In this document: positions 1 to 64,000 of the stretch, in pieces
Layout of the letters: each line of letters begins with the position of its first letter
How positions within the stretch are numbered: the stretch's first letter is position 1
Assembly: GCA_035221665.1 (NCBI GenBank)
Contig: CM069139.1
Span: forward strand, 50,902,001 to 50,966,000
DNA from: Okamejei kenojei
Taxonomy: Eukaryota
Direction of reading: 5' to 3'
Length of the DNA: 64,000 nt
Program-made: the position numbers and the translations under genes
The notes under the pieces: generated by a model
What the model was told of the DNA's origin: nothing
Databases searched by the model: none
The model's input: the letters and a program-made list of their open reading frames with translations, nothing else

Positions 1-3000
1 TTTTTAGATACCTCCGTTGTAGGGAAAGATTTCCTACCCGCTGCCCTATTGTATGCATCAATTGATTTTGCGTACCTTTATTAGGTCCCCAGTTAGATGT
101 CTCTGTTCTAAGGCTATCCAGTCTCTCCCCATAACAGAAATCAAGAATCTCTTCTGCACATCTTAACTGGTCCCAATAACTCATCAACTGAATGCTCTTG
201 TTGATAGCTTCTCCCCATGGCATACCTTGCCTTGCCCTATCCTTTTGTCCTATGCATCCCTCTCTTACCCTTTCCACAACTTAAAACCGCCTAGATTTTT
301 TGCCATTTCCATTTGCAGCAACTTTTATTTTCACAGACACTGCCTGATGTGCTAAGTGTTTCCCACAGCTTCTGTTTTATTATTAGTAAAGAAGCAAAAT
401 AGTACCTGTTTGCATCACTGTGAAATTTGTGATATTGTGAAACAATCTCCAGTGTAAATGAAGTGAGTCATTTGAAAGTGGTCAGAGCAATAACACACGA
501 AGCAGACTTATGACAGTGTGAAAGCAATAGAGGACGTTTTGTCAAACCTTTTTCACAGATCAACAGTTATATCTAGTGAATAAATAATCACTTTAGTTTT
601 TAATAATACATTTAAACAGCCATAATATAAAAATCTTCCTTCATATTCTACTGTTTTATTCCCCCACTGTAATATCCTCTTAATAATTCATCTAGTGATG
701 GAGCTGCAGGACCAACAAAGGAATTGGATTTTAGCATTTTACTCAAAATCTGGCAGTGCTTAGATATAGCATAGAAGTAATATCAAGGAACTCGCTAAAG
801 ACATGAACAATTTAATTTGTGCCCCAAACCTTGTTGAATTGATGGTTTGAATTTAAAGTTTTTGTATAGTATATATTTAAAATACCACTGAGATGTATAA
901 AACACTTTATATTAGTCTTTCATTAAATTAGGCAGGACCACAGATTGCAGTTTGATATCTTTCTTGTGCTGCAAATCTAGTCTGATCTAATTTCCCCTCC
1001 CCTCACAATATCTGTTTAATGTGCACATGAAAAAGACATGGTCATTTCCACTTTCACCGTGGAGCATTGGACTAATTATCAGAATTGAATTGTTGGTGAA
1101 ATGTCAGTGTCCTGTTTATTTTAAATGATTGATCCAATAAACTACTTCATTGCTTTAAGTAGTCTTACCAATATGAGAAAGATTTATAAATATAGAATGC
1201 CTTTTCTTGCCTTTAGGAATACTCATAACCAGGTGCCAGTTCTCTTAGCAAAGGACGATATTTTGTGCTGTATGCAATTACACACGCTTGACTAATTCTC
1301 CATTGCTTTACCTCATTTTGAATATGTAGAGTGCTTATGTTTGGAAACCAATGCATACGTAATCAGTCATTGGGAAGCAATGAGAATAAAATCAAGTCGA
1401 ACTCTATTTTTCCTCTTCCTCCACAGTTAAGATGAATTAATAGGAAGAAAAATAGAAAACTTGTCAGTGTTCATTATGTAACAGTAGAGTGCAATTTCTG
1501 TATAATCTTCCCAAGATATTCAGAGGGGCAGCTGCAGGGGCAATTTATATTTTAATTTTCCCTCTGAAAAATGTACTTATTTTGATGTTGTGCGTTTTTA
1601 AAACATATTTAACCCACATTACATGGTGCTCATATATTTAGTGAAAGGCTGACTGCAACTGGTTGAATAAGAGCAATCTACTTAAAATGTTGTTGACATT
1701 GAAAATCAATTTCATCAAATTGATGTATTAAGTTGTGTGGGATGTTCACTCTGAAATGGTTATGCCGTAATGCAACGTTTATATCTTTTATGGAGGTGCC
1801 TTTGTTTTAGAGAGTTGGAGTGCCACTAAATTGCTCACTACATTTTAGTTTTTAACTATTAAATACTGGTTAGCTAATTGTGAACATCAATGCCTCAGTT
1901 TTTCATTATTAAACTCAAGTTTAGCACAGATTCTAAATTTTTACAACCATTGAAGTATCTACCTATTATGTAGTTTTTTGAGTACTGACATTACAGTGAA
2001 TGATATTACATTAAATAACTACAATAGCATTCAAAAAGTTATACAAAAAAGATTACAGGTTGGTTGAATGGGACCAGAATTTGTTTTTGTATTTCTGTGA
2101 CGGAAAGTGACCCCTAAAACATTCTACATGCCAGCAATAGTGTAATTTCTGATGGAGATATGGGGGGAGAATACAGATCAAAGATAAATCTTAAACAAAT
2201 TTGGGGGGGGAAGGAAAAGAATTGGAGATACCATGACCTACTTAGATCCAATTAAGAATGAGTTCTATAGTTTAGCTATGATCCTCTGATACATTCAGCC
2301 CATATCCCACCAATCTTTTTATACAGTGATATCAGACTTCTCCAGGTACTTGTCCACTTTGAACATTTATGGCAATTCTCCCTCTACACGTATCAGTCAT
2401 TGTTTGAAGAATGAGCATTTTGTACTGTTTCATCCCTTCCCCTCCACCCAAGTGTTTAAATCTAAGACTTATAATTTCTTGGATGATGGCAGAAAAATTG
2501 CATATTGTTACAATGAGCAAGGGAGAATGTTTCTGGCATCTTACCTCGTGTCCAAATGCTTTCTGTTATTGAGGTAAAACGTGTAAATGAACTTTAAATT
2601 ATGTAATCTTGCTAACATTTACTAAGGATTACTGTTCCTTTAAGTAAATAGCTGCTTTGAATACCCAGGTATTGAAGAAGGAACAATTTGAGTTAAGAAC
2701 ATTCTGGGCAAGTGTGTGCAGTCTTAAAAATGAAACTGGACTAATGTATAACAAGTGAAATTGAATTAATAATTTGTCACGCGCACACATACTTCTAACA
2801 TGGTTTAATTTTTGAATTTAAATTGTTAGAGTCCAGCAAAAAAACATTTGACTACCCGCGTTCATCAAATTTTCATTTGGCATTTGTGACAACTTACCTG
2901 AAGCGTTAACAATGTTTGTGTGTCCTGTGGTTGACTTTCACAAGTTTCAAGCCTATAGTAGTCTTCCAACCAAAGTGGTTTGTCTTGGTTGGATGAGCCT

Positions 3001-3835
3001 GTTACGTTGTCAGATGGCTCAGTGCATTAATTAGAACAAAGGTGTTTGCCGGGATGCAAGGAGGAAAAATAATTATTATTTTGTTTGAAGAACCTTTCCA
3101 GTCTTCTAGATCATGGAATGTGTAATGGTCTTTGGCCCTGACTCTAATGCTGTCTCAGGGAAATCTTGAAATATTTTGAAGCGAAGAAGTATTGCTGAGG
3201 TATGTACACATGCCTGATCAAGGCTTGGCATAATACGATTTGATGCTAAGAGAGATCACATAATTTCAAATCAGTATTTTCAATAGTACTATGACGTACA
3301 GAGGAAGAATATGCAGAATTCTTCAAATGTATTGAGGTTACTGAAAATAACATTAATTTTGAATGCTTGTCTTCTGTGAAATGTTTGGATAAAGTTTTCA
3401 GCATTTTACTTGGGCTTGATTGCCACAGCGCTGCTTGAGCACGTCTTTCTAACACTTATGAGCTTGAGCTTGAGCTTTTGCAATTTCCTTTATTGATATT
3501 GGCTGCAAAATATATTTAGATTATAGTTAAGAGACAACGGTAAATGATTTGACTAAAGTAAGATCAATATAAACTGCTTGACTATGTAATTTCAAGCAAA
3601 AAATCTTTAAACAAGATGAGTCTAAAAATATGATGCAAAGCCAAATCATTTTGGAATAAAGTTTAAAAGTGACTTGTGGGAAGAAAATGTCTGAGACTTC
3701 AATTCTGCCAGAAGCATTTTATTAATTGGGGATAGAATATGATATATGTTTTAATATATGTGTGCTTTCTCTTTGAGCTGTAGTTTGCAGTAATTCTGAT
3801 TGGTTTATCCTTGCATGTCACTATCATGGTTGCAG

Positions 3836-3902
3836 CATGAAGCGTGCCAACTCTTTGAATGTACTTAACACAGGGGGCAAGGCTACTGAAGATCTTTTCC
3901 AA
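3836..3902 (+). CDS. KLC1: Kinesin light chain 1, C-terminal alternative exon (MKRANSLNVLNTGGKATEDLFQ)
   Basis: tgcag|C ATG AAG CGT...TTC CAA|gtaagc; 67 nt; resembles recalled human KLC1 MKRASSLNVLNVGGKAAEDRFQ; lies next to XRCC3 as in human. Confidence 0.9.
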
Positions 3903-4899
3903 GTAAGCCTTATGTGTTTTTTCACCACTTAATATCTCAGTGGCAGAGACTGAGCCAAAGAATTTTATAAAATGTTTCTCTTTTTTTAACTAGTCTTTTA
4001 TTGATGTCAACTAATTGCATTTGTATGTGTGCTTTTGAGAGGTTTTTTTTAACCATTTTCATGGAAATTATTTTTTTACACGAGAATTAAAATGTCTTTA
4101 TGTCACATTTAATTTCTGCTGGCATAATATAAGACACTGCTGCTCCCACCAAAGTTTTCCACTTGTTTAGTATCTTAACTCTATTACATGTTCTATAGAA
4201 TGCTGCAGTGATATAGAGCACCATATAAACTAATGGTGCATTAGTATTAACATATCTGTAATTCTTTCCAATGAAGAAATGTGTCAAACTTTTGCGACCA
4301 CTAAATTTAACAGCATGGCATGGATTTAAGCCTGAATGCTCTCAGTCTATATCAACTTCAGCATTCTGCATTATACAACTTTTTAAACTAACAATTGATA
4401 AAGTAGCCTTGATTAAGTGTTAAAATGTATACATTTTACTAATTGTTAGTTTACCTGTGGGATAATTTTAAAAAGTAAGAACTTTTATTAGCCAGAATAT
4501 ATTACCTTTGCTTGTGGTTTACTGCACGGATGCATACTGGTCCCCTCTAATCTTTGTGTATTAACATATGTATTATAATGGGCATGCATAGCAGAGCAAT
4601 TTCTAGCTTCCTACTAACTTTACTACTTGCTTTAGGGGTCTATTGCATCTCATTAAAAAGCTTACACAACTCAAGACAAAAAAAGCACTGTATCATGTAA
4701 TAATTGCTAAGGGATGTTTGGCTGTTGTTAGTTGAGAAACACAAATTATATGCACAGTTTTGTTAACAAAGTTACATATCCTGGAAGTGGCTCATTTTAA
4801 AAGAAATGGATCATTGTGGAGAATTAATTGATTGAAGCAAAGGATCTAATCAATACATTGGCTAGTTCGTGCTAGTCCAAAAAATAAAGGATTAGATGT

Positions 4900-5130
4900 A
4901 AAAACAAAAAACTGCAGATGCTGGTTTATAACAGAGATAGACACAAAGTGCTGGAGAAACTCAGTGGATCAGGTAGCATCTTTGGAGAAAAACGATGGGT
5001 GACATTTTGGGTTGGACCCTACCTCAGACTCTGAAGAAGATTCTTCAGTCTGAAGAAGGGTCCTGACCAGAAAATCCACCCATCCTTTTTCTTCAGAATG
5101 CTGCCTGACCCGCTGAGTTACTTTGTGTCT
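4900..5130. mobile_element. Inverted pair of Penelope-derived short repeats
   Basis: ctgcagatgctgg...ctcagact followed by agtctgaagaagggtc...ctgagttac in opposite orientation. Confidence 0.75.
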
Positions 5131-6309
5131 CAAATAGATATTTGGAATTGAACAATAAGATTATAGTTAGACTTCTCCGAGTTACCCATCACCCCAACCG
5201 CAATGGAACTTTTCAAGAATCATAGCTTTTTAAGTGACATATAAATAAATTAGATGAAAGCCAGGCCTTGATTTTGAAGACCCTTTGGCTTAAAAAAAAT
5301 GTGTTCAAAATATGTTGGCATATTTTACAATGCCCACCTTAGGGTGTTGTTATTTTTCACTGGGGTAGCTTTGGGCAACAATTCAACTCTCTAGTTTAGT
5401 AGCAGGCACAACACTGGTAGCAGGCTAAAAGTTTGCAAAGAGCAGAATTGGCTATCAGTATTTTAAAAGAAATCTCTTGCAAATTGTGGCCATAACCCAC
5501 ATTCTGATTGCGATTTTTAAAATGGTCAGTCACAGGATGTAGGTCAATGGCCTTCCAGATTATTAAAAATAAGAGCAGATGGATGTGGGTGTAACATTTT
5601 GGCATAGTTTTGTAATTGGTGGAGAGATTGGTTACAGTAAGTAGGGTTAAATGATTTATACTCTAGTTGGACGTAACAAGTTGTATTCCCGGCAAACATC
5701 TTTGGGAGCATGGTTTCGTCCAACCCACGTCCACTATAGACCTGATGTTTTTGAAGTAAGATATCTCAGCTATATGTGGCATTCATAATATGTGGATTCT
5801 GGGGTTCCAGTACCTATAAGGAGGAATGAGTGGAGCATGTTTGCAGGACAGTCAGGAAATCACAATAAAAGTCTTCAAATGTAATTAGGAGGGAAGCTTC
5901 ACAGGTTGAGTGGTGTGATCAGATCTATTAGGATTGTGGAGATTGGGATAATTACACCAGTATTTGGAAAGGAAGGAAAGATCACCTGAGGGTTTTGTAG
6001 TAGTGGGGACACTTTCCAGGCTCACAAGCCACAGAGAACCACTCGTTTTCTGCAGCTGCCTGCTTCCATCTCTGCTTGGATTCCCCAGTCGTAAGGAAAT
6101 GTGAATGAATTGTGTTAACTTGAAGTAAGAATTTCAAATGCATAGGGAATCTGATTTCTATGTACATTAAAAAGATATACTGTTTTATAGAGAAGTAGGC
6201 ACTGCAACTTTCTACTGTAAAAAATAGTAATATCTGTCATGGTGGGTTGGAGCACATTTTATGACTTTTGTCACACATTATTTGTCGGCTATTGAGACTC
6301 TGACATTAG

Positions 6310-6790
6310 CTTTTACTTTAGAGCATGGAAACTGCCCATCAAATCCACAGCAAGCATCAATCACCCTTTCACATTAGTTCTAGGTTATCTCATTTTCTCA
6401 TTCTACACACTAGGGGCAGTTTACAGTGGCCAATTAACCTACAAACCCGCTTGTCTTTGAAATGTAGGAGGAAACTGGAGCACTCAGAGAAAACCCGCAC
6501 GCTCACGGGGAGAACATGCAAACTCCGTACAAATAGTACCCTTAGTCAGGATCGAACCTGGATCTCTGGCACTCCAGAAGTTTGTCATAAGTTCATGTGA
6601 TTGGAGCAAAACTAGGCCATTTGGCCCATCAAGTCTACTCCACCATTCAATCATAGCTGATCTATCTCTCCTTCCTAACCCCATTGTCCTGCCATCTCCC
6701 CATAACCCCTGACACCCGTACTAATCAAGAATCTTATCTATCTCTGCCGTAAAAAATATACATTGACTTGGCCTCCGCAACCTTCTGTCG
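6310..6790 (-). mobile_element. tRNA-derived V-SINE (HE1-like) plus CR1 3' tail
   Basis: B-box-like GGTTCGATCC on - strand and central domain GGAGTTTGCATGTTCTCCCCGTG; related copies near 50255-50510 (+) and 60160-60430 (-). Confidence 0.7.
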
Positions 6791-7237
6791 CCTTGAATTA
6801 TTTCAAAAGAATTGTCTTTTGAATTCTAGCTGTATATCATCAAAAGTATAAAGTGATAAAAGACCAAAAGTTTCACAGTATAGTTGTCACTGGGAATAGA
6901 TTACTGACAAAAAGCCTATTCGAAAAGATGCACATTTTATAATGATGCCATCTACTAAATTAGGTGCTTATTTTAAGATGGATTTCTTTAAGTAGTATTC
7001 TGGAAAGACTGGTATGCTGGTATCAATGTGTTGAAATAATTTGTACAATTGAATGTGGTAATTCAGTTCCTGAATTATGATCCTGATTTTCTTTTCTCTT
7101 TGCCTAAAAGCTCTCAAGTGATGGATATTTAGTATACAAATAACATCTTTCAATAACCACATTTTTTTTACTCTTCTTGTGAAATTAATGCATCAGTACA
7201 GTTTCCATGGCTCTAAAGTTGGAACAAAAATAGAATA

Positions 7238-8353
7238 AGCCAGTTTGGTATTCCGACTGCGCATGCACAGGTCATGTATCGCTCGGGATAAACACTTCTG
7301 GTGGCCGTGCCGCTGCATGGGTGCAGACCTGCGTCATGTCCCCTAACCAGCCGCCTCTGGGCCGTCCCCGTCCCCTCCTGAGTGTCCCGTCCCGGGCCGC
7401 CGGGAGCCGAACAGGAGTGGCGGAGGCGGGCGCCTGCTCCAGCTCAGCTCTGCCTGTCCTGCAGGTGGTGTGGAAAAGAAGCACCAACTCCAGCTCAACC
7501 TCGCCCATCCCGTCGGTGGGACAGGCAGAGTCGAGCTGGGACCGGCGCCTCCCCTCCTTGCAAGCTGCGGGCCTGGGCTGACCTCTGGATAGAAGACCCT
7601 CCTTCAGACTTCCCACACATTAGACTTTTGTGCCGTGGTTGGGATGGATGGGAGCGGGGATTTCCACGGGCGCAAGGAACAATTGACCTAAAGTTTGTGT
7701 TGAGTGAACTGAGTGTTCTTAACATCCTCGTCATACACCGGCGTTTTGTGAGAGTGATTGGATCCCCTCTTCAGCTCAGCCAGTCGGTCACATTACCGGG
7801 ACAGGTGGCGGAGGATCAGGAGCTGATGTAAGGCATCGGCGATGCTCTGGAATCCTAGTCGGCCGCCGCCGAGCAGCGGGGTCAAGGAAGCAGCGCCCAA
7901 CCCGGGGAGCAGTTCTTCCAGCGAAGATGCACCAGCTACTCACCTGTCGGGCGCTGACTCCTCGATCCCGGGATCCAAACACTCTCACAAAACGCCGGTG
8001 TACGACGAGGATGGTAAGAACACTCAGTTCACTCAACGCAAACTTTAGGTCACTTGTTCCTTGCGCCCACGAAAATCTCCAGCACGGTCGAGATGAGGGG
8101 GTTCTGAAGTTGCATTCTCTCGATTGAGGACAGTTTCTCGACTCTCCTAGAAGCAATGAGCCATGGCCTTACCAGTGGTTGTCTCTCTCCCTCACCGTCT
8201 CTCTCCGTCTCCCACTCGCATCTGCCCCCCCCCCCCCTCGCTGTTACACCCCACTCTCCGCCGCTACCAGGCACCCTGTTCGCTTTTTTTATTCTCGAAT
8301 GACCTTTGCCAAATCCCATGATTCCTTGCGTTTTTCAGAATACCGAACTGGCT
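7238..8353. mobile_element. Non-autonomous TIR DNA transposon with an internal 108-bp inverted repeat
   Basis: TIR AGCCAGTTTGGTATTC / GAATACCGAACTGGCT, TA on both sides; GC-rich interior in an AT-rich intron. Confidence 0.75.
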
Positions 8354-9088
8354 TATTTTACAAAAGCTACCTAAATTGAAACTTTGAGGATTGTCTTCAT
8401 GGTTAGTTTGTTCATACCAACTTCTCTCGTTCCATTGACATCTCTTTAAAAAGAAGAAATGAACAATATTAAAGTTGATCACAATGTTTTGAAGCATTTG
8501 TTTTACAATATAAAATGTTATTCCACAGGTGACTAAGCAATTAGTATTTCTGGATTATTATTTGATTTAAAAAAATATGCATCGTTTTATCATTTTTTGG
8601 TGCCCTTTTAATTAAACGTTTCACAATATTGGTATAACTTTTAAACATTTGTGCCTCGTCTTCACCGTTGTTGCAGATATTTCTACTGGTGTTCAGAGAA
8701 TCATTTTCACTATATTCTGCATAAGCAATATTCAAAATTATGGTTACAATTGATATTAATCATTGACAATTCTATATCTCGTTTGAACAAATGTAATATT
8801 TTCACGCTTGAACAATTTTTTGCAGTCATGGTTGAAATGCTAAGAAATTCCATGTGATTTACAATCATTGATATATGCAGGTTTGAATAATATTTAAGAA
8901 AATCCTTGATGCTTTTAGCATTGAATGCTTTTCATGACAAAATCACTGATGCAAATATCTTTTTATGTTCCAAGCACTAATCTTTTGAGAATATTGACAT
9001 AATCAAAACATTACTGGGCATTAAATTTATTAATATTATTATGGTCTATACAAATTGGTGACTCTTTTTTCTTGCTTTTAAACTGCAG

Positions 9089-9178
9089 CAGCGAAATTAT
9101 TGTCTAACAGAATCCAGAACTTTGAGTGTCAGCCATGATGACCTGTTACATTGTGAATCACAAATTGGCACAAACTAG
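9089..9178 (+). CDS. KLC1: Kinesin light chain 1, terminal exon (QRNYCLTESRTLSVSHDDLLHCESQIGTN*)
   Basis: Polypyrimidine tract + cag acceptor, phase 0 matching the previous exon, TAG stop; resembles recalled human ERNNCLADSRALSASHTDLAH. Confidence 0.85.
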   Translation, partial: QRNYCLTESRTLSVSHDDLLHCESQIGTN

Positions 9179-11133
9179 ACTCTTCGGGTAAAAGAACAAG
9201 AAATCACTATTTCTACAATTCCTTATAGCTTTATGATATTAAAACCTTGGTTTATTATGCTGTATAAATACTTCAGATATTGTTTCCAAGCATAAAGTGT
9301 ATGTTCCAACTTAATGGGTTTTCAATATTTGATACAATATGTGAATTACTACAATGCCGATAATATCAAAGAGAATTTGTTTTAAAGAACTAAATAAAAT
9401 GCCACAGCTGAGCTGGTTTTGGATAATGTGGGTAGAAATTACTTTTGTTAGATTTGTACAGTTAAATTTATCTTTTTAAGTAGGATCTCCTGTCAACCAC
9501 TTTTACTGGCAACTTCTGGTAAAGACCCCCCCAATAAATGTTAACATTAGATGTGGCTTATTCATGCCTGATGCCTAATAATTATCTTCATTTAGTGAAT
9601 AACCTGGTGTATCAGGATGTCTAAAGATTGACAGATCAATAATAAACCATAAATATTGACAATACAAATATGTTGAGGTACTTGTACAATCCTCAGTACT
9701 CTGACTATACTACTAACTTGCACTATATTTCTTTCAAATTGGAAAAAAAATGCTGCTAATGTGTGTGGAGGTCACTTTCATTATAAAGTTTTTATAATAC
9801 CTCTCAGCAATTTGACATGGAAACTTTACAAAACAAATAACAAAATATACCAAATGGTGGCATAAAAATCTATCCTTTGCCCATAAGTACGTGATACAGT
9901 AAGGACTTTGGTTGTACAATGTTTCTTACATTGGTCCCATTTAAATTAGATTTCAAAACGAAGTACATGTGCAAACTTTTGTTCAGTACATGAAATTGAG
10001 GACTAATTTCTACCCTTTTGTGCCTGGCTGTGAAGTGAAATTTGAATTGGAAACTGCAAATTAGCTCTGAATGCTACATTGATTAAATTAGTAATTAGTA
10101 CAGAACTTGTTCTGTTTACTCTTCACTTTAAATGTTCTATTAAAAGAAAAAACCTGATATATATTTGAAACTACAGATACTGGGTATGCAAAAAAATTAG
10201 TGACCAGTGAAACCGCAAGAGCTGTTAAGATTTTATGAATATATATTTAGAAATTAGGCCCTTTATGGTTAACCATCTTTCATTGAGTCATTATCTTGCA
10301 CTTGGACGTATATTTACCCCAATTCCTTTGTAAATGATTTTGTTATATTTAGGTAGTACCTGGAGTACTTCTTGTTTGCTTTTATAGTGTTATTATCATT
10401 CTTGTATTTTATATTTGTACATTAAAAGAAATTGTTTGCACATTCAAAAATGACAAAATAGGATTACAAGTGAGAACTGAAATGTTAGTTTACAAAAAAG
10501 TAGAATGGTCAAAAGGTATGTAGATTCTTAATTCCATCAAAAGGTTTACATGTGGTTGTACATGCACTTGAGTTTTTTCATATTACAATGATACACTGAC
10601 TGCATCAGCTATTAATACATCGCTATAAAGTCCTCACTGTTTTGGTTACCATATTCTGAACAATTTAGCAGAAAAAATGGAAGAAACATTGAACAAGGCT
10701 ACTAAAATTACAACTGGCTGTAGCTGCATGAAAATACCACATTTACCCCTTTATCCTTGTATTCCAAGTTTTAGTCTCTAATTGAAGAAAGTGATGTAAT
10801 AACATTTGTTATCCATGCAAAAATGCTGTGATACTGTGTAATAAGATTTAGTATTAAAGGATAATTTTGAACAAGCTTTGTTGAAAAGTTTGCATACAAT
10901 AGAGATTTTTAGTTGTATATTGCACTTTCGTTGGGGCAAGTCTGTGTTGCCATGATGTTGCATTTAATGTTTTAATACATTTCACCTGCAATTGTAGTTG
11001 TTTAATGTGCTACATATCAGTGGGTGAGATTATTCAGTTAAGAAGATACTGTGTCATGGCGTTTGAGATATGTACATTGATATGTTGAATGTTACAATAT
11101 TTATGTTCAAAATATGAAATATTCTTGGTGAGA

Positions 11134-11171
11134 AATAAATGAATTCAATTTTAAAGAGTCCTTTAAATAAA
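11134..11171 (+). terminator. Candidate KLC1 polyadenylation signals
   Basis: AATAAA at 11134-11139 and 11166-11171 ending a ~2 kb AT-rich stretch without obvious repeats after the stop. Confidence 0.4.
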
Positions 11172-11919
11172 ATGCAAGTAGAAATTACCACTGTAAGAAA
11201 GCAGTTTTAAGTTGATAGCAGTTTATTTGAATTTTCCATTGTGCCAAATGTTATAAAATGTAAAGAAAAATTAGGTGGGAGGTGTTATAACTTTCCGTAT
11301 AACTTAAGGAAAGAGGGGTGGGGGAGGAGAGGAGAGAAAGAGGGCTGTGGGGGGGGGCAGAATGGAGAAAAAAAGTGTGGTGTGGGGGGGAGAGAAAAAG
11401 AGGGTGGGGGGAAGGGAGAAAGTGTGGTGTGGGGGTTGGAGAGAGAAAGGGAGGGTTGAGAGAAAGAGAGGTGGGGGGGAGGAAAGAGTGGAGGGGTGAG
11501 GGAAATGGGTGGGTGGAGGGGGAGGTATTTCCTGAATCACACAGCAATCTTTGTAATTTGGTGCATCAGTTTACCGTTTCTGTCAGGTCGGGGTACCAAG
11601 CTTTGTTGAATGAGGGTATAAAAGGGCATATAAGGAGCAGCATGGGGCACCAACTGGATGAAGCTACAATTCCAGAATGCACACATGCATGCCTTGGCAG
11701 AACTCAGCTGTATAATGCTGCCTCAGTTAATGAATACTGGTGGACAATAACAACCAAGATGCTGATCTGTGAATTTCCCTCTATTCATTAATAGAGCCCA
11801 CCACGGATATGGTGGAAAGCTCATGTATTTGCAATCGTGTTCAGCAGAAAGTGCTATATGCATAATCCATTTTAGCCTCTTGAAATCTTTACCAGCCTAG
11901 AGGCCAGCTAGGTTAAATC

Positions 11920-13555
11920 GATACACATGATTGTGTGCGGACGTGGCGTCGAAGGACGTGAAGCCGAAGCGAAGAAGTGGAAGCCAAATAACTGAAAGGA
12001 AACGACGCCGAAAAGCCAAATAACCGAAAGCGTACGACGCAACGTGAAAAAGCCAAATAATCGAACGGACGCAACGCCGAAAGGCCAAATAACCGAAAGG
12101 ACGGGATGCCTAAAAGCCAAATAACTGAAAGGACGGGATGCCTAAAAGCCAAATAACTGAAAGGACGGGATGCCTAAAAGCCAAATAACTGAAAGGGCGG
12201 GATGCCTAAAAGCCAACTAACCGAAAGGGCGCAAAGCCAAAAAGCTAACTCACCGAACTAATGCAACGCCGAAAAGCCAAATAACAGACATGACGTCGCC
12301 GGGGGGTGGGGCTTGTCAGCGATTGGTCCAGACCGCCGCGTCCATCACATCACTGGCCGGAGGAGATGGGAGGGTGGGGGTCATTTTCCCCTGCACAAGA
12401 CTGCCAGGGGCCGGAGGGTGACTGGGCGCCCAAAACCCGAGCACCAAGATGTAAGCAGCCGAAGGAGCGCATCCCTCGGGACAGCCCCCACTCTTCCCTC
12501 CCGGGGTCAGCGCTGTCCGGCCACGGCTGCCCTCCCCCGTGCGGCTGCACTGTGATGGGCTGTGGGTCAGCAGCACACACACACGGGGCCGGGTGGAGCA
12601 GAGTTGGGGACAGTCTGGTCCCTCCGCCCACCCAGTCACTGACTGCGATGCACCGCCACCGGACCCCGACCCACACACCAGGGTGTTTCAACCCCCCGAC
12701 GTTTCGGGTCAAGACCATTCTTCAGAGCTGAAGCAAATATGTTTGTTATTGCTGCCTTTGTGTTGGGGAAGGGAGAAAGTTGCAGTTGAATAATTTGCAA
12801 TTTCCATTTCATTCTTTTCCACTCTGGGCTGATCGATACCACGTCGCTTGGCTATCTTTCACTCGTGCTCATGAGATTGAGTTCAAGATGCTCTAATGCG
12901 GTCATTGTTCCGAGCGCCAAATCCCTTCAGCTGTACCTGCAACTGAAGCTATGGGTGGATTAGTAGACCTTGAAGAGCCATTGACACTATGTTTTTACGT
13001 AGAGGGGTAATGGAGGTAAGGTATGTGATTTGACAGTAATGTATCGTCTGCGTGGAGGAAAAAAAGTATGATTTATTTGACACCGCTGCGAAAATGGCAT
13101 TGATAAATGCGCAAAGTTCAAAAAACAAATGAACTGCAAATAAACGGAAAAAATACAGATTATCTGGTGTTTTGTGCGTGGGAGCTTGTGTACGTTACGC
13201 AGGCAACCAGACGGTATTTCTGTGTTTAAACAGTAAAAAAATGTGCTTCTTGATGTCGGGGGGGGGGGGGGGGGGGGGAGAGAGATAAAATTGATCGCTG
13301 TCATGCACACTTGTCATTGGCCCACCAGGGAATTTGTGATCCCCACCCCCTCCCCCCCACACATGTTTTAAAATAGATTTACTATGGCTGCCAGCTCCCC
13401 GGGCCGTCTGTCTGAAAGCCGGGTGAATTTCAGTTATTTGGCTTTTCGGCGTCATACGCTTTTGGTTATTTGGCTTTTCGGCAGCATTTCTGTTCAATCA
13501 TTTGGCTTCCACTTCTTCACTTCGGCTTCTCGTCCGGGTATCAAACATGGTACCC
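11920..13555. mobile_element. Foldback-like DNA transposon with TIRs built from 32-bp tandem units (possibly Mutator-like)
   Basis: Left array (AAAAGCCAAATAACTGAAAGGACGGGATGCCT)n ~11975-12290; inverted copy ~13425-13540. Confidence 0.7.
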
Positions 13556-13844
13556 AGAAGTGTCTTCACACTGGATCCAGCAAAGGCTATGGTACCTGGA
13601 AACTTTCAGGTGTTACTTAAGACTTGGGTGCAGAAGCACCTGTACTTATTCAAACGGATCCAATTTGCCCACAGCATGTTCATCCATCTGATAAATTGGA
13701 CTAGTCCACAGAAAAAAACAACAACATCCAGCCGATTGCTGCCATTTTAGTCTCAATCATTAGCAAAGTGAGGAAAACTCCACAGGTAGTAGTTAGAATC
13801 AAACCTAGCATAAAAGAAGGCAAGAGCCTCCAGGTACTGGAATA

Positions 13845-14715
13845 TGTAACAAAAATAAAGAACAGCTGGAAGAACTCAGCAAATCAGCCAACATCTGTGG
13901 AGGGAAATGGGCAGTTGAGGTTTTGGCCTGAGACCCTTCATCTCAACTAAAAGATTAAAGGGAAGTAGCCTGAATAAAGAGGTGGGGGGAGAGAGAGGTG
14001 AGGCAGGATTGATTGACAGATAACCGTACAGTGGGCAAAGGAAGGGTGGGAATGGCAACGGAGGCTGGGGGCAGGTAGATTCAGAAATCTGATGAAAGGA
14101 AGGTGAAAAAATGAACTGAATGAGTGGTGGTGGAAGATGGGGAAAAACAGGGAAGGGAGGAATGGGTATTGGGGAGCGGGGGTGTTCTAGTTGGAGGAAA
14201 AGTGTGGGGAAGGAAGGAAAATAAACAAAAGATGGAGGCTAGGGTTAAGGTGGGAAAAGAGGTGTGTGTTAGGGCATCGCGGGTAAAAGAGATGTTCTTT
14301 TTTCAAGAATCGCGTCTCCTACATCCTATGTCAAATCATCTGCCTATCTAAAAAACCCCATAATCTGTCACCACCTATCACTTGCCAGGCTTTGTCCCGC
14401 CCCTCCTCTCTTTCAGCTTTCTCCCCCCCCCTTCACCACCACAATCTTGTCTGAAGGGCTCCAACCCAAATGTTACCTGTCCATGTTCTCCAGATAATCT
14501 GCTTGCCACTGAGTGAGTTCACCGTCTATCTCTCACGTTTCCCTGATCCCTGACCAGTCTGAAGAAGGGTCTCGACCCGAAACGTCGCCTATCTCCTTCG
14601 CTCCTTAGATGCTGCTGCACCCACTGAGTTTCTCCAGCCTTTCGTGTACCCACTGAGTTACCTCAGCATGTTCTCTTTTATGGTGAACCAGTATCTACAG
14701 TTCCTTGTACCACCC
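13845..14715. mobile_element. Cluster of Penelope-derived fragments with a nested young copy (14515-14649)
   Basis: Old inverted copies plus a young copy flanked by CCACTGAGT at 14506-14514 and 14650-14658. Confidence 0.7.
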
Positions 14716-15685
14716 ACCAACCTACTGTTGTCCCACCTTAAAGTTGCACACATACTTGTTCTTTTGATTCTCTTTGGATTCTTAATACGGTATAATAGCC
14801 ACTTCACTGTTCCTTCATCATTCCTCTTTCACTTAATTGTATTTATGAATCAAACATTCTCCGTCATCCAAGAACAACTTAAAATTATCATCTGCCTATC
14901 AAAATTATCTGTAAGACATATTTTATTATAAAGTCACAATCTACACAGTAGAAATTTGTTTTGAATGAATCAGCGGCTTGTAAATTACAAAACAGTTACA
15001 ATTTTAAGTATTAGGATCACTTGTTAACTTGAACTTACTTCCTGCAACTATCTTGCTATCCAGCAGCTATATAAGAATGATAATTATAACATTGAGCAAT
15101 TAACAGGCTATGACTCCAAAGCCACAGGTGAACTACAATAATTATTCATGGGTTTAAAACAATTCTTGATTTAAGTCCTCATCCCTGACATTTTGTCAAT
15201 GATGTTTCAATGAACATTGTTCTTCCACTGGTATCCAACAGTGTTACATTAATTTAAAAAATCTGAGCAATAAAGTAGAGGTCATTGATGCACAGAAACT
15301 TCGTAAACCCAATCATTTTTTTGATATTTTGATAAACATTCAAAAATCCTTTAAAACGTGTTCATTATTTTGCTCGTTGTAAAAGTTTCAATTGCAGAAA
15401 GATAAAACTGATGTACGGAAGTTATAAGTTGACTGCCATGGGCTGCCAAATTAATTTAAATTGTCCAAAGCTATTAATTACTCTGTGCACAGTCAGCCAG
15501 ATAAGTGATTTTTTGGGGAAAGCTGGTCCAGCCAGTATTCTGAAAACGGATTTTGAAAAATAAAAAGGTACTGCTGTGGATAAGAAAGTATTATAGGTCA
15601 CTACAAATGATTACAAAATTATGGAATATTCAACCAATGATTTGGAATGGGGTTGGGGTTAGAGTTAACTCTATTGGGAATTTAA

Positions 15686-15980
15686 TTAGAGGAGAATATC
15701 ACAGGGAGAAAAATTGGTAGTTTCAGCCCTATTTATACCTGTTCCTTTCATTCCCCTTACACCTTGTTTGTTGATTATATAGTTGCAGAATGATTGGGGA
15801 AGATGCGGGGCAAAAATAATTTCCATTCTTCGTATAACAGTCCCAGTAGTTGAGGCACAAACTTCGCCTTCAGGAAGCTTTCCTTCTATGCAAATATGTG
15901 TCCGACAAACCATCAGCCTCATCAAAAGTTGATTTGACCAGGTTAATCCTAGAGCTGGCAATACTCTTCTGTCCAACAAG
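15686..15980 (-). CDS. XRCC3: XRCC3 terminal coding exon (LLDRRVLPALGLTWSNQLLMRL...FAPHLP...GVRG...*)
   Basis: ttttccag acceptor, phase 2; PALGxTWxNQ and APHLP motifs; TAA stop; spliced CDS 1116 nt. Confidence 0.95.
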
Positions 15981-16192
15981 CTGGAAAAGAACAACAGAAT
16001 GTTAGATAACTATAGAGCAACTGAGACCACAAAAATGAAATATCAGCACATTAAAAACATCGCTCATTCAAAGAATTCGATGCAACAATTGCATATTTTT
16101 TTAATGCTAGCACTGTGATAACACATGCCAAAATCTTTGTTCTCCTCTTGTTCTGTCCTCCAACACACTGCTAATTTTATCATTGCATCAGT

Positions 16193-16780
16193 CCAGACCT
16201 CCCAACTATCCCGCTTTTGGCGGGATATTCCCGCTTTTTAGGTTCCCTTCCCGCCATTCCGATTTGTAACCTAATTATCCCGCTAAATTGACATTTCCGA
16301 TACCATGTATGTGTTATTATGTATATTGCAGAGATGCCAAGTGTCCCGGATTCGCCGTATTTTGTCCCGGCGAAATAACCTTTTTACGGTGTTCCGGCAG
16401 CCAAACATGCTGTTACGGAACACCGCCGCGCCGGTGTTCCTCCCGTGGTGAACGCCGGCGCCATGTGCCCCCGGTTTGCCAGCCCGGCAGCTCACAGCCA
16501 CGCCCGGCCCAGAGCCCGGGCGGCGCCGGCCCGCGCTATCAGCGGCACTTTCTTGCCGCCAGCCGGCCGCTCGCGGCAGCCCCATCACCGGGCCTCCCCC
16601 CCCACCCAGTGCGCAGGCGCAGACCCGCCGGCAACCTTGCCAAGTGCGCATGTGCCGCACCCGCCCGCCGGCAGCCCGCTGATCTGCACCAGTGCGCAGG
16701 CGCAGACCCGCCGGCAACCTTGCCAAGTGCGCATGTGGGGAAATATTATGAATTTTGACAATCAAATGTTGGGAGGTCTG
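16193..16780. mobile_element. hAT-like MITE containing a partial second MITE (16329-16737)
   Basis: TIR CAGACCTCCCAAC / GTTGGGAGGTCTG; interior starts CAGAGATGCCAA and matches the 24713-25671 element inverted. Confidence 0.75.
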
Positions 16781-17839
16781 CATCACTGGCTTTCAGCTCC
16801 GAATTTCCTTCCCAAGCCTCTCTATATCTCTATTCTCCTTTAATATGTTGTATAAAATGTAGCTGAGTAAGCATCTGACCATGCATCTCGATTCATTTTG
16901 TTTCATGGCACTTTCATGTGGCATACTGCAATGTTTAGTCAGGTTGCCAAATTAATGCAATTTGATGTCCTTTGTAAAGAATTATAGTTAATTACAGCTA
17001 ACCTCATCCCATCACCTACATGTTCTCTAATCCTTCCTCTTACACTTTTTTTAAATTTGCCTCTAAATACATTGTCAATAATTTAATCACCTCCATATGA
17101 CAATAGGTTCTACATTCTTATTACTGTTTGGATTTTTGCATAATGGATTTATTAGCAACACAGACCTATGATCTTTGATTTTGGATTCCCTCTGCGCTAC
17201 AATTAGTTTTTTCCATTTTATCAAATTTATAAAACTGTTGGATTACCATTGGGGCTTTTCTTTCAAAGAGACTTCTATGTTTGACCTACTTAACAGTTGT
17301 TTCCTATTCCTTCTCATGTAATTGTAAACATTTTTTGCACTTTATCCAATGCTTATCATTTTGTAGGACTTTTACACAGACAAGGGTAGAAAGGATTTAG
17401 AGGGTGATGGGCCAATAGAGGCAAATTGGGACTGCCCAGTATGCCAACTTGGTTGGCATAGACAAGGCAGGCCAAAGGGCCTGTGACGTGCTGTACAGCG
17501 CGATGATTCTATGATTCATCATAACCTTAGTATAACCGACTTTATGCAAATTTAACCCGTTCTCCCATTTTTAATTTGATTCCTCCAGAAATTGAATGTG
17601 ATGAAGTGTCTCATTTAAATGTCTGTTTACTTTCCACAGATGCTGCCTGACCTTCAGAAGGTTTCCAGCATTTTCTGTTATTCCACTATTTTGTTACTTT
17701 GTACTGCTACTTTTCAATTATTTGTAAATCTGTACTTTTCATTTCTACTCGATTTGAACCTTTACGGTTTAATTTTTTATGGCACAAAATAATTCATTAT
17801 TTAATATACAAATGAGTAGGCAAAACAAATTCTACTTGC

Positions 17840-17886
17840 CCAAGTTCATTATGAGCCAAATGAGAATCACTGACTGCACCTGTTAC
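17840..17886 (-). CDS. XRCC3: XRCC3 coding exon 6 (VTGAVSDSHLAHNELG), GC donor
   Basis: ttttgcag|GTA ACA...CTT GG|gcaagt; 47 nt joins the phase-0 upstream exon to the phase-2 last exon. Confidence 0.82.
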
Positions 17887-18173
17887 CTGCAAAACAGCAG
17901 AAAAACACTCTTAACAAACTAAAACTTTGGTTTATATATTGATGTTCTGTATATTAGAGATTTGAACAGAAATGAGAAGTGAGAGACCATTTGACTCTTC
18001 AATCCTGCTCCACTATTTAATAGCTGATCTAATTGTAACTTTTGCACTACTGTCTACCTATGGTTTCACCTTTTCAGCACCTTGGTAATCAAATATCCAT
18101 TCACCTCTGCTTTATAAAGATTCTGCTCCCTCACTCAGGAAAACAAAATCACTTCCATCTTAAATGGATGACA

Positions 18174-18862
18174 TCTATATAATTAAAAGTCTCATCTTGA
18201 CCACTTCCTGTTTGCACTGCATATTGATTTTAGAAAAAACGCTACCACTTACGGCTGTGATTTTTGGCCATCTTACTCAGTCCTCAGCTGCGCAGGACAA
18301 GAGGATTTTTCCCATCGATGAAAAATAAAAGACTTATGAATGTCTTAAATTTTTTTAGAGTCTCTCTCCTGTCAATCACGCCATAAAGGCCACACTCCTT
18401 CCGGTGGGAGGAGGGGCTATAAAACCCAGAAGTATGGACATGGTTCAGTCTCTGCAAGATGGGGGAGGGAGAGGGTCATGACTCTTAGTGTGCCTTTTGC
18501 AACCATGAAAAAAGATAAATGTCTAAAATTGATTGTCTACCCTCACCCCCTTCTCTCTCACAGTCTCTCACCTGTTTTCAGCAGATTTTCTGGCAGTTTA
18601 TGAGCTGCCTGCCTGCCAGGCCTGAGTGACTGAGCTGCCAGGACCAAGAATCCATTCGGCCCACAATGTCTATACTAGCCCTCTGGAAACCAGTCCCTTT
18701 GGCCCACAACACCCATGCTAGCACTCCAGAAAGCCCCCCCCCCCCCCCCCCCCCCACACACACTGGCCAGCAATCTTGGAATTGGTGGAGAGGTGGAATA
18801 TTGTGTTGGGGGACCAGCCCTCCCGTGTGAAGCTGGAACCCAACGAGTCCCACTTAGTCTAG
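18174..18862 (+). mobile_element. Non-autonomous Helitron inserted in a CR1 3' tail
   Basis: A|TCTATATAATTAAAA start, subterminal hairpin GGAACCCAACGAGTCCC, CTAG|T end, no TSD. Confidence 0.8.
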
Positions 18863-20294
18863 TGTTATTTTAGAACAATGAATTCAAGTTTTAGGTTCTC
18901 CTGGAAGAAATAGCCTTTCTACAATCCCTTCCCACACACTCCCTGAACTTAGTCGAGACTCTTAGGAATCCTGCATGTTTCAATCATCATGCACCCTTTA
19001 ACTCCATCAGATACAGGTTTTGGCTGTCCAACCTTTCCTCATAAGATGTATCACGATACAGAAGGCCACTATTTGGCTCATATGATCCACATCACTCCAG
19101 AGGAACATTTTCTTTCTATTTCCTCACATTTCTACAAATTAGACTCTTACATGTATTCAGTGACTCCCCTTAGATTTATTTTGCCATTAACTGACACCAA
19201 GGAATAATTTACCATAGGCATTTAAGTTATCTGCACATCTGTGGGATGAGCTAGATGATGGTGCCAGAGTGTGGTGACTCTGGCATGCTCTTCCCATAGA
19301 AGGATCTGTTATCATCCAATACAACTACTCTACTCTTTTAAATCTCTTTTCTACCTGCAAGTATAGCACCATTTCTAAATGTTTTGATATTAACTATAAT
19401 CTGCACTCTGTATCCTCCCCCTCTGTTCCATCTATTGCATTTGAGTTTGATTTGATTGTATTTATGTATGGTATTCTGATCTGGTTGGATAGCTAACAAA
19501 ACAAAGCTTTTCACTGTACCTTGGTACATGTGACAATAATAAACCTAAATCTATGGAAAGAAACCCACGTGGTCCAGAACAGAACGTACAATCTCTGCCC
19601 AGATCCTATCATGGGTCAGGATTGAAGGCAGGTCTCTGGAACTGAGATGCAGAAGTACTCAATATTGTGTCACTATTCCATGTATCAGTCTAGCAGGCCA
19701 TTTCTGAGTTGCTTCCATTTCATTAATATCTTACCTTAATAAGGTGATCATCAAAATCCTCCAGAAATGGTCTCACCGGTGCAATAAATGAAACAACTAC
19801 CTACTTTTGTATTCAATTCCCAACATAATAAACAACAAAATAAAGTTACATAAGAGAACCAGCAGAGAAGCAGGCCATTTAGTCCAATCAGAGGTAGGCA
19901 TTAAAATAGATGATATCATAGTGAAGATGGTCATCAAGAATTACAGTGGGATTGTGATCAGTGGGCAAGTGTAGTTTAATTCAGATGGGTGATCTTGTAG
20001 AGTGCATAAAATTATGAGGGGAATTAGACAGGGTGAATAGGAAATATTTTTTCCTCCAGAGTAAAGGAAATCAAGAACTTGAGGGCATAGGTTTAAGATG
20101 AGAGGTGAAATTTTCAAACCGCAATAAACAAGTCAGGATAGTGTATGCTTTGGACGCAAATGTAGTAGCGACAGTAAACCCAGGTATATATTGCTTTTGT
20201 CCTCGGTTGAATAAGACTGAAGATGTAAGTAAAAATGATAATGTATTGCTAAATGCTAAATAAGAACAATACACTGTTAAATGGAAAGTCATAC

Positions 20295-20507
20295 CTGATT
20301 GACACAGATGATGGGGCTACAAAACCTATGGCTGAGGTGGTGGAGCATAGTTCCAAACTTCTGAAGACATTTGGCTTTCACAATAGAATCAGCGGCCCCA
20401 AATTCGCATCTGACTAAAGCTGCAATCGAATCTATCACTACCAGACGTATCAAGCCACGTGACAGTAATATTGGTATTCTTTTACTAAGACAGTGATTGA
20501 AGGATTC
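20295..20507 (-). CDS. XRCC3: XRCC3 coding exon 5, Walker B (RLVVIDSIAA)
   Basis: 213 nt, tag/gtatga borders; ESFNHCLSKRIPILLSRGLIRLVVIDSIAALVRCEF...SPIICVNQ; absent from the ORF track. Confidence 0.95.
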
Positions 20508-21774
20508 CTATCAAATCAACAAAAAAAATGCAGGCATTTAATTATCTCCAAATCAATGATGCTTAAATGGTAAATGATAGTATTAATATTTAATAATGTA
20601 CCTAAAAAAGTAATCTTTTAGCAGATTACCTGGACTGCTCTAATACAAACAAATCAACATTTTGATAAATAAATGTTATCCAATGATAAAAAAATATTCT
20701 GAGACTTCAGTTATAATCTAAGGGCCAAACTCTTCCAGCCAGTGGTCAACACCCTGCGTTCATCTCTAACTTACAAGCCGAGTAAAGATAGGGTCTCCCA
20801 CAACATACAACCATTCTATGTAATACATATAAGAATAAGACCACCATTGGGTAATGAGAGTGAAAAAAACAAGCCACATAACCTGGTTCACCCCTGTCAA
20901 AGTTGTCAAACCTCCAATGAAGCACCCAGCATAGTCAGAGATATCAGAATGTGGATGCCAAGGGGTTCAGGACTTCATGAATGTACAGAAATCCTGAACT
21001 TGCTGATGCTGTATTTATGCAGACTTACCAGCACCGCTCAATAAGTCCATGTATATTACTAGAAGATGCAAGTCAGAATAAATTTAGGCAACAAAACTAA
21101 TAAAGACCATGGAAAGCAATTTAATATCATTGATTTTAATAGACACACATACTTAAAATAATCTACTAGTAAATCCGCAATCACACTGGATAAAGCATCT
21201 GTACTCGTTCTAGCAGTGATAGTTCTTGTTAAGGGAAAACCCAGGATTGTAGCAGGAGCCGGATTATTCACATGCCTATACACACCAAGTTATGTTTAAG
21301 CAACATTGAATAACATCTCTCTAGAAGAATTAGCAGAGGAACAGCTCAAATATTTCAGTTGAATCATCTTGAAGACCAATATAGGTGGGTTTAAATTAAG
21401 TGAGATTAGCATTCTTAAAGTTTATACAGTAAATAAATCTTTGTGAACTTGCTTTTTATCTTTCTCACACAAATTCACTTTAAAAGTCAACATGTATCAA
21501 TTATTACGGACTTACTTTCTCACACAAATTAAAAGTCTAAATATTTTTTTATGATGTAATTTTTCAATGTATGTACTCTTTCCCAGTACAAAAGTTTAAT
21601 CAGACACCTATTAATTTACTTAGTACCAAGTACTGGCACATTTATACTTGTCCATATATTGCTATAAAATTAGGTATCTTCAAATCTTTATTTGTATCAT
21701 GTTATCTTTTTGTATGGAAAATGTAACAGTAAAATCTATTGTGTAAGAAAGAACTGCAGAAGCTCATTTAAATC

Positions 21775-21870
21775 AGTGGACAAAAAATGCTGGAGTAACT
21801 CAGAGGGTGAGGCAGCATCTCTGGAGAGAAGGAATGGGCGACGTTTCAGGTCGAGGCCCTTCGTCAGACT
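21775..21870 (-). mobile_element. Penelope-derived short repeat abutting the XRCC3 exon 4 donor
   Basis: On - strand agtctgacgaagggcctcgacctgaaacgtcgcc...gatgctgcc...ctgagttactccagc. Confidence 0.8.
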
Positions 21871-21873
21871 TAC

Positions 21874-22028
21874 CACATCAGCAACATGTTCAATAAAGAT
21901 GTTGTTACCAAACTTAATATTGTTTACAACGTCAGCAGGTACATCAGCTCTTAACATGGGCTGAAAGGCAATCAATTGCTGCAAACGTTTATTTGGAAAA
22001 GCATCCTCTGTACAAATATACACAGCTC
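21874..22028 (-). CDS. XRCC3: XRCC3 coding exon 4 ([19 protein letters not shown]...IFIEHVADV)
   Basis: 155 nt, tag/gtaagt borders, phase 1-0. Confidence 0.96.
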
Positions 22029-22299
22029 CTAGGATAAGAGATTCAAAAATTCACAAATGTTTGTGGGGAAATGTAATGAAATGCAAATACTGACAAAACA
22101 AACATTTAGCTTTATATGTAGACATGGGAATACAGAATGTACAATGTTTAATGAAATCAATCGAATTTAAAAAGTGCAGTAACACATTCATTTTGCATAC
22201 CTGAACTCTATAATGCTCTCAAAAGCTTTGCACTTTTGTAATTGTTTAAATGTATTCTGCACTCTAATGCTGAACCCGTCAGAGTTCTGCAAGATTCCA

Positions 22300-23590
22300 A
22301 GAGGGTAACAAATAGGGAAAGAATAAGTCCCCTTAAGGCTTATTGTAGTCATCTACTGCATATGCAGAACCACAGGAAATAGGTAAGATCATTACATTAA
22401 TATTTCTCAACAGAAATTTACCGTAGAAAAGTTCATAGGAATTAAGCAACTAAGGGAAATGAACAATAATGTATTGGAACATATCTACATCACAAAAGAG
22501 ATGGCCCATGTTGACAGTGTTAAATTGCAAGGGCTTGATAAAGTCAATCCACAGGAGACAAGGGAAATATTTGCAGTGGAACTGAGAGAGATATTTGCTT
22601 CATTGTAGTCAAGAGATGATGTACCAGAAAGTCAAGAAAGTGGCTTTGAGCCTTTATTAAAGAAGGGTTACAAGCCAGGGAATTACTGGTAATAGTTCCC
22701 AGAAGGTGGTGACGCACATCAACAGGGTCGTAAAGAAAGCTTTTGGCATGCTTCCCTTCATCAGTCATTGAGTCAGGATATCATTTTACAACTGTTTAAG
22801 CCGTTCGTGTGACCACACGGGCATTATGTGCAGTTTTTATCACCCAGCTATAGGAAGATTGTCATTAAGCAGGAATGCATGCAAAAAAGATTCACGAGGA
22901 TATTACCAGGAGTGGAGGGTGAGAAGCTGGATAGGGTGTACATTTTTTTCCATTCATCATTGGAGGCTGAGGGATGACATAGAAGTTTATAAAATCACGA
23001 GGGGTGTAGATAAGGTGGATAGTCACAGTCTATCTAGGATTTGAGGGTCTAGAACTAGAGGGCATAGATTTAAGGTGAGAGTAAAAAGACTTAAGGGGAT
23101 CTGAGGGGCAACTTTTTCACACAGTGATGGAAGTGAGAGAGATGTAGGGACAGGTGTTATGTCTCCTGTGGTTGCAGGGGAAAGTGCCTAGGGAGGGTGT
23201 GGGTTGAGTGGGAAAGGATGAGCAAACCAAGGATTTCCATTGGGAATGGTCTCTCTGGAAAGTGGAAAGGGGCAAGGAACAGATGTGACTGGTGGTGGGA
23301 TCACATTGAACGTGGCAGATATGTTGGGAGTATGATGCGGTGGATGCGGAGGCTAATGGGGTGAAAGGTGCAGGCCTGGGGAATTCTAGCTTTGTTTTGT
23401 CCGGAGGAAGGGGAGTGAGAGCGGAAATACAGCATAGTGGTTTAAAAGACATTTGGACAGGATGATGGAAAAGGTCTAGAAGGATAAGGGCAAAATGCAG
23501 GAAAATTGACTAGCTCAGGTAGACATGTTGGTTTGCTTGATTGAGTTGGGTGGAAGATTCTGTTTCCATACTCGTTAATTCTATGAATCC
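22300..23590 (+). mobile_element. Degraded CR1 LINE fragments with a nested Penelope ORF fragment (~23118-23435, -)
   Basis: CR1 RT C-terminal remnants (RLRDDIEVYKI); nested piece translates as DPTTSHI..PLSTFQRDHS..GTFPC. Confidence 0.7.
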
Positions 23591-24950
23591 AAGGGAGGTT
23601 TATTTAACTAAGTATCTTACACATTACTTTGAATGCATTCATTGAAAAATTCTGCACCATGTGCAAGGAGCTAGAAAGACCATCTCTTCCTCACTTTGCA
23701 TAGAAGACGTGATTTGTTTTTAATTGGCTTGTTAATTTACTTTTTTCCTTTTAATGTATCTGGAAACATTTTAGGTATTCATGATTAAGTTTGATCTTTG
23801 TGTTGCAACTTTAAATAACAGTTTTTTTTTGGGGTGGGGTTTTACCATGAATCCTTGATCCTAAGTTTCTTATTTTATTTTATTTTTGATATATTTATTA
23901 GAGGTACCGTAAGTTACATCAGTGTACATCCCATGTATATTATTACAATCATTGTACCCCTTAATTTTTTAAGGCTTTAGAAAAAAAGAAAAAAGAAAGA
24001 AAAATATCAACAGAGAAAGTAGAGAGTGAAAAAGAGTTGTGTAAGTGAAAAAGCATGCCGGAGGGAAAGGGAACCCTTGGTCGAAGAGTTAGAGAAATGA
24101 GATTAAGAGATAGACCCTGGAGAGGAGAAAAAAAAGGGAAAGAAAGAGAAGGAAAAAACAAAAGCCAGTTACTTTATTATAAACATCGTGCAAAAGGAAT
24201 CTACCAACTCGACAGTTTTTCTTCCCCCTTTACCAAGACCCGACACCGGTACTTTTTTGAGATATTCTTGCACCTTATCCTTGTAGTAGATTTATAAATG
24301 CAGACCACGTCTTATAGAAACAGTCTGATTTTCCTGCCAGTCGGAGTCTCATATTTTCCAAATGTAGTGTTTCAAACATAGTTGAAATCCACATATTAAC
24401 TGTTGGTATGGGAGTATTTTTCCAGAATTTTAAGATTAACTTTTTTCCAGTTATTAAGCCGTATTCAAATAGATTCTTTTGAAACACATTTAATTCAGGG
24501 CTATCTTCTGTTGTTCCAAAGATAATCCAGTCTGCTTTTAGAGTCAGTTTTGTGTCCAAAATTTTTGAATTTTTGTACAAAAGACAAATGAGTGCGCTAT
24601 ATAAGCTTCTTGACTTCAACATTTATCACAAATAGGTGAGACATTGGGAAAAAGTTTACATATTTTAGTTTTTGAATAGTATAATCTGTGTAAGATTTTA
24701 AATTGTATTAAGCAGAGATGCCAACCCTAAATTTAGTTCACAGTAACATTTAACCCATTTGTCCGTAACAAATGGGGTTAAATGCATTTCTCTCCGTAAC
24801 ACTCACCTGGGGTTGTTGCCGGCGGCTATGCGCCTGCGCACTGGTGCAGATCAGCGGGCTGCCGGCGGGCGGGTGCGGCACATGCGCACTTGGCATGGTT
24901 GCCGGCGGGTCTGCGCCTGCGCACTGGGTGGGAGGCCCGGTGATGGGGCT

Positions 24951-25168
24951 TTTTTTTAAAGAAGGAACTGCAGATGCTGGAGAATCGAGGGTACACAAAA
25001 AGCTGGAGAAACTCAGCGGGTGCAGCAGCATCTAAGGAGCGAAGGAGATAGGCGACGTTTCGGGTCGAGACCCTTCTTCAGACTGGGTCTCGACCCGAAA
25101 CGTCGCCTATCTCCTTCGCTCCTTAGATGCTGCTGCACCCGCTGAGTTTCTCCAGCTTTTTGTGTACC
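24951..25168. mobile_element. Palindromic Penelope-derived insertion with 15-bp TSD
   Basis: 85-bp perfect arms 24989-25073 / 25085-25169; CCCGGTGATGGGGCT at 24936-24950 and 25169-25183. Confidence 0.88.
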
Positions 25169-25284
25169 CCCGGTGATGGGGCTGCCGCGAGCGGCCGGCT
25201 AGCGGCAAGAAAGTGCCGCTGATCGCGCGGGCCGGCGCCGCCCGGGCTCTGGGCCGGTCGTGGCGTGGCTCGAAATCGCGCCAG

Positions 25285-25497
25285 GCCCGGCAACCCTCCC
25301 CCACTGCGCACGCGCGGCCACTGTGGCCCGGCAACCCTCCCCCACTGCGCAGGCGCGGTCACTAGGGACCGGCAACCCTCCCCCACTGCGCAGGCGCGGT
25401 CACTAGGGCCCGGCAACCCTCCCCCACAGCGCAGGCGCGGTCACTAGGGCCCGGCAACCCTCCCCCACAGCGCAGGCGCGGTCACTAGGGCCCGGCA
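25285..25497. repeat. 41-bp GC-rich minisatellite, about 5 copies
   Basis: GGCAA(C/A) recurs at 25289, 25330, 25371, 25412, 25453, 25494. Confidence 0.9.
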
Positions 25498-27682
25498 AAA
25501 TGCCGCTGATCGCGCGGGCTGGCAAACCGGGGACACATGGCGCCGGCGTTCTCACGGGAGGAACACCGGCGCGGCGGTGTTCCGTAACAGCATGTTTGGC
25601 TGCCGGAACACCGTAAAAAAGTTATTTCGCCGGGATAAAATACGGCGAATCCGGGACACTTGGCATCTCTGGTATTAAGGTGTGTCTTACGTTAATTGAA
25701 CATTTATGCACATTTAATAAATTTCTTTGGAAATTTTTATACTTAATTCTTTTTCCCAGTCTCTCCTGATACCTTCTGTTATTGGTATTTCTGCATTTAG
25801 AATATATTATATATATATTATTATATACATATATATATGATATTAGGTTTGCTGATTCAGCCTTTGTATTCATTACTTCTTCCAGTAAGTCTGGAGGCAT
25901 ATTGTGATAATCTTGTGCGTATTTTTTCAGATAGTCACAAATTTGGAAATATTTAAAATACTGATTGTTTCCCAAATTGTATTTTAGTTGTAATTGTTTA
26001 AATGATAATAGTTTTCCCGTTTCATACAAATCTCCGAAGGTTTTAATTCCGGCTCTTTCCCATTGTATAAATGCTTTATCTATAATTGAAGATTTAAACG
26101 AAGGGTTTGTACCGATAGGAGATAAGAGAGATAAATTTCTTAATTTTAAGTTGTGTTTTATTTGTTTCCAAATTCTAATTGTACTGTGTATAATTGGATT
26201 TTTGTTGTAATTTGTATTATTCATCATCATTGGTGAAAGAAGGATCGCTCCAATATTACAAGGAGAGCAGTCCTCTTTCTCCATAATAATCCAATCCGGC
26301 TGCTGGGGAGAGTTATCCAGCAATTGGATCATATTTCTAATATTTACAGACCAGTAGTAATACATGAAATTGGGGAGTGCTAATCCCCCTACTACTTTGG
26401 GTTTATTCAGATGAGCTCTTTGTATTCTGTGGGTTGTATAATCCCAAATAAAATTTGTGATATCTAAGTCCAGTTTTTTTAAAAACTTTTTGGGTAAGTA
26501 TATTGGAATTGATTGGAACAGGTATAAAATCTGTGGTAGAAAAATCATTTTTATGGCGTTTATTCGGCCTATTAAGGACATCGGAAGCATTTTCCAAAAT
26601 TTAATCAAGTTATATAGTTTCTTAAGTAGAGGGTTATAATTGCGTCAAACATGTCTTGTTATCTTCTAGTGATTTCGATACCCAAGTATTTAAATTTTTC
26701 CATAGCTATTTTAAAAGGAAACTGTAAAAGATGTGTAGAATCTTTTGGTTTTATTGACATGATTTCGCTTTTATTCCAATTTATTCTATATCCTGAAAAT
26801 GATTCAAAGTCCTCTATTAAGTTATTTGGTATAGTAATATGAGGTTTTGGTATACTATGATGAGGTTTTGTGTTGGAATATTTTGTTTTATATCCATGGA
26901 TATTCAGATGAGTTCTAATTCTTTCCGCTAGGGGTTCAATTATGAGAGCAAATAACAGCGGTGATAGTGAACATCCTTGTCTATTACTCCTTGACAATTG
27001 AAATTTCGTAGATAAATTATTGTTAGTTAATATTCTGCCCATTGGTTTATTATATAATAATTGAATCCCTAGAATGAAATTCTCTCCCAGTTGAAATTTT
27101 TGCAATACCCTGACCATATAATCCCATTCGACCTGATCAAATGCTTTCTCTGTATCCAACGATATGATTGATAGTTTTTGATCTTCAGTTTGGTGTGAAT
27201 GCATTATATTGAGCAGACGTCCAAATTATTAAATGATTGTCTCTTAGGGATAAACCCCGTTTGATCCGGATTAAATAAGTTTTTGAAAAGTGTTTTCGCC
27301 TTGACTGTTCTGGCAAGTTTAGGGGCCTGACTTAGCAAACAGATTTAGCAAACAAATATCAAACATTATTTTTTCATGTGATACTCTTAATGCGAAGACA
27401 ATATTTTTTTTGCAAAATCTTCCCTCATCGTTAATAATGCATTTTCATTACAACAATGCCTTTGAATTAAATCTACACTATTATTAACAGATGTATTAAG
27501 CAATGTTTTTTTTAAATCCTGGAAACATTCAGTTCAAACTCCTTTTGTAACAATTATATGGAACAAAATTATTGTATCCTGACACAAGTTTTCCTTTAAA
27601 ATGTTTTACATCCCAGTGAAAATAAATGCATCTTCTTTTGCTATATTTAACTAATTGTTTCAGAATACGATATAAAGTTTAC

Positions 27683-27895
27683 CTGATTGCTGTCCACCAT
27701 AACTGCATGGGAACTGTACAGACAGACAGAGCTGCATGCAGATTTGAGTCTTCCCTGCTGAACTCTCTCCAGCAATTTCTGTAATTCCCATTAATGGAAT
27801 TCCACCTCCCAGTAGCATGTCCAATATTGGGCAACCCATGCTAAGTCTTTGATTCTGGATTGGAAAAGGACATTGTCCATTGTACATCTGGAGGG
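27683..27895 (-). CDS. XRCC3: XRCC3 coding exon 3, Walker A (GESSAGKT)
   Basis: 213 nt, cag/gtaaac borders; [32 protein letters not shown], typical RAD51-paralogue P-loop. Confidence 0.96.
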
Positions 27896-28290
27896 CTGAG
27901 GAATGAACAGCTGTATTATTACATACTTCCTTGTTATTTATATTTCCCTCCATTTAGTTTCTAGCCATGAGAATATGCGGAAAAGCAAATAATCCATGTA
28001 TTGCTTGGGTTTGGAAGACTAAATCAACTCACTAGGTAAGATTTCTTCCCTTCTGCCTTCCAATTCCCCACTTACAGAAGAATGAACAAACTCAAGAGAA
28101 ATAAGTGCTTGTGGAAGATCCACATCTAAACCGCATGCATGAATGTTTCAATATGCAATGAACCTTTGGTTTTAAATAAATAATCCAGGTTACTGAACCT
28201 ATCGCATACCTCCATCAGTTTGCTACTTCTGGAGTACGGGTTAAGTTCTTCTCCCTAGTCCAAAGACACTTACCAAAGTCTATCATGGTT

Positions 28291-28632
28291 AATGTTTAAG
28301 AAGGAACTGCAGATGCTGGAAAATCGAAGGTAGACAAAAATGCTGGAGAAACTCAGCGGGTGAGGCAGCATCTATTGAGCGAAGGAAATAGGAGAGAAGG
28401 AGAACTTCTTCAAAGTAGGTATACATTGAGGAGATTTCGCAGTGGAGTAGACAAAATGTTTAAGAAGGAACTGCAGATGCTGGAAAATCGCAGGTAGACA
28501 AAAATGCTGGAGAAACTCAGTGGGTGAGGCAGCATCTATGGAGCAAAGGAAACAGGAGAGGAGGAGAACTTCTACAAAGTAGGCATACCTTGAGGATATT
28601 TCGCAGTGGAGTAGACAAAATGTTTAAGAAGG
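28291..28632. repeat. 164-bp tandem repeat (2 units + 14 bp) containing the Penelope-derived repeat
   Basis: AATGTTTAAGAAGG at 28291, 28455, 28619. Confidence 0.88.
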
Positions 28633-29429
28633 TCCTTCATGGAGTACTTAATTATTCCAGTTTACATTTATTGGTACTTTCCTAACCCTCAATACTGGAA
28701 AAAGTTACTGAATGTACCATATCCAGGGAATCTGTTTCATAAATTTACTACTGTTACAAAACAAATGTTAATGTTTTATTCAACATGGTTGTTCCATCCA
28801 TCATTTCTTTCCATTTTCCTATCTCAGCCTTGAAGGTGGAAACTTCCAATGTATTGTAGTTTGCGTGTTTTCCTTGCAAATGCTTGAGTTTTCAAGTTTC
28901 CTGATTTACTTCTACATTTTATAGACATAAATCGGTAGATTATTGGCCCCTGTAAATTGACTAGTTTATATTGGCCGCAGAATCGAGGAGGGGTGTGTGT
29001 AGAATAGGCTGCAGGGTGCTTTGTAAGCTGGCATTAACTGGATGGGCTGAATGCCCTCCTTCAATGTCATATGGAAATCTAAAATTAATATAATTTCCCA
29101 GTGCACATTGCAGAGGTCTACTAAACTACAAGAGAAGACATTGTTGAGCCAACCAATTATTTCTTGACAGCCATGTGGTGGTTCACAGAAGACTATCAAA
29201 ATAAAACAGTTGTTGATGAAGTCACATTTTGCTTGGGCACCAGGATTCCTTATAGCTCTCAATTTATGCAACTGCTTACTGACTTACTGAGCAGACTGGA
29301 TTCAAACTTTATATACGGTTGAATAACACCCTAAATAGTGTATTTTGGAGACTAGCCTTCCCTAGTTTCTTGTTTACTTTTCATTTAACAATCTATTTCT
29401 ATTTACAAATACTATCAAAGTCTCGTGAC

Positions 29430-30130
29430 CAGCAATGGCTGCCTCGCCAACAGTCTGTCCTTTCCTTCTTTGTGTTTAATAGTAGTATGTGTTAAATGTA
29501 AGTTTTTAGTGCTCTTTAGCTTGTTTTATGTGGGGGGGTGATGGGGGTTGGGGGAACATTTTTCTAATCTTGGAGGTGTGATTTTCTTCCATATCATATC
29601 TCTGTCCGCACTGCGGCCTAACAATGAGGAATTAAGGCCTTTGCTGGAGACCGATTTTGAGAGCTCCACCACAGGTGCCTACGGGACTTTAACATCGCGG
29701 AGCCCGCGATCCCTTTGCTAGGGATCGACCTCGGAAGTCCAACCGTGGGTGCTTGCGGACTTAACATCACGGAGTCCGCGGTCTCTGGTCAGAGACCGAG
29801 TTTGGGAACTCCAAGCCGCGGAAGTTTTGATTGCAACAACGTAGGAATTTCGATCGCCCCAGCATGGGAGTTTCGATCGCCCGATGCGGGAGCTTCAGCC
29901 GCCGGCTGCGGGAGCTTCGATCGCCCCCGACAGATAGTTCGACTGCCCCGACCGTGGAAGAATAAAGAGGAAGAAGATTACACTTTTTTGTCTTCCATCA
30001 CAGTGAGTGCTGTGGTGGATGTTTATGTTAATTTTTATGTAGTTGTGTGACGTTGCTTTTTTTTCGTATGGCTATATGGTAATTTGCATATCAATGTACC
30101 TGAATTGGTACATGTGAAAAGCCATTTGAA
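29430..30130 (+). mobile_element. Non-autonomous SINE-like element with a Rex-type tail
   Basis: Shares head, body and tail with the copy at ~48555-49020 (-). Confidence 0.55.
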
Positions 30131-30422
30131 ACCTAGTACCTATGAAGTCTTAAATCTCCTTAAATTACAGAAAGATAAACACCTCACACCAAGCTCTAGA
30201 ATAGCTCTTGCCATTCCCTGTATAAGGGAACATTCATGAAATGCTATCTGAACTTAATGCTGTTTAGCAGTTTTAAACAACCTACATGGTTCAAGATAAA
30301 AAATAATCACTGAAAATGTTGATATTTTCAATGCATATCATAAGTTCATCTTGAAAATGTCAGTGACATTTGATCTCAGTCCTACAAAGATTTTGAGGAA
30401 TACTATTTATTTTTTCACCCAC

Positions 30423-30560
30423 CTGTTACCACTGGATCACTCTTTGTTGCCACAGCAACAGTTTTATGCAAATACTGCACATCGCGATTGGACAGTTTAG
30501 TAAGTCGCTGCAGATCCGGTCCCGATAAGCTCAAGATCTCTTTCATTGATTGGATGTTTG
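30423..30560 (-). CDS. XRCC3: XRCC3 coding exon 2 (ANIQSMKEILSLSGPDLQRLTKLS...VVT)
   Basis: 138 nt, cag/gtgggt borders, phase 1-1; SGPDLxRLT motif. Confidence 0.93.
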
Positions 30561-31999
30561 CTGCAGGAAAAAGATAGGTCTTTACAAAAAGCATTGCAAG
30601 TCACATGACTACAATTATCAGGTTTAAAAGCTAAGGTAATATACAGTACATCATATGAAGGGGGCATGCTCCTTGTCATCCCTACCAGAATTTTCTGTAA
30701 TGCCAACCCTTGATAACAATTGACAAAATGTGTTGTTTCTTTTGTAGTTTGGTTTATTTAATTACTTTCTCTTACAGTAATTCCACAAGAGGGAATTTTC
30801 ATTCCATATGTCCATTTTTTTGGGAGTATTTGAGATATTTTACCCAAACCGCTGTAACGCGGTGGTACGTTATAATGTTTCCATTCAACCAAGTAAAATA
30901 CATGAACACAGTATTTTCTAACAGGCTACCACATATCCCAAAGTAATATACACGTCGAAAGAGGAATTGCAAAAAATATTAGTTAAATACAATTTTAAAA
31001 TCTGTAATTGTAAAAATGCAGCACTTGTCCCAGAATCTTGCAAGCCTAACATTTTCCTTCAGGAGTTACCTGGAAGCAACAGTATCGTTGGGAAAGTAAC
31101 CCAGGGAAGTTAGAAAATGTACATTTGAATTAATGCATCAGATGAATGTCCACAGACATGCCTGTAGTCTAAAACCATCCTCTTGTGGCAACGTGATTAA
31201 TCCTCAAAATTTATAGTCATTTTGAATAGGAGCTTTAACACATATTTTGTATGATTTTCCAACCATTCACCTTACCATCAAAGGGATCTATAGGAGGCGC
31301 TGCTTTATAGGCACAAGGTATAAACCCACACCACTCTGGCCATGCTCTCATTTCACCCCTGCCATCAGGAAGAAGGTACATGAGTCTAAAAACTAATGAA
31401 CAGATTGAGGAACACAGTCTTCCTAACAATCATCAGGCTACTGAACACTACGATTTCCAACTAAACTTCAAATTGCACTAGGATCTTTGGCCGTTGTTTT
31501 GTTGTGCAATTTATTGTTTATTTATTTATTTATTGAACATTTTTTAAAAAAATTATATTATCTATTGAATACTGTGTTTACAAGCCTGTTGTGCTGCTGC
31601 AAGTAAGAATGTTATTGTTCTGTTTTTGTACATTTGGCAATAAAACACTCGGCTCTTGTAAGCTAAGTGTTTACTGGCTGTACTGGTTTTTAATGTTAAC
31701 ATCATTAATCAAATAGGCTACAAAGGAAATACACTTATATTTTAAAAAAATGCATGTTTTGTTAAAAATGTATATTCTGAGATGATGTGCTTTTCATAAA
31801 TTCAAAACTTTAAAGGCATGTTGAATTTCTAAATGAATTATTATCCATGAATCCAGCACATGGCCTGTTCTTTTGAAGAGCACTATTCAGCACCCTAATA
31901 TTAAAGATAATTTTGGGCAGATCATTAAAAAGATAGGTAAGTGCAGGCCATTTCCAATCCCAGCTATATAAAATAACTATTTAGACTAATCATTTCCCC

Positions 32000-33120
32000 A
32001 GCTCCTGATCTGTAGCCTCTGGATTTTAGCATATGACTTGCTGATTTAAGTCAAGGATGAAATAGCTTGGCCCTGACATAGACTTTTCATCTTCTTTAGT
32101 CACAGGTGAAATACAGGAGGCTGGAGAAAAACTTGTTGTTTCTTTATTTGAGAAGAACAGCAGAGATAAGACAGGTAATTACAGGCTAATTACTCTTTTG
32201 TCATGGGTAGGGAAATTACTGGCGAAAATCCCAAAGGATATGATTTGTGTATATTTGGAAAGGTAAGGTCTGATCGGGGATAATTAGCATGGCTTTGTAC
32301 TGAAGAAATCCTATCTTACTAATTTGATTGACTCTTTTTGTGGAGGTAACAATAAAGAATGATAAAAGGTGGCAAACATTATCAATATGGACTTTAGTAG
32401 GGCATTTGACAAGATCCTAAATGTAGGGTAGCCCAGAAAGTAAAGGCACATGGGATCCAATGCAAGCTGGGTAACAGGGTCCAAAATCAGGTTGGTGATA
32501 GGAGGCTGAGGGTAGTGTTTTTGTGATGGAGGTTTATGATCTGTGGTGTACTGCAGAACATGGTGCTGGATCCCTTGTGTTTGTAATGATTGTTATGAAC
32601 TTTGAATGCTAGAGATATTAATGGAAAGTTTCTCATGACAAAAAAGATGTCAGTGTTGTGGATAGTGAGGAAATTTGTACAAGGCTACTGTAGGTTATGA
32701 AATATACATGGTTGATAATTTACATTAATGGTAGAGTGATAAGTAACGTTGATGAAGAGAGTGTAGGTTTTAATCCATAATTCAGTAAAAATGGCAACAT
32801 TTGTTGATAGTATGGTGAAGGCATTTGGCATGCTTGCCTTCATAGGTCACGGCAAAGAACACAAAAGTTGGGAAATTATGTTGCAACTTTATAGACCACA
32901 CTTGAAACAGTTGTGTGCAGTTCTGTGAACATTGGGAATGAGGTGGTTGCGTTAGAGTGTGTGTGCAGAAGAGATTCACCTATTTGCCTGGTTGCTGCCT
33001 GCATTGGAGGCCTTTAGTTATGGAGAGAGATTGGATAGGCTGGTTCAAAAGAGGCCGAGTAGTTGGGGGGAAAAAAAACTTTAACAAAAAATAGACAGAG
33101 TGGTTGATATCTGAATAGAG
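32000..33120 (+). mobile_element. Old degraded CR1 LINE
   Basis: Remnants of NYR, QHGF, KSCLTNL, DFSKAFD motifs with many stops. Confidence 0.7.
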
Positions 33121-33154
33121 GTGGTGCTGGAAGATACAGGCGCATAAGAATATA

Positions 33155-33540
33155 GAAACAAAGAATTGCAGAAGATAGACACAAACAGCTGGAGTAACTC
33201 AGTGAGTCAAACAGTATCACTGGAGAAAAGGAATAGGTGACGTTTCGCATCGAGATCCTTCTTCAGACTTCCTGCAGTTCCTTCTAGCAGTCTGAAGAAA
33301 GGTCTCGACCCAAAATGTCACCTATTCCTTTTCTCCAGAGATGCTGTCTAACCCGCTGAGTTACTCCAGCTTTTTGCATTTATCTTAGGTTTAAACCAAC
33401 ATCTGCAGTTCCTTCCTACACAAAGAATTGCAGATGCTGGTTAATACACAATAGGACACAAAGCGCTGGAGTAACTCAGCAGGCCAGAAAGCATCTCTGG
33501 AGATGGTGGACAGGTGACATTTAGGGTCAAGACCCGAAAT
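33155..33540. mobile_element. Cluster of three Penelope-derived repeats in inverted and direct arrangement
   Basis: Repeated ctggagtaactcag and agtctgaagaaaggtctcgaccc blocks. Confidence 0.75.
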
Positions 33541-34679
33541 AATATAGATTTAATGTCAGCAAATAGGGTTAGTGTGGATGGACAAAGTGCGTCAGCACAG
33601 ATGTGGTGAGCCAAATGGTCTGTTATTCGCACTTAGAGATGTATGTACAGCAAAGTACCATGGTGGTGGGGTCTCTCATTGTGCCTCTCATTGTGCTTTT
33701 CGCGGGGCAAATTCCAGATCTTTATTAAGGAGAAAAAATCCAACTCTTTTCCTTTTACCTCAAATTCTTGTACCCTAATTTACTCAGCAATATGCTTTTT
33801 TTCTGTTCTATTCATATGGATATCATAACATTACATATCTAGACTAAACTTCCCCCTCAGTCTTCCTTCTTTGAAAAATATTAATATATACCAACTTCAA
33901 ACACTCAACGGGTCAGACAAAATCTGTGAAATCCAAAACAGTGTTTCAAATTGAAGATCCTTCAGTCTTTGAAGAATCTTCAATTCAAAACATTAACCCT
34001 GTTTCTCTTAACAATGGCACCACCGGAGCTGTTGAGTGTAGTCGATATTTTCTGTTTTTATTTCAGATTTCCCGCATCTCCTTTGATTTACAATATGTTT
34101 AATTGTGCATCCTTATCGTATCAATCTACTCAATGTGACAGATTGAAACACCTTTCGGTATTAGACACAGTCCTCATCAGTGCCAGTTTGGGTTTGCACT
34201 TTAATTTGCTCCATTTAAGCTTCAGCAGAAGGTGCAGAAACCAGCATCTGCAGAAACCTGACTCCAGACTTAGGAATAGCTTCTTCCCGTTATCAGGCTT
34301 CTGAATGGTCCTTCCATAAGTTAGGCTACTGTCCAATTCACCACTACCTCTTGTAAACATTGGACTTTTGTCTATGAAACTGATGCCCTACAATCCTGAG
34401 AACTATATTCTACACTCTGTATCTACCCATTTGTTCTATCTATTGCTCTTGAGTTTGAGCTGATTGTGTCTATATATGGTATATCTGATCGGTTTGGATA
34501 GCATTCAATACAATGCTTTTCACGACATCTCAGTACGACAATAATAAATCTAAACCTGTGAAAATACATGGTGCAATACCAGGTACAATGCTCAAGTCAA
34601 GTGGCAATCGAGAGGCAAGAGTGTTTTATATTCATGTGTCCCGAAATGGAGCAAAGACAAAAACAATGTGCCCAATTCT

Positions 34680-34757
34680 CTCGACCCGAAACGTCGCCTA
34701 TCTCCTTCGCTCCTTAGATGCTGCTGCACCCGCTGAGTTTCTTCAGCCTTTTGTGTC
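34680..34757 (+). mobile_element. Young Penelope-derived short insertion
   Basis: Flanked by CCCAATTCT at 34671-34679 and 34758-34766. Confidence 0.75.
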
Positions 34758-34890
34758 CCCAATTCTATGTAGTTTGGAGCTTATTTGGAGGTTGTAGTGC
34801 AGGGCTAGGCAAATGCTGGTTAATACACAATACACCCCTTTTCTTCTCAGATTTCCAGCAATCTTTTATACAAAAGAGAGCAGCACTGAC

Positions 34891-34945
34891 CTTTTCTAAC
34901 TGCAGCCACTACTTTGGGGTTGAGGTCCAGCTGCCGCCAGTCCAT
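34891..34945 (-). CDS. XRCC3: XRCC3 coding exon 1 (MDWRQLDLNPKVVAAVRK)
   Basis: ATG at 34945, 55 nt, donor G|gtcagt; resembles human MDLDLLDLNPRIIAAIKK. Confidence 0.93.
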
Positions 34946-35090
34946 CCCGGGCCCGACCTCCCGCGCAGGTCGCTAACGGACGCAGCGCGCGCCGGCTCAC
35001 GTGCCGCGCCATGTGCGAGCTCTCCGCCAATCCGCGGGCGGTGGCCGGGCCGGGGCGGGGCCGGGCCGGGCCGGGCCGAAAGGTCGCCTC
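34946..35090 (-). promoter_or_regulatory. CpG-rich putative XRCC3 promoter/5'UTR
   Basis: GC/CpG-rich stretch directly upstream of the ATG with GGGGCGGGG GC box, CCAAT and CACGTG E-box. Confidence 0.6.
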
Positions 35091-35342
35091 CCCTCAGATG
35101 CTGCCTGACCCGCGGGATTGCTGCCGCGTTCTATCTTTCTCCTTGCAAACCAGCATCTGCAGCTCATTGTGTGTAAAATCACAGGATATTGTGTTGATAG
35201 CAGGGCCACATACTCTGGTCGAAACTTGTGCGGTTGCATTCCATGGTCCGTAAGCATTACAGCCATCCCAAAATACCAGTGTTTGGACTGTCCGTTTCCC
35301 TCCACATTTTCTGCCTCAACCGCCGAGCTCCTCCAGCACAGT

Positions 35343-35432
35343 CTGAAGAAGGGTTTCGGCCCGAAACGTTGCCTATTTCCTTCGCTCCATAGATGCTGCT
35401 GCACCTGCTGAGTTTCTCCAGCACTTTCGTCT
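35343..35432 (+). mobile_element. Young Penelope-derived short insertion with hammerhead-like core
   Basis: CTGAAGA-A-GGGT(TTCG)GCCC-GAAAC-GTT; 14-bp TSD TCCTCCAGCACAGT at 35329-35342 and 35433-35446. Confidence 0.85.
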
Positions 35433-35446
35433 TCCTCCAGCACAGT

Positions 35447-37765
35447 ATTGTATTGTATATCTTTATTATCATTTTTCCTGAGTACTTACATACCCAGAGG
35501 AAACGAAAAAACGTTGCTCAACCAGTGTCCATTCAGTGTGCGGTAAAAAATAAATAGAAATAAAAAATAAAAATACATATATCATGAGTTCCAATCGGCA
35601 GCGGCACAACAATGGCTCTGCTTCAGTGTGTCCAGGTTGGTGCGCGATACTTTGGCAGGGGGCAAAGTCCGTTTATCAGTCTTATAGCCTGCGGGAAGAA
35701 GCTGAGGAGCATCCTGCTGGTTTTGCAGCTGATGCTCCTGTACCTCTTCCCAGATGGCAGGATGGAGAATATGTGATGCGATGGGTGGTAGGGGTCTTTG
35801 ATGATGGAGATTGCTCTGCTGATACATCTCTTCCTGTATATGTCCAGCAGGAAAGGGCGTGGAGCACCAATAATCCTGCTGGCGGTCTTCACAATCCTGT
35901 CCAGTTGGTGGGGGCCCCCCCCCCCCCCCCCCCGTTTGTACGCTTGCAGCTCCTGAACCAGGAAGTGATGCCGTAGTTAATGTGCTCTCGATTGTCCCCC
36001 TATAAAAGGTTTCGTAGGTGTGCAGTGGGGAGACCTGCTTTCCGTAGTCTAAAACGGAGAGGGTGTAGTCGCTGCTGGGGCTTTCTCTTGACCAGTGCTG
36101 TGGTGTTGATCGTGGATGTCAGGTCATCTGACAGGTTGGAGTCCTAGGAACTTCACACTGCTGATCCTTTCCACATCAGCTCCATTGATGTGCAGAGGTG
36201 TAATGGCATTGTTTTCCCGCCCTCCTGAAGTCAACCACCATCTCCTTCGTTTTCCCACGTTGAGAATGAGGTTGTGGGATTTGCACCATCCTGTGAGCAC
36301 TCCACCTCCATCCTGTACGCCGACTCATCATTGTCACTGATGAGACCCCACCACTGTTGTGTCGTCAGTGAACTTGTTTGATGAAGTTGTTGTTGAGTCT
36401 AGCAGTACAGTCGTGTGTAAGCAGACTAAATAACAGCAGGGGGCTTAGAACACAGCCTTGGGGCGAGCCAGTGCTCACAGCTATGGTTTTTGATGCCCTA
36501 CTACCCACCCTGACTGTCTGCTGCCGTTGCGATAGAAAGTTCAGGACCCAGTTACATGTGCCAGCATCAACCCCCAATAACTCCAACGTCTTCACCAGCT
36601 GCTGCGGAATGATTGTGTTAAAAGCAGAGCTGAAGTCTATGAAGAGGATCCTGGCATAAGTATTTTTCCGATCAAGGTGTGGCAGTACAAGGTTCAGTGC
36701 TGTTGAGACTGCATCCTCTGTGGATTGGTTGGCTCTGTAGGCGAACTGCAGTGGGTCTAGGGCGGCAGGTAAGCTATTTTTGATATGCTGCATAACCAGT
36801 CGCTCAAAACACTTAATTACTATGGGTGTTAGAGCCACTAGTCGAAAGTTATTATGGCAGACTGGGTTTGGTTTCTTCGGGACAGGAACGATGGTGGCAC
36901 TGTTAAGACAGTTGGGCACTACTGCCTGGCTGAGCGAGGTGTTAAAAATGTCTGTGAAGACATCTTTCAGTTGCTCGGCGCAGTCTCTTAGAACGCATCC
37001 AGGAATGTTGTCCGGCCCTGTGGCTTTGCGTGGGTTGATGCTGGTAAAGGCCTTTTTAACTCCGGCTGCGGACAGCCTGAGCGACTGGTCACTGGGAGAT
37101 GGCAGTAGTGCACGTGTCTGGGTGCTGTTTTTAACCTCAAACCGTGCATAGAACTCGTTCAGTTCATCTGGTAGAGAGGGGTCGTTTTGGCATATCTGCA
37201 GTGGGGGGGGGGGGCTTGTAGTCAGTGATGGTATGAAATCCCTGCCACAAGCTACGTGTGTCTTTGTCATTTGTGAAGTGACTATTAAGTTTTTGTCCAG
37301 ACAGCCTCTTCGCTTCCCTGATCCCCCGGGATAGGTTACTCCTTGCCAGTTTGTATGCTGCATTGTCTCCAGATTTAAATACAGCATTCCGGATTCTCAG
37401 TAGGGAACACACTTCCCCAGTTAGCCAAGGTTTCTGATTGGCACGCCTCCTGACGGTTTTTACCACTGTTACATCCTCGATGCAATTATTGATGTATCCG
37501 ATGACGGATTCTGTGTATTCTTGGAGGTTGATGCCACTGTCATCTGTTGCTGCCTCTCTGAAGATGGCCCACTGTGTGGTTTCGAAACAGTCCTGTAGTG
37601 CCTCGGTAGCTCCCTCTGGCCATGTTCTGATTTCTTTGACCGTTGGCCTGTCCTGTTTCATCCTGGGTCTGTATGCAGGTGTGAGCATAACCGCTAGGTG
37701 GTCAGAATTGCCGATATGGGGGAGGGGGCTGCTTTATATGCATCTTTAATGTTGGTCTAATTTGA
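35447..37765 (-). mobile_element. 5'-truncated Rex1/Babar-type LINE (endonuclease end + RT), frameshifted
   Basis: [64 protein letters not shown]; (CAATA)n-like tail. Confidence 0.88.
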
Positions 37766-38229
37766 TTCTTTAAAGCGTTACAGTGTGTCTTTAAAGCGTT
37801 ACAGCCACCCAAAATATAATTGTTTAGACATTGTCCATTTCCAGCCACATGTGCTGCCTAAACCACTGAGTGCCTTTAGCAAGTTGTATCTTTAAGCATT
37901 CTAAATATTATTGTTTTGAGACTGTACATTTGCTGCCTGAACCGCAGTTCCCCTGGCACTTTGTGTCCTTAAGCATTCTATCCATCCTCAATATCAGTGT
38001 TTTCAGAATGTCAATTTCCCTCCACATTTGCTGCTCCAAAACGGTGAGTTCCTCCAGCACTTTGCTTCTTGCGCACATTCCCTTTATTGTTTATTTGCTA
38101 GCCTGCAAACAAGGGTGGTGGCAGGAAGTGTTTCATAACACACAGGAATGGCAGAAGCAAAGATCCTAACGTGAAACGGAATTTGTCCGAGTCCCTGCTC
38201 TTCTTGGCCGCGAGAGGCAGGAATATTGA

Positions 38230-38623
<394 letters not shown>

Positions 38624-39084
38624 TAGTGGTTGTTGTTGCTGGGGCAGGGCAGCGGCTGAGTACTCGGAGTACCCTGGACTCTCGCATCAAATCGACGTTT
38701 TATTGATGTGAGGATAACTGAGGTGGAATGTGTGGAATGCAGAAACACCACGGAACATAATTTGTGATAGGGTTCTCAGTAAAAGGGCATCGACCTGAGA
38801 TGTCAACGTTGTTGCTGTCGCAAAAGATTTGACGTGGCGTGAGTACTTCGAGCATTTTCAGTCTTTTTTACGATTGACAGTGTTTTTGCATCGATTCTAT
38901 CGTGTTGACACAGCTAAAAATATTAGGGGATTGGTTAACCGAACCGAAATTGGGTGGATGCGTTGTTGATCAAACAGGATGGCAAGTAAATGGCCCGGGG
39001 GTTAAAACGACAGATGTAATGAGATATGTTAACGTTTACTGTGATGTCGAAGCTGGTGATTTTTTATAAATCGAAGCACCTTAG

Positions 39085-39855
39085 ATAGAAAAATAGAAAA
39101 TAGGTGCAGTAGTAGGCCATTCGGCCCTTCGAGCCTGCACCGCCATTCAATATGATCATGGCTGATCATCCAACTCCCTATCCTGTACCTGCCTTCTCTC
39201 CGTACCCCCTGATCCCTTTAGGCACAAGGGTCACATCTAACTCCCTCTTAAATATAGCCAATGAACTGGCCTCAACTACCTTTTGTGACCTTTTGTGGCA
39301 GAGAATTCCACAGATTCACCACTCTCTGTGTGAAAAATGATTTTCTCATCTTGGTCCTAAAAGACTTCCCCCTTATCCTTAAACTGTGACCCCTTGTTCA
39401 GGACTTCCCCAACATCGGGAACAATCTTCCTGCATCTAGCCTGTCCAGCCCCTTAAGAATTTTGTAAATCTCTATAAGTTCTCCCCCCCCCCCCCCACCC
39501 AATCTTCTAAATTCCAGCGAGTACAAGCCGAGTCTATCCAGTCTTTCTTCATATGGAAGTCCTGCCATCCCAGGAATCGATCTGGTGAACCTTCTCGATA
39601 CTCCCTTTATGGCAAGAATGTCTTTCCTCAGATTAGGAGACCAAAACTGTACGCAATACTCCAGGTGTGGCCTCACCATGACCATGTGCAACTGCAGTAG
39701 AACCTCCCTGCTCTTGCACTCAAATCCTTTTGCTATGAATGCCAACATACCATTTGCTTTCTTCACTGCCTGCTGCACCTGCATGCCTAATTTCAATGAC
39801 TGGTTTACCATGACACCAAGGTCTTGTTGCGTCTCCCCTTTTCCTAATCGGCCAC
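39085..39855 (-). mobile_element. CR1 LINE 3' fragment
   Basis: AVKKANGML, VRPHLEYCVQFWSP, LYSLEFRRL and (TTCTA)-type tail. Confidence 0.88.
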
Positions 39856-40320
39856 CAAGATCTGGTTAGTTTACAATGTTTTCTGTTTAAATTCCAGCGC
39901 ACTCTGTCGATCTGGCGATGTTGTACACTGGATGTTATACAGAATACTACAATTGATTTTTACAGTTCAAAATTTGCCCCTTCTTGCATATGGCGTGCAC
40001 AGGCTAAAGTTGTAGGACAACTTGTTCTATTTGATCTTATTTGATTGTGCACGCCAGGTTGGTTGTATTCGTTGAAACAGGGCGGACCACGTGTCCACGT
40101 GTCCCTAGCCCTGTTCATCCGAGATTAACATCATTCTATCTATCCTTCTGAATGAGTCATGCAAATTTAGTGTCAAAATATATGCATTTGTTTTATCGGT
40201 TAAAAACCTTAACGATAATTCAAACAATCCCTAGTGTAATTGCAGAATAGAAGTTCCATTCCATCCCTTTGCTTTGAATTTGAGTTGAAATACAAATGAC
40301 AAAAACATACTTTATAATGT

Positions 40321-41159
40321 AGAAAAAAATGCTGGAGAAACTCAGCGGGTGAGGCAGCATTTATGGAGCAAAGGAAATAGGCAACGCTTAGGGTCGAAAC
40401 CCTTCTTCAGATTGATGTGGGGGGGGGGGGAGAAAGGAAGAGGTGGAGCTGGAGGGCTGAGGGAGAGCTGAGAAGGGGAGGAGAAAGTAAGGACTGCCTG
40501 AAATTAGAGAAGTCAATGTTCATACTGCTGGGGTGCAAACAGCCCAAGCGAAGTATGAGGTGCTGCTCCTCCAATTTACGGTGGTCCTCACTCAGGGCAT
40601 GGAGGAGGCCCAGGACAGAAAGGTCGGATTCAGAATGGGAGGGAGAGTTGAAGTGCTGGGCCACCGGGAGATCAGGTTGGTTATTGCGGACCGACTGAGG
40701 GTGTTTGGCAAAGTGATCGCCAAGCCTACGCTTGGTCTCACCGATGTAGAGCAACTGACATCTAGAGCAGTGGATGCAATAGATGAGGTTGGAGGAGGTG
40801 CAGGTGAACCTCTGCCGCACCTGGAAAGAGTCTTCAACTCCCCCTTCCATTCCAAATCCGACCTTTCTGTCCTAGGCCTCCTCCATGGCTGGAGTGAGGA
40901 CCACTATAAATTGGAGGAGCAGCACCTCATATTTCGCTCGGGCAGGTTGCAACCCAGCGGTATGAACATTGACTTCTCTAATATCAGGTAGTCCTTACTT
41001 TCTCCTCCCCATCTCCGTTCTTCCTCAGTCCACTGGCTCCACATCTTCCTTTCTTCCTTCCGCCCCCACCCTCACATCAGTCTGAAGAAGAGTTTCGACC
41101 CGAAACGTTGCCTATTTCCTTTGCTCCATAGATGCTGCCTCACCCGCTGAGTTTCTCCA
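40321..41159. mobile_element. Penelope-like element: GIY-YIG endonuclease 3' part with inverted duplication
   Basis: FTCTSSNLIYCIHCSRCQLLYIGETKRRL..HF..RKLEEQHLI..GMN on -; ~330 bp repeated on + from 40832; hammerhead-like repeat at both outer ends. Confidence 0.88.
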
Positions 41160-41400
41160 TCAGTACCCCGTTCCTGCCTTCTTCCCATATCCCCTATCTT
41201 TAAGAGCCCTATCTAGCTCTCTCTTGAAAGTATCCAGAGAACCGGCTTCCACCGCCCTCTGAGGCAGAGAATTCCATAGACTCACAACTCTTTGTGTGAA
41301 AAGGTGTTTTTTCATCTCCGTTCTAAATGGCTTACCCCTTATTCTAAAACTGTGGCCCCTGGTTCTTGACTCCCCAACATCGGGAACATGTTTTCCCCCC
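41160..41400 (-). mobile_element. CR1 LINE 3' end
   Basis: SRTRGHS, FTQRVVSLWNSLP, FKRELD. Confidence 0.85.
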
Positions 41401-42659
41401 CTGTTATAATTTGTTTTACAAAAATGGAATAGAAGCAAGAATAGGCCATTCAGCTCATCATGCCTACTCGCCTATTTATTGGTACACTTTCTCAAAATGA
41501 CCATTAATTTTCTCAGTACTTGCAAAATATGATTATCCTGTGCTTGCTCCCTGATTGAGCTCCTTGGGCAGAAAATCCAAAATATTTTCTTTGAGGCAAA
41601 TTCCAAAGTCTTTTCTGAGTCTTCATAGCAGTCCAATGATTTTGAGGTGCTGAGTAGTTCTTGATGGAAATACCAGACTTGGCATCCCTTTTTAAAAAAA
41701 AAAACTGGTGAATGCTGTTGAAATCTAATGAAGAGTATACCAAAATATTGCTAGGGTGATAACAGCATACAAGAAACAACCCGCTTCACGTGTGGCAGTA
41801 AACTCTTTTTCCCTACCCCCTTACACACCCATCCCAAACAAAAAATAAAACGTTCTTATTTTTCTATTAAATAGATATTATTACTTGGTACGATTGTTTG
41901 GATGCATTTCCTTTCGCTGCTCAGTTGCAATGCTGCAACTTAGTTTTCAATTTTGATGACAAATTGTCTATGGGATATAAGAAACGGAAGCAACAGTAAG
42001 CTAATTGGTTACTTGTTTGCTCTGTCATTTAATAAGATCATGGTTAGCCTCTTGCCTCCGTGCCACTTTCTTGCATTAGACCATGTCTTTAGGCTCATTT
42101 GATAACACAAAACTGCCGCAAGTGTGCCGCAAAATGTTACTGGCAATTAAAAAATACTTTTTTTAACCGCATGTAAGCGATTAAGCGGTTCTATTTTATT
42201 TTTTGCCTTTTACTGCACTTTAGTTTTTAGCAAAATGATATTTGAAACGCGTGGTGATTTGTATGTTGATTTAAATGGGTAAATTGTAATGGTGTTTGTT
42301 TTTTCTGAGAATGTTGCTGAGTTGGATTCCATTAATTAAAACAAATTTCCAAAATAATATAATTATTTATTGCTGTGTGAAAGACCTATCCTTTGAATGG
42401 TGACAGATTGGAAAACATTCACATTGAAAGAAAAATGTTGTACCTGTGCACAAATGGTAGAAATCAACATTTGGATGAAGTAAGCAGTTGAGAGGGCAAA
42501 TGGTTGATGGCTTTTATTGTGAGATGGATTGTGATCAGAAATAAAGTTTCTAACAGCAACCAATGAACTTCTAGAAAATTACATATAGCTTGATCCTCAT
42601 GCCTTTCTTTAATCAAAAAGGCCATACTTGTGATAAAGGGAATGCCGTAAAAAGATTTT

Positions 42660-43540
42660 CTGAGAATGTTCCAGTGATGTTGGATTAATAACTTTCTTGA
42701 TTAGTAAGGGTGTCAAAGGTTATGGGGAGAAGGCAGGAGAATGGGGCTGAGAAGGAAAAATAGATCGGCTATGATATCATGGCAGAGCAGACTTCATGGG
42801 CAAAATGGCCCAACTCTGCTCCTATGTCTTATGAATTTATAGATTTCTCATTTGGGGAACGATTGAGTTGACTATGCCTCCACACCAGAGTTTTAAAGAA
42901 CAAGTTATCTCATGGAAACTCTGAGTTCCAGAGATGGTAGATCTTACCCCTGGTTTAGAGAGGGGCCACAATGTCTGGATTAGGGATACATAAGGATTTG
43001 GGACTGAAATTAGAAATCACTTCAAAAGTTGCTGAATTCTTGAAATTCTCTACCTCAGAAAGGAGACATTGAGATTGTTTAAAACGAAAAAATAGATCAC
43101 TGGATAGCAAGAGAGTTGGGGGATAGAAACATTTATTAGTTGGTAAAATGAATAGAGCAATGGCAGATGGAGTTTAATCTTGAGTGTGAATGATGCACAA
43201 AATGAAAGGTGGCGTTTTGAGTATTAAAGAACAGAGGGACGGGACCTCTGTGCACATCTTTGGATACATGAAGGTGGCTACACCAGGAAATAAGGTGATG
43301 AAGGCATATGGGAATCTTGCCTTCATTGGCTATAGCATAGCACATAGGTGCAGACATTTTGGTACTCTAATTAGGTTAAGGTTAACGTTCTGTGTGCAGT
43401 TCGGTTGTTGCAGTATAGGAAGGATATGATTGGAGGGGGGTGCCACAGAAATTAGCCTGGATTAGCAGGTTGGAGTGTGTCACCTTGTAAGGAGGGACTG
43501 GATATGCTGGATTTGTTGCCATTGATCAGAATAGATTGAG
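42660..43540 (+). mobile_element. Degraded CR1 fragments
   Basis: CR1 tail ggttatggggagaaggcagg and WQMEFN / FCVQF remnants. Confidence 0.65.
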
Positions 43541-43595
43541 GCAATAAAATATTGACACGTCTTGTTTCTGATATCATCTGTATTTCTATTCATAG

Positions 43596-43646
43596 TGTCC
43601 CAGATGTATGCAGTGCGATGCAAAATTTGACTTTCTTACCAGGAAA
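43596..43646 (+). CDS. ZFYVE21: ZFYVE21 exon 2 (CPRCMQCDAKFDFLTRK)
   Basis: 51 nt, tag/gtaaga borders. Confidence 0.95.
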
Positions 43647-44469
43647 GTAAGAGATTTTATTTATTATCAGTTTATTACCTTTTTTGGCGTTATTTGGTGG
43701 TTTCCACTGGCAATAAAAATAAAAAAAACTAAGAAAACTGTAAATTTGCTTCAATGGGATAAATATTCAGTTGGCACAATATCTTTTATATGGTTCTAGT
43801 ACTTGGCAATGTGATATTTTTACACCATTTCCACATGTTTGTATCATGTCAGCATTCTGATATGGAGTAACTCAGCGGGTCAGATAGCATCTCTGGAGAA
43901 AAATGATGGGTGACGTTTCGGATCAGGCCCCTACCTCAGACTCGAAAAGGCACCCATCCTCTTTCTCCCAAGATGCTATGCTGCCTGACTCACTGAGTTA
44001 CTTTGTGTCTATTTTTGGTAGAAAACTTTGCTATTTGTTTCTTCATTAATATCACAATTGGTACATGTTATTTGCCCATTTAGTTCTCTCAACCATACCT
44101 GGTGTTAGGAAACCAGATAACGGGGATAATTAAGAAGGAGGGAATAGAATGTATGGTCTCCAATCACAATATTCACAATCCACATTATCTTGGACTTAAG
44201 AAATTACAAAATGAATCTCAAATTTCTGGCTTAATTTTTTGCATGTTGACAGGATTCCATATTTGTAAATAAATGTCTAAATATTGTTTGAAACTTGGCA
44301 ATGTCTATAGGTGACCTTTGAAAAATATACCAGGAAGATAAAATAGCATATTCAAATATTAATCTATTCATACATACTTTAAATTCTGATATTATCCTGT
44401 GGAATTCTGACTAGAGATCATCTTCTTAATGGTATGTTTACACCAAGCTTGGTGTTTCTATTTTTTATT

Positions 44470-45440
44470 GAAACATAGAAAATAGGTGCAGGAGGAGTCC
44501 ATTTGGCCCTTCGAGCCTGCACCGCCATTCATTGTGATCATGGCTGATCATCCACAATCAATAACCCGTGTCTGACCTCCCCATATCGCTTGATTCTGCT
44601 AGCCCCTAGAGCTCTATCCAACTCTCTTTTAAATTCATCCAATGAATTGGCCTCTACTGCCTTCTGTGGCAGAGAATTCCACAAATTCACAACTCTCTGG
44701 GTGAAAACGTTTTTTCTCATCTCAGTTTATTCTTGGCCTTTATTCTTAGACGGTCTTGCCCATCTTTCCTCGTATGACAGTCCTGCCACCCTGTGGATTA
44801 ACCTTGTGAACCTATGCTGCACTGCCTCAATAGCAAGGATGTCCTTCCAAACTGTACACAATACTCCAGTTGTGGTCTCACCAGGGCCCTGTACAACAGC
44901 AGGAAGACCTCTTTACTCCAATACTCAAATCTTCTCATTATGAAGGCCAACATGCCATTAGCTTTCTTCACTGCCTGTTGTACCTGCCAGTTTACTTACA
45001 GTGACTGGTGTACAAGGACCCCCAGGTCTCGTTGCACTTCCCTTTTTCCTAATCTGACACCATTGAGATAATAATCTGCTTCCTTGTTCTTGCCACCAAA
45101 GTGGATAACATCACATTTATCTACATTATACTGCATCTGCCATGCATCTGCCCACTCTCCCTGTCCAAGTCACCCTGCAACCTCCTAGCATCCTCTTCGC
45201 AGTTCACACTGCCAATCAGCATTGTGTCATCTGCAAATTTGCTAGTGTTACTTTTAATTCCATCATCTAAATCATTAAGATATATTGTAAATAGTTGCGC
45301 CCCCAGCACCGAGCCTTCTGCCATTCTGACAGGGTCCCGTTTATTCCTACTCTTTGTTTCCTATCTGCCAACCAATTCTCTATCCATGTTTATACCCTAT
45401 CCCCAATACCATGGGCTCTAATTTTGCCCACTAATCTCCT
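44470..45440 (-). mobile_element. CR1 LINE fragment
   Basis: GSVLGAQLFTIYLNDL, KFADDT, LQGDLD, QRVVNLWNSLP. Confidence 0.88.
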
Positions 45441-45678
45441 TGAGTACCCTGAGATGCAGACCATCGGGCCCTGATATTGTGTTGAGTACTGTAATACTCA
45501 GTCAGCAACCCTTATTGTATTCTGTTGAATGAAAGCACTGACAATTTCAATTTGAGTTTAAAAAGTATTGCTTTAAACTGGTATATTGTGTGCAGGAATG
45601 TATTTCTATTTTTAAATTGCCAGTATTAGTGAGTTCTAACAACATCTTTGATTTTTTTTTTTTGCGGGACTATCTTGA

Positions 45679-45873
<195 letters not shown>

Positions 45874-46819
45874 TAATATGTTTAGAAGACTATTTATGAC
45901 CTAAAATGTGACCTAAATGTTTTCTATGTACTTCTGTCATTTATATATGGAATTAATATGACTTCATAAGCTTGTAACTTTTCTAATGAGAGTTGAAATT
46001 TAGAATTGAACCTGTAACTGGATTTTGCCATGAACTTTTTTTCCTAATGTGCTTTTGCCTTTGTTTTCTTTCTTTTTACTGTCTTGCAGAATGTGTAATT
46101 TATTTTTAATTGAGAAAAAAAATTGCTAAATATTTCCTGAGTCTGCCAGTGATGCTGCAGCAAGCAAGGTTTTCATTGTACCTGTACTCGTGCTTGTAAC
46201 AATATACTTGATTCTGCTTTCAAATATTTCAATTAATTTGACAGCTCCATCTTGAGTATTTCATGTAATGTTTTAGGCTAGCACTAATCGGTCTCTATAT
46301 ACTCCATGGAGACATTTTGTTACTCTGAAATTCGGACTATTGAGGTGCAATATACCCTAACCTGATATCACAATGTGCATAATTATAAAAGTCACTGATA
46401 GACATCAGAAATGAAAGGAAAATTTAACTTTTAACCAAGGATTATAAGAGCACTTTTACCTCCGCTGAGTTAAGCTTACCTTTGACTCGGTGAGTGGTGC
46501 AACTATTCCTGAATAATGTATCTAAAAGGATGCTATGATATTTTTGTGGTGTGTTCAATATTTATCACCAATTAAGATTCAAAAATATTGTCATATGAAT
46601 TGGTAATGGGACAATGAAATACTTACTTCAGCTTTGTAGTCACATTAAACACTTCCTATAACGTACAACAAACTATTAGATATTTTGGGTAAGCCAGATC
46701 ATGATGGTACAAGCCAAAATATGTAGTGCAGTCTATTGTGATGTTGTGTCGTGATTAGGATTGTGCAAGGAGTGGTTCAAGAGCCTGGTTGTTTATGAAG
46801 AAGCTGTTCTTTAACCTCA

Positions 46820-47920
46820 GACTTAGTCACAGAGTGATACAGTGTGGAAAACTGGCCCATCGGCCCAACTAGCTCACACCAGCCAACGATGTCCCAGCTA
46901 CACTAGTGCCATTTGCCTGAGCTTGGTCCATATCCCTCCAAACCTGTCCTATCCATGTACCTGTCTAACTGTTTCTTAAACGGTGGGATGTGTGAAAAGG
47001 TTACCCCTTGGATTCCCATTAAATCGTTTCCCCTTTACCTTGAACCTATGCCCTCTGGATCTCGACTCCCCTACTCTGGGCAAAGGACTCCAAGTGAGTC
47101 TACCTGATCAGTTCCTCTCATGATTTTGTATACCTCTATAAGATCTCCTCTCATCCTCCAGCACTCCATTGAATAGAGACCCAGCCTACTCAACCTCTCC
47201 CTATAGCTCACACCCTCTAGTCCTGGCAACATCCTCATTTCTGAACCCTTACAAGCTTGACAATATCTTTCCCCCAACATGGTGCCCAGAACTGAACACA
47301 ATATTCTCACCAACGTCTTATACAACTGCAACATGACCTCCCAACTTCTATACTCAATACTCTGACTGATGAAGGCCAAAGTGCCAAAAGCCTTTTTGAC
47401 CACCTTACCTGTGACTCGACCTTCAAACCTAACCATTTACCTGTACTCCTAGATCCCTTTGTTCTACAACACTACCCAGAGGCCTACCATTTACTGTGTA
47501 GGTCCTGCCCTTGTTCGGCATCCGAAAATGCAACACCTCACACTTCTCTGTATTAAATTCCATCTACCATTCCACAGCCCACCTGGCCAATCGATCCAGA
47601 TCCTGCTGCAATCTTTCACAACCATCATCACTAACTGCAAAACCACTAACTTTTGTATCATCAGGAAACTTGCTTATCTTGCCCTGTATGTTCTCATCCA
47701 AATCATTGATGTAGATGACCAACAGTAACGGGCCTAGCACCGAACCCTGCGGCACAGCACTAGTCACAGGCCTCCAGTCCGAAAAGCAACCTTCCATCAG
47801 CACCCACTGCTTCCTTCCTTGGAGCCAATTTGTTATCCATTTAGCTATCTCTCCTAGGATCCCTTGAGATCTAACCTTCCAGAGCAGCCTACCATGCAGA
47901 ACCTTGTCGAATGCCTTTCT
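46820..47920 (-). mobile_element. CR1 LINE fragment
   Basis: VPQGSVLGPLL..YINDLD, SKFPDDTK, RGDLIEVYKI. Confidence 0.88.
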
Positions 47921-48054
47921 GAACTCCAGCTTTTTGTGTCTATGTAAACCAGCATCTGCAGTTCCTTCCTACACATTCTGACTTTTTTAGGACTGTTTAT
48001 TGGGTGTCTCTGGCAATGTACCACAATTGACACACTTTACTATTTGTTGCCAAG

Positions 48055-48130
48055 GGGCTGCATTCCTTGTAACTTCAAGTTCCTCAGAAAAAGGTGAGAC
48101 AATGTGTTGCCGGCTGTCAAACAACCACAG
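48055..48130 (+). CDS. ZFYVE21: ZFYVE21 exon 4 (GAAFLVTSSSSEKGETMCCRLSNNHR)
   Basis: 76 nt, aag/gtaagt, phase 1-2. Confidence 0.93.
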
Positions 48131-48479
48131 GTAAGTACAATTGACTTTGAATGCTGCAATAAGATAGTTTGGTTTGCACCATGCATGTTAGAAGGCTGAT
48201 TGTCCTGCTCCTAATTTGTACATTCATGTGGAAGATAAAAGCCATTCCATCATGTCTGTGTGATGAAATATTGTGTTATCATACCATCAACAACGGCTAC
48301 ATTTAGGACCCCTAAAAGTATGGGTACTAAATGTAATCATTGCTGATGGTGTAAAGGGAAGACCATTTGTTGCTGGCCCTGATTGGTCCTGGTCTTTTCT
48401 CACCTCCAACTCTTCACCACCCTCCCCCCCACCATCCCTTACTTTCAGTCTGAAGAAGGGTCCTACCCTGAAATGTCAC

Positions 48480-50085
48480 TGGACAAGGAGAACCAGTGGA
48501 TGTAGTGTACCTGGACTTTCAGAAAGCATTTGATCGCAATCACAATCAATCACTATCAGTTTTATTCGTCACTTGCACATAAAGTCCAAGGGAAATTAAT
48601 TTGCCAGCAGCGGTACAATGAAAAAGGACACACAAAAACACAATAGAAATTTAACATAAACATTCACCAGCTCTGCAGACCCCAGCTTCAGGCTGCTGCG
48701 GGCTAGTGAACGGAGCGCTCCTCTCCGGCGAGGGCTCGCCCACTCGGTGACGAGCGTCCACGCTGCGCCCGCAGCTGAAGCCCCGGGCACGTCTCCGGGA
48801 AAGGCCACACCGATCCTCGATGTTAGGCCACGGGGGAGGCGACATGGAAAAAGTCGCCTCTCCGTGGAGGAGGCGACCGAAGCGGTTTCCCCCTTACCCC
48901 CCACACAAGACACACAGAGAAACATTAAACACATACATTAAAACACACTAAAAAAACAAAAAGGTAGAAAAAACGAACACGCTGCTGGCAGGGCTGCCGG
49001 CTTGCAGCGCCCCCACCGGCCTATTCCCACACAAGGTCGCACATAGGAGATTAGTGGGCAAAATTAGGGCACATGGAATTCAGGGTAGAGTGCTGACATG
49101 GATAGAGAAGTGGTTGGCAGACAGGAAACAAAGAGTAGGGATTAACGGGTCCCTTTCAGAATGGCAGGCAGTGACTAGTGGGGTATCGCAAGGCTCGGTG
49201 CTGGGACTGCAGCTATTTACAATATACATCAATGATTTGGATGAAGGGATTCAAAGTAACATTAGCAAATTTGCAGATGACACAAAGCTGGGTGGCAGTG
49301 TGAACTGTGAGGAGGATGCTATGAGAATGCAGGGTGACTTGGACAGGTTGGGGGAGTGAGCAGATGCATGGCAGATGAAGTTTCATGCGGATAAATGTGA
49401 GGTTATCCACTTTGGTAGCAAAAACAGGAAGGTAGATTACTATCTAAATGGCGTCAAGTTGGGAAAAGGGGAATTACAACGGGATCTGGGAGTCCTTGTA
49501 CATCAGTCTATGAAGGTAAGCATTGCAGGTACAGCAGGCAGTGAAGAAAGCGAATGGCATGTTGTCCTTTATAACAAGAGGAATCGAATATAGGTGCAAA
49601 GAGGTCCTTCTGCAGTTGTACAGAGCCCTAGTGAGACCACACCTGGAGTATTGTGTGCTGTTTTGGTCCCATAATTTGAGGAAGGACATTCTTGCTATTG
49701 AGGGCGTGCAGCGTAGGTTTACAAGGTTAATTCCCGGGATGGCGTGACTTTCATATGCTGAGAGAATGGAGCAGCTGGGCTTGTACAATCTGGAGTTTAG
49801 AAGGATGAAAGGGGATATCATTGAAGATTGTTAAGGGTTTGGACACGTTAGAGGCAGGAAACATGATCCCGATGTTGGGGGAGTCCAGAACCAGGGGCCA
49901 CAGTTTAAGAATAAGGAGTAAGCCATTTAGAATGGAGACGAGGAAACACTTTTTCTCACAGAGAGTGGCGAGTCTGTGGAATTCTCTGCCTCAGAGTGCG
50001 TTGGAGGCAGGTTCTCAGGATGCTTTCAAGAGAGAGCTAGATAGGGCTCTTAAAAATAGCGGATATGGGGAGAAGGGGTACCGAT
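48480..50085 (+). mobile_element. CR1 LINE interrupted by a SINE-like insertion (~48555-49020)
   Basis: YLDFQKAFD left of the insertion; then QGSVLG, KFADDTK, RPHLEYC, TRGHS. Confidence 0.88.
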
Positions 50086-51838
50086 TGACCATACCTCCCA
50101 TGCCTTAAGGTCTTCCAAGAAGGTTTTAACTGTGCATGGATTTCTGCCTTTACTGTAAATGCCTGTTCCTGCATATTTCCTCTTATTTTAAAACCCTCCT
50201 TAAAATCTACCATTATCAACTCATCTGCCACAGAATCCATATTTTATCCTTTGGTGGCACAATGATGCAAGCAGAACTGTTTTCTGATGGCTACAGAGAT
50301 TCCGTCGAAATCTTGGGCAACATATAGAGTTAAAAAGTATTTCTGTGACTGTGAGTTTTCCCCAGGTGCCCTGTTTTTTTTTAATTGGCCACTATGAATG
50401 GGAAAGTTGGTGAAATGTGAGGAGAATATGAAAAAGATTAGTGTAAGATTGGTTAAATGGTCCTTGATGATCGGCACACACTTTGTAGGCTGAAAGGTCC
50501 GTTTCAACACCATCTGTTACTCGGACTGAGATTGCAAATGGTCCCTTTGTCACCCATGAGGTTTGTCAGAAATTAAAAATAATTTGGGAATGGGGAGGTG
50601 AGACCCTTACTTCAGAAAAAGCATTAATTTGTTATTTTGTTGGTAAACCTGTATCAATGTTGACAGCAGCCATGGATTACATTTACTGTAATTGTGTGTA
50701 TCCTCACTAATATGTGCCTTTGGCATTTTGGAGTCTGGTATACATCAAATAGAGGCAGAATTGCTGATTCTCAACTGTGAATACCAAGTTACAGAGATTC
50801 CCCGTTACAGAATTCACAATTATTTGAGATATGGAATAAAATCTACTCTCTGAAATTGTGCATGTGGGGAGAAAAAGCAAATAAATCAAAACAAATTGTG
50901 TGCAATAATGCAGCTTTGCATTATGGAAAATGGTGATGTGGACCTTTTCGTGAGGGTTGGCTGCAAACATTTTTTGCATTTTATGTTTCAGAAGAAAGAC
51001 AAACCACTGAAAACTTCTTGGTTCAAATGTAAATGCAAATATGATCCATTTTCTGATGATAAATACTAGCTGAAATATAATTGAGCTTTGAAATTTAGCA
51101 GGAACCAAATTTAATATAGACCTGAAGACTTAATTTTTAGAAACCCATGAGTAGCTGTGTTTGCTGCTTTAAGAAAAATTCAGACAGCTTTTTTTCTGGT
51201 CTATTAAGTTTTCTAGTTGTTACTGCTAAGAAAAATCATATTAATTAGATGAGCAGTTACATCATATGGTGTGTGTAAACTGACTGTTTTTCCAGGTATC
51301 TCATTTGTGGTTTGAAGTGTGATATTATTTCTCTATTTCCCTTTTTCTTCTTGAGCCCTAACTACCAACAAGCATTTTGACGCCAAGTGGTGAGACTGCT
51401 AAAGTTGGCATCAATACTTCTTTAAATCTGAAGAAAATATTGGCTTGTATCATGCACTCTTTAAGATCAGCATGCAAGCAAAGTCAAGTTTATTCGTCAC
51501 ATACACATACGAGATGTGCAGTGAAATGAAAAGTGGCAGTGCTCGTGGACTTTGTGCAAAAAAACAAACAACCAACAAACTACAAACAGAATGGAACAGA
51601 ATCACATGCTCTTTTACATATTAAATATTGTGAGTGGTATTGTGGTACAGTAAAGTTAGTCCCTGGTGAGATAGGAGTTTACGGACCTAATGGCCTCTGG
51701 GAAGAAACGCCTTCTCAACCTTTCCTTTCTCACATATTCAGGATGCGTTTTGAATGTCTAAGATGCTTCATATAATGGAATCAATTATAACAGCAGTCTT
51801 CAGAAATAGCTAATTGATATTTTTCATTAAAATATTAA

Positions 51839-51994
<156 letters not shown>

Positions 51995-52501
51995 TAACCA
52001 TCCTTACAACTAATTTCAGAAAAATTACTGCTTTAAAGTTATTGATTCATAAAGTTTAATAGATTTCTCTGCTGGAACAAAATGGGATTCGTCCAGACTT
52101 GATGAGGAAAACTAAGTGCCAGGTTGATTCTTACATATAAATAACAGAGTGCTGTTCACCATGGGAATTGCTGTTGGATCAAGTTCCATTGTTAAGATGT
52201 ATAGGTCAGAGTTTTGGTATAAAGACCAGTTGAAATATCAAAAGAATAGTTGATATGCTGTCAATGTGTCAATTGTAGATGATATAAACAACTTTGGAAC
52301 TTAGCTTTGTTTTCTAAAACGTGCAAGTGGAATTGGAAGTTTTTAAAATTAAATTTGGTTTGATGCTGTAAAATAATGATCATATAGTTAGTGGTATTTG
52401 TGCATTGAATTAGATGGAGGACATATTTACCTGATTTAGAATGGCCTGAAACTAATCCTTCTTTTCAATGCCTGCTGCTGCTGCCTATCGTCTTGAAAAA
52501 G

Positions 52502-52555
52502 AGAAAGATATTCACACTTACACCAGCCTACTGGAGAATCCGTACATTACTGAAG
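52502..52555 (+). CDS. ZFYVE21: ZFYVE21 54-nt cassette exon (EKDIHTYTSLLENPYITE)
   Basis: Symmetric phase 1-1, aag/gttaga; resembles the recalled human isoform insert EKDIHAYTSL... Confidence 0.85.
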
Positions 52556-53109
52556 GTTAGAAGTATGATTGTCAAATTAAGCAAGTGTGCTCATTTTTCT
52601 AACTGTCTCCCAGAGCTTGACCTTAAATTTATTTTTTGCTAGTTGCTTTGTGAGTGATGCTTCTCCTGTGAAGAATAACCTATGTAGCTTCAGTTGAACT
52701 AAATCAGTTGTTGGTGCTGAAGTTAGTGATGCATTGTAAATTACAAGGCAAGCTCCTCCCAAACTAAGCATTGTGTCTTTCCCCTCCTTGCTTGCTTTTA
52801 GTTTGCATGAGCTCTTTGTTGCAGTCAGAAATAGTAGCATTGTTTCCAAGAATACTATGCTAGTGACTTGTATTCATCAAATGCATTCCCTCATCATTCC
52901 TTAGTAGTGTTGCCAATGACTTGAATATTTTTGCAGTTATTTTGGTCTTACTGAAATTTTATACTATTTTATTAATGCAAAGAGGCAAGATCTGCTTAAT
53001 TGGAAATCTACCTGAAATGATTCTGGATTCATACCTCATGTTAGCTTCACACGTGTTAGTGCGCTGCTGAAAATGTGTAAGCTCAAATATATGCAATCAC
53101 CTCCTACAA

Positions 53110-54700
53110 AGCAAAATCAGGAGGCAGTTCAAATGTCAGCGAAGCATCACTCCCTGATGAGCTCAATGCGTTTTACGCACGCTTTGATAGGGAGAACACT
53201 GATGTGCCTTCCTGAGCCCCAATTCGCCGTGATGAGGTCATAAGATCCTTCAGAGGGGTCAACCCTCAGAAAGTCTCTGGACCTGATGGTACACCCGGTC
53301 GTGTTTTTAAAAACCTGTGCGCACCAACTGGCTGGATCCTTTACAGACATTTTCAACCTCTCACTTCTGAGGTCTGAGGTTCCCACCTGCTTTAAAAGGG
53401 CATCAATAATACTGGTGCCCAAGAAAAGCAAGGTGGCGTGCCTCAATGGCTATCGACCAGTGGCACTAAAGTCTGTGGTGATGAAGTACTTTGAGAGGTT
53501 GATCATGATGCATATCAACTCCAACCTGGACCCACTGCAGTTCGCTTACCACCACAACAGATGAACGGTGGATGCGATCTCACGGCTCTCCACTCCGCTC
53601 TGGACCACTTGAACAACAAAAACTCATGTCAGGCTGTTATTCATTGATTACAGCTCGGCATTTAATATCATCATCCCCTCCAAGCTGGTCACCAAGCTCT
53701 CAGAACTGCATCCCTCTGCAATTGGATCCTCGACTTCCTCGTTCACAGACCACAGTCTGTCCATATTGGTGGAAATGTGCCATCCTCGATAACAATCAGC
53801 ATGGGAGCACCTCAAGGCTGCGTGCTCAGCCCCCGCTTTACTCACTCTATACTCATGATTGCGCAGCCGGACATAGTGCGAACTCCATCATCAAGTTCGC
53901 CGACAACACCGAGTATAGAAGTGAGATCGACCGATTGACCAAATGGTGCCAGCACAATCTGGCTCTCAACACCAGCAAAACCAAGGAACTTATTGTGGAC
54001 TTTGGAAGGGGTAGGATGGGGACCCACAATCCCGTTTACATCAACGGGTCGATGGTGGAAAGGGTCAAGAACTTCAAATTCCTGGGCGTGCATATTTCCG
54101 AAGATCTCTCCTGGTCCCAGCATATAAAGAAAGCACATCAGCGCCTCTACTTCCTGAGACGATTACGGAGAATCAGTATGTCAAGGAGGACTCGAACTTC
54201 TACAGGTGCAAAGTAGAGTGCATGCTGACCGGTTGCATCATGGCGTAGTTCGGCAACTTGAGCGTCCAGGAGCAGAAAAGGCTGCAAAACGTTGTAAACA
54301 CTGCCCAGGCCATCACCGGCTCTGACCTCCCTACCATCGAGGGGATCTATCGCAGTCGCTGCCTCAAAAAGGCTTGCAGCATCATCTAGGACCCACACCA
54401 TCCTGGCCACACACTCATCTCTCTGCTGCCATCAGGTAGAAGGTTCAGGAGCCTGAAATCTGCAACATCCAGGTTCAGGAACTATTGCTTCCCCACAGCC
54501 ATCAGACTATTAAACACAACTTCAAACAAACTCTGAACTATAACAGCCCATTGCACTGTTTAATTATGTGTATATATATGATGGTATATGGACACACTGA
54601 TCTGTTCTTTATTGATGCCTACAATATTCTGTTGTGCTGCAGCAAACAAGAATGTCATTGTCCTATCTGGGACACATGACAATAAACTCTCTTGAATTGA
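53110..54700 (+). mobile_element. 5'-truncated Rex1/Babar-type LINE, degraded
   Basis: [45 protein letters not shown]; AATAAA tail. Confidence 0.88.
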
Positions 54701-54979
54701 CTTGATGTTTTTTTTGGCTGAGCTCAACACCAGCCAAATTTCTGGTGAGGATTAAAGATTTGTTTTAAAGATTTCTTGGTAGGGGTGGAGTGTGGGAAAA
54801 GCCAGAGCTCCTACAACTGCCAGAGCACAAATGAATCATAAGGCTTCAGTAATTTCAGTAATTTTGCGCAAAGCAATTTTTTTTCTGCATGATGGCAAGA
54901 CAAAGCGATAGCGCATAATGTTAGGTTGCATAAACATTATGAGCTCTATTGAAAGACTGGATGAACGAGTTCACAATAG

Positions 54980-55061
54980 ACACACACACTCACACATACA
55001 CACACACACACACAGACACACTCACACACACAGGAAACACTCATCACACTCACACACACAC
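54980..55061. repeat. Imperfect (CA)n microsatellite
   Basis: Direct reading. Confidence 0.9.
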
Positions 55062-55678
55062 TTCCACAACTGCCCACCTCTTTGAATATTAAAAGGCCCC
55101 TGGCCTGATTTTTTGATTGGACATTTTTAATTTGGAAAAATTACTCAAAAACCTTGTTCTTTGGCACTTAATCCTGTAAAATTATAGTTTATTGATTGGA
55201 TACAGATGGTTTTAGTTAATCTGAGCAAATTATTTGTATTAGTTTGCTGGTTAAATCACATTTTATGCTAGATTATGTTGGATTCAATTCAAAATCCTGA
55301 TTTGTCTTTGAAAACGCATTGGATCACTTTTGCAGGGGTATGTAAAATGGATACGAATTGTATCACAGGAAGCATTAGCCACAATGTCAAGGAAACAGTT
55401 TTGTGGGCTTCCTGTCTGCGATTGTTGTTTCTCCCCCTCTCGTCTTTGTGTCATTGTATTCTGGGGGATGCTGACCAGGGCGGTTACTACAACAAGCAAA
55501 GCAAATGTTCATGCCAGTTCTTTTTTTAATACCTCTAAAGAAAGTGTCCGTGGTGTTGGAATGTTCTCCAGTGAAATTAGTATTTGAGGTTGGAATGTTG
55601 CATAACATGATTGAGCAAGCTTATTTAGCAGCTTGCTTTTCAACAGAACTTTAATGCAAACTGCTCTGTAAATTTCAG

Positions 55679-55821
55679 GCGGCAACACACGTGCCACAGG
55701 GATGCTGGTCCAATACAAAACTTTGGGGTCCCAGGAGTCAAAACAGCTGAAGCTAAGTGTATCAGATGACTTCAACAGCAACAAGAAGATGTCTGTTGGT
55801 TGGTTGGCTGCCATGCATAAG
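55679..55821 (+). CDS. ZFYVE21: ZFYVE21 exon 7 (GGNTRATGMLVQYK...WLAAMHK)
   Basis: 143 nt, cag/gtgaag, phase 1-0. Confidence 0.93.
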
Positions 55822-55914
55822 GTGAAGTCTAATAATGTCTTTCACTTTCTTTATTACTATTGAAAGAGTCTCTTCAATTTGGAGCAAATTATTTGTTTTG
55901 TTGAGAGCAATAAT

Positions 55915-56640
55915 AGAGTGATACAGTGTGGAAACAGGCCCAACTTGCCCACACTGTCCAACATGTCCCACTTGCCTGCGTTTGGTTCCTATCCCTCCAA
56001 ACCTGCCCGATCCATGTAGCTGTCTAACCGTTTCTTAAATGTTGGGATAGTCCCTGCCTCAACTACCTCCTCTGGCAGCTTGTTCCAAACACCCACCATC
56101 CTTTGTGTGGAAAATGTTTATTCCTATTAAATCTTTTCCCCTTCACCTTAAACCCATGTTCTCTGGTCCTCGATTCACCTACTCTGGGCAAGAGACTCTG
56201 CATCTACCTGATCTATTCCTCTCATGATTTTATACACCTCTACAAGATCACCCCTCATCCTCCTGTGCTCCAGGGAATAGAGTCCCAGCCTACTCAACCT
56301 CTCCCTATAACTCAGACTGTCTAGTCCTGCCAACATCCTCGTAAATCCTCTCTACCCATTCCAGCTTGACAACATCTTTCCTATAACATGGTGTCCAGAA
56401 CTGAACACTATATTCTAAATGCAGTCTCACCAATGTCTGATACAACTGCAACATGGCCTCCCAACGTCTCTACTCAATACTCTGACTGATGAAGGCCAAT
56501 GTACCAAAACCCTTTGACCACCTTATCTACCTGCGACTCGACTTTCAATGAACCATGCACCTGCACTCCTAGATCCCTCTGCTCTACAACACTCCCCTGT
56601 AGGTCCTGCTCGTGTTAGACTTCCCAAAATGCTGCACCTT
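55915..56640 (-). mobile_element. CR1 LINE 3' fragment
   Basis: Close similarity to 46820-47550. Confidence 0.85.
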
Positions 56641-56813
56641 AAGATAATGTTACAATTGTAATGAGAGGAATGAAAACTTGTTTCAAGAATTGGAAAAAGT
56701 TAATAAGGCAAGGGGAATAAAGTTGAGGAGTGAAAATGTCCAATGGTTATCAGAGAGGTTAACATTCATGGAGAAGAAAAAAGAATAGAAGGTGGAAAAG
56801 TAAAGGTGTGCTT

Positions 56814-56989
56814 ATTTGTAATTGTGATCTGTTATATTGTAAACATATCAGCTGCCAGGTGGTGTTCAGGGAGGGTGGGTGAGGGTAACTTTGTTATATA
56901 TAAAAAAACAATATGGAGGGAAATGTAATGCATTACATCAGCTGTATTGCATCTTTCCTTCAATAAAAATATTTAATAACAAAAATGAA
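56814..56989 (+). mobile_element. Short A-tailed retro-fragment (L1 3'UTR-like) between 58-bp direct repeats
   Basis: Repeats 56756-56813 and 56990-57047 (3 mismatches); insert ends AATAAAAATATTTAATAACAAAAA. Confidence 0.65.
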
Positions 56990-58014
56990 AGGTTAACATT
57001 CTTGGAGAAGAAAACAGAATAGCAGGTGGAAAAGTAAAGGTGTGCTTTTTAGCCAATTTTAGAATGGTAATGGGTGAAAATGATAATCGAACATTTAATA
57101 ATTTTGACATGGTTAAGTACCGAAGACTTGGCAAACAAGCCACATATTAGCAGAACTGAATCTTTAACCTGGCCAGAAGTAGTCTTTTAGTATATTTGGG
57201 ATACCAGAAGTTGGAATCATGGCTGACAGCACAGAAATGCATACTACAGCCACCAAAAAGGGTAGACAGGAAGTTCCCTTTGGGTCAAATATGAGACAAC
57301 GGTTGTAATGGGTCAGATTTAGTCTTGAACATTTGTCTTGTGGTTTGTGCAAAGACTGAAGACTGGCTTTGGTTTTTGCTATATTTATTTGGAGGAAGGT
57401 TTTCATCTGATAGTATATGTCAGAATGGAAAAGCTGACATTTTAAATGTTTCAATTGTTGGGGATACACATCTGGTCTGAATCAGCAATGCTTCTGCTAT
57501 TATAGAGTGATGCAGAACAGAACTGAGGGAAGTTTTTTGTTGCTTGCAATTCAGTCAACATAAAGACTATATATAATTACAATCAAGCCATCCACAGTGT
57601 AGAGATACATGATAGCATAGAGTAAGGAATGCTGCTATTGGAGTAGAGATTTAAGACTGGAGCAATTGTAATGAGTGATTGCAGATTCACTTCTGAGACC
57701 AGCACGCAGTGTCGCTTGGGTGCCATCTTGCTTATCGAGTTTAGACTCCCTCTATCCCGAGGAAAAAAGACTGACACTAACATACTGTATAGACCCATAG
57801 GGTCACCCCCGAACCAGCTTTGCTGCAGGGAAAACAGTCACAAAATCATCTTTCCTGCACCTTCTCTTTTTTTAATATTATCCTTCCTGTGGTGACCAGA
57901 ACTGTGCACACTATTCCAGGTGTGGTCTCAAAGTCTTGTACAGCTGGAACATGACGTTCCAACGCGTGTGTGTACTCGGTGCCCTGTCTTGTGAAGGCAA
58001 ATGTGTTATGACAT

Positions 58015-58427
58015 CAGGCACGTGCTGTGATTAATTACTCGGGATAGGCACGGGGCAGTCAGTCGACCTTAAAATCGTTAAAAAACGCACATGCGCAGAT
58101 CGGTCATGTAGGCAGTCAGTCGAATTTAAAAAATCTTAAAAACACGCATGTGCAGATTGGTGTCCTCTCCTGTGGGCATGCGCAGCACCTTGCATGCAGC
58201 CCATGGTGCAAAGGCAGGATTTCAGCTGCCTTTATTGCCCGTTGTAAGTGAAGGCGTAAAGCAGCGTCCACGGCACGCGAGTTGAACAGTTACGTGTACT
58301 AAGATCGATTAATAATAAATGCTGAATTTAGTAAATCAATTGTAAATTTTTACTATTTATATTTAATAATTACCTTTTTATAATTTTAGTCAGGGTAGGT
58401 ACTGCCTACCTTGACGGCACGTGCCTG
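58015..58427. mobile_element. hAT-type MITE inserted in a CR1 fragment
   Basis: TIR CAGGCACGTGCTGT / ACGGCACGTGCCTG; TSD TATGACAT / TATGACAC. Confidence 0.85.
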
Positions 58428-59027
58428 TATGACACCCTCGCCACCTTTTCTACTTAATTACCCCTTTCAGGAAACGTTGCACTTGTAGCCCTAGTTATCT
58501 ATTGTACGACACTTCCCAGGGCCCAGTCATTCACTATGTCCTGGGTTTAACTTCCACCTGCCATTCCATGCCCACCTTCCCAGATGATTGTCGGGTTACT
58601 AGTGTATGAGATCAGTACAGCTTGAAGGTCCTGTTTCCTACAGACGTACCTTTTCAGATATTCAGTTGAACCTGTATTGTAACAGTCAATATTACCACTA
58701 TAATCTCACTCAAGTTACACATGGACAAGGTTGTACGAAATTCATTGTTAATACTTGTTGACAGCCTCAGCTTACTGTATGGACATTGTCCAGTTATTTC
58801 ATAGTATATTCTACATGGCAGAATGGAGACTTATTTCAACAGCTTTGACTGGATTTAGGTACAGTACTAGTACCAAAGGTATGGAACAAAGTTTATTTTT
58901 ATATATTCATTGCTAGTGTACTATACTGCATGAGCGAGAATTAAATTGTACTAATTGTTATCCCTCCATCTCCATTTTTTTTTTCCCCCTTCCCACCAAA
59001 CACAATCTCCTCTATCCCAATCCACAG

Positions 59028-59063
59028 GCAGCCAAGCTTTTATATGAATCAAGAGACCAATAA
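59028..59063 (+). CDS. ZFYVE21: ZFYVE21 terminal exon (AAKLLYESRDQ*)
   Basis: cag acceptor, TAA stop, same C-terminus as recalled human protein; total CDS 747 nt. Confidence 0.95.
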   Translation, partial: AAKLLYESRDQ

Positions 59064-60104
59064 CCATTTCAGAGTTCCTGAAACATATGCAGCTGTTAGC
59101 CGGAAGAGGAATGGAAAAAATAACATTTGTTTTCCTGCTCTGATATATAGTCAGTTTTTAGTACTTTTGTATTAGTGATTTTTCTGAAAACACTTAAATG
59201 CAACAAATATCAGGACTTTTTGGTGCATTTAAATATTAAGTATAGTGCAATATAAAATTTACAATGTTTTAAATGTAATCTTTCACATTTAAATTAAACT
59301 TTTGCTAAATATTAATCTATTTTTTAATTACTAACTGAAAACTGCACTGCAAAATTTTGCAGATTTTATTTTACGGTTGAAGTATAAAAGTTCTAATTGT
59401 ATTGCAAAAGTGGAAAATAGTCTGTAAAGACTTCTGTTGTGCATTCAGGTGGTTTTTGACCTAAATGATTGAAGAATTAAAAATGTTTACATTTAATTTT
59501 TAATAGCAGGAAATGTTAGTCCACAAAGTGCCATCAATTTGCTTGGATTTTAAATTGGTGCCCCCCCACTAGAAATTTAATTCTGATTAAACCAAAGGAA
59601 ATACTCCCATAGTGGATGCTTTGCATAATCCTGCCTCTTCCTGCAATTATGTACCGAGTCTAAGAAAGTTATTAGGGAACTATTACAACTGTTTTAATGT
59701 GGTTGTGTAAAAGTCTGCAGCACCTGTGCATGAAATCAAAACTGGATATTAAACACAACTGTGGATCATGGACAGGGATACATACAGATGGGCTATTAAG
59801 ATGCTTGCTTGTTGAGAGAAATGTTCTGAAAACTGACCCTTGGTGTATCAACCCAACTTTCTTTTGAATGAAATATTCCAGAATAATCACTTTGAAATTA
59901 GAAATATGTATTTGATGCACACAGGCTGGGGGAAGGGGAAGAAGACGGACATGCACACCAACTTCTCAGTTTTCTGGACCAAATGAATATTACTGAAGTT
60001 ATGGTTATATGGAGGACTGATCTTGAAAGTGCATTTTATAGTTTGTATTCATACTAGATATATACATCTTGGATCAATTGCAAGCACCTTCTGTATAAAA
60101 TTAA

Positions 60105-60110
60105 AATAAA
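60105..60110 (+). terminator. Candidate ZFYVE21 poly(A) signal
   Basis: AATAAA ~1 kb after the stop, followed by GT-rich sequence and then repeats. Confidence 0.5.
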
Positions 60111-60467
60111 ATGCGATTGCAAAATTCTGTGAGGATCAATTGTGTGGTACAAAGGTTTCGTTTAGCGAGAGCATGGAAACACTCTTTGTTCCATTGAGTC
60201 CACACTGACTATGGATCATCCATTCACACTAGTTTAATGTTATCCCACTTTTGCATCTATTCCCTACACAACAGGGACAATTTACAGAGGTCAATTAACC
60301 TACAAACCTGCATGTCTTTGGGATGTGGGAGGAAATCAGAGCACCCCCATGTGATTGTGCAAACTACACAGGTTCAAACCTGGGCACTGGCACTATGAAG
60401 CAGCAGCTCCACCAGCTGTGCCATATGCCACCCCCAAGGATTATACACCTACATCCAAGGTTGCAAT

Positions 60468-60563
60468 AGGTAGACAAAAATGCTGGAGAAACTCAGCAGG
60501 CGAGGCAGCATCAATGGAGAGAAGGAATAGGTGACGTTTTGGGTCGAGACCCTTCTTCAGACT
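60468..60563 (-). mobile_element. Penelope-derived short repeat with intact hammerhead-like 5' core
   Basis: On - strand agtctgaagaagggtctcgacccaaaacgtcacc...; GAAA mutated to AAAA. Confidence 0.8.
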
Positions 60564-60977
60564 AAAGAAGATTGAATTGTATAGTTTATTTCAAAACAGA
60601 TCTGATGATTTGCAAGGAAAGCAGATAATTATGGTGAAACAAAAGTCCTTAAGCTAAATTCCCGTTCAGTGATAGTATTAAAGTTAAGGCCCTGGTCATT
60701 GTTTTTCAGCACGGAACAAATAAAAACCGTTCCATTCAATTTACCAAGTACTGTGATGGGTAATGAGCATTTCTCATGATTTTAACTGAATTTGGCATGG
60801 TATGCTCTTTTGATAGAGGAATTAGAGCTGTTTAATTAGTTTTGCGGTAGACGGGAACGCACAATTTCAAATACTTTTAATTCCTGATTTTTGGCCAATT
60901 GTTAAATCTAAAATAGCCAGAGCAAGCTGATTACAAATAAAACTTGTAATGAATAATTACCTTTCATGCGATTGTAT

Positions 60978-60983
60978 TTTATT
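60978..60983 (-). terminator. Candidate PPP1R13B poly(A) signal
   Basis: TTTATT on + (AATAAA on -) ~0.9 kb after the stop. Confidence 0.5.
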
Positions 60984-61861
60984 GTGCAAGTTTACATAAC
61001 TTGTTAAGCAGTGCATTACTATCACCTATGAAAAATTAGTCACACACATAAGAGCCCACATTATTAAAATCTTACACAACACAATATTTACATTCAACAC
61101 TAGTGCTCAGTTAACAGAACTTAAATGATGAAACTTGGTGAACCAAAGATTATTAAGCTTATTGCAACTAAAAGAAATATTATTGGGGAAAAAATAAGGC
61201 TCTTTAATATAGAAATATTTGAATACTTCTATATTACAAGGAAGTGCTGTAGTGTTCTGCAACAAAATGTCGGGAAAGTTATTGCATCATTTCCATTGAC
61301 GACACAGGTTAAAGGATTTCAACATTCACGTGCTTTTCTCACATCCATCGTTCCATTAATCACATACACTTCCTTTATCTCAACAATTCTGGCAGTGCAT
61401 CTCATCTCAATTGTAGTATTAACTAATTTTTCCTTCATGTTCATACATACATTCCAAACTCCTTGCTTATCATCAAAAAAAACAAATTAAATTTGAGTCC
61501 AACCACACAGCCATTCTATAAATTAACTTCTCAGAAACCAAACTTGTATGAAATAATTCCCTTGATGCTATTTCTTTCCATCTGAGATCACCTCACCACT
61601 GCGGGGCCATGAGTGTCAGCACATTGACCATGGGCAAGCATATGCCAGCTTGTGTCTGGTGCAAACGCCAGCATGTATATGTAGGTGTTTTTTGGAAGTA
61701 GCAATGTGGCTTAGTTCAAAGAAAAAGCACCATAAAGGAAACTACTGCATATCCAAATCACAGCACATAAATATCTACTTTCTCTTCTGGGTGGAGGATA
61801 CTTCCATTGTGAAGAGTATTGTGTTGGCTCCAGGTTTCGATGAGTGGGGCTGATACTAATC

Positions 61862-61903
61862 TTAAGCCAGAGTTCTCTGTCGAGGCTTTATTCTTGGATA
61901 CAA
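61862..61903 (-). CDS. PPP1R13B: ASPP1 terminal exon (LYPRIKPRQRTLA*)
   Basis: ttttacag acceptor, TAA stop; ...RQRTLA end and synteny with ZFYVE21 favour ASPP1 over ASPP2. Confidence 0.92.
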   Translation of the reverse strand: MYPRIKPRQRTLA

Positions 61904-63067
61904 CTGTAAAACAAAATAAATTGTTTTTACTACTTATTTCATTTACCACTTCAAGCTGCTTTGTGCATACTGATGCTGCTCGGGATCAGATTATTATGGC
62001 ACTATTAAAAAAATCCAAGGTAAGAAAAGTTTGAAATAATTTGACATGGACAATTACATGTGGAGTGAGACTAAAATCAATTCAAGGATGAGAATTTTAA
62101 AATTGGGGTGTTGGATCACCAATTAACAGAGCATGGTGTGAATGGGACATGATTTGGTTTAGTATCTAAGCACAAGTCTTGTACGCTAAAGTTGTGAACG
62201 ACAGAAAATGCAAATCCAACAGGAAAGAAATGTTATGGGTGAAGAAACATTTTCCAATTAATTTTCTTCCATCCTCACCTGCTCAGACAAAAATATTACA
62301 TCAGATTAGGCCTGCAGCATATATGAAAGATGACCTAAATTAAATTTGATATAGGATAATCCTAAAGTTAGTGCTTAAATGGTGACGATAATCTATTTTT
62401 TCATTGTTATAATAAATAACTAATCGATCTTACGGTTCCTAAATCGAAAAGTTCACTGCAACATAATAAGGAATCTTTTCTATTTCTGTTATGTCCATCA
62501 AATTAATTCTAAAAACAAATGATTAATTGTTGGTTTAAAATACAGAAAATGCCATTTTCATCAGATGGACCCTCGGATTCAACACTAATTTAAATCATCC
62601 ACATTTTAACATATCAATTGATTACATTGACAAGGCCTCTTTACGGTTTAAAAAAAAAGAAACAACAACTTTTAGAGAGCCCTGCACTCTTTCCCCAAGC
62701 TACAGAATTGAGAACAGGCTCCTAATTCAAGGGGTAGGCCATTTAGGACAACTGATGAAACATTTCTACATGAAAAGATGGTGAAGCTTGGTCATTGATC
62801 GTTTTCAAAAGAGAGATAGAATTTGTACTCTGTACTAAACCTCACAGTACTAAAACCCAAATAATCTGCTCAAAGAACCTATGAACAGAGCGTCTAAGAA
62901 ATTAGCACACACCGTGTGTACTGGGAAAATAGTTGGATTTTTGTATTTTAACAGTGCACCAAACTGTTTTATGAATGAGCAATATTTGGTTAGTTTTTGT
63001 TACAATGGCATACATTATTGAAAAAGCATAAACAAAATTATAAAGTCACAATTTAGTTCATATTTAC

Positions 63068-63267
63068 CCCAAGCAGATTACGAGGAACATAGCCTTCTTT
63101 ATCATTCAATCGAGCCCACCACCAGTCTGTTTCAACATCATCTTTGTGTCTCACAATTGTCAGAGGTTCTCCTTCTTGGAATGATAATTCATCATTGTTC
63201 TTGGCTTCATAATCCCACAAAGTATAAACAACACCTTTGTTCATCACACCCATTTTTTCTTGCACTC
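63068..63267 (-). CDS. PPP1R13B: ASPP1 SH3-domain exon ([12 protein letters not shown]...[19 protein letters not shown])
   Basis: 200 nt, tag/gtaaat; SH3 motifs LWDY, ELSF, WWW, GYVPxN. Confidence 0.94.
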
Positions 63268-64000
63268 CTATTGTGGGTTGAAAATAATTATCAATGATTT
63301 CAGATTTATCAAACTTGCACAGGTCATTGTAGAGAACGTCTGTTTTATGGATTTGTCTACAGGTCAAGCACATTTTTCCCCCCACCTTTTTCAGAAACAT
63401 ACGTTTTTAAAACCCTGGGCATATGCTACTCTAGAAAGGAAATGCATGGAAACAAGTCAGTTTCTCTCTAAATAGTAGCCCGAGATCAACTGGCAATCCT
63501 TTGAATACAAGAAAAAGGAATTGCTTTTTAGTGTAATTTCAAGCAACAATAGTGGCCTCAAAAGAGACCTTCACCCCGAGTAATTATCAAACTGTGCCAC
63601 ATATAATTCTAACAATGATGAATTATTTTTTAGCTTATTTCAAGTTTATTGAAAAAAAATGACGCCAATTTACTTTAGTAATTCTGTTACGTTTCTATCA
63701 CAAACGATACATATAAAATAATAATAAATGGCAGAGATATCTTGGAAGTACTAGTTCCTGGAACAAAATCTCTGAAGCTGCTGTATCGCAAATGATGAAT
63801 TCTGAACACAAACTTGAATCATCAAAGCAAAGACTGAACATGATGTAATAGCAAAGTATCATTGAATCTATCAAAGCGCAGCAGTAGTATAAAATACTGT
63901 AAATATCCAAGGGCAATCAGCATCGGCATCAAGGGGATGCATTTCAGGTCTGACCCGTCATTGTAACTAATGCATAAATAAATACTGCCTGACCTGCTAA

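Follow-up and report, generated by a model that had tools for sequence, protein, structure and literature searches.

A short hammerhead-bearing repeat in Okamejei kenojei as the end piece of an abundant Penelope-type element, with insertion ends that suggest run-off copying of its RNA leader

Copies of the repeat in the window

Using a profile of one short repeat, we found 24 matches in the window, by which we mean the whole stretch of 64,000 nucleotides analysed here (Okamejei kenojei, assembly GCA_035221665.1, contig CM069139.1, positions 50,902,001 to 50,966,000), bearing out the more than 15 copies counted in an earlier note on this DNA. The target copy is a short subfamily-B Penelope unit of 98 nt at 35339..35436 (+), spanning −4 to +93 in a numbering whose zero is the C of the hammerhead CUGA (C3, window position 35343). 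It lies in a 14-bp target-site duplication with a left copy at 35329..35342 (+) and a right copy at 35433..35446 (+); the last 4 nt of the left copy are also element positions −4 to −1, and both ends of the unit overlap the duplication by microhomology. Its minimal hammerhead motif (35343..35370, +) comprises the core, a bulged A, a 5-bp helix II, the palindromic ACGU and GUU, with a helix I of 2 bp and a predicted cut after 35370. Identity is our one basis for regarding this copy as recent: it is 98% identical to its nearest copies, and copies within subfamily A differ pairwise by about 2.8%.

An old, decayed copy of the unit (family D3; weak profile score of 13.8 bits) forms part of the insertion target at 35296..35338 (+). 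The 3′ tail of an unrelated LINE (35445..37733, −, limits approximate; RT frame at 36365-37396) adjoins the right duplication. Very old, decayed 3′ halves of the unit flank this LINE (35296-35338 and 37839-38067, those on the right about 90 bp apart), perhaps as the relic of a tandem array split by later insertions. Two window copies hinted at a preference for inserting into older copies of the unit, which we rejected on a count of 4/67 against 85/2000 random sites, the target copy's own old neighbour scoring below the threshold used.

Three further insertions in the window have direct repeats. A subfamily-A copy at 14519..14651 (+) spans −40 to +92 and so begins within the upstream pLTR, has 4 extra nt at its 5′ joint, sits in an older copy and is flanked by 9 bp at 14506 and 14650. 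At 24951..25169, a head-to-head subfamily-A insertion with a minus arm (−5 to the tail end) and a plus arm (+8 to +92) is flanked by 15 bp at 24936 and 25169; a paralogous empty site at 16578..16592 (−) holds the 15-mer once. The third, a subfamily-A copy at 34679..34760 (+), spans +11 to +92 without the CUGA core and has 9 bp at 34671 and 34758. All four repeats that had been reported (9, 15, 9 and 14 bp) proved exact and maximal, and between unrelated flanks a direct repeat of at least 8 bp arose by chance in 4/600 trials. With one start at −40, one at +11 and one inverted pair, the four copies do not form the single size class in which they had been placed. Their plus-strand arms do share a 3′ end at +92/+93, as the earlier note had it, but genome-wide there are two such ends, near +92 and near +126. 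The full hammerhead motif that it had described for the best copies is indeed present at 14559, 35343 and 25081 (−), but in only three of the 24 window matches.

The repeat had also been seen to cap a GIY-YIG fragment. A GIY-YIG match does lie at 40326..41162, but it scores below the Pfam cut-off (E 0.0098), and the feature is a head-to-head subfamily-B insertion with a GIY-YIG coding fragment (arms 40326-40829, −, and 40832-41162, +); reading both of its ends revealed no duplication. The C at 21861, cited as evidence for a variable N in the core, belongs to an older subfamily-C copy (21778..21875, −) in which helix II is mismatched too, and N7 is 93% conserved versus 93-96% at its neighbours (163 arms). 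Two tandem 164-bp pieces at 28291..28632 (−) run from about +29 through the tail into the ORF start and lack the hammerhead core. Older head-to-head pairs are found at 4938..5127, 33176..33379 and 43863..44010, and a single older copy at 60473..60567 (−).

Other features in the window include an old divergent relative at 13861-13943 (−), in which, by eye, about 5 bp could form between the bases flanking the decayed motif, a hint that the ancestral helix I was longer. An old Penelope ORF fragment at 23139-23422 (−) has 67% identity to the copy at locus L051, described below. Tandem arrays of 41 bp (25284-25498) and 32 bp (11981-12285) are unrelated to the unit. An SH3-domain exon lies at 63053-63406 (−), which makes it probable that the window overlaps a host gene.

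The element carrying the unit and its hammerhead motif

The 100-base repeat is the end of a highly abundant Penelope-type element and holds its putative ribozyme; it is not a separate mini-element. Upstream of the unit, the 30 best matches to the 14553 copy continue for 0 to over 2 kb in one common sequence encoding RT and GIY-YIG, and full-length copies carry the unit at both ends, immediately 5′ of the ORF and again downstream of it. Locus L051 has a 583-bp pLTR, a tail, an ORF and a second pLTR. In the target's own subfamily B, 18/19 endonuclease loci end in the target's unit, and within the 1.5 kb examined, six reach the RT catalytic motif or continue beyond it. The Penelope origin proposed in the earlier note was upheld, and so was a Penelope RT/GIY-YIG as the mobiliser, but its distinct, non-autonomous, retrozyme-like family was not supported, since the unit ends long coding copies in both young subfamilies.

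Based on the features tested, the element is an endonuclease-positive (EN+) Penelope-like element of the Neptune/Nematis type with a predicted minimal hammerhead. A single ORF holds RT followed by a C-terminal GIY-YIG, as EN+ elements do: locus L055 has a 678-aa frame with RVT_1 (E 1.2e-06) and GIY-YIG (E 0.002), each just under the Pfam cut-off, and RVT_1 is above it at L032. A C-x4-C-x2-C linker between RT and endonuclease, as in the Neptune/Nematis CX2-5CxxC, is present in L031 and L051; its first Cys is mutated in L055. The pLTRs in partial tandem, the inverted copies and the optional tail likewise fit the EN+ pattern. We found 1617 protein homologues; those listed mostly have RT and some have GIY-YIG, the closest named ones coming from sharks and rays (63-73% identical). 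The L051 ORF has a stop in the endonuclease, a 1.47-kb internal tandem duplication (L051:1191-4121) and a long, proline-rich N-terminal region.

Abundance was measured in an arbitrary sample of 140 pieces, each of 10 kb and taken at a fixed round-number coordinate, i.e. 1.4 Mb of the 2.76-Gb genome. We call a single aligned copy of the unit an arm, so that an inverted insertion has two; arms belonging to one insertion are not independent. The sample held 40 young subfamily-A arms and 629 profile matches, which extrapolates from 1.4 Mb to about 79,000 young arms and about 1.2 million arms in total across the whole genome.

The motif we scored was CUGA-N-GA-A / helix II / GAAACG-UH, whose descriptor had 58 matches in the 1.4 Mb versus 2, 0 and 1 in Markov controls. 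The core, bulged base, helix II and palindromic helix III are those of a minimal type I hammerhead, in line with the earlier description, which had also recognized the short helix I. Helix I has at most 2 bp in 46/58 matches; one of at least 4 bp, as that class would have, is largely lacking, with 4 bp in 4/58. Core nucleotides are intact in all subfamilies; by eye, four subfamily changes within the motif are compatible with the fold, and about 14 downstream columns differ between subfamilies. Covariation was 0.148 versus 0.146 in shuffled alignments, 177/500 of which scored as high (100 of the 163 arms plus three window copies). None of the minimum-energy folds of six stretches forms the hammerhead (z 1.40 to −1.69), and in the predicted fold of the tailed 131-nt form the core would pair with the tail. 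An Rfam scan of the window gave eight matches at E up to 5, none of them a ribozyme. A tandem unit lies upstream in 3/163 arms, and the only unit tandem reported in the window lacks the core, so the tandem units with a complete hammerhead that characterize retrozymes were not found there.

Ends and junctions of the copies

The 40 young arms in the 1.4 Mb have two 3′ ends, 22 near +92 and 18 near +126, the latter being the known Penelope "tail." For 5′ ends we scored 38 of the 40, leaving out one at a locus edge and one B-like arm. Among these, 22/38 reach −1, and 17 of the 22 then stop at −5..−1, versus the 3-13% expected in a 5-nt window from the downstream stop rate; the other five run beyond −100. 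Coverage is 32 at −1 and 9 at −5. Among core-reaching arms of all ages (163), what lies upstream is unique, inverted or tandem sequence in 105 and pLTR in 58, and contigs of three other runs, probably DNA, have loose ends at −4..−2. Given this 5′ stop and the two 3′ ends, the class of about 90-130 bp proposed in the earlier note is real, at 95 and 130 nt. No young arm (0/38) in the 1.4 Mb starts at the predicted cleavage site (+26..+30). We discarded 5′-start peaks at +34 and +42 in old copies as alignment artefacts.

The 5′ end is most likely set by transcription start. A TATA-like run is present near −30 in subfamily A, and the bases around −3 fit the initiator consensus. A G precedes the start in 19/48 copies versus 14.3 expected (p 0.10; 12 subfamily-B long copies left out of the 5′ base count), a weak cap signature, and in 10/18 versus 5.3 expected where the added bases are certain (p 0.02, post hoc). 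A promoter in the pLTR is described for D. virilis elements (PMC2377424) and for Adineta elements (PMC3846280) in the portions of these papers that we consulted.

Selected and arbitrary loci pooled, an exact duplication flanks 54/141 simple and 20/30 inverted insertions; duplications are long, as the earlier note had claimed, at 8-18 bp and commonly 13-16. For junction counts we kept 74/87 joints and removed 13 that were poorly anchored. Microhomology of at least 1 nt is present at 30/39 joints at +92 (41.5% simulated) and 24/35 at +126 (45.8% simulated), so the microhomology at the priming end that had been postulated is found, at 1-4 nt and in excess over simulation; in inverted arms alone it is not significant (p 0.12 and 0.10). 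The first duplicated base follows the template, being C/T in 32/39 at +92 and A in 21/35 at +126 (Fisher p 4e-05). The CC target motif was rejected: CC begins just 7/47 duplications at the +92 end and lies in the first four bases in 10/47.

Head-to-head insertions pair one +92 arm with one +126 tailed arm in 26/30 cases, versus about half if the ends were chosen independently. This pairing is seen in 20/20 insertions with a duplication and in 14/15 of those in the arbitrary sample. The inverted joints vary between copies.

Composites were sought among 20 of the 40 loci listed that hold the ORF start. Ten have at least 250 bp of upstream pLTR; four start at −163, −103, +42 or +82; and the other six, together with L021, have the leader and ORF start followed by a second unit, giving seven composites. 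The starts of their two pieces are (3,2), (2,2), (7,7), (2,2), (1,−1) and (−2,−5), with one unpaired; most lie at +1..+7, slightly downstream of the solo peak at −5..−1, and a duplication is present in four of the six ORF-start loci. In L253, both pieces carry a variant found in 3/101 matches. The inner joints fall at various points of the ORF and in no case at +28, with a few extra A or AG bases in 5/7 composites.

Since composites start near 0 and continue into the ORF, RNAs starting there include the ORF start. Their structure is consistent with double copying of a single RNA whose physical 5′ end lies near 0, either by an end-to-end jump or through a ligated circle; these two routes would leave the same composite pattern, and neither would use the cut site. 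Neither the genomic 5′ ends nor the composite joints gave any sign of the predicted self-cleavage, and many leaders would begin inside the motif, which counts against ribozyme activity, as do the short helix I, a covariation no higher than in shuffles and folds that miss the motif. The ribozyme may act on read-through or 3′ copies, aided by protein as in Anolis. At L252, L253, L259 and L266, the inner joints cluster at +564..+579 and carry short A-rich additions, which suggests that the RNA often ends prematurely at these ORF positions.

Run-off copying and the alternatives

We consider it likely, with a probability of roughly 70%, that the short copies are run-off cDNAs, with priming in the 5′ leader of uncleaved RNA of the element itself. 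This RNA would begin between about −5 and +7, probably at a capped Pol II start. The endonuclease would make two staggered nicks about 14 nt apart, and a nicked end would anneal to the RNA at +92 or +126 through 1-4 nt. Long, variably truncated copies would result from priming in the 3′ unit, and the 95/130-nt class, unable to extend beyond the RNA end, from priming in the 5′ unit. Both nicks could prime on one RNA, where priming at +92 first would leave +126 free and the reverse would not; we infer that such dual priming would produce head-to-head insertions with one short and one tailed arm. An enzyme jump from the RNA 5′ end to a downstream point would copy the leader twice, and in short copies the ribozyme would be a passenger. 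More tentatively, and at a little under even odds, the stubs, about a million of them, may record this reaction as a whole: a capped RNA whose 5′ end lies at the first bases of the hammerhead, a dimeric enzyme, two staggered internal priming sites, each serving one nicked strand, and 5′-to-3′ jumps on that RNA that build partial tandems. If true, a single scheme would account for tail, inverted pLTRs and solo hammerheads, with no need of ribozyme cleavage or antisense templates.

It is unlikely that the short copies come from non-coding donors, i.e. from truncated copies or units that are transcribed and mobilised in trans, SINE-like and without circles. The extrapolated arm numbers and the 33 short versus 5 long arms in the young arbitrary sample would suit such donors, as would one allele that occurs in three short arms and none of 50 long ones, and Adineta pLTRs act in trans according to the text consulted (PMC3846280). 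Against them, the three main haplotypes occur in short and long copies alike, and the net divergence between 29 short and 50 long arms is 0.0002, with 196/1000 permutations as high (p 0.196), in a test of limited power that covered subfamily A only and 90 columns, had four B-like copies removed and drew its long copies mostly from selected searches. The arbitrary sample alone (18 short, 5 long) gave p 0.32, and an earlier version with the B-like copies left in gave p 0.014. The lineage separate from coding copies that would mark an independent non-autonomous family was thus not found among these arms. In addition, composites with the same 5′ start run into the ORF, which is missing from the solo unit, and inverted joints differ from copy to copy.

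We judge it quite improbable that the RNA extends further upstream and that the 5′ cliff reflects a pause or joining preference of the enzyme, imposed by structure, a protein, a splice-acceptor-like site or the near-palindrome at −4..+2. The upstream sequence resembles a 3′ splice site in being rich in pyrimidines and ending in CAG, and a D. virilis intron ends at helix I in the part of PMC4209133 consulted. Several inverted joints overlap at the near-palindrome, which could fix some of them without an RNA end. The splice-acceptor reading was nevertheless rejected, as copies with extra bases have no upstream exon in common. Simple copies with a duplication stop at the cliff too, and the two pieces of one insertion share uncommon starts, e.g. 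+2 or +7, both of which argue against this reading.

That the hammerhead cuts tandem or dimeric transcripts into monomers that are circularised and then inserted is very improbable: the intact core with its compatible changes, the 58 descriptor matches versus 0-2 in controls and the likeness of composites to copies across a circle joint would agree with it, but none of the 38 young arms has its 5′ end at the cut site, composites are joined at −5..+7 and at varied ORF positions, helix I is mostly at most 2 bp, covariation does not exceed that of shuffles, the folds lack the motif and the intact cores in the window are not arranged in tandem arrays, results that, with the near-zero divergence of short from long copies, speak against the retrozyme-like family of the earlier note.

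Two well-known reactions resemble the run-off scheme in part. In L1 twin priming, the inverted arm is primed by a second nick; here, both arms cover a common part of the template and start from two fixed sites. Retroviral strong-stop DNA is a short cDNA running off the RNA 5′ end, whereas here the run-off product would itself be integrated.

We compared the element with related systems, relying in each case on the parts of the cited sources that we consulted. EN+ Neptune/Nematis Penelope-like elements (PLEs) likewise have RT then GIY-YIG, the CX2-5CxxC linker, pLTRs, heavy 5′ truncation, partial tandems, inverted copies and a 30-40 nt tail often at one end only (PMC8557442, PMC3846280). Their reported duplications are 8-10 bp, versus mostly 13-16 bp here, and the very high copy number here is unlike the elements described. 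The sharp 5′ stop at the ribozyme edge and the near-obligate pairing of short with tailed arms are absent from the descriptions compared (PMC8557442, PMC3846280), in which head-to-head joints are attributed to antisense self-priming (PMC3846280).

The motif shares with metazoan PLE minimal hammerheads the core, the bulged base before helix II, G10.1-C11.1 and the palindromic 15.2-16.2; those motifs mostly occur singly and have been ascribed to truncated PLEs (Cervera and De la Pena 2014, PMC4209133). Helix II has 5 bp here versus 6-8 there, and the 2-bp helix I, as in D. virilis, is shorter than their usual 4-5 bp (PMC4209133). Cartilaginous fish are not named in the main text of this survey that we consulted, and its supplements may list shark or ray motifs (PMC4209133). 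Metazoan non-LTR retrozymes are also non-coding, hammerhead-bearing and related to PLE pLTRs, but have tandem arrays, mostly canonical type I ribozymes and circular RNA, whereas copies here lie scattered or head-to-head, carry a minimal motif and end at points that bear no relation to the cut site (PMC7229834, bioRxiv 10.64898/2026.07.22.740005).

The element also resembles Anolis Poseidon PAc in vitro, where the tail is defined by two sites within the RNA at which RT starts, both strands are nicked and extended, and the substrate is uncleaved RNA with no need of ribozyme cleavage (Frangieh et al. 2024, PMC11167929). Shortening the template 5′ end shortens the product. The PAc ORF starts inside the hammerhead, versus a first ATG at +162 here, and PAc priming is non-homologous at AT-rich sites, versus 1-4 nt of microhomology in excess here (PMC11167929).

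The observation behind this study is real and mostly known, and the sequence family is ordinary. Our literature search, with supplements and most subscription journals outside its scope, returned nothing on the family, on a fixed 5′ stop, on the strict way in which ends are paired or on the twice-copied leader. The copies bear on how PLE tails, inverted ends and partial tandems form and on the role of the hammerhead, and the genome supplies young insertions by the tens of thousands, with ends that can be counted. These ends favour a testable scheme in which the ribozyme would not be used to make template ends. As a warning, solo pLTR stubs should not be called retrozymes or SINEs.

Several loci outside the window held copies in shared contexts. 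L060, L065, L076 and L079 contain one subfamily-B inverted insertion, counted once; its flanks are common to the four loci, so it was amplified as part of another repeat or of a duplication. L219:1628-1800 and L222:8693-8870 hold one and the same 66-bp tandem, which consists of the 3′ part of the unit from GAAA on and lacks CUGA. Finally, L144:5500-6300 and L161:1490-1950 share an identical old hairpin joint and its flanks in opposite orientation, and these are Penelope stubs carried within a larger repeat.
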